Shown here: positions 1 to 64,000 of the stretch, piece after piece
Layout: each line of letters opens with the position of its first letter
Numbering within the stretch: the stretch's first letter is position 1
Origin: Octopus sinensis
Lineage: Eukaryota
Length of the DNA stretch: 64,000 nt
Direction: 5' to 3'
Assembly (NCBI RefSeq): GCF_006345805.1
Contig: NC_042999.1
Span: 77,624,001-77,688,000 of the forward strand
Position numbers and translations under genes: made by a program
The notes under the pieces: model-generated
The model's database searches: none
What the model was told of the DNA's origin: nothing
What the model saw: the letters and a program-made list of their open reading frames with translations, nothing else

Positions 1-300
1 ATGGAACCAAAATAGCTTCTGCTAGAACTTTGCCCTAAGAAGAATTATAGAAGAGCTCAGGATTTCCCAGAAAAAGTTTTCAATTGTATTTGTGGATTCC
101 TCCAAAGCATTTGTTAGTGTCAACAGAAAGACCATGTTACCTATCCTGCTGAACTATGGTATCCCAGATGAAATTATCAAAGCTGTCACCATCATGTGCT
201 AAACCTCATCAAACTTTGTGAAAATCATACAGCAGGAATCCCTCAGGGAGATGGACAACATCCTTAAGCAAAGTCTTCCATTCAAGACAAAGGCTTCACC
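1..300 (+). mobile_element. Degraded non-LTR retrotransposon RT fragment (RTE-like)
   Basis: Manual translation gives LRRIIEELRISQKKFSIVFVDSSKAFVSVNRKTMLPILLNYGIPDEIIKAV, matching the RT FVDFSKAFDSV motif region. Confidence 0.7.
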
Positions 301-419
301 ATTAAGCAGAAGTAATTCAGACATCAATAGAGCATGTATCTCTTTGATCTTGACTATGATCTTACTCTCACAGCTCATCAACAGTGTTACATACAAGATT
401 AATTAGCATCCCTTAAGAA

Positions 420-2070
420 TGCCTTAGCCAAAGTTTGTTTCTCAATACAAAGAAGATTGAATATATGACCATCAATGAAGATGAAGCCTAAGAGGCTGAA
501 GACAACCAGTCCCAGACTGGATGTCGACAGACTCAAAAGACAATGGTGTAAGCAAGACTTATTTGCTGCAGTTCGGGTCTGAGCTAATGTAGTGCTGGTC
601 CCTTGACTGAAGCTGTGGGGATGTTGGAAACTTACAAGGACATGCTGTTGTCGACTTTCAAAAAAGGGTCAGGAGATGTGGTCTTTACTGGGAGACCCTT
701 GCATTGGTGGTGTGCAGCAGCAGGGCGAGGTTAGGTGGATGTCCCTCATGATTTATTTTGGGGACTGAGATGTGCGGTAGTCAGAGCACAAAGAAAAGCA
801 GGTTTGAGGAGTTTCTGAGGAGGTCGATAGTCAACTTCATACTTCTGACTCATGTACTGTCTACATAAGAATTATTATGCTTAGGTGGGCAGAGCCTCCC
901 CTTCAGTACTCTGGAGTCTTAGACTATGATGGAATGCTCCCAATGGAGGAGCCCAAGGTGGTGGATCGCTAGGCATTGTACTTTGAAGAGTTGTATAAGG
1001 TGGACCAACCTAGTACTGTTCTGAATGCTGTGATGCTGTCAGCCCTGGTGACTGATCTGCCAATCAGCTGTGATCTGCCATCCTTAGGCGAGGTTTGTAC
1101 GGTGGTAAATCAGCTGAGGAGCAGGAAGGCAACTGGCATTTGTGACATCCATGGCAAGATGATCAAGACAGGTGGGCCTGCTGCAGTTTTGTACTTATGG
1201 TGAATCATCTGTTCAATTTGGAGCAGTGGCATCATATCTCCTGACAGGAAGAGAAGCATAATTATCCCTATCTGGAGAGGTAAAGGTGACTGCCGCCATT
1301 GTAACAGTTACTGGGCTGTTACACACCCCTTAGTGCCTGGTAAGTTCTATGTCTGGGTCATTCTAAACAGAGTGTGAAATCATTTGCTTGTTACTCAGAA
1401 GTTGGAGCAGTCAGGGTTCACACCAAAGAGATCAACTACTGACAAGATTCTGGCTAATAGCGTGTACGCATTGAGTGCTAGAGGGGCTTTTGGCAGGGGC
1501 TATTTGCAGCTTATGTTGACTTCCGCAAGACGTTTAACTCGGTGGATAAGGATGTCCTTTGGAAGATTCTTGGGCAGTGAGGTATGGCTCCCAGATAGGC
1601 TGGGTTGATGGTGGCCCTATATACTGGAATGGTAAGCACAGTTCAGATTAGAAGCTCAATGTCTGACTTTTAGCCAGTTAGATCTGGGGTCTTTCAAGGT
1701 TGTGTTTTGATTCCTACTCTGTTCAAAGTCTGTATGGACTGGACTCTTGACCAGATGGTGGCTCCGTTGAGTTCTGGAGTGATCATTGGTGCAACTAGGA
1801 TTAATGACCTGAATTTTGCTGATGATGCGGTTATTCTTGTTGAGTTTCTGGGTGTTTTAAGGTGTACTGCCCTTTCACTGAGGAAGTGGAACCACTCGGT
1901 CTTAAAGTTTCCTCGGTGAAGACTAAGATCCAAAGTTTCATTGGCTTTCTGGAGCATTCCATCTCACCTGTCTCTGTTGCAGGTGATAATGTCGGAGTTG
2001 TCGACCACTTCACTTATATAGGTAATGTGATCTATAGTAGCTTTGAGTCCGAAGTCTAAGAAAGACTGAG
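420..2070 (+). mobile_element. Degraded RTE-clade LINE ORF2 (RT) fragment
   Basis: Frameshifted pieces include PSLGEV..NQLRSRKATGICDI, IIPIWRGKGD, QSGFTPKRST, QGCVLIPTLF, DLNFADDAVIL, GLKVSSVKTKI and FTYIG. Confidence 0.85.
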
Positions 2071-2075
2071 GTGTG

Positions 2076-2368
2076 TATTCTATCGGTCTCTTAGGTCGAA
2101 CCGCTGTTACGGGGACGTAAACACACCAACATCGGTTGTCAAGCGATGTTGGGGGAAGAAAACACACACAAATATATACATATAGGCGATCTTATATATA
2201 CACATATATACGACGGGCTTCTTTTAGCTTCCGTCTACCAAATCCACTCACAAGGCTTTGGTCTGCCCGAGGCTATAGTAGAAGACACCTGCCCTATGTG
2301 CCATGAAGTGGAACTGAAGCCGGAACTATGTGGTTGGTAAGCAAGCTACTTACGACACAGCCACTCCT
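2076..2368 (-). mobile_element. tRNA-derived SINE (family B)
   Basis: Head AGGAGTGGCTGTG..GTAAGTAGCTTGC with A/B-box-like motifs and an internal TA/CA microsatellite; homologous to copies at 25300, 50787 and 59285. Confidence 0.8.
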
Positions 2369-3297
2369 AATTGCATCAATTTTATTAAATTTGTCACTCT
2401 CAAAATACACCTTTATTACTCCCTTCATATGCGTGTTAATGTTTTACTTTCTTAGAAGTTGTGGTATTTCAATACGCCTAAATTTCCTTCTCTTTCTTTC
2501 GACCATACGCATGACAGAATGCGTAAGATCATAGTTTCCTCCCCTGCTCAGAGCAGATCATGTATGAATGAGTCAAAAACAAGAACATCAACTAACACGA
2601 AAATCAAATTGTTTAGTCCTTCGGGCATATGGGTGTACTCAGTTTTGTTTAGAACATGATATATCAGAATATATCAGCCACACGCACACTACGCACTTGT
2701 GCGCGCGCGCACACACGCACTTACACGCGCACACACGCACTTACACGCGCACAATAAAGAGGATGTAAGAAGATAAAATTAATTCAAAGAAATCAATGAA
2801 ACAGTATACAATATAGGGGAATGACACCACCTATATCTGTCGAATGGCAACATAGGTCAGTGAAAACCTGAACCAGTCAGTGACTGACACTGATACACAT
2901 TACAATGTGTTTTCATTAGATTTAACAACACGCTAGTACTTTCAAATTTTATTAAATATCGCAGTGTAACGCTTTCCGAAAAAGTTTTGGGATGTATTAA
3001 TTTCAGCAAAGAAAATCATGTCATTAAAGAAAATAACCAATATTTATTGTAACTATATCTGAGAAGCAAATATATTTGTCAAAACATTTCACACTTTTGT
3101 GACAGGAAAAAATGTTTAAATACAACAGTCTACAGTACACTGGATATTTTTTTTAGCAAAATACATGGTGAGTAAAAATTTTGAAACAAATTATAATTAC
3201 TTGTACCCTCAATAATGTTTTGTGTGCGTATAAATATGTATGTACAGACATCCTCGTAGAACACAAACACAGACACACATGCAAACGTACATATACC

Positions 3298-3762
3298 TAT
3301 TTCTTTACTACCCACAAGGGGCTAAACACAGAGAAGACAAACGGATTAAGTCGATTACATCAACCCCAGTGCGTAACTGCGTAATTTATCGACCCCCGAA
3401 AGGATAAAAGGCAAAGTCGACCTCGGCGGAATTTGAACTCAGAACATTTCACAGACGAAATACTGCTAAGCATTTCGCCTGGCCTGCTAACGTTTCTGCC
3501 AGCTCGCCGCCTCAAACTCATGCTAACGTACATATACCTATTTCTTTATTACCCACAAGGGGCTAAACATAGAAGGGACAAACGAGGACAGACATAGGTA
3601 TTAAGTCGATTACATCGACCCCAGTGCGTAACTGGTACTTAATTTATCGACCCCGAAAGGATGAAAGGTAAAGTCGACCTTGGCGGAATTTGAACTCAGA
3701 ACGTAACAGCAGACGAAATACCGCTAAGCATTTCGCCCGACGTGCTAACGTTTCTGCCAGCT
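3298..3762 (-). mobile_element. Two tandem SINE copies (family A) separated by target-site duplications
   Basis: Copies at 3298-3511 and 3539-3762 are homologous to copies at 3825, 44985 and 45246. AACGTACATATACC occurs at 3284, 3525 and 3765. Confidence 0.85.
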
Positions 3763-3824
3763 CTAACGTACATATACCGTCAACTTCAGGATTACAGAGG
3801 CGCACTTCATTTGTAGAATAACCA

Positions 3825-4050
3825 AGCTGGCAGAAACGTTAGCACGCCGGGCGAACTGCCTAGCGGTATTTCGTCTGTTGTTACGTTCTGTGTTCAAATT
3901 CCGCCGAGGTCGACTTTGCCTTTCATCCTTTCGGGGTCGATAAATTAAGTGCCAATTACATACTGGAGTCGATCTAATCGACTTAATCCGTTTGTCTGTC
4001 CTTGTTTGTCTCCTCTATGTTTAGCCCCTTGTGGGCAATAAAGAAATAAG
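3825..4050 (+). mobile_element. SINE (family A)
   Basis: AGCTGGCAGAAACGTTAGCACGCCGGGCG..GTTCAAATTCCGCC (B-box-like)..AAAGAAATAAG. Confidence 0.85.
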
Positions 4051-4157
4051 AATAACACCTAACCTGAACCGTGGTAATGAGATAGACGCTCGGAAACTCA
4101 TTGACTGCTTCCAAGATCATTAACCAGCAGTAGCCAACGTTAAGAAGAAGAAGAAAG

Positions 4158-4192
4158 TGTCTGATGAAGAATCTGTTACGAAAGCGCTCACG
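4158..4192 (+). ncRNA. Minimal type I hammerhead ribozyme motif
   Basis: tgt-CTGATGA-a-gaatctgttac-GAAA-gcgc-TC-acg. Palindromic stem III (AGCGCT), imperfect stem II; same style as the motifs at 62080/62173. Confidence 0.65.
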
Positions 4193-4388
4193 AAGTAAAC
4201 TAAAACATCCATCAACAAGCTCACTCCAGATTACATGCCATATGTAGCGTAACCTATCCATCTATCTGTCTATCTATCTATCTATCTGTCTGTCTGTCTG
4301 TCTGTCTACTTTTACGACCCTAAACCTCCTACAGAAACTTAACCTTCTTGTATTTTACTATCTTTTGTTACCCTTTATATTATATATA

Positions 4389-4581
4389 CGAGGAGGTGCT
4401 AAAAAGTGCCTGGCTTTGGGTAAAAGAAAACAAAGGAAGATCAGTTAATCATTTTATTCAACATATTCCCTTCTCAGGGTCCTTCAGTTTTTCTAAGCCA
4501 TATAAAAGAAACTGGAAGGTTGGGCTTCCAGCCAAGCCTTTCACGACACCCTCAAAGTTAGAAACTTTTCAGCACCCTTCG
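4389..4581. mobile_element. Mariner-derived MITE
   Basis: Imperfect TIRs ACGAGGAGGTGCTAAAAAGT / ACTTTTCAGCACCCTTCGT, with TA at the left end. Confidence 0.55.
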
Positions 4582-4688
4582 TCTGTGTGTGTGTATTGTG
4601 AGTAGTCCACACATTCGAAAAAGAAGCACATTCTAAGTCAGAGTAGTAATATACGTATTTAGAAGGTTGTTTGTTATGGCTGGTCAGA

Positions 4689-4748
4689 AAGTGACCATTG
4701 GTTTCTCACCTATAAAGCACTTAGCTACATAGGCAACTCGTCAGAATC
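4689..4748 (-). ncRNA. Type I hammerhead ribozyme motif
   Basis: Minus strand gatt-CTGACGA-g-ttgcctat..ataggtga-GAAA-ccaatgg-TC-actt. Stem II is 8 bp with GU pairs, the cleavage site is GUC, and stem I is weak. Confidence 0.65.
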
Positions 4749-5149
4749 AGTGGCCAGAGGCACATAGCCTCTCTATCTTTTTTGCACATGTATCTGTGTA
4801 TGTTCTGGTCAAACTCTTTACCGGGTTCCTAGATATTGGTGGTGGAAGAACCGAAGTTGGAGAAGTGGTAGTTATTGTCAAAATGGTATGTTATTGATAT
4901 GTAGGTATGATAAAATATATTTCTTTTCATATGGGCAAGTGCTAAAAATTTCACTTCTGTAGTTTATGTGGATGACTGAGTGTTGAGAGTTATTTAATAT
5001 GGCTCTTTTCTCTGTTAAGTATAATCTGCATTTATATATAGACTTAGATATTTAGATAAGATTTGGCCAGAATTGGTCCAGGCCATGACTAACTTAACAA
5101 CACCACCTGGAAAAGACATTTTATGTTTCATATAACTGTCATTCTTTGG

Positions 5150-5450
5150 CCAACTTAGTCCACTCAAGCAATGAGTTATTGTTTGTAGAGATATATCTGG
5201 GTGTAGGTGGTTTTATATGGAATTTGTTGGAGAAATTCATCTAGGAACCGTTTGAATGTTATGAGATCCTTTTGCTTCTCTTATGTGTCTTGATATGATG
5301 TTAAAGTTGAGGTAAAATAGTCTTGTCCTAGTGTTGTGATGTGATGCATGATTGTTGTAGAGGATAGATGTGACATGGGAATGAAACCTTGAGTGAATTT
5401 TAAAGTTGGTGTTAACATCATTTGGGCAATGCTATTGGAATATTTTCCAC
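5150..5450 (-). mobile_element. 3' end relic of a non-LTR retrotransposon (CR1/L2/Jockey-group-like)
   Basis: Minus strand reads FKRFLDEFLQQIP..TPRY..NNSLLEW, resembling the FKxxLDxFLxxIPDQP C-terminus. Confidence 0.45.
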
Positions 5451-6070
5451 ATCATATTAATCATATAGTGTTTAATATAGTACTTAGTATTTGTCAATTA
5501 AATTCATAGAAAACCAGAGCGAAACATTTGGTGACAGTGGGACTGTATACTATACTCACCCTAATTGTTGTGTCTATATTAGAAATCATTTGCATTGACT
5601 ATTATATTGATACAAATGTGTTTATTAGACATTGTTTTACCCAAGATAGAAGTGTATGAATGAAAGAACATGAATGTGGTGGTTCAACCTGCTTGCGATA
5701 GTAAATTTCCACCGAATCATACTGCCATCGTCTTAAAACCAGCCTTGCATGCACAGGGGAAAATTTCAGATGATCATGACTGCTGATCTATTCAGTAATG
5801 GTTGACCTGGGGTTAAAAGACACTATAACAACTCTGTCTATCTGCGTGTGCCTCTGTCCCCCTCTCATTCTCCCCTACTCTCTCTACCTTTCTCCTTCCC
5901 TCTTCTCTCTCTGTGGTGAGTTAACTTGGAAATTCCAAGTGACAATGTAACCTTCATTTAATTAAGCTAGGTTATGTAACTTCCTGCTCCATCCCTCAGT
6001 TTTGATATATATATATATATATATATATATAATAATAAATCTCTGAGCGAGATATAAACAGTAACTGCTC

Positions 6071-6285
6071 TATAACATAAGGGGGATCAGCCATCTGAAT
6101 GTGGCTAGGGACAGGACGGGGTAGTGGGGGTGTTACTGATGCATTTAGCCCCAGGCGATCATCAACGTCACCAGGTGTCAGCCCTTCTGGTGACGTTGAT
6201 GATCGCCTGGGGCTAAATGCATCAGTAACACCCCCACTACCCCGCCCTGTCCCTAGCCACATTCAGATGGCTGATCCCCCTTATG

Positions 6286-6290
<5 letters not shown>
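6071..6290. repeat. Near-perfect 220-bp fold-back (104-bp arms, 12-nt loop) within (TA)n
   Basis: 6071-6174 is the reverse complement of 6187-6290 with one mismatch, which explains the mirror ORFs in the track. Confidence 0.95.
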
Positions 6291-6368
<78 letters not shown>

Positions 6369-6674
6369 TATATATATAAAATATAATAAATGTGAAAATG
6401 AATTTTTGTATGTCAGTGTGTCACACTTAGACCCCTTCTCTCACTATTCAATGACACTCATGATGGGGTGAGAATAATAGTAGGCATAGAAACGGTGAGG
6501 GTGGTGGCGAAGACAGATAGAGAGGGAGAGAGAAAGAAAAAGAGAGACAAAGAAATTTAGGGAGAGTTGATGATGTTTTATTAAAAGTAGTAGTGTTGAT
6601 GGTGGCAGTGGGAGTAATAATAAGAGAGTGAGAGTGGGTATGTGAGAGAAAGAGGGAGATGATGTACAACTTTA

Positions 6675-6715
<41 letters not shown>

Positions 6716-7068
6716 TACACACACATAAAATTCACTTTAATTGAAATAAAGTTTCCCCCAGATTAAACATATCTAATATAATAAATGTGAATGTCAATGT
6801 GTCACACTTTTTCAGCTTTAATAAATTCTTTCACTGGAAGTACAAAGCTTCAAATTTTAAAAACTTTGATCACTGTTTTTCTTCCATCTTGCATACTGGC
6901 AACCAACACCTTAACAACACAGTCTTTACAATTGGTGACAACTCCAATGTTCCATCCTATTGTTTATCTATTATTGTACAACTAAAAACATAACCATTAC
7001 ATACACGCACAGACATATATATAAGGCAGAGAATATTATAGTAGGGAAACACACGTGCTGGATATATA

Positions 7069-7322
7069 CATAGAAAGAGAAAAAAAGAAAAAAACACAAA
7101 ATTTGTTTTACAGGATTTAAGAGTATATTAGAGCCATGATAATGAAAATATACAATTTTGTACAAAATAAGGTTTTGTTCTTTCAACATAATTGAAGTAA
7201 GGACCGATTTCACATTGCTCATCAAGCTGAGAGTTGAATAATATCTTCATTATCATGGCTCTAATATATTCTTAAATCCTGTAAAACAAATCTCTGTTTT
7301 TTCATCTTTTCTCTTTCTATAT
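7069..7322. repeat. Fold-back element with ~80-bp inverted arms
   Basis: TTTGTTTTACAGGATTTAAGAGTATATTAGAGCCATGATAATGAA is mirrored by TTCATTATCATGGCTCTAATATATTCTTAAATCCTGTAAAACAAA. Confidence 0.8.
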
Positions 7323-7403
7323 ATGTGTGTGTGTGTTGAATAAAATGAGATGACAAAGCCTAGGCTGTATGGAATATTCAGGACATTTTTAGAGAGAAAG
7401 TTA

Positions 7404-7451
7404 GTCTTACAGCTGTTTCTGGGATATTATGGATATCCCTTCATCAGAGAC
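7404..7451 (-). ncRNA. Minimal type I hammerhead ribozyme
   Basis: Minus strand gtct-CTGATGA-a-gggatat(ccata)atatccc-a-GAAA-cagctg-TA-agac: 4-bp stem I, perfect 7-bp stem II, palindromic ACAGCTGT stem III, GUA site. Confidence 0.8.
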
Positions 7452-7844
7452 AATGTGAGAGAGTTAAATAGAGGGACATAGTAGAATTCAATATAAGGAG
7501 TTATTTTGGAAAAGGATGGAAATAAGAGAATAAAAGTAAAAATAAAAATATATGTAGGATGTTATAGTTGCAGTTCCAGTATCTGAGGAAAGTGGTGTGT
7601 AGAAGTGGTAGAAATGCATCTTGTCCATCGTATATAAATTCCGATAGGAGTTCATATTTTGTCATTACAAATGGAAAATGTGGACACATAGGTTCCATGT
7701 GCTGTTCATTCAAATGGGTCTTGTGGCGTGAATGAAATTTTAAGAATGTAGTGGTAGTATTCAGTAGATAGAGAAAAGAGGATAGATATGCTGGAATGAG
7801 GAGAATGGATATGTTAGAATGATCAAAAGGAATGGGTGAGGAGA

Positions 7845-9860
7845 TGAGGTGGGCAATGTTAATTGAAAAGTTAACTTCATCAATCGTTAATCCGTTAACC
7901 AAAAAGTTAATTTCGTTAATCCGTTAATTCTTAGAAAATGTAACGGAAGTTATCGTTAATATGTTAATGTTAACTTTTATTGAAAAATGTTTAATACCCC
8001 ACTGACTTTGTTGCCTCATAATTTTAAAAAAAGAAAGATACTTTTTAACAAAATTTTCACCAAATAATCGCTTATATCCTGTAGATTGAAGAAATTTGTA
8101 GGCAAAATTTTTGGAAGGGAGGCTGAGGGGGGAGGAGAAGCTTCTGAAAAATGGAGTTTCAGATCAGATGGTTCACATAAATTGGAATTTCTCCGTTTTG
8201 ATGGGTTTTTTTCCAATGTTTTTCACCAAAGTCTTCAGAATGATGGGAGGCATCTTTTCACAAAGAAATGAAAAGAATTTTGAAAATTTATTTTTTCCAC
8301 TCCCGCCACCCCCTTACTACACCAGTCCGAAATTATTTTGACCATTTTTCTTTTTTCCTTATGTACTTAAAACCTGTGAGAGACACATTTTCAATTAAAA
8401 AAAAAAATTGTTAATAATCTCAGAGGAAAGTGTGTGATTTACAGGAGATCTGGCAGTTGCTTTTAGCACATCCCAAAATCTCCCACCTTGTTTCTTTCTC
8501 ACTCACACATCTATTGATATTTTCAATATTTTTCTCCCCATAAACAAATTTTATGGAATGGTGATGTCAAAGTAACACACGTGTAGTCCCAACCGAGCGA
8601 GGCCGTATTATGTGTGTGTGTAAGAAAAAAACACCTAAAATCATTTAATGTTCATATTAATCTGTCAAATGTAATGCTCATTTATTCATGTTATTTTGAA
8701 TTATTCAGGTTCAAGAGGGGTGTCTACAATATTTGCTTGTAACTTTGTAAATTTTCTACATAGAGATTTGAAATTTTGTCAGTGGGTGCTTTATATACCA
8801 CTGATTTATAGTTATGTAATTTTAGCTGATTTTGCTGAATAAATTTTACTTTTATGGGCATGTAAATTTAATTAATAGGTGTAAAAACAATAGCATTATT
8901 GAAAAACAATAAAATAGAAATTCTTAATGCATCTTACTTGTTTGATTTGTTACTAAAATGATCCCAGATGGCAACCAACAAAAATTTTGCCACTTTTCAA
9001 GATGAGGTACATTAGTTTGAATTAATTAAAATACTGGTATAATCTGTACAAGATTTAATTGTTTTGGTAAATATTTTGTATCTTGGTGTGGAATAATTTT
9101 TTCCATTGTTTTTTTTTCGGGTGCATTCAGTGTATCTGACTTTTAAATCTGCCGCAAGCCACTTTTTTCTGGCAAAGAAAGGTAGGAGGGATGGTGGGGA
9201 CCTCAAAGTTTCCCACCGAGGGAGTTTTGTTTTGTGGGTCTTTTTTCATTTCTAGGTTATTTTGCATGCTTTCAATGAATGTGACATTGAAATCATGCAT
9301 AAGCGGCTCCTTTTTCCAGAAAAGGAAAGATTTGGCTATTTTTAGCATGCCCTACTACCACATAACTATTTGTATTTGCACCGAAATGTTTACCAACTTT
9401 TTTCCTTCCATTTATTTTTTCCACTTTATAGAAGTCAATATTTTCTTTGTTGACATCTGCCTCAGCAAGGTCACAGATCAAGTGAAAACACATCAATCAC
9501 TGTTCCCTCTTGATAGGACAAAGAAATTTCCTGCTGTTTTTGCAAGCAACAAGCGGATGGATTTGGTTTCAAATCCAGGCAGGGCCAAATGAGGTCCTAC
9601 AAGTTATTTATGATAATAAATGACATTATATCTGGGTTAATAGAATGATGCGTACATTATTAAATATGCTAAGACAATCTGAAAACAATAGGAACTTTAA
9701 AACGTTTACCGATTTTTATGAAATTTTGGGGTTAACAGACTTGAGTTAATGGAGGCTAAATGTAATGGAAATTAATTAGTCAGATAAAAGTTAAATTGTT
9801 AACGAAAATGTTAACTTCGGTAATTAACGATTAACGTATTAATGGACTTACACCCAGCTC
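7845..9860. mobile_element. Old non-autonomous DNA transposon (hAT-like) with nested fragments
   Basis: Ends GAGGTGGGCAA / CACCCAGCTCT, with subterminal arrays of CGTTAA/TTAACG at 7860-7975 and 9780-9845. Confidence 0.4.
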
Positions 9861-10026
9861 TTGCCGCCAACACTTTTTTCTGCAAAATAGGGGTAGCTTA
9901 TCCTGTTCAAGCTATATTATTAGCATCATTCTGCGTTTGAGAATTTAAAATCACTTCTTTAACTTTCTAAGATATCTCAATGCTTCTAAAGCAAACTTTG
10001 TTTGTCTACGTTCATCATAATTTGAA

Positions 10027-10065
<39 letters not shown>

Positions 10066-10134
10066 AGCATCTGCTAATACTTTACATGTACCATGTCCTC
10101 ACATTTTTTTGTGTTTGTTCTTCGGAGCGCTAAC

Positions 10135-11070
10135 AGCTCCATCTGAGCGGGGTCACTGCCAGAGCAGCTGTCTGGCTTCTGTGTCGGTGTCACAGAATAG
10201 AGGAAGGCCTGTTTAGGACTTTGTTGAAGTGCTCAGCAGATCTTTTCAGGATTGCGTTTTTGTCAATGAGGAGAGCAGTCCTGTCAGCACTGAGCAGTGG
10301 TGATGTTCCAGAGGATTGCAGCCCGTAGATGGTTTTCAAGGCATTGTAGAAATGTTCAAAGTTGTTGCTGTTGGTATACTTCTGTATCTTATCTGTTTTG
10401 TTGCTGAACCAGGAATCCCTCACCTCTTTGAGCTCTACCCGGACCTTGCTTTTGATAGCATTGTAGGCTGTTTTCTTGGAACTCAATGTGCTGTCTTAGT
10501 TGGGGACTTCGTAGGCTTCATGCTTCCCATTGAGCAGCTTTTGAATTTTTTTTATCATTTCCTTCAAACCAGTCTTGGCGTCTACACATGTCCTGGCCCA
10601 GATAACTGAGTGCAGTATTGTACACCACATCTGTGAACACTACCCACTCCTCCTCTACTGACTTTGTACCAATGTTGAGTTGGCTCAGCTTGGTGCTCAG
10701 GTTTTCACTGAGGTTCTGTTTCACATTGTGTCGGTCCAGTTTGCTGATGTTTAATTGCTTGTTTGCCGGCTTTCTTTCTGGTCATAGCCTGGTATGGATG
10801 TGCCTGTGAAGTTTTGTGAGGATGAGTCTGTGATCTGTCCAGCATTCTGCACCACACATGGCCTTTGTCACCTTAACATCCAGCTTGTTGCGTCTCCTGA
10901 CTGTGACATAGCCTATCAGATGCCAATGCTTGCTGTGTGAATGCATCCAGAACATCTTTTTGTGGTTGGGCAGGTGAAACACTGTGTTGCTGATCAGCTG
11001 GTCATGTGCTGCACAGGTCTTCAGCAGTAGATGACCATTGCTGTTGCTCTTGCCAACTCCATTTCTCACA
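10135..11070 (-). mobile_element. RTE (BovB-like) LINE fragment, APE endonuclease C-terminal region
   Basis: GKSNSNGHLLLKTCAAHDQLISNTVF..WMHSHSKHWHLIGYV..AECWTDHRLI, QDWF and AEHFNKVLNRPS. Confidence 0.9.
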
Positions 11071-12999
11071 GTGACCTCAGTAGTTATTTCTTACAGTCTC
11101 TTTTACCAAACTAGGTTACGGGGATGTAAATAAATCAGTACTAGTTGTTAAGTGATAGGAGGACATGCACAAACACAAAGTCACACACACATAGCTATGT
11201 ATAAAAACACACATTTCACTCTTTGTGATGTACTTTTTGGCAATGGTTGGGAGAAATCAGCAATAGGTGTGTGGAGGTCACCATGAGAGATCAAAGATAG
11301 TTGAATAAATGAAGGAGCCTTTATGTGGTCACTAACCTTTTAGAAGTAGCAGCCTAAGCAACATATCCTTCAGTGTGGTCCTGGGTTCTCTTCACAAAGT
11401 AAAAAGACTTGATGGTTACGAATAAAACTTCGATCATAGTTCTGTTTGCTCACAGCAGGTTTGGAGGGTAAACAAGTACAATATCAAAAATTGTAAAGAC
11501 CTAGCATTTAAAGCAATTTTGAATGTTTTATTTGTTTGTCATCCATGACTAGAATATAGATGGGGAGGTACAAGTTTGTAGTGATTGTGTATTTGTACTT
11601 TTGAAAGGATTTAGGTTATCATTGTTGGAAAATATTCTCCAGGTCATTGCTAACTGAAATATGTGTTTATATTGTTGATGACACCTGTCTGTGGAAGTTC
11701 AAGATGGTGTAATGAGTGCTGTGAATTACTAAAGAATATGTGTTGCTAGAAAAATATAAAGAATGCTGTAAGTTTTTCAAAATAGTAGCTTAAAAATATC
11801 TCAATGATAAAATATCTACAATGAATGTTCAAAAGTGTTCTCTACAATATTTAATACAGATCTTGATCTCTTACAATAATAATACCTAATTGCTGTCAAA
11901 CCTGTTCTGTTGCTGTTGTTGTTATTTATATCCAGATTGACTCTGAATGAGCAGACATAATCAAAGGCATTCTATCCTGTAATTTGGGGATTTTGTCTAT
12001 CAAATATATCTTTTTATTATTTTAATGACAGAATGCAATTGAAAAGAGATTTGTCTGCTATTTTAGAAGGTCGAGTGCCCTTTTATGCTAGTCAACTTTG
12101 TCCTGTTGTTTAACAATGAGTCATGTTCATTTAGAGAGTCTGAAAATAAGAGCAAGCATGGCTATATGGTTAAGAAATTTGCTTTACAAGTAAATGCTAA
12201 CCTAGCTTCTGTTGTCTTTAATGGTTATAGAAAACAATATTTTCTTCATGTTTTATAGCTATTTTAATTAGACTTCATCTATTCTTTGCTATATAATTTT
12301 GTAGTTTTACTGTGGATATTATTTCATCATAGTTTTCTGCTTGTAGATCTACCCCTTTCATGTATACACAATAAATGCATTATTGTACTGAATTTTGGGT
12401 GGTGCATTCTAAATGCGGCCATTATTTTTTTTTCATTTTTTCTTGTTTTCTTATCTTAGTGTCTAGCTGAGAATAGTATAACCATAACTTATTACTGGAG
12501 CAGCTGCAAATTGGCGCCTAACACCTTATATCTTTTTAACTAATTTTCATTTTGTAATAATCTCATGCATGCATAATATTTCTTTGAAGCGATTTCTTTC
12601 ACCTGTGTAGAGCACACTGTCTTGTTCATTAATTTCTAAAAATTTATAGTTTTCTCTTGGCTGCTTCTTTATATAACATATTACTGTATGTTTTTTTTTC
12701 AAGTTCATTTTCCTCTTTTCAAAGGTAGCTAGCATGATTTTCTTAGCTGACTTTCATATAAATTCGTTTAATTTATCCGTGTAATCTATGCAAAAGTATT
12801 TTATTGCTGCAGTGTAGGTCATCCATATACAAAATATGGCTGATTGTTCTCACATAGCATTTATATCAGAGTCCAATCTGGTTTAATACATTGGTTAAAT
12901 GTACTTACATCAAACAAACCACTATTTTGCTTATTTTAAAAGGAATTATTTGCCCTTGATACATATTATTGGTACTACTTTCTTCACGGCTAATGTTAG

Positions 13000-13304
13000 T
13001 GTAGTGAGTGTGCGATTTGAATATAGAGGCACCTACCTTCTCTTTGTAGTGACGGAGATCCTCCAGAGATGACTAGTCCTTCCTCACAGCCCCGACCCGA
13101 ACACTAACGATAGCAGCTGCTAGCCCAAACCCTTAGCGACGTCCTGGCACGTCTTGTGACCTGCACGACCCACGTTGGAAAGGTCAATTTCCGCTCCCTG
13201 CGCACGCTAGACAGCTGACCCCTTCTGCTTGCCCCAGCTTCCGGTCAACGCACCCCGCTGCTGACGTCCGGCTGCTGACGTCCAGCTGCTGACGTCATCC
13301 CACA
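13000..13304 (-). repeat. 3' LTR
   Basis: 305-bp direct repeat of 16941-17245; purine-rich AAGATCAGGGTGGCG precedes it on the minus strand. Confidence 0.95.
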
Positions 13305-13383
13305 CGCCACCCTGATCTTAAAGATCACAATCTCTCCGCTCCATGTTGTATTCTACCATCCAACCGGGAGAGCGCCTTGCTCA

Positions 13384-16185
13384 TCAAGATCTTCTCAAGC
13401 TGGGCTCCTCATTCTCCCCCTCTCCCGAATCATCATCCGTCGAAGCAACAATCCTGCAATGGTCCAAGACGTGTCGTGGTGTGCCATCTACGGATACGTT
13501 GCTTCTGGAATTGATCGCCGTCACCGTTCCTCTGCTCCATTGAGACGTACAGCGCGCCTTTGGTGGCTTGACCCAGACTTCCTCCCCTATTTTCACGCGA
13601 ACGGGTCCCTTCTCTTCCTCGTGACCCTCCGGCGCTTTGCTCGGGTGCCTCCATTCATATTTGAACACAGCTCTCTGCGGCACAGATTCCTCAGCTTGTC
13701 CGGATCGGGGAGACAAGTTGTACCAAAAAACTGCTTCAAGCGGCGAAATGTGCCCTCTTTCCGCTATGGCCTTGACTGTCCGATGGTGCCACTCCACGAT
13801 CCCGTTACCGCCCGGCCTATACGCTGCTCTGAACAAGCGTCGCACGTTCCACCGATCAAGCATAACCCTCAATGCTTCCGAACGAAATGCTGCCCCGTTG
13901 CCCATCAGTAGTTCTTCCACGGGACCTCTCTCTAAAAATATCCCGTTCAGGATCTGCACGATCTCGTCAGCAATGCCCGATCTCAACTCCCTCCAAATGG
14001 CCAGCCGGCCCGGCCCACAGTCGACCATGGAGAGGTACATTCGCTGACGGTAGTGTGTCACATCCACAGCTAGCCTTTTCCAGTTCTGCTCCACGGAAAG
14101 GCTTCCCTGTCCATGCCCACACGGAGCAGGGTCGATGGACTGACACCTGTCGCAGCTCCCGACCACCTTCCGGACGCTTCTCCTGGTGACGTCAGCATCA
14201 ATTTTTTTTGCCAGATACAGGGTCCTGTCCACACCCAGGTGATGCATAGCGTGCAGTTTCTTCAATTCAGAGTCATCCAACTGACGCCGCAGCTATCCCT
14301 TTCCGGGCCTCCTCTGGTTCTTCCAACCACGCCCTTTTCACCCTGGTCAGTACGTTCGCCTTGTTTTTCTCTGAAGGCACGAAAACCACGTTCAGCTTCA
14401 GTCCGAATTCGGCGATCAATTCACCTAGAACTCCTAGACAGCGCTTCACTAACATCTCCGCAGCACCTTTCGTCCGCACTCTCCTGTCACCGGTGATCAC
14501 CGATCCTACCCAGCCAAGCACAGTGGCCGAATCCGTCCGCATTTCAATCGTGCGCAGCCCCCATTTCAAGGCCAAGTTCACCCCTTTCAGCAGCGCGTCT
14601 AATTCGGTGACATTGATGTGGTTGAAATCATCTGCTTTCCGAAGCCAGGCCGCGTCCTCCACCGCAGTGCCTTCGATTGCCAACACCACCCCTATCGCTA
14701 TACTGCTAGCATCACACCAGACGGTCCCGCATTTCGTCTTGGGCACGTACCAGTTCCCCCTGACCGGGTCTTCCGCTCTTGTCCTCTCTAGGATCTCCTG
14801 CATCATCGCCACCGTCCCTTCTCCCACCTTGTCACCCCACCTCTCTCCCTCTGCTCATCTCTTGGTGTAACTACACGCCGTGCGCAGCCATCCAGCGATC
14901 GGGTAGTGACCGACCAACTTCCCACACACCGAGAACAGCTCTCTCCTGCTGACGCTGGAACTCAGCTCTGGGATTTCATTTCCTCTCCGGAACACCAATT
15001 CACCTGATCCATCTCTTCGCAGCTTCAGCCCCATCGCGGCTCCCCCTTCAATCGACTCCGGTGGCTTAGCAATCAGTCCGAACTTCTCCAGATGTCTAAC
15101 TACCTCGTTGGCTGGCACTACAGTTTTGTCCACCAAAATGTCGTCAATGTAGGAGCTGGTGGCCTTTCTAATTTTGCCGTCTTTCCCTAGGACGGACCTA
15201 AGCACTGCCGCCATGATCTTCGTAGCGGAATTCAGCCCGGAACCCAGCCTGGTTAGACAGTACGTCCGGCCCTTGTACCGCACCAGCTGATATCGCCATA
15301 GTTTGTCGCTCACATGGAGCTGCAAGTATGCCAATCTCAAGTCGACAATCGTCGCTGCCTCAGTCGACTGTCTCCACTTACGTAATGCCTCACCACAAAC
15401 GTCTGTCGCCTCACCTCCCGTGTGACACGATATGTGCTGGTTTAGCTCCCGAAGTCCAGCACCGGTCTGACTTTTCCCTTCGTAGGCTGCACCACCGCCA
15501 TCAGATGTAGCACTCCGCCCGCTACCTCCTCCTTCCAAGGGACAAGGACCCCTTCCTCGATCCACCTCTCCACCTCGTCTTCAAACTCAACCCTGGCGTG
15601 GCCTTTCAGGGTATGCTGGTAACAGCTCACCCTGTTCTCCAGTGTCGGGGGCTCGTCCTTCCATTTCCACTCTATCGTCCACCGCTGACCATCGAACGCC
15701 GCCTGAAAGACTTTGTCCTCGATGGTGTAAGCGGCGCAGTCCCTCGCGGGGTTCTGCTCCCTCTGGCGATCCTGACTCGCAGTGCACGACGCCCCCACGC
15801 TTCCGAACGTGACCTCATTTCCCACAACACTGACGCCACCGAGGCAGTTGATGGCGTCCATCCACATCACCACATCAACTCCATTTATCACGCGTTCGGC
15901 CACAATTGCCTGTAGCCTTAGCGTCGCGCCGCGCACCACTATCTCTACCTTGCTGCTGCCTCTGCAACGGATTTCGCTGCCGTCGACCGCCCGGACACTA
16001 CACACCCCGTTCCATTCCTTCGTCACCCTCGAAGTCACCAGGGTGGTTGTACAGCCCGTATCCACAAGGGCCTTGAACGTCTCCCCCTCGGCCTCCACGT
16101 CAATCAATGGCAGCGTCTCCAATAGCGCCTCTACTCGTTTGAGGGGAAAGTTCGAGAGGCAGTAAGTTCCCCGCGGTCGTTTCCC
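13384..16185 (-). pseudogene. Gypsy pol (protease, RT, RNase H, integrase), broken by frameshifts
   Basis: LVDTG protease, YIDD RT, WCDAS RNase H, HHCC and LAVDVT integrase motifs are split over four ORFs. The second integrase Asp reads Gly (LLMGNG). Confidence 0.9.
16127..16185 (-). promoter_or_regulatory. -1 programmed ribosomal frameshift signal (G GGA AAC plus pseudoknot)
   Basis: Slippery heptamer in the gag/pol overlap, 6-nt spacer, stem 1 GGGGAA/TTCCCC, stem 2 GCCTCT/AGAGGC. Confidence 0.8.
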
Positions 16186-16895
16186 TGGCCGCAATCACGG
16201 GCAATGTGCCCTGTCTGCCTGCATCGAAAGCAAACGGGCCCCGGCTGCGTACAGTCCCGCGCCATGTGCGGTCCCTGGCATCTAAAACACCGTCCTGAGA
16301 ACGGCCGCTCTCGTTGCACGGTGAGCTTCTGTACCTCTTTCTCGGGACGTCGTCCGTCTTTACGCGCTTCCGTCACCGCCATCGCTATCGCCTTCCGCCC
16401 AGAGTGTCTCGTCAACGTGCGAGCATGAGCTACAAGTTCGCTCAATTGCATCTTTTTAACCCCGGGCAGTCGTTGTAGGTGAATCCCTACATCGTCGGGG
16501 AACCCATTCACGAACGCCAGTCGGGCTGCTCTCTCCAGTCCTTCTCCGGCAAACCCGGCCAGAGTCGCTAGCCTTCTAGCTTCTGATGCAAAATCGTCCA
16601 CCTGGCCTCCCGTCCACCTGATTGCACCTAGCTTAGCGAAAGCTGTGTACTCGCATTCCGTGTATGCGTCACACAAGCGTCGCTCTATATTCTCATCGCT
16701 GAGCCGTTCCTCTTCATCCATCTCTAGGTAAAGCGACAATGCACTCCCTTCCAAATACAGCGCCATAAGACTCGCCACGTCGCTTATGCCCTGCAGTCTC
16801 GCCACCAGCCTGATTTTCCGAATCCAGGCCACTACATCGCCTTCGCCGTTAAAAGGTCTGACAACGTCACTGGCGATCCTAATTTTTGCAGACAT
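16131..16895 (-). CDS. Gypsy gag with two zinc knuckles
   Basis: 254-aa ORF containing CFRCQGPHMARDC and CFRCRQTGHIARDC. Confidence 0.9.
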   Translation of the reverse strand: MSAKIRIASDVVRPFNGEGDVVAWIRKIRLVARLQGISDVASLMALYLEGSALSLYLEMDEEERLSDENIERRLCDAYTECEYTAFAKLGAIRWTGGQVDDFASEARRLATLAGFAGEGLERAARLAFVNGFPDDVGIHLQRLPGVKKMQLSELVAHARTLTRHSGRKAIAMAVTEARKDGRRPEKEVQKLTVQRERPFSGRCFRCQGPHMARDCTQPGPVCFRCRQTGHIARDCGQGNDRGELTASRTFPSNE

Positions 16896-16940
16896 CGTGT
16901 TGAAAAAAAATGTGAATGTTTACGAACTGCCGAAATAGCT

Positions 16941-17245
16941 TGTAGTGAGTGTGCGATTTGAATATAGAGGCACCTACCTTCTCTTCGTAGTGACGGAGAT
17001 CCTCCAGAGATGACTAGTCCTTCCTCACAGCCCCGACCCGAACACTAACGATAGCAGCTGCTAGCCCAAACCCTTAGCGACGTCCTGGCACGTCTTGTGA
17101 CCTGCACGACCCACGTTGGAAAGGTCAATTTCCGCTCCCTGCGCACGCTTGACAGCTGACCCCTTCCGCTTGCCCCAGCTTCCGGTCAACGCACCCCACT
17201 GCTGACGTCCGGCTGCTGACGTCCAGCTGCTGACATCATCCCACA
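16941..17245 (-). repeat. 5' LTR
   Basis: Direct repeat of 13000-13304. Confidence 0.95.
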
Positions 17246-17322
17246 GTTAGTTGAATTTATCTCGTCTAGACGCTAAGATGAGAAATCCGTTAATAGTAGA
17301 CAGTCTTTGTTATGCTTAGCCC

Positions 17323-18879
17323 CAGGACCAGATTTAAACCATGATGGTGGGAGAGGGGAGGGCACTTCAAGTTCAGTGGGCCCCTTATACACGAGAGTTA
17401 AAATCTTAGAAAATTACCAAATTTACATCTCAAAACCCATCTGTTTAAAATAATTTAATTTGATGAGTTAGCAGAGAAAGTTTAAATAAATGACTGAAAA
17501 TCTTGCTTTATAGATACACTTTTGCAAAATTCAAATTTCATTTTTCACACATGCACTTGCAGTGTTTGACTTTTCCCTCATTGTGAAAAGTACAATGGAG
17601 GGAAGAGTGGTTTTTTTTCATTGTGCGTTACAAATTTTCAGAATATAAGATAAAATGACTGAAAATTATGAAAAAACAAAGTAAAAATTTTTGTGGTTGT
17701 TGCTGTTCCAAAAGCATGATGAGTGTGTGTGTGTGTGAAAGAGAGAGAGAGAGAGAGAGAGAGGGCGGGTGGGTAGAGATACCCTAATTTAAAAGACATG
17801 AATTTAAAAAATTCTTCTTTTAAAACAGCTTCCCTTCATTGTTTTGTAATGTGTGAAAAAGAAAAAAGGTGGGGAAACCCTGACAAAAATGAGGAAATTC
17901 AAACAGTTATTTTCAAAAGTCTGCTTTTCCAGTTTCCAGTAAGAGTAGGTGGGGCACAATGAGTAATACTTACTACATTTTTGACTTTGAAGAAAATATA
18001 TTTTTTGCAAATGTTCACTACCTTGCCAAAACTATATCAGTGAAGTAAAGATCTCTAAATGCAGTAAAACCTATAACATATTCAGAACACTATTTCAGAA
18101 AAGTATCACTGTTCTCTCTGAGCATATAAAAAAACAAATTTAAGCGGGGTAAAAAGACAAGACAAGGTAAATATGCCCTTCCAGTTCCCCAGAATTGAAT
18201 TTGAAGAAAGAGTCATACGCATAAACATCCATCCTTAGACATCATAAATGCAACAAAATTTAAGATATCTTGGTCAAATGAAAGAGGATTATGGAAAAAT
18301 AGCACTTATGAAATTAATGAAACTCAACATAAAATATTCTTTAGAGCTTCTTCACCATATCTCATTGCTGAAAATTATCCAGATATTTTACGAGCTATCT
18401 CAATTACAATCAGGTCAAATTTGAGGAAAAATTTCTTGAAAATGGTACCTGTCAACTATGTTTTAAACTCTCAACTTCAAGAGCAACTATATAGACCAAT
18501 TTTTACTCCCAACTACGTAACCAATACTGACCAAATTTTACTCCCAAAGATGATGCAATGGTACAAAATGAGAGAAAATAACAAGAAATCAGAAATTATT
18601 CATTTTGACCTAGTTACTAATTTTGCCCTGCTTCCATATAGTAATTCGAAGTGCTTGATAGAATGACAAAAAAATACATACAAAAATAAGAAAGAAAAAA
18701 CGGTTTGATTTAAAAAAAAACATTTGAATATATATGCAATAATTCTAAAGCTGAGAATGCTTTTAGCTGTTGAGAGATGTAATTTTATAATTAAAACTAA
18801 ATTCAAAAGTTTTCTTTACTTACATGCCTCATAAAATAAGACCAGTTTTCAAAGCTTCACTGAAATAAGTTTAGAAGTA

Positions 18880-18931
<52 letters not shown>

Positions 18932-19421
18932 CATGCGTGTGTGTGTGTGTGTGCCTTTTGCTGCTATTGGTCAAACCAAAGTCAAGCTCAGTCATGTGTT
19001 GAAAGAAGGAATTTAGCCTAGAAACAATAACATTTTTCTATCAATCTCTTTATCTTTATATACATTTATACTCACACACATACACTCACAGATACATACA
19101 TACATACATTTTCAGGAATGTTCTGTTGTTTCCGTTGTCCCTTGGGAATTGTAAGTGCCTTGGGTATATTTTTAATTAGATTATTTGGTGTTTTTAAAGT
19201 GGCAAAATATATGGGTATTTATCATAAACGACAATCCATTACATTTTTTAAGCAGTCAAGATACCTTTGCATATTGAAAGAGAACCTCTTCATGCCTGAT
19301 TGCTGGGAGGTTGGAGGACCTCCTGTATTCAGTACAACATACCCTTCCTAGCAGGGATCCTCTCCAAAATCTAGATACCTAGGGCAATTGCCCCCTCTCC
19401 ACCTCTATAAATCCAGCCCTA
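17323..19421 (+). mobile_element. Degraded hAT-like DNA transposon
   Basis: TIR-like CAGGACCAGATTTA / TAAATCCAGCCCTA; candidate 8-bp TSD CTTAGCCC / CTCAGCTC; possible transposase C-terminal relic (FDLVTNFA) near 18600. Confidence 0.45.
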
Positions 19422-19557
19422 CTCAGCTCACTGCCCCTTTGTCCTTATACAGTGAAAAGTAATTTACTTTGCTGACCAGTGATTGATTTTTACAACCTTA
19501 TGACTTCGTTTTCTTTCAGTTCTATATTTAAGAGATGAGGAATTATGTGCATTATTT

Positions 19558-19913
19558 ACATTATTTACATTCAACAGATATTTATCCTCATCTCGTTGTT
19601 AACACAACATTTTGACTGATATACCCTCCAGCCTTCTTCAGGTGTCTTGGGAAAATTTCAAACCTCTCATTCCTAAGGTATTTTTTGATGTTATTATTAT
19701 TGTTCAGGTCACTGACTGGAATCAAACTCGGAATCTTGGGGTTAGTAGCCCACACTCTTAACCACTACGCCATATGCCCGTGGGCATATGGCATAGTGGT
19801 TAAGGTTTGAAATTTCCCCAAGACACCTGCAGAAGGCTGAAAGGTACATCTGCCAAAACATTGTGTTGACAACAAAGAAGATGAAGACAAATATCCGTCG
19901 AATGTAAATAATG
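19558..19913. mobile_element. Head-to-head palindromic element: tRNA-like head plus decayed hammerhead tail
   Basis: Centre CTTAACCACTACGCCATATGCCC-GT-GGGCATATGGCATAGTGGTTAAG. The minus arm has A box TGGCGTAGTGG and B box GTTTGATTCC. HHR relics at 19602-19645(-) and 19823-19866(+). Confidence 0.7.
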
Positions 19914-21379
19914 TTCATTTTCTTTGTTTATACTATTTTGTTGTTAAGTTTTACATTTGGAATGGTCTTTTGTTGGTCTGTAGGAGTAACTGAAAGAAAC
20001 TCTGTTGAATACATGAAAGCGTGTGCTGTCATTTGATTAAGAAAAACCATTGGGAATCAACTGCCTATTATTCAAGACTGTGAGGTGAAGAGAGAAGCAG
20101 TGGTAATACATTTATTTCCTCATAGCTGATATCACAGTATATGTGGTAGTTCACTATAAGAATCACATTTAGGAGCATTGGTATGATACTGACCCTGAAT
20201 TCATCTTCTTTGAAGTGCTATATGAAGAGGTTGTCAGTAAGAGGTTATGAAATATGACATGTAGTCAGGGGTAGGGGGCAGTTTGAACTTACAAGGTCTA
20301 AAGATTCACCGAGACCAGAGCTGTACTCTGTCGTGGATGCAATAAAAAGTGATGAGACTGGTGGTGCAGAACAGACAGCCCTACTGTTACACTCATGGCC
20401 GTAAGATATGCATGAGGATTTTGCACCTCGAGAAAGTTAGTAAGACAGTAGAAGAGACAGCAACAAAATCAGCTGCAACAATATCACTGCCAGCTGAAGT
20501 TCTGGTAATGGCGGAGGAGATCACCTTGTCGACAAGGTCGAAACCCTCTTGTAGTAGTACCATTCAATTCTCTTGTAGGGATAAAGTGAAAATGGAGATT
20601 GGAGAGGAGAGGCGCATGATTCAGAGAGTTAGGGATTCTTGTCTGAGGTTGTCTGCAATGTATCATCACACCCTTAGCAAATTATATCACACATACAGAG
20701 GGCTAAATGTTAAGAATTACCAACAACATTCACGCTATACACAGAAGACTTAGCAAAGAAAGTAAAGCAATGCACAAACACACTTAAAAGCACTTGCGAT
20801 TACAATATTTGGTTAGAGCAAGAAACATTATTGGAAATTAGCAATTCATTTAATGATAGAGAAATTATATTAAGAGTTACAATGAGTCCCAACTTGGATG
20901 ACTTTAAATTTGCAACTATTATGGCTTTGGGAAAGTAGTCTTTCAAGACTATTGAAACTGACATGGTTGATGTTAAAGTGCTACTTTAGTATACCATCTA
21001 TGTAGCCAACATGATCTGCTACATCAAATTCTACTATAGTATGCAATCTACATGTTTCATTTATTTATTATGGCTTCAATAAAACATTCTTACATTTTTA
21101 TACGTTTATTTAAAAAAATTAAAATGAAGAAGATTTGAAACATGTTTACTAATTTTATGGGTGAATCAAACAAACATCAACTAGAAGAGTAAAAAATAGA
21201 TGATTAAAATTTTTATACGTTTTATACATTTATTATTAAAAAGAAATTAGAATGAAGTAAATTTGAAACAAGTTTACTAATTTTATTGTTAATACATTTA
21301 TCATTAAAATTTATTATTTAATACATTCATTATTAAAAAGAAATTAGAATGAAGAAAATTTGAAATGGTGCTACGTTGG

Positions 21380-21530
21380 TAGCACCCTTTCTGCGAGTTT
21401 CCTTCATTTCTCCACCACAGTGATGACATGGTGCAACATTATCTTCTTCATCTAAAAGGCCATTTCTTTGTAAAAATGCAACTGCCTTCATCTCGTCTGT
21501 GATCTCGTTGTAGAACTCTTTAGCCAACAT
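21380..21530 (-). pseudogene. Merlin/IS1595-type transposase N-terminal fragment
   Basis: EMKAVAFLQRNGLL..APCHHCGGEM resembles the N-terminal Zn-ribbon of Merlin transposases. Confidence 0.5.
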
Positions 21531-22469
21531 CTTGAGGGTTCTTTAGATATTCAGATATCAATAAGCAGGTAAAATCACAGAAGGCAGCATGGGTCGGCTG
21601 TGAAGACTAATGTCTATGCTGGTCTGAAGTGTGTTGTTGATGCACCTTGTTGAGTTGGAACTGGAGCTTTGACACTCGAACAACATTCCATTTATGCTTC
21701 ATACTCTCTAACCAGACATTCTCTTGAAACCGATACAGGTGTTCTTGTTCTTGATAAGTATAAATAAGCATAAGCAGTTTCATGATACGTAGATCACATA
21801 CCAACATAGCACCGATGTTAATCTTTAACAACTTCAAGTTCATGTCTGGAGGTTAAATACAAGCAAGGAGGGATTTTGAGAGGGTTGACATTCTAGGGAA
21901 GAACTTGGATGAGTAGTTAGTGCACAGTCTGTTGGGAAATGAGAACATTCTGAACATTGCCATGAAACAGTGTTTCGCATTTTACTGATACCATACAATT
22001 GCCACCATCTACATCATTGTAATAGTCCAGAGTTACGTCTTTTCTCTAATACGCTTAATGATAAAATTTTCAGCATTTACCACCGTTTCTCTAAATTATT
22101 ATTGTTTAGCTCAGTTATTTTCCATTTTATCAATTATACTTCATTATATCAATCTATCCTCTAAACTCTTCTCTTACAAGTTTACTGTCGAAAAGCTCAT
22201 GAGACTTAACTTACAATAATATTTTCTGATTCAGATTTCATTTATAAAAGGTACGGAAATATATTCAAGATGGGTATGCCCATATGAAGTATCTACTCAC
22301 GTTGCTGAGTATTTATAACAGAATCCAGTTGCAGTAACAATGAAATTTTTGCACAAGATTTCATAGCCTCAAGTATGAGTTACACTCCCCATTTTTGTCA
22401 TGAAAGTGAGATTTAAACTGTGTAAATACGGCACACACACACATTTACGTCTATACTTTATATATATAT

Positions 22470-22960
22470 CATCATCATCATCATCGTTTAATGTCTGCTG
22501 TCCATGCTAGCATGGGTTGGACAGTTCGACTGGGGTCTGGGAAGCCAGGAGGCTGCACCAGGCCCAGTCTGATCTGGCAGTGTTTCTACAGCTGGATGCC
22601 CTTCCTAACGCCAACCACTCCTTGAGTGTAGTGGGTGCTTTTTACGTGCCAGGCGTGGCTGGCAACGGCCACGATTGGTTGGTGCTTTTTACGTGCCACC
22701 AGCATGGAGGCCAGTCGAGGCGGCGCTGGCAACAGCCACATTCAGATGGTTTTTTTACATGCCATTGGCACTGGTATCACAACTACAATTTCCGTTGATT
22801 TTTGATCGATTTCGATTTCACTTGCCTCAACAGGTCTTCGCAAGCAGAGTTTTGTGTCCCAAGAAGGAAAGGTATGCATAAGTGGACTGGCTACATCCCG
22901 GGTAAAGGCCACGGGTTATGGTCTCACTTGTCCTGCCGGGTCTTCTCACACACAGCATAT
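22470..22960 (-). mobile_element. RTE-related retroposon 3' end with (ATG)n tail
   Basis: (CAT)n-CGTTTAATGTC..GCATGGGTTGGA..GCTGGATGCCCTTCCTAACGCCAACC; a short related copy lies at ~52900-52965. Confidence 0.55.
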
Positions 22961-22965
22961 TTCCA

Positions 22966-23300
22966 GTAGTTGTGTAAAGCCAGAACAATGCGAGAAGGTA
23001 CAAAGTAAACTACAAATTGAAAAGAAAATAGAACAAAGTTGAAGCTTTACTTTTTATTTCTATATTTCGGAGTGAAGACCCCTTATTCAGGACATTCAGA
23101 AAAGTGGTAGTTGGAAAAGGCTGTTTGCTCAGATGTGGGCAACAATCTTTTCCAACAACAGCCTTTCCGAATGTCCTGAAGAAAGGGTCTTCACTCCGAA
23201 ATATTGAAATAAAATGTAAAATTTCAACTTTGTTCTATTTTCTTTATCTTTTGTAGTTTACTTTGCACCTTTTCGTGTTATTTCGGCTTTACACAACTAC
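22966..23300. mobile_element. Fold-back element with an outward-facing hammerhead pair
   Basis: Inverted arms of ~155 bp. Plus-arm HHR 23171-23210 is atgtc-CTGAAGA-a-agggtcttcactcc-GAAA-ta-TT-gaaat; the mirror copy at 23056-23095(-) has CTGAATA. Confidence 0.75.
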
Positions 23301-23338
23301 ATTCTTTAAAACTATACCTCACAATGCTTCACCAAAAC

Positions 23339-23378
<40 letters not shown>

Positions 23379-23386
<8 letters not shown>

Positions 23387-23880
23387 TTAGAGATAAAACT
23401 ACTATTAGGCAAATCAAATTCGAATTATTAATTGAATTTAAATTATTGTTATTGAATTAGGTTATGGGCATGAAACAATCATAGTGGTTTTACTTTTTAT
23501 CTTATATTAAACTTTTTAATACTTTTTGATAGTTATATATATTTAAAAATAAAAAAAAATTAAAATTAAAATTAAACTAAAATTAAAATAATAATAAAAA
23601 TAAAAATAATAATATATATATAAATTTATAAGTATAAATCAATAATTGAAAAAAAATTTTTTAATTTTAACTTTAAATTTAAATAATTTAAATTTTGAAT
23701 TTTATATTTTAGATATTTTGTATTTTATATTAATTAATTTTATTTCTATATTTTGGTTTATGGTTTTCACTGTTTGATTTGCCTAATAGTGGTTTTATCT
23801 CTAATTTAATATATATATTTATACTGTAAAATTAGGTTTAATCCTAAATCTAGTTTTTCCCTGTAAGTTTGGATTTACTG
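23379..23880. repeat. AT-rich element with ~40-bp inverted termini in (TA)n
   Basis: ATTAAATTAGAGATAAAACTACTATTAGGCAAATCAAA is mirrored at 23773-23812; 23820-23880 is related to 29120-29215. Confidence 0.6.
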
Positions 23881-23905
23881 TATGTATGTATGTATGTGTG
23901 TATGT

Positions 23906-24003
<98 letters not shown>

Positions 24004-24042
24004 CACACACACACAAAATATATCAGATGAATGGATTATCTG

Positions 24043-24141
24043 GCTGCTACAACTGTTTCATTAAGAGTCTGTATCATAATGTAAACATGCTGCAGTCAAT
24101 TATGCAGTGACATATTGATTAATCAACTGATCATCAGTAGG
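24043..24141 (-). ncRNA. Degenerate hammerhead motif with long stem II
   Basis: Minus strand CTGATGA..~70 nt..GAAA-cagttg-TA-gcagcc; stem I does not pair well. Confidence 0.35.
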
Positions 24142-24559
24142 TGAAATTTCTAATCAAGTGACATTTCTAAAAATTCTCCAAAATAAAAAATTTATGAGGG
24201 GTTATACGGGGTGCTTAAACCAGAATTCCACCTATGTATGTATGTCTGTATGGGTGAACTGATCGCTGAATACGCAAACCAGGTGTAACACTCTACATCC
24301 ATCAAGACCTAACAACAATCCATTAGAGCACTTACCTAGCATACCTAATTGTTTAGATCACCTGTGAACTAAACCCACCACTATTTTGTATGAGTGTGTA
24401 TATATATATATATATATATATATGTCTGTTATATCTTGTCATTATTTCTTATTGTACACGCAATGTTATTTTGTCTAGTTCGAAGTGGAGTTAGAAAATA
24501 ACAGACGTGAACATAACATACTTGATAATAGAAATATTAGTAGCAAAAATATTAATTAT

Positions 24560-25042
24560 AAAAATAATAATTTAAATCTTAGTAATACTAATATTAAAAA
24601 TAATAATTCTCCTAGTTGCAGTTGTAGAGTTAAATCCTGTTGTTCTTTATTAGGCCGATGTTTTACCCAGAACGTAATATATAAATGTACAATAATAACT
24701 ACAACTAATAATTATATATATATCGGTTGTTTGATTAATTTGAAATAGCATATATACAGTCCCATGTCGTCTTTTAAACTTAAACATAAGGCAAATTGTA
24801 TGTTATTATCTAGTAAGATTTGGGAATTGAAAGAAAGTGGAATTGGGTTTAGCCTCAAATGGGAAATAAAAAGAAAAGCTCAGCCCTATAGAAATAGCAG
24901 ATATGGGTGTGAGCTTTGCTCTATGGAAACATATGACATTTTTAAGCATAAAGATAATGGCAACCTGATTAATAATCGACTAGACCTTAGGGTATTATGT
25001 GTACATAGTGCCACCTGTACCTTTAAATATTTTAGAAAGTAG
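24560..25042 (+). pseudogene. Penelope-like (Naiad-type) GIY-YIG endonuclease fragment
   Basis: CSCR..C.LLGRC..NVIYKC..YIG..SSF..LSSKIWELK..LKWEI..Y..CELC..E..LINNR..CVH, with one stop. Confidence 0.85.
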
Positions 25043-25049
25043 CACTTTA

Positions 25050-25502
25050 TTGATCTTGTGATTTAAAACCTATAATGTACTTCTTGGTTTAAAATCAGTG
25101 TATAATTAGCATGTCCTACAGTATTAATATCCCTTTAGTTACTACAGAGTATCAGTCATTACAGCTACAAGCTAAATAAGTAAATAAGCAATTTTTAGTT
25201 TTAAATACTTGAATTATTATACAATTTCTATAAATCTTCTCTATTGATGTTACTAAGTTGGTACTTCATCATTATTTTTAGTGATTAAGCTATTTTATAA
25301 CTCTTTAACTCTTTACTCTTTTACTTGTTTCGGTCATTTGACTGTGGCCATGCTGGAGCACCGCCTTTAATCGAACAACTCAACCCCGGGACTTATTCTT
25401 TGTAAGCCCAGTACTTATTCTATTGGTCTCTTTTTGCCGAACCACTAAGTGACGGGGACATAAACACACCAGCACCGATTGTCAAGCAATGCTAGGGGGA
25501 CG

Positions 25503-25565
<63 letters not shown>

Positions 25566-27870
25566 ATATATATATATGTATACTGTAGGACATGCTAATT
25601 ATACACTGATTTTAAACCAAGAAGTATATATATATATATATATATACATATATATACATATATACGACGGGCTTCTTTCAGTTTTCCGTCTACCAAATCC
25701 ACTCACAAGGCTTTGGTCGACCCGAGGCTATAGTAGAAGACACTTGCCCAAGGTGTGGGACTGAACCCGGAACCATGTGGTTGGTAAACAAGCTACTTAC
25801 CACACAGTCACTCCTGCGCCTATCCTTACATTTTCTATAAATCTTCTCTATTGTTGTTACTAAGTTAGTACTAATTGGTACTTCATCATGATTTTAAGTG
25901 ATTAAGCTATTTTATATCCCTTTCTATGGTGTTCTACCCTACCTGATCATTTTAATACTTTTTAATACTTTATAATTACCGTTAGATAAACCTAAATTTT
26001 TGTACCCCTATAAATTCATACTTAGCTTATATAAAACAATATGGGTATCTTCACAACTTAAAATTAAACTGCTTAGATTATTATTTAATCAATTTATAGT
26101 AAATTTGTTCTTTCACCTCAATGATTACCTTAAATTTTAACTTTATACAATATGGATATATTATTTTAAATAGTTTTAGTAATTAAGTCTTTTATCCCTT
26201 TCTTAAAGTGTTCAGTCCTCCTGATCTTAGTATTTATAATTAGCGTTATACAAGCAGCCCTTCTAATTAAGTACCCTCAAGAAACTGTAATATCATGTAT
26301 GGATTAACACTAATAACTTTTAAAATCTATATAATACCTCTTAATTTAATTTAGTATATAATTAGCATGTCCTTTTAACAACAATTATTCCTTTAACCAA
26401 TACTGGGTTTCAGTCTTGATTGAAATAAGCTAAATAAGTTAATTAACAATTTTTAGCTCTTAATATTTAAATTATTATACATTTTCTACAAATATTCTCT
26501 ATTGAAGTTAATAAGGTATAGATATTTTATTATGGTTTTAGTGATTAGGCTATCTTTATTCCTTTTCTATGTTGCTCTACCCTAACTGATCATTTTATTA
26601 TTTTATAATAGTCTTTAATAAATCTAATCTTTGTATCCCTATTAATTCATACTTAGCTTATAAAAGACAATACTGGTATCTCTACAACTTAAAATAGTTC
26701 AATTTAATTAAATTAGTATATAGTTAACATGTTCTTTAACCTCAGTGTTCCGTTATTAAATACCAGTCAAATTGATCATTCTCCATAGATATCATCTAAT
26801 AAGTTAATATTTAGATAAATAATAAGTGTAAGTATTAAACTATTTCTTTGTAATTTTCTTTTCCTCTCTCTATCGTGGTAAAATTTGGTATATACTCAAA
26901 AGTATTCAAAGAAGGTTTATCCTCTTTGTTATAATATCATTCTTAATAATCTTCTTAATTACCCTAAATTTTAACTTTATATAATAAGGCAATATTGTTT
27001 GAAATGATCTTTAGAAATTACTTGATTTATCCCTTTCTTAAAGAGCTCTACCCTCCTGATCTTAGTATTTATAAGGGCCTTTATATAAATAACCCTTCTA
27101 ATTATGTACCCCAAAGAAACTATAAATGTCATGATTGGAGTAATAATAATTTCTTAAACCTATAATATAACCCTTAGTTTAAAAAAAAAATAGTGTAAAA
27201 TTAGAATGTCCTATAACTTAAATATTCCTTTAGCTAATAACAGGTATCAGTCTTTTATTGATGCCAGCTAAAGAAGTAAATATATAATTTTTAATCTAAT
27301 ATATATTGAATTATTATACGTTTTCTATATATCTTCTCTATTGTTGTTAATAAGCTACATATACTTTATCATGTTTTTAGTAATTAAGCTATTTTATTCC
27401 TTTTCTATGGTGGTCTGCCCTACCTGATTATTTTATTTCTTTATTATTTTATAATTAGCCTTTATTTATTTATAAAATAAATCTAATTTTTACACATCTA
27501 TAAATTCATACTTAGTTTATATAAAACAATACTGGTATATTCACTACTTATAATAAACTGCTTAGTTTATAATTTAATTAATATATAGTCAGCATGTTCT
27601 TTTATCTCAGTACTCTTATATTAAATACCAGTATATACCAATTAATAAATATTCACAGATACCATCTGATGAGTTAGTATTTAAGTATATAATGTTTAAA
27701 TATTAAACTATTTCTGGATAATTTCTTTTCTTCCCTCTATTATGGTAAAAGTTTGGTATATACTCAAAAGTATTCAAAAATTTTTTATCCTTTTGATATA
27801 ATATTCTTCTTAATAATCCTTTGATTAACCCTAAAGTTTAATTGTATACAATATAGCAACAATGTTTAAA
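25050..27870. repeat. Diverged AT-rich tandem array (~840-bp units with internal subrepeats), about 3 copies
   Basis: TAATTAGCATGTCC-like marker at ~25101, 26357, 27195; CCTACCTGAT-like at ~25938, 26580, 27419; CCTCCTGATCTTAG at ~26217, 27052; block 26750-26945 recurs at 27620-27810. Confidence 0.75.
25300..25822 (-). mobile_element. tRNA-derived SINE (family B), full length
   Basis: Reverse complement of the copy at 50787-51256, with an (AGAGTAA)-like tail. Confidence 0.9.
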
Positions 27871-28327
27871 ATATTTAACTATAGTACTACATGATAAGAT
27901 TTCACCTGTTTCATTATCAAGGGTCTGCTAGTGCCTGCCCCCTTAATTGTCAGCTAATATCTTGATTTAAGTTTTCCTTTACCAAACCTCATGATATTGC
28001 TTCTAATAAGTCTTGATTTTTATGACTATACCCACAATGATTTCTGTCCACTCCCTCAGCCCTACCCCTAATAGACACTGCCCCTTGTTCTCTCGACCTT
28101 AGATATAAAAGGATTTGTTAAAAATAGTCTGTCAATTAAAACTGACCCCATAAAAAACAGTGACAAGCAAAAATCTGTAACAAGTCTTTCTTCATGATAC
28201 CTTAGTAGCTTCTAAGCTGAAGGGAAGGCAGCATGTTCTTTGTCTATCTCCTTAACTTCTTGGAGATTTTTGGTAAAATTATACTAATGTGTCCATTTGT
28301 TTAATTTAATTAAATTCTATGTCTTTG

Positions 28328-28413
28328 TGCACCTGAAGATTGCTCTGTATTAAAATTGATGTAATGATTGCATTGTTCAATTAAATAGAGTTGCTTGAAA
28401 CGATTGTACTGCA
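28328..28413 (+). ncRNA. Degenerate hammerhead motif with long stem II
   Basis: tgcac-CTGAAGA-ttgctct..agagttgctt-GAAA-cgattg-TA-ctgca; near-palindromic stem III and 4/5 stem I. Confidence 0.5.
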
Positions 28414-28442
28414 TTACCTCTGGATGTGTGTACATGTATGTA

Positions 28443-28490
<48 letters not shown>

Positions 28491-29173
28491 TACATACATG
28501 TACACACGCTCACACACACACACACATTTCTGCATCTGTATTAGGCGTTTTGTTCGTGTTTGGGTGTGTACTCATAAAACTAGTCTGTCGGGTGTGTACT
28601 CATAAAACTAGTCTGTCAATTAAAACTGACTCCATAAAAAACTTGTTGCTTATTTTGATTTTAATCACCTTATTTTGAAATTGTATGGATAATACCGTAC
28701 TAAATTCTGGTGCCTCATTATTATCAAAGGAATTCCAACTCTATTTTTTATGTTTTATCTATATTCTTTATAATATTAATGTAGAATATAGAATATATAG
28801 TATAAACAGTATATATAGTAAAATGAAATGAAGTATTGATTGTCTTATTGAATAGATGAAATATTGAATATCAAATATTAAGGGACTAGTATACTTTCTG
28901 GCATTTAAGCAGTCTTCAAGGTCCCAGGTTGTGACAGGAATGTTTCAACTGTAGTTGGCTGGCTGTCTTTTGTTCTTTATACACATTTATACACACACGC
29001 GCGCGCACACGCACACAAACACACGCACTCGCGTGCGCACATACACACATACACACATATATGTATACACGAATATGCACATTATTTTAATATATATATA
29101 TAATATGAAAGAATATTATTCCAAACTTACAGGGAAAAATTCAATTTAGAAATACTAAATCAAATTTCACAAA

Positions 29174-29208
<35 letters not shown>

Positions 29209-29218
29209 TAGAAAAAAA

Positions 29219-29512
29219 ATTGAGGTATGGTCCTGGTTGTTCAAGGACTTATGCAGAAATCCTTCAACTCACATGCATATGGGCATCACACATACCCTTA
29301 ATATCACATAATATAAACTTATGAATCCACAACCTCATGAGTTTATAATCTCGTAAACCAAGTTTGACGTCAAAATATATGAAAAATATGTGAAACTCCA
29401 CAGTTATGAGTACACACCCAAATACGAACAAAACGCCTAATGCAGATGCAGAAATGTGTGTGTGTGTGTGTGAGCGTGTGTACATGTATGTATGTATGTG
29501 CGTGTATGTATG

Positions 29513-29585
<73 letters not shown>

Positions 29586-29848
29586 ATACATGTACACACA
29601 CTCACACACACATTTCTGCATCTATATTAGGCGTTTTGTTCGTATTTGGGTGTGTACTCATAACTGTGGAGTTTCACATATTTTTCATATATTTTGACGT
29701 CAAACTTGGTTTACGGGATTATAAACTCATGAGGTTGTGGATTCATAAGTTTATATTATGTGATATTAAGAGTATGTGTGATGCCCATATGCATGTGAGT
29801 TGAGGGATCTCTGCATAAGTCCTTGAACAACCAGGGCTATACCTCAAT
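29219..29848. repeat. ~630-bp palindrome centred on a (TA)n tract
   Basis: The arms are reverse complements with only a few substitutions, giving mirror ORFs 29264..29611(-) and 29492..29803(+). Confidence 0.95.
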
Positions 29849-29995
29849 GGCAGTAGACGATGCAAACTTTGCCTGGTTGAGAGGGCAAGGATCCTAAAAA
29901 TTTCGCTCGACCCGAAGGCCTTCTTGAATTCCAAAAGCGAGATATTTTGTAAGTGCTCTCGTGAGAGAAAATTCAGGTTGAAGACATGGAATTTC
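29740..29995 (+). pseudogene. Naiad-type PLE endonuclease C-terminal fragment
   Basis: YLNGSRRCKLCLVERARILKISLDPKAFLNSKSEIFCKCSRERKFRL matches the CxLCxxE..LNxxSE..C motif. Confidence 0.75.
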
Positions 29996-30251
29996 TCGCT
30001 AGCTGACGAGTGAACGGACACAGCAGGAATCGCTCAAAAGGAGAATTCCATTTCTTTCACAAGATTTTCATTTCGAAGAATTTCGTTTCAGGTTTCTTTC
30101 TACACAATTTTGCCGACCAAATGTGCATTCTTACCTCCATTATGAAAGAGGTTATGTACACCAGCAGGTCTGACAACCTGCCTGTATTGTCAAGAGCAAT
30201 AATAGACTTGAAAAGAACAGTAAAAGGACCGACCATAACCAATAATTCTTT

Positions 30252-30313
<62 letters not shown>

Positions 30314-31269
30314 ATACACCTCGTATATCTAGCCCTTTCTATGATAAGTATTGTCTTAAAAATTTTAATTAGGTGCATCGTGTGTTTATCCTCTCTCTTT
30401 CGCTCCATTTTTTTATTCTCTTTTTCTCTCTCCTCCGTTATTTTCATTCACATTTCGACCACGTTTAAGTCATATGTTCAAGAGATTGCATCAAGACATC
30501 TGTGTAAAGGATTGTATCTGATCTCTTTTTAAGCCGTACACTTTACTACTCCTTTTTCTCTTCTGTTAGCCAATACTCCCTCACATCCCCACTTCAGATG
30601 TTACCAACGTAACATTGTCCACCTCACTCACTATCCATATTCTTTCTCCCCTCCACCACTCTCTCATTATAATTACTCTATTTCTTTCATCATAATTTGC
30701 TCCCTTTACCATTCCTTTTCGTTTTTCTGTCATTGCTCTCCTATTCATCTTCTCAGTCATGTTACGCGTGACCAAACGAACACGCAATAAGGACTCTTAA
30801 ACCTTACGGGGTACAAGGCAACTCCACTATTACTGGTAACGCAATAAAGTACCCTCTGTAAAGTAGATATAGCAAAGGATCAAGAGAACCCTTCGTCTTG
30901 CTTAACCCCTAGCACTCATAACATAAATGTTGAGAATTAAAACGTGCTCTGTCAACTTTTCTTAGACTGGGTCATCAAGGTGTAGAAGTTGTCAGAGCTA
31001 ATTTTTTTATTGTACTCCGTATTCTCCATTAACCTTTAAAATATATCCTACGTATACCCTGGAATTTCTGTGTGTACATCCAACGATGAATGCAAAGTTT
31101 TGCTGATCACGCCTGATAACCATAAGCGGTGAGCGTGCCCTGGAGATACACTACTTGGGGCTTACCCTGAAACAAGGTTTGGATACTGCATTTAACTCCT
31201 ACTTTCTAAACCTTAATTCTTTGACTTGAAATTCGACTTATATATGCTTCTATAGCCCAGAACAGACTA

Positions 31270-31530
31270 ATGCCTAATGAGTGAATTTGGTAGATGGAAA
31301 CTGTGTAGAAGCCTGTTATATTTGTATGTGTGTGTAAATCTTAGTATTTGTGTTTATCCCCTAGCGTTGGTTTCTTTACGTCTTCGTAATTTAGCAGTTC
31401 GGTAAAAGCGACCCAAAAGAATTGGTACCATACTTAAAATAAGTAGTGGCGTCTACCCTTTTTCGACCAGCCTTACAAAGCGGTGCACCAGCATGACTGC
31501 AGTCCAATGACTGAAACAAGTAAAACAATA
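31270..31530 (+). mobile_element. 5'-truncated SINE (family B-related)
   Basis: GTGAATTTGGTAGATGGAAACTG..GCAGTCCAATGACTGAAACAAGTAAAA. Confidence 0.6.
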
Positions 31531-31782
31531 AATAAATAAATAATAAAGAAAACACGAGGTGTTTGTTTAGGGGGATTGGCTTTAAGGGACTACGTGGTGA
31601 CATTTTTGTTGGTTTTATGAGAGTGTGAGCACGGCAGGTTTTGATGTACTGTGCCTATTTATTCTAAATTATACAAACACTTCTAATCTATGAAATATAT
31701 TTGTTTTATCATTAAAATATATATTTACTCTTCCACTAATATCTATTCCCTATAATTTTTTTCCAGAATAATACAAAAGAAG

Positions 31783-34700
31783 ATGGAAGCAGGTGTTTGT
31801 TTAAAAATCCAGCTACTTTGCAGTTTATTAAGCACTTGCTTTTTCAAACTCATTCCTTCAAATCAAATTGAAAATAATACTTTTCTGTGTATATATGGTG
31901 TTAGAAAACTGTCTGAAACCAGACTTTTTAGTATCGATGGAAAACTCCTGGAGACAACAGCTCGCGCATTCGTTCATATCAATACAACTTCCTCAGAAAA
32001 CGAATGTGTGATTGAATTAAAACATTTAAATATACCACGTATCAAAATCCGTATTTTGATCTATTTCTTTTCGTGTTCTGATGAGCTGACTGTTAGGCTG
32101 GACACGACGGATGTTGAGACCATGCCACGCAATATTTTATATTTACAAATTCAAAGTTGCTTAATGTCCCAAGAAGATGTTGGTAAACTAGAAAGTCTTT
32201 ATGATTTGCGTGTGTTAACTTATTTTAAGACTATACCATCATCTGCTATATGGTCCGGGAATAACGAAACTGACAATGTAAAGGGTATTGATAATGTTGT
32301 TTCATACAATATACAGGCGGACAGAAATTACTCTTCCACTTTACCATGGGTATTAACAGCGAACAGAACTTATCCCACTATAGCAGAACTTTCTCTCAGC
32401 GGTATCGGCTTAACCGAATTTCCTGATGAAATGCGGATTAGATTTCCAAATTTGCAATCACTAGAAATTCCCAATAATAAACTTATTGAAATTCCCAAGT
32501 TTCCATATACTGAGGAGACTTACAAACTTCCACTCGGGCTTTCTAGAACGCCATATATGCAAAACCATTATGCAGAAGTTTTCGGAATTAAAGTGAAACC
32601 AAACTACTTCAGAAGAATATTAAATTTGAACGGCAACCAAATTACAAATCTATCCGATAACTGCACTAGTGGATTTTTACAAGTGCTATTCCTGGAAAAA
32701 AATGGTGTAGTTAATATATCTGACCATGCTCTTTCAAGTATTTACGGTTTAGATACACTTACCCTGGAGAATAACTTACTTATACAGATCGGGGAAAAGC
32801 AATTCAGCTATTGCAAAGATCTTCAAAGTTTGAATCTAAAATTTAACAAAATTTCCTGGATTCATTCAAGAGCTTTCAGACATAATAAAAATCTTTTGAA
32901 ATTGGATTTATCCAATAACAAGCTTGTTTCATTGGAGGAAGGAATATTTACAGCATTAGATAATATGAAAACACTGAATTTGGAATATAATCAGATTCAA
33001 AACCTTTCTTGCAAGAGTCTACCGCTGTCTTCTATTAAGTTAGAGGAAATAAATTTACGCAACAATACTCTTGAAACCTTACCTATATGTTTCTTTTTGA
33101 TACGCACGTTGAAACAAGTCGATCTAAGTTTTAACCAGATAGCGATAGGAAAAGTATCAATTCTACTTGGGTTGATTAATTCATCAGAGCTCATTCACAG
33201 TGTTGTCTATTCAGCAAGTTCATCAGTTGATTTATACCGAAAGCCGAAAGAACGGCGGTTAATTGATCTCTCTTATAATCAAATCCACCGATTAGATTTC
33301 AGTAATTTCACTGAATCTAACCATCGTACCATGGTGCTAATTTTATTAAATTTTGAACTTCGTTTCACAGGTAATTTAATTGAATGTGATTGTCATTTGC
33401 TTCCACTTTTAGACTTCTTCATTACTCACAGAGAAAAGCATTATTTTGATGGAAGTGAATATTTTTACCATAAATGGAGATGTGATTCGCCAAGCGAATT
33501 TAAAAATACACCTATTCTATCTCTTAAAAAAGAACAGCTTTACTGCTCTGAAGCGATGCTTCATTGTCCGACGAATTGCATGTGTTACCGTCGTTTAGTA
33601 CAGAAAACAGTTATTGTTGATTGCAGACATAGAAAAATTACTGTCTTTCCTCTTACTATGCCAGACGGTAAACTTGAAGTATGGCTTCAGTTTAATAACA
33701 TTACTAAACTTGTTAACAGGCCGTATCTATCTCAGATTACACATCTTAATCTTACGAAAAACAGTATTACTTCATTGAATCACACTGTGATGAGAAATAT
33801 GGTAAACCTCAAACAAATGATTTTGAATTGGAATCTTTTGACTACATTACCTAAAGAAATACAATATGTTCAATTTGAAGTCTTAAATATCAATAATAAT
33901 CATTTTTTTTGCGATTGCACAAATATATGGCTGAAAAAATGGTTACAGAAATCAAGGGAATCAATTGTGAATTGGCGAAGAATTGTATGTAATACTGTAG
34001 GAGATAAAGTTCTGAATATTGTAGAGGTTCCCAATGACAAGTTTATCTGTAATAATCCGAATGATAATTTCAACAAGACGTTAACGTTAGGGCTATCCCT
34101 TGCTCTAGCTATTCTAATTTTACTTGTTTGCCTTTTCTTATTCATTCACTATTGGTTGGAAATAAAAGTTATACTGTATGTCTACTTAAATATTCGCCCA
34201 TTTGACAGTAATCCCCAAAAAATAGATGATGATTTAGAACCTATTGATACGCTTATAGTGTATTCTAAATCACTTTCTGAGTGGGCCACCGAAAACATTA
34301 TTAAGAATCTCGAAAAGTTGAGTTTCAACGTCTTAGATACGAACCGTGATCTCCTGATTGGTATGAGTTTTCAGGAGAACATACGTGTAGCCGTGTCCCG
34401 AAGCAAATACAGTATCATTGTTCTGTCTGAAGAAAGTATCGAAGACTCACTGGTACAAATAGCTCTTTCGTATACTTATGAAAAAACACTCAGTGTGAGA
34501 CCAACATATATTATACTTATCTTACACGATATTAAAAGAAATATAGTTAAAAATAAAAATCTCAAAAAATATTTGCACAGTGGCCGTTTTATAAATTCCA
34601 CAGACCACATGATGGAGAAGAAATTATTTTATATGCTAACCGGTAGAAACTTATATAACAATCATGACATCCCGTTACGCCGAAGAAAATCTTACAAAGT

Positions 34701-35205
34701 ATTTTTTCCGGAAGTTTTGGGCTCTGCCAATACACTGAATGAACAAAAGAAGTATGATATTTTCATTAGTTACCCTGACCAGACTTATAAATTTGCTACT
34801 GGACCTTTATTATCCACTTTACAATCACGTGGCTATTCCATCTGCTTACCAGATCGAGACTTTGTCGTCGGCTCAGCTAAAGAAGAAAACATATTGAAGG
34901 CCATTAAAAGCTCAATTAGAACCTTGATTGTTATCACTGAATCTCATGTGGAAGATGAATGGCAACTATTTACTCTAAGAACAGCAGTCCAATGTTCTCT
35001 TAAGAAACCTTTCAATTATTTATTATGTATTTTAGATTGTATTGAAGATAAAAACAAACTCGATCCTGAGACGCAGGCTTATGTTACGTCTCATGTTGTT
35101 ATTGATAAAGACGATCCACTGTTATGGAAGAAATTGTTTCGTTCAATTCCACCAGCAAGGACAGTTGAGAACTCTACACCTTCATTTGACTCAAGAAAAT
35201 CATGA
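31783..35205 (+). CDS. Toll-like receptor, protostome multiple-cysteine-cluster type, with two tandem TIR domains
   Basis: Uninterrupted 1140-aa ORF: signal peptide, many LxxLxLxxNxI LRRs, LRRCT (NLIECDC), LRRNT (CPTNCMC), second LRRCT (NHFFCDC), TM at ~34081-34155, TIR1 (DTLIVYS, RDLLIG) and TIR2 (YDIFISY, CLPDRDFVVG, LWKKL). A splice acceptor TTTTTTCCAG ends at 31766. Confidence 0.95.
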   Translation: MEAGVCLKIQLLCSLLSTCFFKLIPSNQIENNTFLCIYGVRKLSETRLFSIDGKLLETTARAFVHINTTSSENECVIELKHLNIPRIKIRILIYFFSCSDELTVRLDTTDVETMPRNILYLQIQSCLMSQEDVGKLESLYDLRVLTYFKTIPSSAIWSGNNETDNVKGIDNVVSYNIQADRNYSSTLPWVLTANRTYPTIAELSLSGIGLTEFPDEMRIRFPNLQSLEIPNNKLIEIPKFPYTEETYKLPLGLSRTPYMQNHYAEVFGIKVKPNYFRRILNLNGNQITNLSDNCTSGFLQVLFLEKNGVVNISDHALSSIYGLDTLTLENNLLIQIGEKQFSYCKDLQSLNLKFNKISWIHSRAFRHNKNLLKLDLSNNKLVSLEEGIFTALDNMKTLNLEYNQIQNLSCKSLPLSSIKLEEINLRNNTLETLPICFFLIRTLKQVDLSFNQIAIGKVSILLGLINSSELIHSVVYSASSSVDLYRKPKERRLIDLSYNQIHRLDFSNFTESNHRTMVLILLNFELRFTGNLIECDCHLLPLLDFFITHREKHYFDGSEYFYHKWRCDSPSEFKNTPILSLKKEQLYCSEAMLHCPTNCMCYRRLVQKTVIVDCRHRKITVFPLTMPDGKLEVWLQFNNITKLVNRPYLSQITHLNLTKNSITSLNHTVMRNMVNLKQMILNWNLLTTLPKEIQYVQFEVLNINNNHFFCDCTNIWLKKWLQKSRESIVNWRRIVCNTVGDKVLNIVEVPNDKFICNNPNDNFNKTLTLGLSLALAILILLVCLFLFIHYWLEIKVILYVYLNIRPFDSNPQKIDDDLEPIDTLIVYSKSLSEWATENIIKNLEKLSFNVLDTNRDLLIGMSFQENIRVAVSRSKYSIIVLSEESIEDSLVQIALSYTYEKTLSVRPTYIILILHDIKRNIVKNKNLKKYLHSGRFINSTDHMMEKKLFYMLTGRNLYNNHDIPLRRRKSYKVFFPEVLGSANTLNEQKKYDIFISYPDQTYKFATGPLLSTLQSRGYSICLPDRDFVVGSAKEENILKAIKSSIRTLIVITESHVEDEWQLFTLRTAVQCSLKKPFNYLLCILDCIEDKNKLDPETQAYVTSHVVIDKDDPLLWKKLFRSIPPARTVENSTPSFDSRKS

Positions 35206-35324
35206 AGATGTTACATTAAAAAAAAATAATACTAATAACAATTCACAGACTTAAATATCTTATAAAGAAACATTACCATCATCTTTTATGTATTATTTAT
35301 TTCGTTTAAAAATCATCTACATTT

Positions 35325-36330
35325 GGATCTTTTCCTTTTCATGGGCAGCTCGATTAATTAATTTTCTTTAACTAAACACTTTGAAACTTCGTATACTGGT
35401 AGAATGTGTCATAAAGAAAATCTTTTACTCTTAGCGTTGTTGAGAAAAGTTTCTATTTACGAAGTTATTTCGTGTTAAAGTTGTCATATTTCGGTAATTT
35501 CAACCAATCAATGACGTGTATTCAGCTGAATAAAATTACTACTGTGGTTTGTCAACAACAACTTCCGGTGGTGTATATTTCGTTTGTCACTGTTATTTAT
35601 GACATATTTCATCTCAGTTACGTTCTTATGGATAAATGAGTGCATCTGAAGCATGTTTACTTCATGACACCACTACAATCGTTCGTGCATTTCCACTGCT
35701 TTTAGGTTTTTGTTTTCCTGTTTTTCAGCTACTATTTCCGGAGAGACTTCCTCCCCCACCATTTTCTCGCAAATTATTGTTTTTAAAATTTTCTTTTGCC
35801 AAAAAACCCAGCTTTTCGGATACGGAGATTCCAGAAAATTGCCAAAAATCGGAATTTTGAAATTTTTTGGCCCCCACCCCACTTACTCCACCCTCCTCCA
35901 ATTTCTTCATTTTTCACTTTTTTCCGTAACTCTTACCTTACAACCCTAACCCTAACCCTAAAACACTAACCCTAACCTTAACCCTAATCCTAAAACCACA
36001 ACCCTAACCCGAAAACCCTAAAGGTAAAACCAGTACAAACGCACAAACGATGTCATAAATACCAGTGACAACCGCCGATAGTTGTTGACAAACAACAGCA
36101 GCAATTTTATTCAGCTGAATATACGTCATTGATTGGTTGAAATTACCGAAATACAACAATTTTAACACGAAATAACTTCGTAAATATAAACACGAACTAA
36201 CTTCGTAAATATCAACAACGCTAAGAGTAAAAGATGTTCTATATGATACATTCTACCAGTATACGAAGTTTCAAAGTGTTTAGTCAAAGAAAATTAATTA
36301 ATCGAGCTACCCATGAAAAGGAAAAGATCC
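35325..36330. mobile_element. Non-autonomous Merlin-like DNA transposon with ~280-bp TIRs and internal (CCCTAA)n
   Basis: Ends GGATCTTTTCCTTTTCATGGG / CCCATGAAAAGGAAAAGATCC, perfect 8-bp TSD CTACATTT (35317, 36331), telomere-like repeats at 35943-36020. Confidence 0.85.
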
Positions 36331-36799
36331 CTACATTTTGTTCATTCATCACATTTTCAGTTTCTGTATTGTATATATTCATTCGATTGTATATATTCAT
36401 TTACGCCGTCTTTATTCCAAGCTTCCCGTTTCTATCATATTCAAGACTATCTTGAAAAATGTAACGGACTTCATGTCAGTGAATAAATTATCAGGCTGAG
36501 TAAAAAGTAAGCAACGTTTTGAAACATGAAATTCATCATAATATATTTCAACAATGCGGACATTTTATTCATCAAAGTAAGTACCATTACAATCAACACA
36601 TTTTTTTCCAACGAGTTACAATTTATTTATTCCAGTAACATAAAAACCTGGAGTTTTGGAGCTGATAAACTCTTTGAGCGCACTTTCAGCATGGATTTGA
36701 TTTTTGAACTCCTCTCGCAGGAAACCCTCGAGGTGCTTGAAAAAGGTGGTACTCGGTAGGAGAAAGGCCTGGGGAAAATGCTGGATGGAATATGCTCTT

Positions 36800-38028
36800 C
36801 TTTTTTTTCTCATTCTTTTTTAAGAACACATTTTTCTCGAGTAAAGTTAAAAAATGTTCATAATAAATTAGTTACCTTTAATCTGAAATTTTCGATCCTT
36901 TTATAATCCACAACCGGCGGCCTTCCATTAAAGTACACGGGCCCGTGAAACCTTATGATAAATTCGCTACAATATTTCCATAGGTTGTCGCTCATTTCCT
37001 CGTTCACCAATACACACCTTTCTTCTCCGAACTTCCCCTTAGGTAGTTTCACTCTAATCAAATTTTTTTTTAATCTTTTCCATTTCTGCATTCATCCTTC
37101 CTTCCGTATCCATTTCTCCTTCTATCTCCTCTTTCTCACTCTGCATCGGATCAGTCTGCTTATTTTTATATAAGGAGCACTTCAATTTCATGTGCCCCCT
37201 TTCACTGCAGATGTAGCAATTGGGTCTGCGACCCTGCACTATCACTTTCAAGGAATTTTCCCTTACAATCTTTACTTAGTAGGGAAGCCTTTCTATATCT
37301 ACAAATGTGGCGAAGAGCCACATCTCCACTCCGCTTCCCCAACAATTCAACATATCCGTTCTTCCAATAAGTCTGAGCTTCGGCTTATCCTCAGTGGTCG
37401 CTAAAATGGCCGCTGCCAACCACTCCGTTTTAATTTCAGGCGGCACCCTAGCTATCTTGACCCGGATGTGGCGCCTACCCTTATATGTGGACAACAGCGT
37501 CACCCTGTCCTACCTCGGGACATCTGTGGAGTGTGAGGCCGCCTCTTCTTTGGTTGCAAACCTCACCTCCACTGTTCCATATCTCCTTCCTCTGCTCACA
37601 AATGTCGCCTTTTGCATGATGTCCCCTAGGCACTCCTGTACGTCTTCTTCCGATATTTTCTCAATTTTATTTTTGGTGACCGCTTGTGTGCGGTACACCA
37701 CTGTTTTTTCACTTTTCTCTTCTATTCACTCTTGTGGGGTGACCAACTTGATTGCGCCTCCCTCCTTCTGCACCAAACACAAACCTTTCAATATTTCATC
37801 TTTATCACAGTGTATCTTCTCGGCTTCCAACGGGGTAGCTGTCTTTGCCGCAGCAGCTTTCGCGAAGCTTTCCATAATGCTACGCTCTTCCTCACCCCCA
37901 CTGGGAAAAAAGAATCACGCCAACAACAGCAAGTAACAACAACACACGTGAGACACTTCAACAATAAAATCAACAGTAAAATCACAACAGTTCTCACCTT
38001 CTCACAAAAAGTCACATTGAAAATCAGT
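36800..38028 (-). mobile_element. ORF1-only (HAL1-like) Tx1/L1-related retroelement 1
   Basis: Degraded ORF from ATG 37875 to 36858 with an RRM-like region, VIVQGRRPN-CYICSERGHMKLKC knuckle and the shared C-terminal module; no RT. Confidence 0.7.
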
Positions 38029-38051
38029 TGTTCGAACCAAACGTTTCGTTG

Positions 38052-40137
38052 CTTTTTTTTTTATTACCTTTAAAAAGGCGTACATCGAAACTAGAGAGAT
38101 AAATACAACACATACAGACAATACACAACGAGACCTAACATAGAATCGGGGAACTAAAATTATAAAATAGGAATTTGAGAAAAGAAGTAAAATTAAAAAA
38201 AAAAGCGAATGTATTATATGAAAAGATGATACAACGAGGCGGAATGCCTACTCGACTCCCGAAGCCGAGTGGTTACATTTAGACAGTCTTTTTCTTCATT
38301 ATTTTTTAAGAACACATTTTTCTCGAGTAAAGTTCACAATTTTCTTTACCTTTTTTTCAAAAATGTTCATAATAAATTAATTAGCTTTTTCCTGTAATTC
38401 TCGATCCTTTTATAATCCACAACCGGCGGCCTTCCATTAAAGTACACCGGCCCGTTCATACTTATGATAAATTCACTGCAATATTCCCATAGGTTGTCGC
38501 TCATTTCCTCGTTCACCAATACACACCTTTCTTCTTCTTCTCCGAACGTCCCCTTAGGTAGTTTCACTCTAATTAAATCCTTCCACTTCGATATTCTCTT
38601 CTCTACCTCTATGGATTTCGTATTAAAAAATCAGTTCCTTTATACTCGCTGGACTTCGCACCGTCTGGTCTCCTCTCTGGATTCTTTTCCACTTCATGTG
38701 TTAGTTCAGGCGGCTCTTCATCTCTTTTGTCCGCTTTCCCTGCTTCAACTGTCGCTCTCTGTAAGACTTCCCTTGACCTCGCTTTTTTTCTTCTCTTGGG
38801 GCTGACGAACCCCAAGATCTCTATTCATGACGTGAACCGTCATGTAACAGATTTTTTCTTCGTTTTTCTTCTCTTGTTTCCTCGCTTTTTTGTATTGACG
38901 TGGCTCGCATTTTTCTTTTTCTTTTTCTGGGGAGTGTGGTTTCAATTTCCTCTTGTTCTGGATAAGAGCTCGCCCTGCCCCTTTTTCTGTCATTGGTGTC
39001 GCTTGTGATGACGTCCCTGGTTTAGTCTCCTTCTCTGTCACTTCTTTCTTTTTTTCGGCTTCTTTCGGTTTGCAGTCTACCCTGAAGTGGCCCGTCTTTC
39101 CACACTAGAAGCATCGAGACTGGTGACCTACCATCACTACCAGACAGGTCTCACCAACCTCGATGCTTTCGGTTATTTCTTCCAGCGTGGACTGCTCTGC
39201 CTGTATAATTAACCGCACGCTTTGACCGTGCCAGTTGCGTGGCTCCATCACGGCAGCGTCTAGAACTGCAATTCTTTCCTCCAGGCCCATTGTTACTGCC
39301 GTGACGAGCCACTCTGGGTCCACCTCAGGGGGAATATTAGTGATATTGATTCTAGATGTCCTACCCATATATATGGGCAGAAGCACCACTTCCTCTGTCT
39401 TCAAAGGTTCTACCGAATGGAGCCGGGCTTCTTCTGTCGACTCCATCCTGACCTCGACAGTTGCAAAACGTCTTCTTCTTGCTACATATCTTATTCCATA
39501 TCGGCTTGAGGCATTTTTCTCTTTCAGCCTCCACAACGTAGTAAATTTTTCTTTCCTTGACTTTGTATGTCTTGAAAATCAATATTTTCTTTTCTAACTC
39601 TTGTTGAATGCTCTTTGGAAGAGCCACTTTGATTTCATACCCCTCGCTTGTTAACAGTTTTTTATGTTCTTCCATGTTGCTAAGGTTAATTTTTTTAACT
39701 TTCGCCCCCGCCGCAGCGGCGAAGTCAAGCTATTTCTTTGTTTTTTCTTTTCTCTCTTCTACTTTTTCTTTCGTTAATAGACTCGGTACATCAACATTCT
39801 TTCTCGAAGTTGACGGCTTCATTATTTTGTGTTCATGTGTACTATTCCTTCTCATTTGCGGACTCTCTTCGTCAGAATCTTTGTAAAGACGTGATTCTAC
39901 AATCTTCTCCATGATTCTACAATCTTCCTCCACCTCGACGTCTTGCTTCTTCGGATTAGCCATAATGCTGGCTCCCCCGCACGAGGGAAAACAACAATTG
40001 TTTTAACGATTTAACAGCAACAACGTTCAATAAATGTTCAACAATAACAAATATAACTTTTTAACAATCCACCTCTTCACAAACAATAACACAATCCAAC
40101 AAATACTGAAAAATTAATAACTCCAACTCACAAAATC
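38052..40137 (-). mobile_element. ORF1-only (HAL1-like) retroelement 2 with poly(A) tail and TSD
   Basis: Degraded ORF 39963-38367 with a CF*CGKTGHFRVDC knuckle; AATAAA/poly(A) at 38053-38065; ~19-bp TSD at 38033-38051 and 40138-40156. Confidence 0.75.
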
Positions 40138-41599
40138 CGAAGCAAACGTTCCGTTGATATCGCGAGCATTTTCATCTGCTTTACGTCCTTTTTTAAGTTG
40201 AATAGCAAACCTGCTCGAATATTGCTCTTTGACAATTCCATTTCAGATGACTGTAACAACGGTGAAAAAAATATCAATGTTAATTTATTGATGCATTTGG
40301 ACCAGTCTATGCCTGTATTATCAGAAAATTGCAAAAAAATGTTAAAAAAAATTCAAAACTCTGCAAAAATCCGGTACAAATTCTTCATTGTCCAAAACGT
40401 TGCTTACTTTTTACTCAACCTGATACATCATACATAATTGAGTCGTTATTTTCACTTGTGTGTATATCTAATCGAGTTAAGTATATATGCATTTTTGTTT
40501 GATATATATTTAAGTTCTTCTTTGAAGAAATTTAGATCCACGTTAACACTCATTTTCTTTGTATCTTGTCATTGGATGTTACAGTATTTTTGTGTGTACT
40601 GGTGTATTTTGAGAAGACAAACGACTTTCAGTTGCTATATATGTTGTTGATATTGGCTGCAAGTATCGTGGTAAAAGAAACTCCGTCTTGTGAAACATAC
40701 AGAATATTTTGAAGGATCTTTTTACAACTTTATGTTGGGGCGATGTTAAACTCCTCCTCCTTGTCGTCGTCTTTGTAGTCGTCGTTGTAATCATCATCTT
40801 CATTAGCTGACAGAAGAGTACCGCCAATTCCACCAACAAAGGAAATCCTCAGAATATTGTTCTGTCAAGTAAACATAAACACGATTATATACATGCGCGT
40901 ACACACATTCTCATACGCAGATGTATCTCAGCTTTCCTCCGCGTCACACGAGCTCTCCTTTGCGACTCTTCATATAAAAAAAAAACTAGGAAGTGGATGC
41001 GGAACCATGGCAAGTCGTGGGAATAAAGAGGAAAAGATTACCAATGATCATTGCCCCTTAAAAAAATAGAGAAGTCGACTCCCCCTCCCCACGCTCCCCC
41101 AAAGGCTGCAATCCAGTCACCTACCGCTACAGCCACCATCGCTACAAAAATAGCATAGACAATAGAAACAACCAAACCCATACCTACCACAACAAAAGCA
41201 TCTAGGCACAAACAGCAGCAGCAACGACGTCGACAACAACAATTCTAACAAAAAGCACAAACTCACCTAACTTCTTTCTTTGAAGGAAGAGCGATGAGTT
41301 GACGGAGTATGTGAAGCAGAACAGAGAAATACAGAGGAGGGGAAAGTATCAGCCAACTCCTGTTAAAGAAAGCAGCCGACAGACTTTTGATGAGTAACAG
41401 GCAAAGAAATCTCCAGATAATTGCCTTTGAAATTTCCTCATGCCGTGGAGGCTTCCAAAGTGAAAATGGTCTATGCAGTATTGCAGAGGAACTTTAAAGT
41501 ACCTAGAGAACTGATTTCCTTGGTTGACCTAATATACGGTAACTGACCTCCTCTACTAACTCTCCTCCCAACATATCAATACTGAGAATTGGTTGCTCG

Positions 41600-43020
41600 A
41601 CACCTGAAAACCGAGAATCGGTTTTGGTAGTCTGGGGTTGGTCTGAAGGCTTAAGTACTTCTTAGCGACATCAGGTAAGGAGATGTAGATGTTACCGATG
41701 AAATTTCCGGAACGCGCGATTACGTACACTTTCTCCATGACTACGAGATATACGTATCTTTCGGTCTGCCCAGATCAAGTGGAAGTTGCAATATTGTTTC
41801 GGAAAAGTTTAGATCTCGAGACACGGACGATTTTCCTGGACTCGGATGATAAGTTGGTGGTACTAAACGTGAACAGCAGTAAAGGTAATGCCTTCAGAAT
41901 AGTGCCATCCCCAATTGGGTAGGTGGTCAAATATAGTCATGTGACTAGATTCACGCTTGGAATCGTCCCGCCCATCAGCATTTGTAGACAACTGGAAAGG
42001 CATTTTAGATATGCGCTAGAATTATAAAGGAGTAGCCGATAGAAAGTGGGGTGTAAAAGCCCTGCAAAACTACTCAGGCAATTCCAACTGTCTCTTCAGT
42101 ACTGACTGGATTTCTTGAATGTGTTAATATGGACTTCATCTAGATCACATCACGATCGATCATTTGTTAGATAGGTGGTTAGGGGTAATGTCCACAATTT
42201 TGTTAGTCGAACATACAGAATACAAGTTTCTGATCTGCACAGTCAACAAAGACAGGACGTTCAGGTATGGACACTGAACGTGATTCTCTTAAAAGAAAGC
42301 TATCAGAATAAGTTGAATTTAGTGTAGCAAAGAAGAAGCGATAGAGAACAATAGGTTATAAGGGGCACTAGTTAGTAAATTAAAGGTGGCGACTAGATAA
42401 AGCATATAACGGCTGTAATGACAGCGGTGAAAATGTCATCGACTTTCATCACCGCGAAACACGACGTTTGCAAGTCAGAGCCAAGTCATCCAAGACACGA
42501 AAAAATAAGAGTCTGTGTGGCAAAAATGCTATGCAGAAACAAAACCACCGTTAGGTCTTTGACAGGCCGTAATGGTCTTACTATTCGATTCCGTGCAAGT
42601 GAGTGCAGTTTTTCAACCAAAGTTTACCGGACCGGGTGTAGTGGAGGATGGGAGGCAGTTGATTTTAATGTATATATCGAAGACCAGCATCAGCCCTCGT
42701 TAGAAATAAAGTGTTGCAACTCCCCATCTTCCGTTAATGGCGTGAGGTTGTGTAAATTAAATCAATGTACGTGGATGGTATGCCATACAGGTTTTATGGA
42801 TACATACTATACAAGTGCATCCCTCACAATTGGAAGCAGGCTTGGAACATTCCCGGATGTGTTAGCTGGGAAGTGGTGGGACTGCTGAGGAAGGACGCGA
42901 ACAAAGAAGGTAATAACAATTTCCGTGGCTAAGGTGTTTGCACAGATGTTCACCAGTTGCGTAAACCTGTGCGATTTCTGGCTGATCTGCCCACTACAAT
43001 CTTTTATTTATGTAGTTCAA
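41600..43020 (+). mobile_element. Degraded Tx1/L1-type LINE ORF2
   Basis: VAILFRKSLDL..DDKLVVLNV (APE-like), YKFLIC and VRAK segments, plus RT-proximal relics. Confidence 0.6.
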
Positions 43021-43039
43021 CAAGAGTATGAGTGGGAAG

Positions 43040-43150
43040 AGGGTTGAAAACGTGATTCAAATTATTAGTGCTTGTGAAAGTCTTACGCAGAGAGATTGCA
43101 AGCGCAGACACGACAAGGTAGCCCAAAACCTTCACTGACTACTCTGTGTC
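43040..43150 (+). mobile_element. REL-type (R4/Dong-like) LINE fragment
   Basis: ENVIQIISACESLTQRDCKRRHDKVAQNLH*LLC. Confidence 0.6.
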
Positions 43151-43267
43151 TCGGATGACTTAGCTCTGACTTGCAAACGTCGTGTTTCGCGGTGATGAAA
43201 GTCGATGACATTTTCACTGCTGTCATTACTTATATCTATAAGAATGCCATATTAATATGGCGATAAC

Positions 43268-43312
<45 letters not shown>

Positions 43313-44285
43313 TATATAAAGTATACTGTAAAGTGTTAATATGTATGTATAACATGTAATATATACATATATATAATAAAAATAGTCGAACATACAGAAT
43401 ACAAGTTTCTGATCTGCACAGTCAACAAAGACAGGACGTTCAGGTATGGACATTGAACGTGGTTCTCTTTAAAGAAAGCTATCAGAATAAGTTGAATTTG
43501 GTGTAGCAAAGAAGAAGCGATAGGGAACAATAGGTTATAAGGGGCACTAGTCAGTAAATTAAAAGTGGCGACTAGATAAAGCATATAACAGCTGTAATGA
43601 CAGCGGTGAAAATGTCATCGACTTTCATCACCGCGAAACACGACGTTTGCAAGTCAGAGCTAAGTCATCCAAGACACGAAAAAATAAGAGTCGTTTAATT
43701 GGTCTGCGTAATGGTCTTACTATTCGATTCCGTGCAAGTGTGTGCAGTATGTCAGTCTTATTTAATTTCTTAATGGTCTTGCTGCTCTTTGTTTATGTAG
43801 TTTGATTTCTTTATCCATCAGTTTCAACTAAGATAGAGACTCGAGTAAAATTAATAATAGAGAAACAAAAATAAAACTTTGGAAACAGCCTAAAGGAAGA
43901 TAACTGAGAAAGACTTGAAAGTCAACGTAAGATCATAATCATGTAAAGTAAAGTAAATATAACAAGTTATCCAGATATGTACGCTTGGAGCGGCCTCTCT
44001 AAACTTGCAATGCATCTTTTTAAAAAAAGTAAGCAAGCAAGCAAACACGGGTAAGAGAGAGCTATGCAAATGTCTTGAAGAACAACCTGAAACAAAAGGA
44101 GAGAGGGGGAAAGTGGGGAAAGGAGAGAAAAAAGAGTGAATGAAAGAAATATAAGGAAAGAGTGAGAAAGGGAGAGAAAGACAGTGAGAGAGAGACAGAG
44201 AAAGAGAGAGAGAGTTTGTATGTGGGTGTGTAAAGATTTCCGTAGGTTTTTTTTGAAAACTGTTATTATGAAACTCACACACATA

Positions 44286-44367
<82 letters not shown>

Positions 44368-44762
44368 CACACACACACACACTCACACACACACTCTCTC
44401 TCTCTCACACACACACACCACACACACACACACCACACACACACACACACAATGAGGACATTAAATGCATGACGAAAGTAATATAGCTGTCATGTCACGT
44501 ATGATCGATACCTTTTCACGCTTGATTCCACACGCTTGATTGGCTGTCGTTGTGGTGGGTCTGGAGTGGCATATTCCTTTCTTTTTTTTTTGTTGTGTTT
44601 TAAAGAAAACCTAACAACACTCGGACGAATCGAGAACTGATATGTAATTGCGATAAACAAACAGCAATAGTGGCAACAATAGCAATGCTAACAGAACACC
44701 CACCCATAACAACATCATCATCATCAACAACAACAATCACTACAACTACCACCACCACCACC

Positions 44763-44796
<34 letters not shown>

Positions 44797-44984
44797 GAAG
44801 CAGTATTTGTTCCGGCTCTTTATGTTCATATCCTGCCAAGGTCAAACGTTGTCTTTCATTCCTTCGGAGTTGATAAAATCACGTGCCAGTTAAGTACTGA
44901 AGTCGATAATATCAACTAGACCCTTCCCTCAAAATTTCTGACATGGTGTGTAAAAGTATGAAGCCGTTATTAGTAGTAAATATA

Positions 44985-45475
44985 AGGCGGTGAGCTGGCA
45001 CAATCGTTAACACGCCGGCCGAAATGCTTAGCGTTATTTCGCCCGTCGCTACGTTCTGAGTTCAAATTCCGCTGAGGTCGACTTTGCCTGTCATCCTTTC
45101 GGGGTCGATAAATTAAGTAACGGTGGAATACTGGGGGTCGATATAAGCGACTCATCCACTCCCTACAAATTTTATGCCCTGTACCTGTAGCAGAAAGGAT
45201 TATTAGTAGTAAATATGCGATGGATTGGCAGAATAGGTAAAATGTCGGCGAGCTGGCAGAAACGGTAGCACGCCGGGCGAAATGCCTAGCGATATTTTGT
45301 CTGCCGTTATGTTCTGAGTTCAAATTCCGCCGAGGTCGACTTTGTTTTTCATCCTTTCGGGGTCGATAAATTAAGTACCAGTTACGCACTGGGGTCGATG
45401 TAATCGACTTAATCCGTTTGTCTGTCCTTGTTTGTCCCCTCTATGTTTAGCCCCTTGTAGGTAATAAAGAAATAT
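44985..45475 (+). mobile_element. Two SINE family A copies
   Basis: Homologous to 3825-4050; copies start at ~44985 and ~45246. Confidence 0.85.
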
Positions 45476-45664
45476 ATAAGTTCTGAGTTCAAATTCCACT
45501 GATATTAAATAGAGGAAATGGTTAATCGTTTCTATTGGCCACAGTACAAAGGTGAGAGTAGAGAAGGAAATTCTGCCTTCTTGTGTGTTCAACAAAAGGT
45601 GGGTGAGAGAAGTGGCCAGATTAGTGAAACTGAAATAGGCTTATTCCGAGTGTGCTTTTCTAAG

Positions 45665-45970
45665 TTTTTTTGTTTGTTCCTTCTCGAGCCATGTCTGGCT
45701 CATAAGGGCCTGTTACTCGGTTTCCTAGGCGTATAGGTTCCCCACATGGACGGGACGCCGGTCCGTCGCAGGTAAGCTGCAAGATGCAGGAGGAAAGAGT
45801 GAGAGAAAGTTGTGGCGAAAGAGTCAGCAGAAGTTCGCCATTACCTTCTGCTGGAGCCGCGTTGAGCTTAGGTGTTTCGCTCATAAACACACACATCGCC
45901 CGGTCTGAGATCCGAACCCTCGATCTCTCGACCGCGAGTCTGCTGCTCTAACCACTGGGCCACGTGCCCC
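45665..45970 (-). mobile_element. tRNA-derived SINE (family C)
   Basis: Minus-strand head GGGGCACGTGGCCCAGTGGTTAGAGC..GGTTCGGATCTC; a related head lies at 50095-50175. Confidence 0.75.
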
Positions 45971-46309
45971 AACCTTTTCTAAGTAGGAGGAAAGAAGCAA
46001 GGAGAAGGCACTTTTGACGTCTTGAATGTGGTAAAATAATCTGGGCTTCTGTGTTGTGTGTGTGTGTGTGTGTGTGTGTCTGTGTGTGTGTGTGTGCATG
46101 CGTGCGTGCGTAGAAGGAGAGGTTCCCTCCAATTATCTAATGTGGCCTTTCTCATATTTGAAGGACTTTTCTTAATGAAATTCTCTATTGTTATAATGTT
46201 TTCTCTTGATTTTATTCGATGAAATCCTCAATTTTTTTGTGTTTATATTTTGTCTTTTTGTTTGTTCTCAATGCCATGGAACCCTGTGGTCAATAAAATG
46301 AAATATTAT

Positions 46310-46421
46310 CATTATTATTGTTGTTGTTGTTAATGCTGTTACTGTCATCGTCGCCATCACTACCACCACCACCACCACCACCACTACCACCACCACCGCC
46401 GCCACCGCCACCACCACCACC

Positions 46422-46455
<34 letters not shown>

Positions 46456-47045
46456 TCATCAGGGTTGTGTATTGGCAGCATCTTTAGAGCATCAGAAAAA
46501 ATGCTTGACATCGGCACATGCACATTCCACCCCACGCCGATCACCAACCCCACTACCACCACCATGGTCGCCATCACCTCCACCACCATGGCCACCACCA
46601 CCACCATCACCACCACCACCACCATCATCATCATCATCGTCATCATCATCATCATCATCATCATCAGGGTTGTGTGTTGCCTGCATTTTTAGAGCATCAG
46701 AAAAATGCTTGACATCGGCACATGCACATTCCACCCCACGCCGATCACCAACCCCACTACCACCACCATGGTCGCCATCACCTCCATCACCATGACCACT
46801 ATGGCCACTATGGCTTCCACCACCACCATCATCATCGTCGTCGTCGTCGTCGTCATCATCATCATCATCATCATCATCATCAGGGTTGTGTGTTGCCTGC
46901 ATTTTTAGAGCATCAAAAAAAAAATGCTTGACATCGGCACATGCACATTCCATCCCACCTCACTCCGATCACCAACCTCACCACCACCACCACCACCACC
47001 ACCACCATAATCGTCATTATCATCATCATCATCATCATCATCATA
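46310..47045. repeat. Compound minisatellite: (CAC)n(CAT)n plus ~110-bp unique spacer, 3 copies
   Basis: Spacer CAGGGTTGTGT..AGAGCATCAGAAAAATGCTTGACATCGGCACATGCACATTCC at ~46460, 46665 and 46881. Confidence 0.9.
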
Positions 47046-47589
47046 TTAGGGATGTCATCGCCGTCGGCGGTATCACATTATTTATTGTTATTGAAACTGC
47101 AGCAATTTCCTCTCAGCCGGTCAAACGACAACTGTTTCATCTTTGAAATATTGGTGAGTGTTGCTTTACGTAGATATCCTGGGCTGCTCCGTGAAATAGG
47201 ATACAACAACAACGACAACAACAACAACACGCAAACCACAAGTTGATAAAATAGCACAGACATTCGTGCAGAGGATCCGTGTTTTAAAAGCATTCCTTCC
47301 AACTGATTAAACATTGTTAAAGAAAAAAAATCAATGAAACACAAAAGAAAACAAAAAACTAAGCAACTATTATATTTTATGACTTGGTGAGACATTTCAA
47401 GATTGAGCGCCTCCCCCCCTCACTCACATACATACATATAATCATACACACACACACACACACAACACTCACATACGCACATATACTCACACACACACAC
47501 ACACACACTCACACACACACATATACTCAACACACATATACTCACACACACATATAATCACACACACATATATACTCACACACACATAC

Positions 47590-47703
<114 letters not shown>

Positions 47704-48154
47704 ACACACACACACACACATGTACTTTCAAAAACACACGCATTCACACTCGGGAAGCATTTTGTATAAACTATCAATTCGACGTTTCAATCGATGAATA
47801 TTCACACAGTCAATATTCAATACTAAAAAAATTAAAACACATACATAGACACACACGAACACACGCATGCACGTGCACATACACGTACACACTGACGTGC
47901 ACATACACCCGTACATACACCCACGTGCAGAGATCCGTGAGGCATACGTAATAATTTTACAAGGAAACATCAATGACACAGGTGAAACTGCAGAAGCTTC
48001 TTAACTAGTAATTGTCAGCTGATAGAATCCATTCGGAGCTTCCGCATTGGAAATGACAAAATCATTATCGTTTGGAGGCGCTGCAAGAGGAACACGCCCA
48101 ATATCAAGAAGAAAAGACAAGAGAAGAATAAATAGAACAAGCTAGAGACAATTG

Positions 48155-48248
<94 letters not shown>

Positions 48249-48288
48249 AATCTTTCTCCACCCCTCTTTCTCTCTCTTTATCTATCTA

Positions 48289-48322
<34 letters not shown>

Positions 48323-48718
48323 CACACACAGACATACATACATTCATTCATACCTACATGCACGCCACCTCCACACACAGACAGACGTGTGTATCAAAAG
48401 CTGCAAATAGGCATTGACGGATTGTCAGATGTCATTTGAAACAGACTGGATATGATCTTTACGATTGAAGAGACGTAAAAGACAAAAGCAAGAAAACTCC
48501 ATGATGAATTTTAAAAATTTGAATTGGTTAATACTGATAACACTATCAGGTAAAGTATATATTGTATGGGTTTTTGTATGACATTTATGCATCTTTACGT
48601 TTTAATTCTCCCGGCCAGATGGTCGCGGCAATGCTGGAACACCGTCATTTACGTTTCTGTATTTGACCCAGTCCGGTAATTGTATTCATATATGAACAAA
48701 ATATAAGCGTCATGTTCC

Positions 48719-48988
48719 ATGTTATATTTCGGGATGATCATTTTGTGTTCTTTTGCCTAATAAACACACGCAATATACGTTCATCCTTCTTCGGCATTAT
48801 TATTGTTCTTATTCTGTGTCCTTTGTCTTAAATATTTCGTCACTCATCCTGTGACCTCTTCAATATGTAACGAAAGATTTAAGATGAAGGACACAAAAAC
48901 AAGTCCAATAATAAAGCTAAAGTGATGAACGAATATATAGTGCGTGTGTTTATTTGGCAAAAAAATTACCATCCCGAAGTATAACAAT
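48719..48988. mobile_element. Fold-back element with a hammerhead motif at 48829-48865(-)
   Basis: Inverted arms of ~120 bp. Minus strand ta-TTGAAGA-g-gtcac(aggatga)gtgac-GAAA-ta-TT-ta; the plus arm keeps only gtaacGAAA. Confidence 0.65.
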
Positions 48989-49213
48989 ATAAGTATCATG
49001 GTTTCCGTTATACAGATATATATCAAAAGTAAATAGATATCATCCGTTCTAAGATTCATTTTTAGACAAAATAATGTCTGACATTGATGCTTTTAACCTA
49101 GAACTCAGTAGGCATGCCGTGTGCACAATACATTAACGAATTTGAAGTACTACATAGAGTTTGTAGACATGAAACGGTAAGATGAGGCCGTATCTATTTG
49201 CTTTTGAGATGTC

Positions 49214-49304
<91 letters not shown>

Positions 49305-49634
49305 CTTTCTATCCCCCCTCTCTCTCACTCGATATATATATATATATATATGTAAATGCGTGTATATATTAGGGTGTATGGATTTATATATATGATCTTA
49401 TGTTGTTGAATTAAGCTGGTTATTATCAGTGTCTAGGCTTTTGTTGCAGGATCTTTCGAAGCTGTATGAGTACATGTGCATACATACATACATACATACA
49501 TACATACATACATACATTACATACATACAACATACATACACACACACATACACACACACATACACACACACACATACATACATACATACATACATACACA
49601 CACACATACATACATACATACATACATACATACA

Positions 49635-49665
<31 letters not shown>

Positions 49666-49751
49666 CTTCCAGAGCGTGAAACTAATACATGTTTGTTGTC
49701 TATACCACCTATCTTCGTCTTTTGTTTTTTTTGTGAATTCTCCCTATATAT

Positions 49752-49795
<44 letters not shown>

Positions 49796-49899
49796 ATTAT
49801 ATATAATATGTATATATATGTATATATATATATATATATATATTAATATATATATATATAATATATATATATATAATATATATATATATATGTACACAT

Positions 49900-50175
49900 G
49901 ATGGACTCTCCCGTCGTTAGACGACGTATGAGGGTTCGACAATTTCTGATCGAACAACCTTGCAGATGGTTTGTTTATAATGAGCAAATGTTTGTGTACA
50001 AGTAAGCCCACTTCCTCCATCAAATCGACATTACCTGTACATGTCAGATGACGAAATGATCGCAAAACAAAGTGAAATGAAGTGCACAAGAGCACAACAC
50101 AACGCCCGATCTGAGAATCGAACCCACGATCTCGCAATCGTGAGTGCAACACCTTAACCACTGAGCCATACGCTT
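49900..50175 (-). mobile_element. tRNA-derived SINE
   Basis: Minus-strand GCGTATGGCTCAGTGGTTAAGG..GGTTCGATTCTC A/B boxes. Confidence 0.75.
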
Positions 50176-50519
50176 TCACTTATATATATATATATACATA
50201 TTTTTTTTCTTTGCCTTTCTTTTACTTGTATCACATGTACATGTAAATGCGTTTATATGTATCTACTACCTGCTAAACGACTAGAATATTTTATATATTT
50301 TCTGTTTCATTAATGGTCTGTTATTTTAACGTCTTTATTTGCTCTTTCCTTTCTGGTTCATTGAAGCTTAGTTTCTTAAGTTTGGCAGTGATGTAGTTGC
50401 TTCCATAATCAAGTACCCCAAGAAATACAGTTATAAATCTTTAACATTATGACGATGTTATGTATGTATATCTCTTCTGTATTAAATTATTTAAATTCTT
50501 CTTGGAATGAACGAAAGTA

Positions 50520-51345
<826 letters not shown>

Positions 51346-51439
51346 CAGACGTATGTATGTATGTATGTATGTATGTATGTATGTATGTATGTATGTATGT
51401 ATGTATGTATGTATGTATGTATGTATGTATGTATGTATG

Positions 51440-51985
51440 TCATTATTCAGTTTTATTTGAAGATTTCTTCCAATAGAGAAAGAGTCAGTTTGTAATCTAG
51501 ATCCAAGGCTCCTTCATTGGAATTTCATCAACATTAACAGGGTACTTTTGTATGTATATGTGCAGATTTATGTATGTATTCCCATGCATATAGTTGCATG
51601 TCTAGACATGTTCATATATACTTATATGATAAACTTTTGGAAAGTTTTACAGATTTTTACAGTTCCTGTGATGACTTGGATCTGTAGACTTCCTATCTAT
51701 CTCCTTTGATCCCCCCTCTCTCTCTACATTTGGGAAGACTAATTTCTCAAGATTGATGCTACAGCAGCGTGTTACATGTTCCAATGCCTCAATAATTACA
51801 GGTATAGACTTGGACTTTTAATCTGGATAGTGTAACTGTAGACTTCTCAGTAGCTTAGCGTAAGTATTTTTATTTTTCTTAAAGCTGATCTTTAGCTTTA
51901 TGGTAACATCATTTGGACAGCTGATTTCCACAGCTAAACAGTTTCTCTTCTCTATTCCAAATCACTATGTCAGGTCTCCACCAGT
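51440..51985 (-). mobile_element. Second REL-endonuclease LINE 3' end abutting (CATA)n
   Basis: RPDIVIWNREEK..VEISCPND..YAKLLRSLQLHYPD..IPVIIEAL; the 3' UTR ends at the (TATG)n tract 51352-51440. Confidence 0.65.
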
Positions 51986-53449
51986 TTACAATATAAGTTA
52001 CAACTTCATCGAGATTATTTACAGATTATTTGGAGTTCCGTTATCCATTCTGTAGGTAGTTAACTTCATCTGTGAGTGACTGCTAGAAGAACAGATGATA
52101 GAAGGAGAGGGAAAGGGTAAAAAAGAATTTAGTCAAGTAAAGAGGGTGGAGGTTGCGTAGTCGTGTGGAGACAAGCCATATGTGAAATGCTCCTTTGGGT
52201 CAGGGGCGAAACGAAAGAGAAAGAACCGAATTTGTGTTCCGTATTTATATTTTTTCGTACTAAATTAGGTCAGACTAAACAAAGGGTTTTCCATCTCTTA
52301 CCTGTTTTGACCTAAGTTTGTCTTGAAATAGCCAGTTAAAGAATAGAACTTATCTATATTTAACAGTTCCCGTCCATAAATTTCTGAGTGTAAACGCAGA
52401 GAACAATAAAAAGGACATTTCTAATCCTGGCTTAGAATCTAGGAAGCTATTCGCTAAACATGCAATAATATGACTTGAAACATTATTAACCAATAACGAA
52501 CTCCTCTATTCTTTCTTTTCGTACCTAACTTGGTCTGGTTATCAATTTCATTGGCTATGAGTTACAATGTTGTATGTAGTACAACTTATATTATTAAAGG
52601 AAGTAGCTAATAACGGTTGCTGCAACTCATAGGACACTGTAATATTAAAAGAAATTAAATAAGATAATTAGTGACAGACTTATTTTCCCTACCTAAATAT
52701 TTACTTTCCCTGTCTATTCCTTCGCAACGGTTTCTTTTAAGCTCATGTCGAACGCTATTAAATTTTCTCAATAACAAATGCAGCCAGCCTACATCACCGG
52801 TCTTTACTCATTGTTGATTGTAGATAGGGTTCTGTGAGTCAAGTTTCAGAAAACCTCACCCGGCAGAAGAATTCTTAGAGTAATTACACCATTACACGAC
52901 ATCATCCTCATCGTCGTCGTCGTCGTCGTTTAACGTCTGCTTTCCATACTGGCATGGGTTGGATTGTCTTATAATTAAAAACAATGATTTCATTAACACC
53001 TTCAGAACTCATTGCAATAATTTCATTCCTGCTGGTTTTCAACTAATCTTTGAATACAAACATTAGTGGCAGGATGCCTATTTTATTCTGGTGCCGAAGC
53101 CATATTTTGACAATGTTCCGCGGTCAATCTAACAATATCATTCAATGAAACAAAGGCTTGACTTATTTCTTCCATTTATTCACCCCTTTCTATGACTGTT
53201 TTAATAAATGTGCCCAAAATTATAAAATAAAGCTCAGTTTTGATTGTGGATCATCTAACGACTCATCGTTTTATTTATAATCGTTCATTTTTTAAGTTTA
53301 AAATTCGTTTGTGAACGCCCTTATCCTTTTTCTATAATTCAGCACTTCTTCAAGTCAATGTTCGTTTAGTCTCAAGTCACATGACGAATTTTAAACTTAA
53401 AAGTTGATATTTCCCTCTGTCAGAGCCTTGTATTAATCGATTTCCGTGG

Positions 53450-54610
53450 TGCCCACTACTATTACAATGACGTATATGCTAGCGTGGTTCTGCTGCACTC
53501 CCAGTCCTTCAAGAATTCAGCTTCTATAGAAGTGGCTCAAGCGTCAGCATATACAGAAGGGATGAGAGACGACACCTTTAACGGACCGAGCGTATGATTT
53601 GAAACGGTTTCGATTTGCTGTTAATCTGACCGCTGAGTACATACTGCAGTGCATTAAAGTGATTCAGCCTCCAAAGACGCGGTCGAGGCTGATTGCAATG
53701 AAAACAACCTCCTAGTAACGATGACCAATCATATCGAAAGCTTTCATCAGAGCCTCACTGAGGCTAGATTTGTTACTCTATCTCTACGATGTATCGCTTG
53801 AGGTGGAGGTTGTTTGCGTTTTCTCGACCATACTTTAAACGATAAACTTATCATTTACACCTTGACCAACATCCTAAACTTGATATTTAGTAGTTATGGA
53901 TCAGAAGTTATCAACTGTGTCACCCTTCTTAGGGTCTTTTTTCAGTAGCACCACCATTTCGCATCTTCCAGAACTAGGAATTATCAACGTTCTGCTGCCA
54001 GCTTCAGTAGAGGTCTACCACGATATCTCCGAACAAGTCTGGCATATAAGCGTAAAGCTCGTAGGTTAGACCATCCAAACCAAGCGATTTGCGCCCCACA
54101 CAACCACTTACTACTACATACATTTCAGGTGCTGTTATCGGCTTTACGTGTTACTCCGCATCTTCGGTCGGGACCTCGGACACACCAAAGTAGGCATTGA
54201 GGTCCTCTACTTTTTCTGGTTCATCAGCCATCCTGAACAGTTAACTAAAATACTGCTAGAAAGCAGCACACATCGTTTTGGTACGCCAAGGGACGAATTG
54301 TGGCTTTCTTGTCGCGCTACGCCCCTGAAGGCCACCAAACAATTTTCGTTCCTTCGTGTTTTAGGTAGCGTGTCTTAACTATTACGATGAAACCTTCGTA
54401 ATTTTCGTTGAAGAAACTGCCAAGAGCCATTTTTGCTGCTTGTAATTTTGTTGGAATGCCTGTCCTAATTTCCCCTTCTTATTTATCACTAACTCTCCCT
54501 TTAATCTAATTATTTTTATTGCCAGCATGTGATTGATGTTGTATTTCATTGATCTAGAAATACCAAAAGAAGTTTTATCTGACATTCAGGATGTCTTATA
54601 TCGGGTCTGA
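53450..54610 (-). mobile_element. Degraded Tx1/L1-type LINE ORF2 (RT)
   Basis: KSLGLDGLTYELY..LLKKDPKKGDTVDNF*SIT and SVR*RCRLSSLLYMLTLEPLL. Confidence 0.8.
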
Positions 54611-54983
54611 CAAAAATATTCTTGGGATGTTTTATATGACACATTCTACCATTGTCCGAAGTTTGAAAGTGTTTGGTTACAAAAAATTATTTTAAAAATC
54701 TGTCGTTCAAAAGGTAAAGTTCCAAAACCTCTGTGGTACTCATATGAACCTTTACGTATTTTAGAAAGTGACAATACAAAAATACTATGGGACTTTAGCC
54801 AACAGACAGATCGCTAAACGTCATATAACAGATTTTATTACAGTACCATCATGTCTGGTACATAATCGGGTTGAAAAGGACACACACACACACACACACA
54901 CACAGACGGTAGTGTCGCGAGTTAAAATTATTTTAAAAAAACCCTGAATATATCTAAGTGTATGCGAGAGAAAGTGAGCGAGC

Positions 54984-55024
<41 letters not shown>

Positions 55025-56784
55025 AGGGAAAGAGGTGGGAGAGACCTATCAAAGGATAAATAATAAAAATTTCAACTTCTGTGCACAAATTGCTTTTGTA
55101 TTTACAACTCTTCATACCAAATCAATAAAATAAAAATAGAAACAAAATTTCTTAAACGTCATTGAAGTTAGATTATGGGATTGATTCACATTTCAGTATA
55201 AGCAGTGAACGAGAAGCCCTCTTTTATTTATGGTAGGTCACTTGACCTTCTATAAATAAAACCAAATGTGTTTCTAATTATGCCTTACCAACCAGAAAAG
55301 TAAGCGTTACAACGGACAGCCATACTGTTTAGTACTATTTTGTAATGTTTAGTACAAAACAACAAAACAGTTTAGTTTACTCTTCGACGTGTAACGTAAC
55401 GCTCAACAATGTCATGGACATCAATTTATCAAAAGCATAATATTCGAACGATTTCATATTTGTTCCTAACCATTAAAATCTGTAACTGGAGGTGTTCGTA
55501 AACGAAGAGAAAAATTCAAATGAAAATAAATCATAACGAGGTCACTCTTACGAAGCTCTCACACTCTAAAAAGAAAAAGAAAAAAAAAACAAGAACAAAG
55601 AGATTAACATAAGAAACCCCAGAAACATTAAATACAATTATAATATTACTTTTTATTCATACTCCATGTCAAGCAGTAAAAATATGTATTGAAATTGAGG
55701 TCAGCAGATATAATTGTATTTTTAGGAGCAGTGAAATACAACTCCTCCTCCTCCTCCTCCTCCTCCTCATCATCATCATCATCATCTCTACCTCTCATCT
55801 TCTTGCTTAATTTTCTTCTCTCATAAATGGATTGTCTACTTGTTTCTTCTGGGGATTGGTCAAGAAGAACACTTATATACACGCGCGCGCGCCCCAACAT
55901 ACATATAAACACACACACACACACACGCGCGCACACATACATACATATAGCTATTTCTGTCCTAAACAAACTTACTTTTCCAGCTCAAATTCAGTCAAGC
56001 GGAAAATATACTCCTTAACTACGCGCTAAAAAGCTATTAAAAATATCCACATGACGTCTACTGACCAGCCTGAACAATAAGAATTTTCAACAACGCTATT
56101 TTCGAAAACTCCATACACCACTCCATACAACATTCCTTCTAAACATTCACGTGACCTCTCTATTATGACCACATTCACGTGACCTCTTTATTATGACCAA
56201 TAAGAAATTTTAGGCGCGATACCAGCCAAATTTTAACATCTCTGGAGCCTATTTTCTTACCCTAACACCAACTTCCATTCAAACATTCACGTGACCCCTT
56301 TATAATGACCAATCAAAATTGTATTGACCATTGTCCACAAGAAATTTTAGGCGCGAAACCAAGCAAATCTTAAGCAACTCTGGAGTCTCTTTTTTCACAT
56401 ATAAGAGACAGCAAACCCAACATAAAGTCAGATAAGAGAAAAAAAAATCAATCAGAAAGGAACTCTATCTCACTCAAAATATCTTTTGATAAGCATAACA
56501 AATGCGCAACCGGTAAACTCTTACTTTTTTTATTCTACACTGAAATCTGACATTGAACTTTTCCACAAAAAACTGTATATTACACGCTTTTACTAAATAT
56601 CTTATTCTGAAACAGAACACTGTACAAGACTTTTACTTTTTTTCTTATACACTGAAATCATTCACAAAAAATGAACATTGTATTCTAACCCAATTTTTCT
56701 CTTTTTTTGTTTAAAAAAAGAACTTTCACCTAATTAAATACACTCTCCCTTACTTAAATTATTTTGTCAGCATTTTCTTCATTC

Positions 56785-56874
<90 letters not shown>

Positions 56875-57113
56875 GGAACAAAAACGTAATAGAGGACACT
56901 GAAACATTCGGACAGATTGACGATACAAAGGCGGACAAGAGAAACACCAATTAGAAAGACAGGTAAAAAAGACGGGTCATTCGTGGCCTTATATATATAT
57001 ATATATAATTATATATATATATATATAATTATATATATATATATATATATATTATATAATATATATATATATAATATATATATATATATATGTATATATA
57101 ATATATATATATT

Positions 57114-57181
<68 letters not shown>

Positions 57182-57325
57182 GGTGATGTACTCACATAGC
57201 AAGTGATTTGATCTGAGATCGTGTGCTGAAACAAAAACAATTGCAGCGTGTTTGTAAGCAGGTGTTTGTAAGCCATTTAAGAAACACACAAAAGCCGTTC
57301 GATTCACTTCAACATTTAAGTTTAA

Positions 57326-57375
57326 TTTGTCAAAATATTTTCGTCGCTAAAATCCGCGACCTGTTCACTGACAAA
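57326..57375 (-). ncRNA. Hammerhead ribozyme variant with swapped G3:C8 core pair
   Basis: tttgtca-GTGAACA-g-gtcgc(ggatttta)gcgac-GAAA-atat-TT-tgacaaa: perfect 7-bp stem I, 5-bp stem II, palindromic AATATT stem III. Confidence 0.7.
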
Positions 57376-57426
<51 letters not shown>

Positions 57427-57427
<1 letters not shown>

Positions 57428-57828
57428 GTGGAAAAAAGTCAAGATAGAAAATGTTAAAATGATTTTATAAAAAACATTTCAGTACCGCTTTCAGTCATTG
57501 AGACTTTTTCAACTGTAAGTATGGAAAACAATTAAATTTTGAAAAAAATTAAAAGAAAAGTTTTTAAAAGAATAATTGCATAGTATTCAAATACAAGGGC
57601 CTCGAACCCACAAGAGTAAACAAGGGAGACAGAGACAGGCGGAAACAAGGAAAATACCCCTTGTATTTGAATACTATGCAAATATTTTTTTCAAAAAATT
57701 TTCTTTTAATTTTTCCAAAATTTAATTGTTTTCCATACTTACAGTTGAAAAAGTCTCAATGACTGAAACCGGTACTGAAATGTTTTTTATAAAATCATTT
57801 TAGCATTTTCTACCTTGACTTTTTCCAC
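57427..57828. mobile_element. Fold-back element (~170-bp arms) with outward-facing U3:A8 hammerheads
   Basis: Plus 57742-57777 is cag-TTGAAAA-agtc(tcaat)gact-GAAA-ccgg-TA-ctg; mirror copy at 57480-57515(-); flanked by (TG)n/(CA)n. Confidence 0.8.
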
Positions 57829-57859
57829 ATATATGAACTCGTGTATTCCTTTTCAACCT

Positions 57860-57913
<54 letters not shown>

Positions 57914-58987
57914 CACACACACATCTGTGTTTACCAGTAGAGAGGATGGGAATTTGTCGTCCCTAGCATGAGTGTTTCTTCCATCAGGACCAAAAGAAAG
58001 AAGAAAGAACCGGATTTAGGTACTGTATTTATATATGTTGCAAAGCTGGACGTAGGCCGGAGAACAATTGGGAGTAAAAGAGTTTATCGCTGTTGAGCTT
58101 TATTTAACCCAAGAATGTCCACTTAAACTATAGAACTCTATTGAGTGTGACAGTTGACTCTCATGCATTTCAGAAAGAGGATAATAATAAGATACTCGTA
58201 GAAAGGTCTAGACTGGGTTTCGAATGTTAACTAAGAATCTAGGAAACTATTCGTTACACATGTATGGTGGGTAAAGGGATGCTTACACAAGTTAGACACT
58301 AAGCTAGCGCTTGGTCTGGTTAAATTCTTAAAAGCAAAAGCAGATAAGTTGGCAAGAAGAAAATGTTAAAGGTGTATATCTTTGCGCGTTACATATATAG
58401 ATGCGAATGAAAAAATATATATGCGTGTGTAAATATATAATGAATATATAATTACAATCGTAAATTTATATTAATTGATGCTTATAAATTTGTCAACATT
58501 ATTTTCATGCGCCCATCTTTTGTCTTTTTCGTACAAACATACGTACGTATATATATATACACACCTACATAAATTTACACAACACTGCGTATACGAGAAA
58601 ATCTAAAATAAAGATAAATCTTAAATAGTTAAACTACGTTTTTTTAAAGCGTTTTGAAATGCCATGTTCAAATTTAAATAGGCGATGATGATGTTGGATT
58701 TCGAAATGAACTATCAAACGGAGTATGGATTTTAATGATGAGAAATACGTCAGCTGTACACTCTCAATAGATAGTGAGTTTATGTTTTATGGAGTTGATC
58801 GTATTGGACTGTTACAAGCATAGTTGTGACAAGTTCCAACAAGATAAGAATATCATACGGAACATATTCTTTTATTGCTTCTTTTACTTGTTTCAGTCAT
58901 TAGACTGCACCACCTCGAATAATTTTAGTCGAACGAATCAACCCCAGTACTTATTAATGCTTGTAAAGCATCTTTAAAATGCTGACA

Positions 58988-59266
58988 CTACGTCCGACTT
59001 TGCAACATATATAAATACAGTACCTAAATCCGGTTCTTTCTTCTTTCTTTTTTGGTCCTGGTGGAAGAAACACTCATACTAGGGACGACAAATTCCCATC
59101 CTCTCAACTGGTAAACACAGATGTGTGTGTGTGTGTGTGTGTGTGTAGAAGGTTGAAAAGGAACACACGAGTTGATATATGTAGAAAAAAAGTCTAGATA
59201 GAAAATGCTAAAATAATTTTATAAAAAACATTTCAGTACCGGTTTCAGTCATTGAGACTTTTTCAA
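58988..59266 (-). repeat. Inverted duplicate of 57745-58055 carrying a third U3:A8 hammerhead core (59234-59266)
   Basis: The reverse-complement match includes the (CA)n tract and flanking unique sequence. Confidence 0.85.
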
Positions 59267-59776
59267 ATACACACACACACACGCTGGGCTTCTTTCAGTT
59301 TCCGCCAACCAACTCCACTCGTAAGGCTTTGTTCGGCCCGAGATATAGTGGAAAACACCCAAGGTGCTACGCAGTGGGACTACCCGGAACCATGTAGTTG
59401 GGGTGGGGAGAAAACTTTTTACTACACAGACACGGTATGCCGTTTGATTATCAAGTTGCCTATAAGTGTCAGCATTTTAAATATTTATAGGCTTTTAAAA
59501 GTCATTTAAATAAAAATCCAAAAGTACTTTTGGCACGCCACGATCAGACAAATCCGTTGACAGATGTGCGATTTATAAAATCATTCCATGATGTGTACGT
59601 TATTACACAAATATACACGCACAAGCACATGCACGTGCACAAACATATGCACACCTGTGCGTGTAGATGCATGTGCGTGCGTATGTGTGGGTGCTTGTGT
59701 GTGTTTGTGCATGCGTATGTATGTGTGTGTGTGTGTATGTGTATTTATCGAAGTGTACAGTATTATATATACATTA

Positions 59777-59868
59777 CGGCCGATCTTACCAATCGGTTTC
59801 GCACTAGGGGTTCAACAGTGTTAGGTAATAGTTCGGTTATGTAACCCTGCGCTCTTCAGAGGTGGCCG
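59777..59868 (-). ncRNA. Type I hammerhead ribozyme in the PLE 3' region
   Basis: cggccacct-CTGAAGA-gcgcagggtt..aacccctagtgc-GAAA-ccgattgg-TA-agatcggccg; lies downstream of the Naiad ORF on the same strand. Confidence 0.8.
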
Positions 59869-60149
59869 TTATGGAATGAAATATGGCGACTGCTCTCTAT
59901 TGCTAGAAGTGAATAGTCACATCCGGTTTGTGGTTGCTGTGAAAAAGATGATGAAAAGAGTTTCTGGAAAACGTGTATGCCTTTAAGGTTGGTATTCTTG
60001 TGGAAATGAAATGCGTGTATAGCAATGGAATATGCATAGCCTTCGGGTGTGTGTGTGTGTGTGTGGGGGGGGCATAACATCTGTGTTCGTGTTTTCCATT
60101 CTTTTATGTTTTTGTTAAATTCGTGAGGCATTTATGTATACATGCGGTG

Positions 60150-61450
60150 TGTGTAGAGGTACAATATGTGTGGGGGGTTTATATTGGCCGATCAGTGGAA
60201 TTGTTGTGTTACGCCTACATGACCATCCTGCCTCTGTCTCAGGTGTAAACCTACCTGCTAAAACTTTTTTTACATTGAGTGCACACTAAAGGAAATTCTC
60301 AGAGTGTGCTTATTAAATATTTGCTAAACCTATGTATACAGGGGAAGTGCTTATCTGCTAAGCTAAGGGAAATCTTATCTACTCGGGCTTCAATACTTAG
60401 AGAGAGGGGCAGTGTGAACCACAACACTTTCCGGTGGCGCTTTGTCTTAGGAGGGTTAGAGTCTGGCGTGTAACTAATTCTATCCTTGGAACCGCTGGCG
60501 GCCAGAGCCTCATTGTAGTACGGACCGCAGTACCAAGAATCTCTTTTAAGATAGGTTGGGGATTTTTCTGCTGACGCCCTTTACCAGGTTCTTGAAAATT
60601 ATGGTTAGATGACAGGAACCTGTGTTAAAATATCATAACTTCTCATTTGGCTTCCTAAATTGTCTGTAGGCACCGGACTCCAAGACCAAGGCCACATCAA
60701 GTAAATCCACTGTTTTCAGGTCGGACTCTATCGTGACCTTCAGTCCAAGGGAATTTATGATCTTACACCATAAGACGAGGCCAGAAGCAATTCTAACGCC
60801 GTTATTAATCTTCCTGATGATCTGTTTGCTCACCTCTCCGATCTCAGACTTTGCAGGGTTTATCAGCCTGCACTTGGGGTACGAGGCGAAGTTTGGTTTA
60901 TGGTCCTTGATCATAATAAAGGCTTCTGTCTTCGCAAGTGTTTATCCTATTCTCTATACCTAGTTTAACTGCTATATCCTTGGCCTCATAGGCGATGCTA
61001 TCATAAGCTTGAGTGGCAGCCCTCCAGTACGTTTGTGCAATACCGTTGTTAAGTAGCTGTGCATATGTGTCGTTACTTACTCTATATAGAGTTTTAGTCT
61101 TATCGGAGAATAGAAAGGTCCTATAAGCCTACAGGATGTCTGCTCTAAGTTTAGTTTGGAAAGCGTTAGAGGACTTCTGGAATTTCAGTCGGGGTATAAT
61201 AAAATGTCGTTCTCGAAGGCTTCCATTTCTTTGATCTTAGTTGGAAACTTACTGGATTTCAGCCCAACGTGTTCAGTCTCCGGAGATGGTTTGGGCTGAT
61301 CCAAGTAAAAGGCCTTCCACGTCATTCTCCTGATCAGGTCGATTATCTTTTCCAGCACTAGCCTTGTATAAAGCTCATTTGATGGAGTTGTGATATTCTT
61401 TGTTGAATGTCCCAGGTCATACAATTCCATTGTAATAGATGTATAATATC
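60150..61450 (-). mobile_element. Penelope-like element (Naiad-type) RT remnant, internally deleted
   Basis: HSTKNITTPS..RRMTWKAF, KDHKPNF..PKCRLINPAKSEIG, GLKVTIE..VDLLDV, YYNEALAASG..RKVLWFTLP..KHFP. Confidence 0.9.
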
Positions 61451-62070
61451 TGTGGTGAGTTTTTGGTGACTATGTAGAGAAAATCGGCCGGCGTTTTTTG
61501 ACTTCTCCCATCAATATCATCCTTGTTTCATCATTCACCTCATCAATGTATGTGTCTAGCTCGCAAGCTACTCTTTGTAATGCCTTTATGGCAAATCTTA
61601 ATGAAATAATGTAGAGCGTACCGCCGGGAAACGCAGCTATATGGCACAAGACGCGGACGACTTATTGCTATACAGTTTGCAGTGTGTAGGAGTAAGTGCG
61701 TGTGCGTGTAAGCCGGCTAAAGTCCATAAGTCAGGAAACATTGCACTCGTATATCTGTCAGTAGAGTAGGTATATTAATCAAAATGTACATTATTATATA
61801 TCCATTACGGATGATCTTATCTCAGACAACATAGCTATGGTCTAATATAGAGAAACAACAGGGTGACGCCGTTAGTAGGAGAGGTTGGGAAGGTAAAAGA
61901 GGAGGGCGAAGTATGGTATCTGAATAAAATACTGGACACCAAGCTAGGTTAAGAGAATTTAATAGAAGTCAAAAGCATTTATGAACAAGGTAGGCGGAAA
62001 TGAAAAAGTAACAACTGAGAAAATGAAAAAGTGAAAAGATGAGACAGTGTGAAAGGGTGAGATTTTAATA

Positions 62071-62217
62071 GATTACATTCGTTAGCGCTTTCGAATCAAG
62101 GATCCTTCATCAGACGTGTGTGTATGTGTGTGTGCACGCGCGTGTGCTTGTGAGTGTATATTTGTGAAATAATGTCTGATGAAAGATCCTTGATCCGAAA
62201 ACGCTAACGAATGCAAA
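62071..62217. ncRNA. Outward-facing pair of minimal hammerheads around a (TG)n spacer
   Basis: 62080-62116(-) is cgt-CTGATGA-a-ggatccttgattc-GAAA-gcgc-TA-acg; 62173-62209(+) is tgt-CTGATGA-a-agatccttgatcc-GAAA-acgc-TA-acg. Confidence 0.8.
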
Positions 62218-62269
62218 CTTAAACTTAACCGGATAACTAGCAACAACGCTATACACAGATCACACGCCA

Positions 62270-62375
<106 letters not shown>

Positions 62376-62846
62376 GTGTCTGTCTGTCTATCTGTCTGTC
62401 TTAAACCGTTAGACTTCAAAACTTTAAAACTTTAAAACCATAAACTCTAAGACTTTCAAATTCTATAACTTCAAGTTTTTTAATATTTAAGTAAAAATTA
62501 GTTTACGAGATTCTCTGGGAATTTTTTGAATTTTTGAACTTTTTTGATATTTTCTGCTTTATCAACAAAATTTCTTCTTCGAGGGTTGTTTGAAGTTTAT
62601 GTAATCTATTGAAATCTCCCCCTTTATTTTTTTCATTTTCATTTTCTCAGTTGATACTTTTTCCTTTCCTCTTGTCTTGATCATAAGTGCTTTTGACTTC
62701 TATTAATTCTCTTAACTTAGCTTGGGGTCCCCTGTTTTATTCAAATACCACACTTCACTCTCCTCTTTCACCTTACTAACCTCTCCTATTAACGGCGTTA
62801 TCCTGTTGTCTCTCTGTACGATGATATTTATATATATATATATATA

Positions 62847-63758
62847 CAGGGTGTTTCAAAAAATTTGATATCATTTGAGATGTAAATATCACAGAAACTA
62901 CATAGTCAAAGCAAATGAAACTAAACAGGCATGTTGATGTTACTCTAAATTTGAATGAGAAATTCAAAGGTATGTGAATTCCATAAACAATTTCACAAAA
63001 ACGGGCCATGACGATGCTTCTTGGAGATGGCGCAGAAGACATTCACTTTTGGTGAGTCTCTCTCATGCTCAACTGTGGCATGGGGATTTTCTTTGCGCCA
63101 AATGCGAACATTATGCTTATTGACTTTGCCATTCGTATGAAATGTGGCCTCATCACTGAAAACAAGACGTTTACTGAAGTCGGTTTCTTCAAGTTCCTCT
63201 CGCATATCAACACAGAATTGTTTGCGCTTTCGCTTGTCATCTGCCGTTATGGCCTGAATGAGCTGCAGCTAGTAGGGTCTCATTAGCAGGCGTTTCCTCA
63301 GGACGCGCCAAATTGTCGTTGGAAGAATCATGATTTCCAGACTTGTTCTTTTTATGGACTTCTTGGAGTTTCGCAAGAGTTTTTGGCCAACTCACTCGAC
63401 CGTCTCTTCCGATGTTAGTGATTGTCCAGATCCTTTTTCTCTGCACAGACAGCCTTCCCCTTTGAATTGTTTGTGCCACGTCCAAATCTGCATTGCCGTT
63501 GATGACTCTTTAGAGAACTCTCTTATAAATGACTGCTGCACAGTCTTGTTCGACTGTGTTCGGGCATCCTCCAGCACACAACATATATTTTCTCTTCCAG
63601 TGAATGCCATTTCTATATCTGCAAAGGTAAACATATCAAACATTAAACATAAAATTTTCACCTGTTTCTACACATACTGTTAAAATTTGAAGTCATTTGA
63701 AGAAGAACTGGCCAAGTTATTAGATTGCGAAATGATATCAAAATTTTAAAACACTCTC

Positions 63759-63760
<2 letters not shown>
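62847..63760 (-). mobile_element. Tc1/mariner (rosa/DD41D-like) transposon, truncated transposase
   Basis: TIRs CAGGGTGTTTCAAAAAATTTGATATCATTT / AATGATATCAAAATTTTAAAACACTCTCTG; FSDEATFHTNGKVNKHNVRIW..ENPH. Confidence 0.85.
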
Positions 63761-63848
<88 letters not shown>

Positions 63849-63921
63849 CTGAGCGCCTAATAATAATAATACTGTAATTGTTCCACGTGTTGTTGTTTTT
63901 TCTGTTTTCCCGTTTGGATTA

Positions 63922-63984
<63 letters not shown>

Positions 63985-64000
63985 TCTAGTGAATCAGCAG

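What the first reader, a model, noticed from the sequence alone, without database searches (positions are those of the whole stretch)
57326..57375. Natural G3:C8-swapped hammerhead core
Seen: GTGAACA replaces CTGANGA within otherwise clean HHR geometry (7-bp stem I tttgtca/tgacaaa, stem II gtcgc/gcgac, GAAA, palindromic stem III, UUU triplet). Established: C3 and G8 form a Watson-Crick pair in the active hammerhead fold. Inference: a double compensatory change points to selection for activity, and standard CUGANGA searches would miss this family. It resembles the 48829 motif (extra G, gtcNc/gNgac stem II), which carries U3-G8.
Basis: partly seen in the sequence, partly recalled or inferred. 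Interest (0 to 1): 0.8.

Follow-up and report, generated by a model that had tools for sequence, protein, structure and literature searches.

The report
Swapped-core hammerhead in Penelope-like retrotransposon
Thousands of copies of one jumping gene in this animal genome carry a hammerhead ribozyme motif whose core base pair is reversed (G-C instead of C-G), likely a slow natural self-cutter of a form so far made only in the lab, although most inserted copies likely came from RNA that had not been cut.

Summary
Confirmed, on the minus strand. The motif is a minimal type I hammerhead with G3:C8. It is the family state, not a one-off: 3,536 exact 40-base matches in G000, none with C3:G8 on the same stem II. 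The family is the pseudo-LTR of a Penelope-like retrotransposon (RT plus GIY-YIG; 1,042-codon open frame; a full tandem pLTR-ORF-pLTR copy). Sister families at about 52% protein identity carry C3:G8 and U3:A8, so the pair covaries three ways. Cleavage is untested and probably slow: 94 of 100 sampled copies span the cut site, and copies starting 23 nt upstream carry a likely cap-copied G (27 of 38), so they come from uncut RNA. A mismatched G3.G8 sub-lineage also spread. Engineered G3:C8 (partial rescue) and natural U3:A8 are published. I found no natural G3:C8 in print but could not read Lunse 2017. This scan noted G3-C8 hammerheads behind Penelope-like RTs in two other genomes (unchecked). 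New variant of a known kind.

The parts
57182..57376 (-). 5'-truncated solo copy of the pseudo-LTR end of a Penelope-like element (family A)
   Evidence: 91-95% identity to 29 other loci over query 5-199; same unit flanks an RT-EN ORF in L174
57326..57375 (-). minimal type I hammerhead motif with G3:C8 core
57369..57375 (-). stem I, 5' arm (pairs with 57326-57332)
57361..57368 (-). core G3 U4 G5 A6 A7 C8 A9 plus extra G (G3 = 57368, C8 = 57363)
   Evidence: family state
57343..57360 (-). stem II GUCGC/GCGAC and loop II (loop varies between subfamilies)
57333..57342 (-). G12 A13 A14, palindromic AAUAUU helix III, U17; predicted cut between 57333 and 57332
   Evidence: cut site inferred from hammerhead numbering
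57326..57332 (-). stem I, 3' arm
57182..57276 (-). start codon (57276) and first ~30 codons of the element's ORF; the frame is shifted in this copy by a 7-nt duplication
   Evidence: matches the N-terminus of the ORF in L174; (period-14 repeat)
57182..57236 (-). PLE 'tail': stretch between the short and the long 3' end of the family
   Evidence: 16 short, 14 long, 8 other of 38 copies
56990..57181 (.). (TA)n microsatellite at the 3' end, the usual insertion target of this family
48829..48863 (-). hammerhead remnant of a different, older family (B; C3:G8 in other copies) inside an inverted repeat

Best explanation
This is the hammerhead motif of a Penelope-like retrotransposon, with the core pair reversed to G3:C8 throughout the family, and it likely works as a slow, dimer- or protein-assisted self-cleaver near the RNA's predicted start. 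Shown: the motif lies in both pseudo-LTRs of an RT-GIY-YIG element, 57 nt before the start codon, and sister families hold C3:G8 and U3:A8. Inferred: transcription starts 23 nt upstream of G3. Two copies (the two pLTRs of a read-through RNA, or two RNAs in one RNP) pair their AAUAUU palindromes to form helix III. The 2'-OH of C8 serves as general acid because G3 holds it in place, and a cut after nucleotide 59 would remove the cap and leader or release unit-length RNA. Cleavage is incomplete: reverse transcription primed in the tail mostly copies uncut, capped RNA to its first base, which gives the thousands of short copies such as this one.
For: Family state: 3,536 G3:C8 matches, 3 with both bases changed and none of them paired canonically, 0 with C3:G8. 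28 of 31 distinct ORF-linked copies are G:C across lineages down to 86% DNA identity. Parent: GIY-YIG hit PF01541, E 3e-5; 1,042-aa open frame with the motif about 920 nt behind it; tandem pLTR-ORF-pLTR in L174; homologues carry PF00078, PF01541, PF26215. Covariation on 12 copies of 4 families: 3:8 pair CG 5, GC 4, UA 3; two stem II pairs change on both sides; 72 of 72 cells paired. Engineered C3G/G8C partly restores cleavage, also in a PLE hammerhead that needs protein (PMC11167929, passages). Metazoan min-HHRs cleave weakly and only as dimers (PMC4209133). Start site: 35 of 38 copies end within 27 nt upstream of G3; G precedes AGATG in 27 of 38 such copies, whereas 58 of 58 copies that run on upstream have C or T there (P = 3e-9 against 0.25).
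Against: No cleavage was measured. 94 of 100 sampled copies extend upstream of the cut site; 6 begin at or after it, 3 of them at a stem I microhomology (counted by eye). A G3.G8 sub-lineage of about 17 listed copies, with different flanks in those fetched, was mobilised. Family D has C at the normally fixed A9. Energy models do not favour the active fold: monomer with helix III -7.9 against -14.7 kcal/mol; double hammerhead -27.2 against -29.4 for two monomers and -31.3 for another duplex; the best fold pairs G3 with U17. The covariation rests on four families, that is two swap events, and related rows inflate the score. Hammerhead mutants do not impair insertion in vitro, and no reads ended at the cut site in Anolis (PMC11167929).
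Confidence: 0.6

Rival explanations
1. The fold is kept for a structural role (protein binding, internal promoter or leader structure) and cleavage is negligible; the 3:8 pair is kept because it stabilises that fold.
For: Copies come from uncut, likely capped RNA. Cutting at nucleotide 59 would decap the mRNA. G3.G8 copies spread and family D has C9. Insertion in vitro does not need cleavage (PMC11167929). D. virilis Penelope has an internal promoter over this region (PMC2377424, passages).
Against: The bases fixed across four families (U4, G5, A6, G12, A13, A14, A15.1) and the 3:8 pair are those that catalysis requires, and the 3:8 pair forms in the active conformation (established knowledge). 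A PLE hammerhead does cleave when protein is present (PMC11167929).
Confidence: 0.25
2. The ribozyme of family A is dead. Positions 3 and 8 drifted in a founder, became complementary by chance, and all copies inherited them.
For: Once both bases have changed, a pairing outcome has roughly 1 chance in 3 (inference). C:G cannot reach G:C through a G.U step, so a mismatched ancestor must have propagated, and mismatched G3.G8 copies do exist. Single mutants at 3 and 8 occur at decay-like rates: 93 and 211 against about 3,500.
Against: All other core bases and all three stems are intact in A. Subfamilies differ in loop II and outside the motif but share the core. A second, independent swap (U3:A8) is also complementary.
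Confidence: 0.1
3. The ribozyme cuts efficiently at both pLTRs, the unit-length RNA is ligated to a circle, and reverse transcription across the ligated junction regenerates an intact motif (the model of PMC4209133).
For: It explains why long copies span the cut site and run on into the 3' UTR, and why tandems form.
Against: A circle has no end 23 nt upstream of G3 and no cap, yet most short copies stop there with an extra G. It can hold for the minority of long copies only.
Confidence: 0.05

Closest known systems
Minimal type I hammerheads of metazoan Penelope-like elements (Cervera and de la Pena 2014, PMC4209133; read parts 1-2 of 4, searched 2 of 3 supplementary files)
   Same: Located in the pLTRs; extra nucleotide between 9 and 10.1; G10.1-C11.1; palindromic, unstable helix III; thousands of solo and inverted copies.
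   Different: G3:C8 core. That paper reports C3:G8 and, in Schistosoma, U3:A8. My terms found no G3:C8 row in the searchable supplements (only 2 of 4 'GUGA' places were shown). Stem I here is a full 7 bp.
PAc (Poseidon) hammerhead of Anolis and its engineered C3G/G8C double mutant (Frangieh et al. 2024, PMC11167929; passages and part 1 of 2 of the main text)
   Same: Motif next to the ORF start; two 3' ends giving a tail; uncut RNA as insertion substrate; the same base swap.
   Different: There the swap is a lab construct with partial rescue; here it is the natural state of a family that was recently mobile. The motif lies wholly upstream of the ATG, and the clade is probably Neptune-type.
Natural U3:A8 hammerhead variants (Perreault et al. 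2011, PMC3088659; section 8 and passages)
   Same: Natural covariation at the 3:8 pair.
   Different: U3:A8 is reachable by two transitions through a wobble pair. G3:C8 needs two transversions through a mismatch and replaces the purine at 8 with a pyrimidine.
Neptune-type EN+ PLEs (as described in Craig et al. 2021, PMC8557442; passages, one supplement searched)
   Same: C-terminal GIY-YIG, cysteine-rich linker, DKxG motif, (TA)n targets, tandem and inverted insertions, tail at one end.
   Different: Clade not tested against named references; the linker is shared with Nematis; the tail is about 55 nt rather than 30-40.

Membership tests
Hammerhead ribozyme (type I) | Three-way junction geometry with stems I, II, III in type I order | tested here: met
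   helix III is 1 bp in the monomer, 6 bp only in a dimer
Hammerhead ribozyme (type I) | Core U4 G5 A6, A9, G12 A13 A14, A15.1-U16.1, H17 | tested here: met
Hammerhead ribozyme (type I) | Literal C3 and G8 (CUGANGA) | tested here: not met
   G3 and C8; 0 C3:G8 copies with this stem II
Hammerhead ribozyme (type I) | Watson-Crick pair between 3 and 8, the functional form of the previous row | tested here: met
   G:C here, C:G and U:A in sister families
Hammerhead ribozyme (type I) | Rfam hammerhead model score | tested here: not met
   no hammerhead hit in the window at E <= 5; the other minimal motifs of the window were missed too
Hammerhead ribozyme (type I) | Self-cleavage after H17 | not testable with these tools
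   only contigs were available; genomic copies show no pile-up at the cut site
PLE minimal hammerhead | Extra nucleotide after A9, G10.1-C11.1, palindromic helix III, location in the pLTR | tested here: met
   features from PMC4209133
EN+ Penelope-like element | Single ORF with RT and C-terminal GIY-YIG endonuclease | tested here: met
   the full 1,042-aa frame itself gave no Pfam or PDB hit, so the RT call rests on motifs read in the sequence and on homologues
EN+ Penelope-like element | Tandem pLTRs, inverted truncated copies, tail at one end | tested here: met
Neptune clade | Zn-finger-like linker and microsatellite targeting | tested here: met
   (CX3CX2C...C linker)
Neptune clade | RT groups with named Neptune elements in a tree | not tested
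   no named reference sequences were in hand
Non-LTR retrozyme | Head-to-tail tandem short units without coding capacity | tested here: not met
   copies are mostly solo or inverted and belong to a coding element; a few local tandems exist (L006, L257)

The most novel reading that the evidence does not exclude
A catalytically competent natural G3:C8 hammerhead, fixed in a recently mobile retrotransposon family, whose sister families in the same genome carry C3:G8 and U3:A8 and whose G3.G8 copies preserve the mismatched step of the swap. G3:C8 hammerheads would then be a class that CUGANGA-based surveys systematically missed in PLEs, and the cap-marked copies would show that the ribozyme sits mostly uncut at the 5' end of the RNA that is copied.
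Probability: 0.4. Interest if true: 0.68.

Novelty: new variant of a known kind. Interest (0 to 1): 0.52.

Why it matters
The 3:8 pair was proved by an engineered swap. A family that carries the swap naturally, beside sisters with two other pairs, is an evolutionary confirmation and tells surveys to search N3:N8' rather than CUGANGA. It also bears on an open question: what PLE hammerheads are for. Four natural states on one scaffold (G:C, G.G, C:G, U:A), each with countable genomic copies, let ribozyme speed be compared with transposition success. The extra-G signature maps the likely start site and the uncut state of the template from DNA alone. The result does not change the chemistry known for hammerheads.

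Tried and rejected
(1) A second, independent G3:C8 family in G000: a loose pattern gave 1,575 matches against 3,724 for the control; among the first 100 listed, the recurring hit lacked stem II (it resembles a tRNA-type SINE, from recall) and the rest were family A mutants or singletons. (2) An A3:U8 family: 5,000 matches against 5,468 control; two recurring hits were fetched and were a LINE RT coding stretch and a repeat without stems I and III. A3:U8 within family A: 4 matches, near my rough chance estimate of 1-2. (3) G3.G8 as a proven intermediate: the trees place those copies with a G3:C8 copy, the base of family A is unresolved and roots are midpoint only. L249 was labelled from a motif on the strand opposite its ORF, so that label is weak. 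(4) Splice-acceptor reading of the 5' boundary (branch-like and pyrimidine-rich sequence before AG): spliced copies should share exon sequence upstream, but beyond the single G the letters are not shared; not excluded as a second use. (5) Expression and cut ends from public runs: only contigs; RNA status was a guess for X7 and X13; X20 gave one contig. No conclusion. The variant tables listed nothing over the core even where the assembly has 1-3% variants, so they were not used as evidence of conservation. (6) Pfam and PDB searches with the whole ORF found nothing. (7) Papers not held: Lunse et al. 2017, Martick and Scott 2006, a PubMed id recalled for Przybilski and Hammann 2007. A search for a citation on cap-copied G found none.

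Full report
Observation. The motif is at the given coordinates on the minus strand: a 7-bp stem I, core G3 U4 G5 A6 A7 C8 A9 with one extra G, a 5-bp stem II, GAAA, the palindrome AAUAUU and U17 (positions). It folds at z = -3.40, with 1 of 200 shuffles as stable. Rfam reported no hammerhead in the window.

It is a family trait. The 200 bases around it match many loci of G000 (2.72 Gb) at 89-95% (40 of 297 candidates scored). G3 and C8 are both present in 27 of the 30 loci fetched. An exact 40-base pattern has 3,536 matches, control 0. Only 3 matches change both bases, and none has C3:G8 with this stem II. A downstream anchor has 9,110 matches, so the family has roughly nine thousand copies or more. 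Identity among copies reflects descent from a few sources and is not by itself evidence of selection.

What the family is. Copies occur solo or as inverted pairs, next to (TA)n, with two alternative 3' ends about 55 nt apart. These are the tail and inversion marks of Penelope-like elements (PMC8557442, PMC11167929, passages). Long copies lead upstream through about 1 kb of 3' UTR into a GIY-YIG domain. L134 has a 1,042-codon open frame with the G3:C8 motif about 920 nt behind it. L174 is a full tandem: pLTR, ORF with one frameshift, pLTR, with the motif in both repeats and the start codon 57 nt after the predicted cut. Homologues carry RT, GIY-YIG and PF26215 domains; the best named one is an Octopus vulgaris RT-domain protein at 54%, so the host is probably an octopus (inference). 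The cysteine linker and TA targets suggest the Neptune clade (not tested by tree). The window copy is a 5'-truncated pLTR end that holds the motif, the ATG and the tail.

Covariation. Sister elements at 50-55% protein identity have the same architecture with other cores: U3:A8 in family C (3 loci) and C3:G8 with C9 in family D (5 loci). The 48829 family B has C3 in 29 of 35 other rows; two of its loci hold PLE ORF pieces. On 12 hand-picked copies of the four families the 3:8 pair reads CG 5, GC 4, UA 3, two stem II pairs change on both sides, and 72 of 72 cells pair, against at most 55% when partners are slid. Only the 3:8 pair and stem II were counted, because stem I was out of register. This is two swap events, not twelve. 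Among ORF-linked family A copies, 28 of 31 are G:C, 2 are G.G and 1 is A:U (51 rows, of which 12 duplicates and 8 without a motif downstream were dropped). Runs under three other organism labels hold the stretch and show the same core in loose-end lines; whether these are distinct species is unknown.

The template is uncut. In the first 100 of the 9,110 anchor matches, 83 carry the 5' part of the motif, 11 start inside it and 6 start at or after the cut (by eye; the pattern excludes C at one upstream place, a slight bias). 35 of 38 motif-bearing copies from 36 loci end within 27 nt upstream of G3. Of 246 distinct copies held, 96 reach the AGATG that lies 22-23 nt upstream. 58 of them run on into the UTR and all have C or T before it. 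The 38 that stop there have G in 27 cases, with no shared letters further up (two of the 38 are tandem twins). Reverse transcriptases are known to copy the cap as an extra G (recalled; my search for a citation found none). I infer a start site inside the pLTR, as in D. virilis Penelope (PMC2377424, passages). The short copies are then complete cDNAs of capped, uncleaved 5' ends, primed internally in the tail as shown for PAc (PMC11167929).

Mechanism. Most likely the motif is a slow ribozyme that needs a partner copy to form helix III and perhaps the element's protein, as for other metazoan PLE motifs (PMC4209133, PMC11167929). G3 would hold C8 so that its 2'-OH can act as general acid; the engineered swap gives partial rescue (PMC11167929; PMC8495972, passage). 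U17 avoids a G3-C17 trap: G3-C8 was less active with C17 than with G17 (PMC3884650, passage, data not shown there), though the predicted fold pairs G3 with U17. Against strong activity: the uncut templates, unfavourable model energies for the active folds, C9 in family D, and mobile G3.G8 copies.

An unexplained excess. C8-to-G has 124 matches of 211 single changes at 8. G3-to-C is 21 of 93, and C-to-G at two control cytosines is 4 of 60 and 22 of 86 (spectra counted by eye, denominators similar but not measured). About 17 of the 100 listed belong to one older sub-lineage, mostly on C20, with different flanks in those fetched. The rest are spread over all loop types, including the youngest. 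A surviving intermediate, reversion, or a mutational hotspot all remain possible.

Known and new. PLE hammerheads, natural U3:A8 (PMC3088659, PMC4209133) and the engineered G3:C8 are known. Searches and supplement searches showed no natural G3:C8 and no octopus PLE hammerhead of this kind. Lunse et al. 2017, a large survey of PLE hammerhead variants, one supplementary file of PMC4209133 and all figures could not be seen and may contain it. Two unchecked notes of this scan describe G3-C8 motifs behind Penelope-like RTs in other genomes, which suggests recurrence but is not independent support. Verdict: real, family-wide, new variant of a known kind, activity unshown; interest 0.52.

Noticed in passing
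window 62078-62113, minus strand: A third minimal hammerhead candidate with a canonical C3:G8 core, extra A, 5-bp stem II, palindromic GCGC helix III and a 3-bp stem I; missed by Rfam.
   Followed up: no
window 23055-23090, minus strand, inside inverted repeat 22966-23300: Decayed-looking minimal hammerhead (C3, U8, 5-bp stem II, GAAA, TATA) in a 160-bp inverted repeat, probably another PLE insertion.
   Followed up: no
window 57433-57824, 29219-29848, 3533-4054, 35325-36330: Long inverted repeats (arms 120-300 nt, about 90% complementary) next to microsatellites, the shape of PLE inverted insertions.
   Followed up: no
L149-L153 (family D), e.g. L149:4551-4602: All copies seen carry C at the normally invariant A9 with an otherwise intact motif; a second unusual natural core.
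   Followed up: partly
L146-L148 (family C), e.g. L148:2819-2868: U3:A8 hammerhead in a sister PLE family with a 4-nt AAUU helix III and 3-bp stem I.
   Followed up: partly
L139, L238-L249 (contig C20): G3.G8 sub-lineage with one loop II type, clustered on one chromosome, with distinct flanks; C8-to-G is also in 5-6-fold excess family-wide.
   Followed up: partly
L066-L070, L102, L103, L190, L236: One particular inverted pair with the same junction inside the core and similar flanks recurs at many loci, so it was spread as a unit, perhaps inside another mobile element.
   Followed up: no
L253, L254, L255: Inverted pairs whose two arms differ in loop subtype or core bases, suggesting template switching between different RNAs or later change in one arm.
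   Followed up: no
L257: Head-to-tail array of ~170-nt motif-bearing units with mixed C8 and G8, retrozyme-like in layout.
   Followed up: no

What the first reader, a model, noticed from the sequence alone, without database searches (positions are those of the whole stretch)
57427..57828. U3:A8 hammerhead pair in a fold-back element
Seen: cag-TTGAAAA-agtc-tcaat-gact-GAAA-ccgg-TA-ctg, only 36 nt, lies in both arms, with a third core at 59234. All three keep U3/A8, although they are local duplicates and not independent evidence. With the C3:G8 and G3:C8 motifs, three of the four possible Watson-Crick pairs at 3:8 occur within 2.5 kb.
Basis: partly seen in the sequence, partly recalled or inferred. 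Interest (0 to 1): 0.75.

Follow-up and report, generated by a model that had tools for sequence, protein, structure and literature searches.

The report
Penelope retrotransposon tail with variant hammerhead
This "fold-back" is two broken, back-to-back copies of the tail end of a Penelope-like jumping gene, and each carries a small hammerhead-type RNA motif with an already published base-pair swap (U3:A8) that is predicted, not shown, to cut its own RNA when two copies pair up.

Summary
The 36-nt motif is real: + 57742-57777, the only strict-descriptor hit in the window and absent from 200 shuffles. Only the right-arm copy is complete. The left-arm copy has a broken palindrome, and the third lacks the 5' strand of helix I.

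The "fold-back" is not an element of its own. It is two head-to-head, 5'-truncated copies of the 3' UTR of a Penelope-like retrotransposon (PLE), inserted in a microsatellite with a 30-nt tail at one end. The inner junctions differ among 15 such loci. Long copies carry RT-thumb and GIY-YIG remnants upstream.

A younger subfamily has G10.1:C11.1 where the window has A:U. A second, autonomous PLE lineage (781-aa RT + GIY-YIG ORF) keeps a U3:A8 core in an alignable 3' module, with all three helices changed but still paired (47 of 47 cells).

So this is most likely a genuine PLE minimal hammerhead of the published U3:A8 type. Cleavage is untested. RNA-seq reads cross the predicted site without ends, Rfam does not call the window copy, and the window copies are dead remnants.

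It is a new member of a known kind. The scan has already noted U3:A8 Penelope-type hammerheads on other DNA, including two other pieces of this genome.

The parts
57383..57432 (.). (TG)n / (TATG)n microsatellite flanking the insertion on the left
   Evidence: Read directly from the sequence. Family copies are usually flanked by (TA)n or (CA)n.
57433..57599 (-). Left arm: inverted, 5'-truncated copy of the PLE 3' UTR end (family A), without a tail
   Evidence: Inverted repeat I1. BLAST of the 232-nt unit gives q66-232, 94.6% identity, minus strand.
57480..57515 (-). Left-arm hammerhead-like motif. U3:A8 is kept, but helix III reads AGCGGU, so the palindrome is broken.
57600..57826 (+). Right copy: 5'-truncated PLE 3' UTR end (family A). 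Positions 57600-57657 form the unpaired 'loop' of the fold-back.
   Evidence: Homologous to the 3' UTR downstream of RT/GIY-YIG remnants in L046 and L085.
57742..57777 (+). Intact minimal type-I hammerhead-like motif. Helix I is CAG/CUG and the core is U3-UGAA-A8-A9. Helix II is AGUC/GACU with loop UCAAU, followed by GAA. Helix III is the palindrome ACCGGU and H17 is A. The predicted cut lies between 57774 and 57775.
   Evidence: single hit in the window; 0 hits in 200 shuffles; covariation with other lineages. Cleavage is predicted only.
57835..57864 (+). 30-nt 'tail' extension (GAACTCGTGTATTCCTTTTCAACCTTCTAC), present at the right end only
   Evidence: Present in 7 of 17 aligned copies and absent from the other 10. 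It matches the 30-40-bp one-sided tail described for PLE insertions (PMC8557442, passages).
57865..57925 (.). (CA)n microsatellite flanking the insertion on the right
59145..59269 (-). Third copy: the last ~85 nt of the same PLE 3' end plus its tail (59145-59174). It is truncated inside the motif (motif remnant 59234-59269).
   Evidence: Direct repeat D7, 95% to the left arm, and inverted repeats I7 and I8; sequence.
57195..57382 (-). Neighbouring short element of another repeat family. It carries a G3:C8 hammerhead-like motif (57328-57373) and abuts the same microsatellite.

Best explanation
The 36-base motif lies in the conserved 3' end of a Penelope-like retrotransposon (PLE) and has the layout of that group's minimal type-I hammerhead with the published U3:A8 swap. 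It is predicted to cut its RNA after GUA (between 57774 and 57775) only when two copies pair through the ACCGGU palindrome.

Shown:
- The window's 'fold-back' is two 5'-truncated copies of a PLE 3' UTR, joined head to head, inserted in a (TG)n/(CA)n microsatellite, with a 30-nt tail on one side.
- The repeat has thousands of copies.
- Long copies continue upstream into RT-thumb and GIY-YIG coding remnants.
- A sister autonomous PLE lineage keeps the same core in an alignable 3' module, with different but still paired helices, and has it on both sides of its ORF.

Inferred (from the published model for PLEs):
- In a transcript of tandem copies, or between transcripts, two motifs form a double hammerhead through helix III.
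- Each cuts 3' of A17.
- This trims read-through RNA to a unit-length template for target-primed reverse transcription by the RT-endonuclease.

At this locus nothing of that is expected to happen. The copies have no ORF and face each other. Only one motif is intact. A transcript spanning both arms would fold into a 167-bp hairpin that buries the motif.
For: Motif significance:
- One strict-descriptor hit in the window, against 0 hits in 200 dinucleotide shuffles.

PLE context:
- The own-genome search gave 3317 first-look candidates, of which 40 were scored, yielding 88 matches.
- In 15 fold-back loci the inner ends of the two arms range from q1 to q81 and mostly differ from locus to locus.
- The 30-nt tail is present in 7 of 17 aligned copies, and most copies are flanked by (TA)n or (CA)n.
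- L046 (family A) has ORF remnants upstream with 65% and 53% aa identity to residues 486-604 and 640-775 of a 781-aa PLE ORF.
- That 781-aa ORF has RVT_1 (28.9 bits) plus a C-terminal GIY-YIG (27.7 bits, cut-off 22.6).
- L085 (family B) has a GIY-YIG fragment and the ORF end about 760 nt upstream of the motif.
- These traits match published PLE insertion structure (PMC8557442, passages).

Covariation:
- Subfamily B (1272 candidates; scored copies 97-100% alike) has G10.1:C11.1 where family A has A:U.
- Among 88 copies, 10.1:11.1 is G:C in 44, A:U in 36 and other in 8. The 3:8 pair is U:A in 81 of 88.
- A second PLE lineage carries ATTT-TTGATAA-GGTTC..GAACC-GAAA-CATG-TA-AAAT at about 70 nt from its 3' end. 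It was found in 7 of 30 GIY-YIG loci and in L114-L117. In L116 it lies on both sides of the ORF.
- The 3' modules of both lineages align by MAFFT. On that alignment 47 of 47 cells pair and 5 of 10 pairs change on both sides. Slid controls pair at only 26-45%.

Other support:
- The subfamily B motif hits Rfam Hammerhead_HH9 at 20.9 bits, E 0.0048, in a 201-nt search.
- The same genome has canonical PLE-type hammerheads: 7 RF00163 matches above the cut-off among 74 scored.

Literature:
- U3-A8 covariation occurs in natural hammerheads, and such variants were active in vitro (PMC3088659, passages).
- A U3-A8 variant occurs in Schistosoma mansoni Cercyon PLEs, about 1300 hits, where a short palindromic helix III implies dimers (PMC4209133, passages).
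Against: - No cleavage data exist for this motif.
- Rfam gives no hammerhead hit for the window copy. This holds at gathering score, at E<=10 over 8 kb, and at E<=10 over 141 nt. The subfamily B hit is far below the gathering score (20.9 against 52 bits).
- The window copy has A10.1:U11.1, whereas G10.1-C11.1 is listed as highly conserved in real PLE minimal hammerheads. [quoted passage not shown]
- Helix I is only 3 bp. Helix III cannot form within one molecule.
- In three raw RNA-seq runs, reads on both strands cross 57774/57775 with no pile-up of ends and no joints. These were 91, 67 and 35 reads, none 99% alike, so they probably come from related copies or a related species.
- None of 29 further copies starts at the predicted cut. 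Their 5' ends are spread from unit position 17 to 398, while the predicted cut product would start at about position 405.
- Within family A the motif decays like its flanks: 6.1% against 5.6% and 6.6% substitutions. Individual copies are therefore not under selection.
- The rows were found partly with a descriptor that demands pairing, and they represent only two lineages, so the independent compensatory events are few.
- Published PLE minimal hammerheads cleave poorly in vitro even as dimers (PMC4209133).
Confidence: 0.7

Rival explanations
1. The motif descends from a hammerhead but no longer cuts. It would be kept as part of a 3'-terminal RNA module that the PLE reverse transcriptase recognises or primes on, so pairing and sequence are conserved for binding rather than catalysis.
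For: - The terminal block GCATTTTC..TTTTT.CA(AT)n downstream of the motif is conserved between lineages as strongly as the core.
- No read ends at the predicted site.
- None of 29 copies starts there.
- Helix I is weak, and the window copy has A10.1:U11.1.
- PLE minimal hammerheads have low activity in vitro (PMC4209133).
Against: - All eleven core positions, the A15.1:U16.1 pair and H17 are kept in two lineages whose proteins are only 53-65% identical. A binding hairpin would not need that.
- The 3:8 positions keep a Watson-Crick pair, the very feature that catalysis needs.
- The palindromic helix III is kept while its sequence changes (CCGG to CAUG).
Confidence: 0.2
2. It is a chance look-alike. 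An AT-rich repeat happens to match a relaxed hammerhead descriptor, and its many copies merely repeat one accident.
For: - The three local cores are copies of one repeat.
- The descriptor was relaxed after the fact (any Watson-Crick pair at 3:8, helix III without a loop).
- Rfam does not call the window copy.
- With the relaxed descriptor, 21 of 200 shuffles of 98 kb gave at least one U:A-type hit.
Against: - The strict descriptor gave 0 hits in 200 shuffles of 64 kb on both strands.
- A second PLE lineage has the same core at the same place in an alignable 3' module, with different paired helices.
- There is a compensatory change at 10.1:11.1 between subfamilies.
- PLE ends are the published home of such motifs (PMC4209133).
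Confidence: 0.04
3. It is a fold-back or MITE-type DNA transposon whose terminal inverted repeats happen to contain the motif. The arms would be transposase binding sites and the variable forms would be internal deletions.
For: - The arms are long and inverted.
- In at least 9 of 29 subfamily B loci the same ~2.3-kb inverted structure with the same centre recurs.
- Many single 'half' copies exist.
Against: - Upstream of long copies lies an RT-thumb plus GIY-YIG ORF in the same orientation, not a transposase.
- Copies share a fixed 3' end and variable 5' ends.
- No target-site duplication is visible at the window copy.
- The one-sided 30-nt tail and the microsatellite targets are PLE traits.
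Confidence: 0.03

Closest known systems
Minimal hammerheads in the pseudo-LTRs of Penelope-like elements, including the U3-A8 variant of Schistosoma mansoni Cercyon (Cervera and de la Pena 2014, PMC4209133; passages read)
   Same: - Type-I layout with a very short palindromic helix III that implies action as a dimer.
- Located in the terminal repeat region of an RT + GIY-YIG element, on both sides of the ORF in L116.
- Many scattered single motifs from truncated copies, and motif pairs on opposite strands 100-700 bp apart.
- U3-A8 in place of C3-G8.
   Different: - The host is a different animal genome and a different PLE family.
[quoted passage not shown]
- The window's subfamily has A10.1:U11.1 instead of the conserved G:C.
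- Helix I is only 3-4 bp.
Natural U3:A8 core covariants of hammerheads (Perreault et al. 2011, PMC3088659; passages read)
   Same: The C3:G8 core pair is replaced by U3:A8 while the rest of the core is kept. That paper states such variants had been shown active in vitro.
   Different: I did not check which organisms and elements those examples come from. Here the swap is fixed in whole retrotransposon lineages.
Newt and axolotl type-I hammerheads and animal non-LTR retrozymes (Cervera and de la Pena 2020, PMC7229834, passages; Li et al. 2026, bioRxiv 10.64898/2026.07.22.740005, abstract only)
   Same: A short helix III, better cleavage as dimers, and a proposed origin as non-autonomous derivatives of PLE pseudo-LTRs.
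   Different: Retrozymes are head-to-tail tandem repeats of 170-400 nt expressed as circular RNA. The window holds inverted copies, not tandem ones. No back-joined reads were seen.
Rfam Hammerhead_HH9 (RF02275) and Hammerhead_1 (RF00163)
   Same: Subfamily B aligns to HH9 over core, helix II and its A-rich loop (20.9 bits). The same genome has RF00163 hits above the cut-off.
   Different: The window copy reaches no hammerhead model at E<=10. The subfamily B score is far below the gathering score of 52.

Membership tests
Hammerhead ribozyme (type I, minimal PLE form) | Core nucleotides U4 G5 A6 N7 A9, G12 A13 A14, the A15.1:U16.1 pair, and H17 not G | tested here: met
   All are present at 57742-57777. 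They are kept in subfamily B and in the second PLE lineage.
Hammerhead ribozyme (type I, minimal PLE form) | Watson-Crick pair between positions 3 and 8 (C:G, or a covariant) | tested here: met
   U:A in 81 of 88 copies and in 5 of 5 rows of alignment A4. This is the published covariant (PMC3088659, PMC4209133).
Hammerhead ribozyme (type I, minimal PLE form) | Helices I and II supported by compensatory change | tested here: met
   47 of 47 cells paired and 5 of 10 pairs changed on both sides. Caveats: only two lineages, and the rows were partly chosen by a pairing descriptor.
Hammerhead ribozyme (type I, minimal PLE form) | G10.1-C11.1 closing pair of helix II | tested here: not met
   The window copy has A:U. 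Subfamily B and the second lineage have G:C. Among 88 copies the pair is G:C in 44 and A:U in 36.
Hammerhead ribozyme (type I, minimal PLE form) | [quoted passage not shown] | tested here: not met
   Absent in family A, family B and the second lineage. Present in the neighbouring G3:C8 and C3:G8 motifs.
Hammerhead ribozyme (type I, minimal PLE form) | Short palindromic helix III | tested here: met
   ACCGGU in 67 of 88 copies. ACAUGU in the second lineage.
Hammerhead ribozyme (type I, minimal PLE form) | Score at or above the gathering score of an Rfam hammerhead model | tested here: not met
   No hit for the window copy. Subfamily B scores 20.9 bits against 52. No hammerhead hit at E<=1 in 14 PLE loci.
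Hammerhead ribozyme (type I, minimal PLE form) | Site-specific self-cleavage 3' of H17 | tested here: inconclusive
   - No pile-up of read ends at 57774/57775 in 3 of 3 RNA runs, at low depth and from related copies only.
- None of 29 copies has its 5' end at the predicted cut.
Penelope-like element (endonuclease-positive) | Single ORF with a reverse transcriptase and a GIY-YIG endonuclease | tested here: met
   - Sister lineage L116: 781 aa with RVT_1 at 28.9 bits (just under its 29.6 cut-off) plus a C-terminal GIY-YIG at 27.7 bits.
- Family A/B: only degraded remnants were found, at 53-65% aa identity to that ORF. No intact master of family A/B was found.
Penelope-like element (endonuclease-positive) | 5' truncation, inverted 5'-truncated partner copy, one-sided 30-40-bp tail, microsatellite targets (PMC8557442) | tested here: met
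   The window copy shows all four traits.
Animal non-LTR retrozyme | Head-to-tail tandem units, each with a hammerhead, expressed as circular RNA | tested here: not met
   The window copies are inverted, not tandem. No joints were seen in the RNA reads.
Fold-back / MITE DNA transposon | Fixed terminal inverted repeats with a target-site duplication and a transposase-coding master | tested here: not met
   Junctions vary. No duplication is visible at the window copy. The upstream ORF is RT/GIY-YIG.

The most novel reading that the evidence does not exclude
Retroelements with Penelope-type insertion footprints in this one genome carry minimal hammerheads with three different Watson-Crick pairs at the catalytic 3:8 position.
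- C:G occurs in canonical families and at window - 62080-62116.
- U:A occurs in two related PLE lineages with thousands of copies.
- G:C occurs in the short family beside this finding, in 28 of 29 distinct copies.

My searches found no report of G3:C8 in nature. If all three cut, the genome is a natural neutral network across the core pair of a ribozyme, ready for side-by-side kinetics.
Probability: 0.3. Interest if true: 0.55.

Novelty: new member of a known kind. Interest (0 to 1): 0.3.

Why it matters
The finding adds a very abundant animal PLE lineage to the short list of natural hammerheads with the U3:A8 core swap. It does so with comparative support: two lineages, compensatory changes, and a conserved 3' module.

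It also explains a recurrent 'fold-back' repeat as the ordinary scar of Penelope insertion.

It does not change what is known about hammerheads or PLEs. The useful by-product is a set of natural core-pair variants (C:G, U:A, G:C) in one genome that could be assayed together.

Tried and rejected
Ideas dropped:
- tRNA-derived SINE. The minus strand of the 'loop' has a B-box-like GGTTCGAGGCC. I dropped this once RT/GIY-YIG remnants were found upstream of long copies. No tRNA scan was run.
- Fold-back element amplified as one unit. Rejected for family A because the junctions differ. It stays open for the ~2.3-kb inverted form of subfamily B.

Searches that led nowhere:
- Looking for the family A unit 3' of 30 GIY-YIG loci gave only incidental matches in L064 and L057.
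- Rfam E-value scan of 14 PLE loci gave no hammerhead at E<=1, only microsatellite-driven miRNA look-alikes.
- The look-up of sequencing runs listed no RNA holder.
- Read laying on the second lineage's 3' end (L116:6120-6455) laid 0 reads in 3 runs, so it is no test.
- Earlier scan notes by place and by sequence gave nothing for this stretch.

Limits of method:
- RNAcofold of two motif copies gives -19.5 kcal/mol against 2 x -6.1. It cannot draw a true double hammerhead, which is knotted in its notation, so this shows only that dimerisation through ACCGGU is favourable.
- MAFFT alignment A3 split helix II and was not used. In A1 the G3:C8 and window C3:G8 rows were misaligned.

Literature:
- Lunse, Weinberg and Breaker on PLE hammerhead dimers (PMC5785218) is not held. 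I know it only from the reference list and text of PMC6765202.
- Searches for a natural G3:C8 hammerhead found only a bench variant, mentioned as data not shown in PMC3884650.
- Supplements of the cited papers were not opened. The supplementary figures of PMC4209133 may show further U3-A8 families.

Full report
**What is there.** The window lies in a 2.72-Gb animal genome of 13,516 contigs.

At 57433-57599 and 57658-57824 there is a 167-nt inverted repeat, 92% complementary, with a 58-nt spacer.

- any Watson-Crick pair at 3:8;
- helix I of at least 3 bp;
- helix II of at least 4 bp;
- a loop-free 4-nt helix III;
- A15.1:U16.1, and H17 not G.

It finds this motif once in the window on both strands and never in 200 dinucleotide shuffles.

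The other two 'cores' are damaged:
- The left-arm copy (- 57480-57515) has AGCGGT for ACCGGT.
- The third copy (- 59234-59269) is cut off inside the motif and has no 5' strand of helix I.

**Rfam.** Rfam finds no hammerhead in the window at gathering score. It also finds none at E<=10 in 8 kb or in the 141 nt around the motif.

**What the fold-back is.**

The 392-nt stretch is a high-copy repeat: 3317 first-look candidates, 40 scored, 88 matches. Copies come in two forms:
- single 'halves' (spacer plus one arm, 93-95% identical to the window);
- fold-backs.

In 15 fold-back loci, including the window, the inner ends of the two arms lie anywhere between positions 1 and 81 of the 232-nt unit, and they mostly differ from locus to locus. 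The fold-backs therefore arose many times. They are not copies of one fold-back element.

All copies share the outer end, ...CTTGACTTTTTTCCATATATAT.
- In 7 of 17 aligned copies a 30-nt 'tail' follows. In the window it is on the right side only, at 57835-57864.
- Most copies are flanked by (TA)n or (CA)n.

Longer copies run upstream through an internal (CTT)n tract into coding remnants.
- In L046 (family A) two open stretches are 65% and 53% identical to residues 486-604 and 640-775 of a 781-aa ORF.
- In L085 (subfamily B) a GIY-YIG fragment and the ORF end lie about 760 nt upstream of the motif.

The following traits are the published signature of Penelope-like elements (Craig et al. 2021, PMC8557442, passages):
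- a fixed 3' end with variable 5' truncation;
- an inverted 5'-truncated partner copy;
- a one-sided 30-40-bp tail;
- microsatellite targets;
- an RT-GIY-YIG ORF.

The genome is full of such elements: GIY-YIG gave 5029 candidates, and 147 of 150 scored matched.

The motif sits about 50 nt before the end of the element body.

**Is the motif more than a look-alike?** Three observations say yes.

1. Compensatory change within the family.
- A younger subfamily B (1272 candidates; scored copies 97-100% alike) reads CAG-TTGAAAA-GGTC-TCAAAAT-GACC-GAAA-CCGG-TA-CTG.
- The helix II closing pair is G10.1:C11.1 where the window has A:U. This is a change on both sides.
- Among 88 copies the pair is G:C in 44, A:U in 36 and something else in 8.
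- The 3:8 pair is U:A in 81 of 88, and ACCGGT is intact in 67 of 88.
- C11.1-G12 is a CpG, so C to U is an easy first step and G to A restores the pair. That order of events is inference.

2. A sister autonomous PLE lineage.
- It carries ATTT-TTGATAA-GGTTC...GAACC-GAAA-CATG-TA-AAAT downstream of its ORF. It was found in 7 of 30 GIY-YIG loci and in L114-L117.
- By comparison of L116 with L117, it lies about 70 nt before the 3' end.
- In L116 it lies on both sides of the ORF in the same orientation.

3. The 3' modules of the two lineages align without any structural guidance (MAFFT).
- The core and a terminal block, GCATTTTC..TTTTT.CA(AT)n, are shared. The spacer between them is not.
- On that alignment 47 of 47 cells pair and 5 of 10 pairs change on both sides: all three pairs of helix I, the 10.1:11.1 pair, and the inner pair of the palindrome.
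- Sliding the partner by 1-3 columns drops pairing to 26-45%.

Further points:
- A ten-row alignment that adds canonical hammerheads of this genome shows 3:8 as U:A in 6 rows and C:G in 4, with helix II 92% paired.
- Subfamily B reaches Rfam Hammerhead_HH9 at 20.9 bits (E 0.0048 in 201 nt, gathering score 52). The alignment runs through the core, helix II and its A-rich loop.
- The genome also has canonical PLE-type hammerheads (GTAC-CTGAAGAG-ACCC..GGGT-CGAAAC-ATGT-GTC-GTAC). RF00163 gave 7 matches above the cut-off among 74 scored.

**Cautions.**
- The second-lineage rows were first found with a descriptor that demands pairing.
- Only two lineages are compared, so the number of independent compensatory events is small.
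- With my relaxed descriptor a U:A-type hit turns up by chance in 21 of 200 shuffles of 98 kb. The strict descriptor gave none.
- Within family A the motif has decayed like its flanks: 6.1% against 5.6% and 6.6%. This is expected for dead copies and says nothing about the master.

**Evidence on activity.** There is none in favour.
- Three raw RNA-seq runs of 2026 laid 91, 67 and 35 reads on 57593-57862, on both strands. None was 99% alike, so they come from other copies or a related species.
- Depth runs through 57774/57775. The tool lists no place where molecules begin or end, and no joints.
- The second lineage's 3' end drew no reads at all, which is no test.
- Among 29 further copies retrieved with the part downstream of the predicted cut, 5' ends range from unit position 17 to 398. 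None lies at the predicted cut product's first base, about position 405.
- In the monomer, ViennaRNA predicts helices I and II with an open core (-6.1 kcal/mol). Helix III cannot form.
- Two copies together reach -19.5 kcal/mol through ACCGGU:ACCGGU.
- The whole fold-back folds into one hairpin of -215 kcal/mol that buries the motif.

**How it most likely works.**

Shown: it is a PLE 3' module with a hammerhead core and maintained pairing.

Inferred from the published model (Cervera and de la Pena 2014, PMC4209133; review PMC6765202):
- PLE transcripts that run through tandem or neighbouring copies bring two motifs together.
- The palindromic helix III pairs between them, and each core cuts after H17.
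- The RNA is thereby trimmed for reverse transcription at a microsatellite nick made by the GIY-YIG endonuclease.

The window's copies are fossils of that process. They have no ORF and face each other, and only one motif is intact.

**Comparison with what is known.**
- Perreault et al. 2011 (PMC3088659, passages) report that C3 and G8 covary to U3 and A8 in several natural hammerheads, and that such variants had been shown active in vitro.
- Cervera and de la Pena 2014 report a U3-A8 variant in Schistosoma mansoni Cercyon PLEs (about 1300 hits), motifs in both flanking repeats, pairs on opposite strands 100-700 bp apart, and weak cleavage even as dimers.
- The present case is therefore a new member of a known kind.
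- It departs from their list of typical features in two ways. [quoted passage not shown]
- It is not a retrozyme in the strict sense, because there is no tandem array and no circular joints (PMC7229834, passages).
- A search for 'hammerhead ribozyme' plus 'octopus' found 5 papers, of which 4 were listed. By title and abstract start, none of the 4 describes hammerheads of such a genome.
- Earlier notes of this scan already hold 148 findings with the words hammerhead, Penelope, U3 and A8 in at least 12 genomes. Two are on other pieces of this genome. None is on look-alike DNA of this stretch.

**Beside the finding.**

The (TG)n tract left of the fold-back also borders, on the minus strand, a short element of another family (177 candidates).
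- Its copies begin about 14 nt before a motif TGTCA-GTGAACA-G-GTCGC..GCGAC-GAAA-ATAT-TT-TGACA.
- The motif has G3:C8, a bulged G after A9, G10.1:C11.1 and the palindrome AAUAUU.
- G:C is kept in 28 of 29 distinct copies.
- The family shows head-to-head inverted partners, an optional ~55-nt tail and (TA)n flanks.
- I found no report of a natural G3:C8 hammerhead in three searches.

A C3:G8 minimal motif abuts a (CA)n tract at - 62080-62116.

Each is the end of a different Penelope-type insertion into a microsatellite.

**Verdict.** The finding is a new member of a known kind, of modest interest.

Noticed in passing
window 57195-57382 (-), motif 57328-57373: A short repeat family (177 first-look candidates) whose copies begin about 14 nt before a hammerhead-like motif with G3:C8. 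The motif has a bulged G after A9, G10.1:C11.1 and the palindrome AAUAUU. G:C is kept in 28 of 29 distinct copies. The family shows head-to-head inverted partners, an optional ~55-nt tail and (TA)n flanks. I found no published natural G3:C8 hammerhead.
   Followed up: partly
window 62080-62116 (-): A canonical-core (C3:G8) minimal hammerhead-like motif, CGT-CTGATGA-A-GGAT..ATTC-GAAA-GCGC-TA-ACG, starting directly at a (CA)n tract. It is probably another 5'-truncated Penelope-type insertion.
   Followed up: no
window 57745-58055 and 58988-59266: A local inverted duplication, 96-97% complementary. It covers the last 80 nt of the PLE copy, its tail, the (CA)n tract and about 130 nt beyond. The inner part (57926-58200) is itself an old repeat (65 candidates, 70-80% identity). 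How the duplication arose is unexplained.
   Followed up: partly
L085 and at least 9 of 29 subfamily B loci (L087, L090, L091, L094, L095, L099, L100, L106, L111): The same ~2.3-kb inverted structure recurs: two PLE 3' parts facing each other across the same 185-nt centre inside the GIY-YIG coding region. An inverted dimer may itself have been amplified as a unit.
   Followed up: partly
L116 1-1653 and 5934-7591: A 1.66-kb direct repeat, 99.3% identical, flanks the 781-aa PLE ORF. It extends about 1.1 kb beyond the PLE 3' end as defined by comparison with L117. It is either a long pseudo-LTR or a tandem duplication of element plus flank.
   Followed up: no
L044 7703-7761; also L039 and L050: A canonical C3:G8 type-I hammerhead, ATAA-CTGAAGAG-...-CGAAAC-TCGGA-GTT-TTAT, belonging to yet another repeat family. 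It lies about 250 nt upstream of a family A copy.
   Followed up: no
L113 7878-7938: A C3:G8 hammerhead-like motif with a 6-bp helix I and a stable hairpin helix III (TCGG-GT-CCGA). Unlike the palindromic minimal forms, it could act as a monomer.
   Followed up: no
window 57593-57862, RNA runs X21-X23: Reads lie on both strands at similar depth, and none is 99% alike. Several 'other letters' are fixed in all reads (for example 57641 G>A and 57656 A>G). This fits transcripts of other family copies or of a related species rather than of this locus.
   Followed up: no
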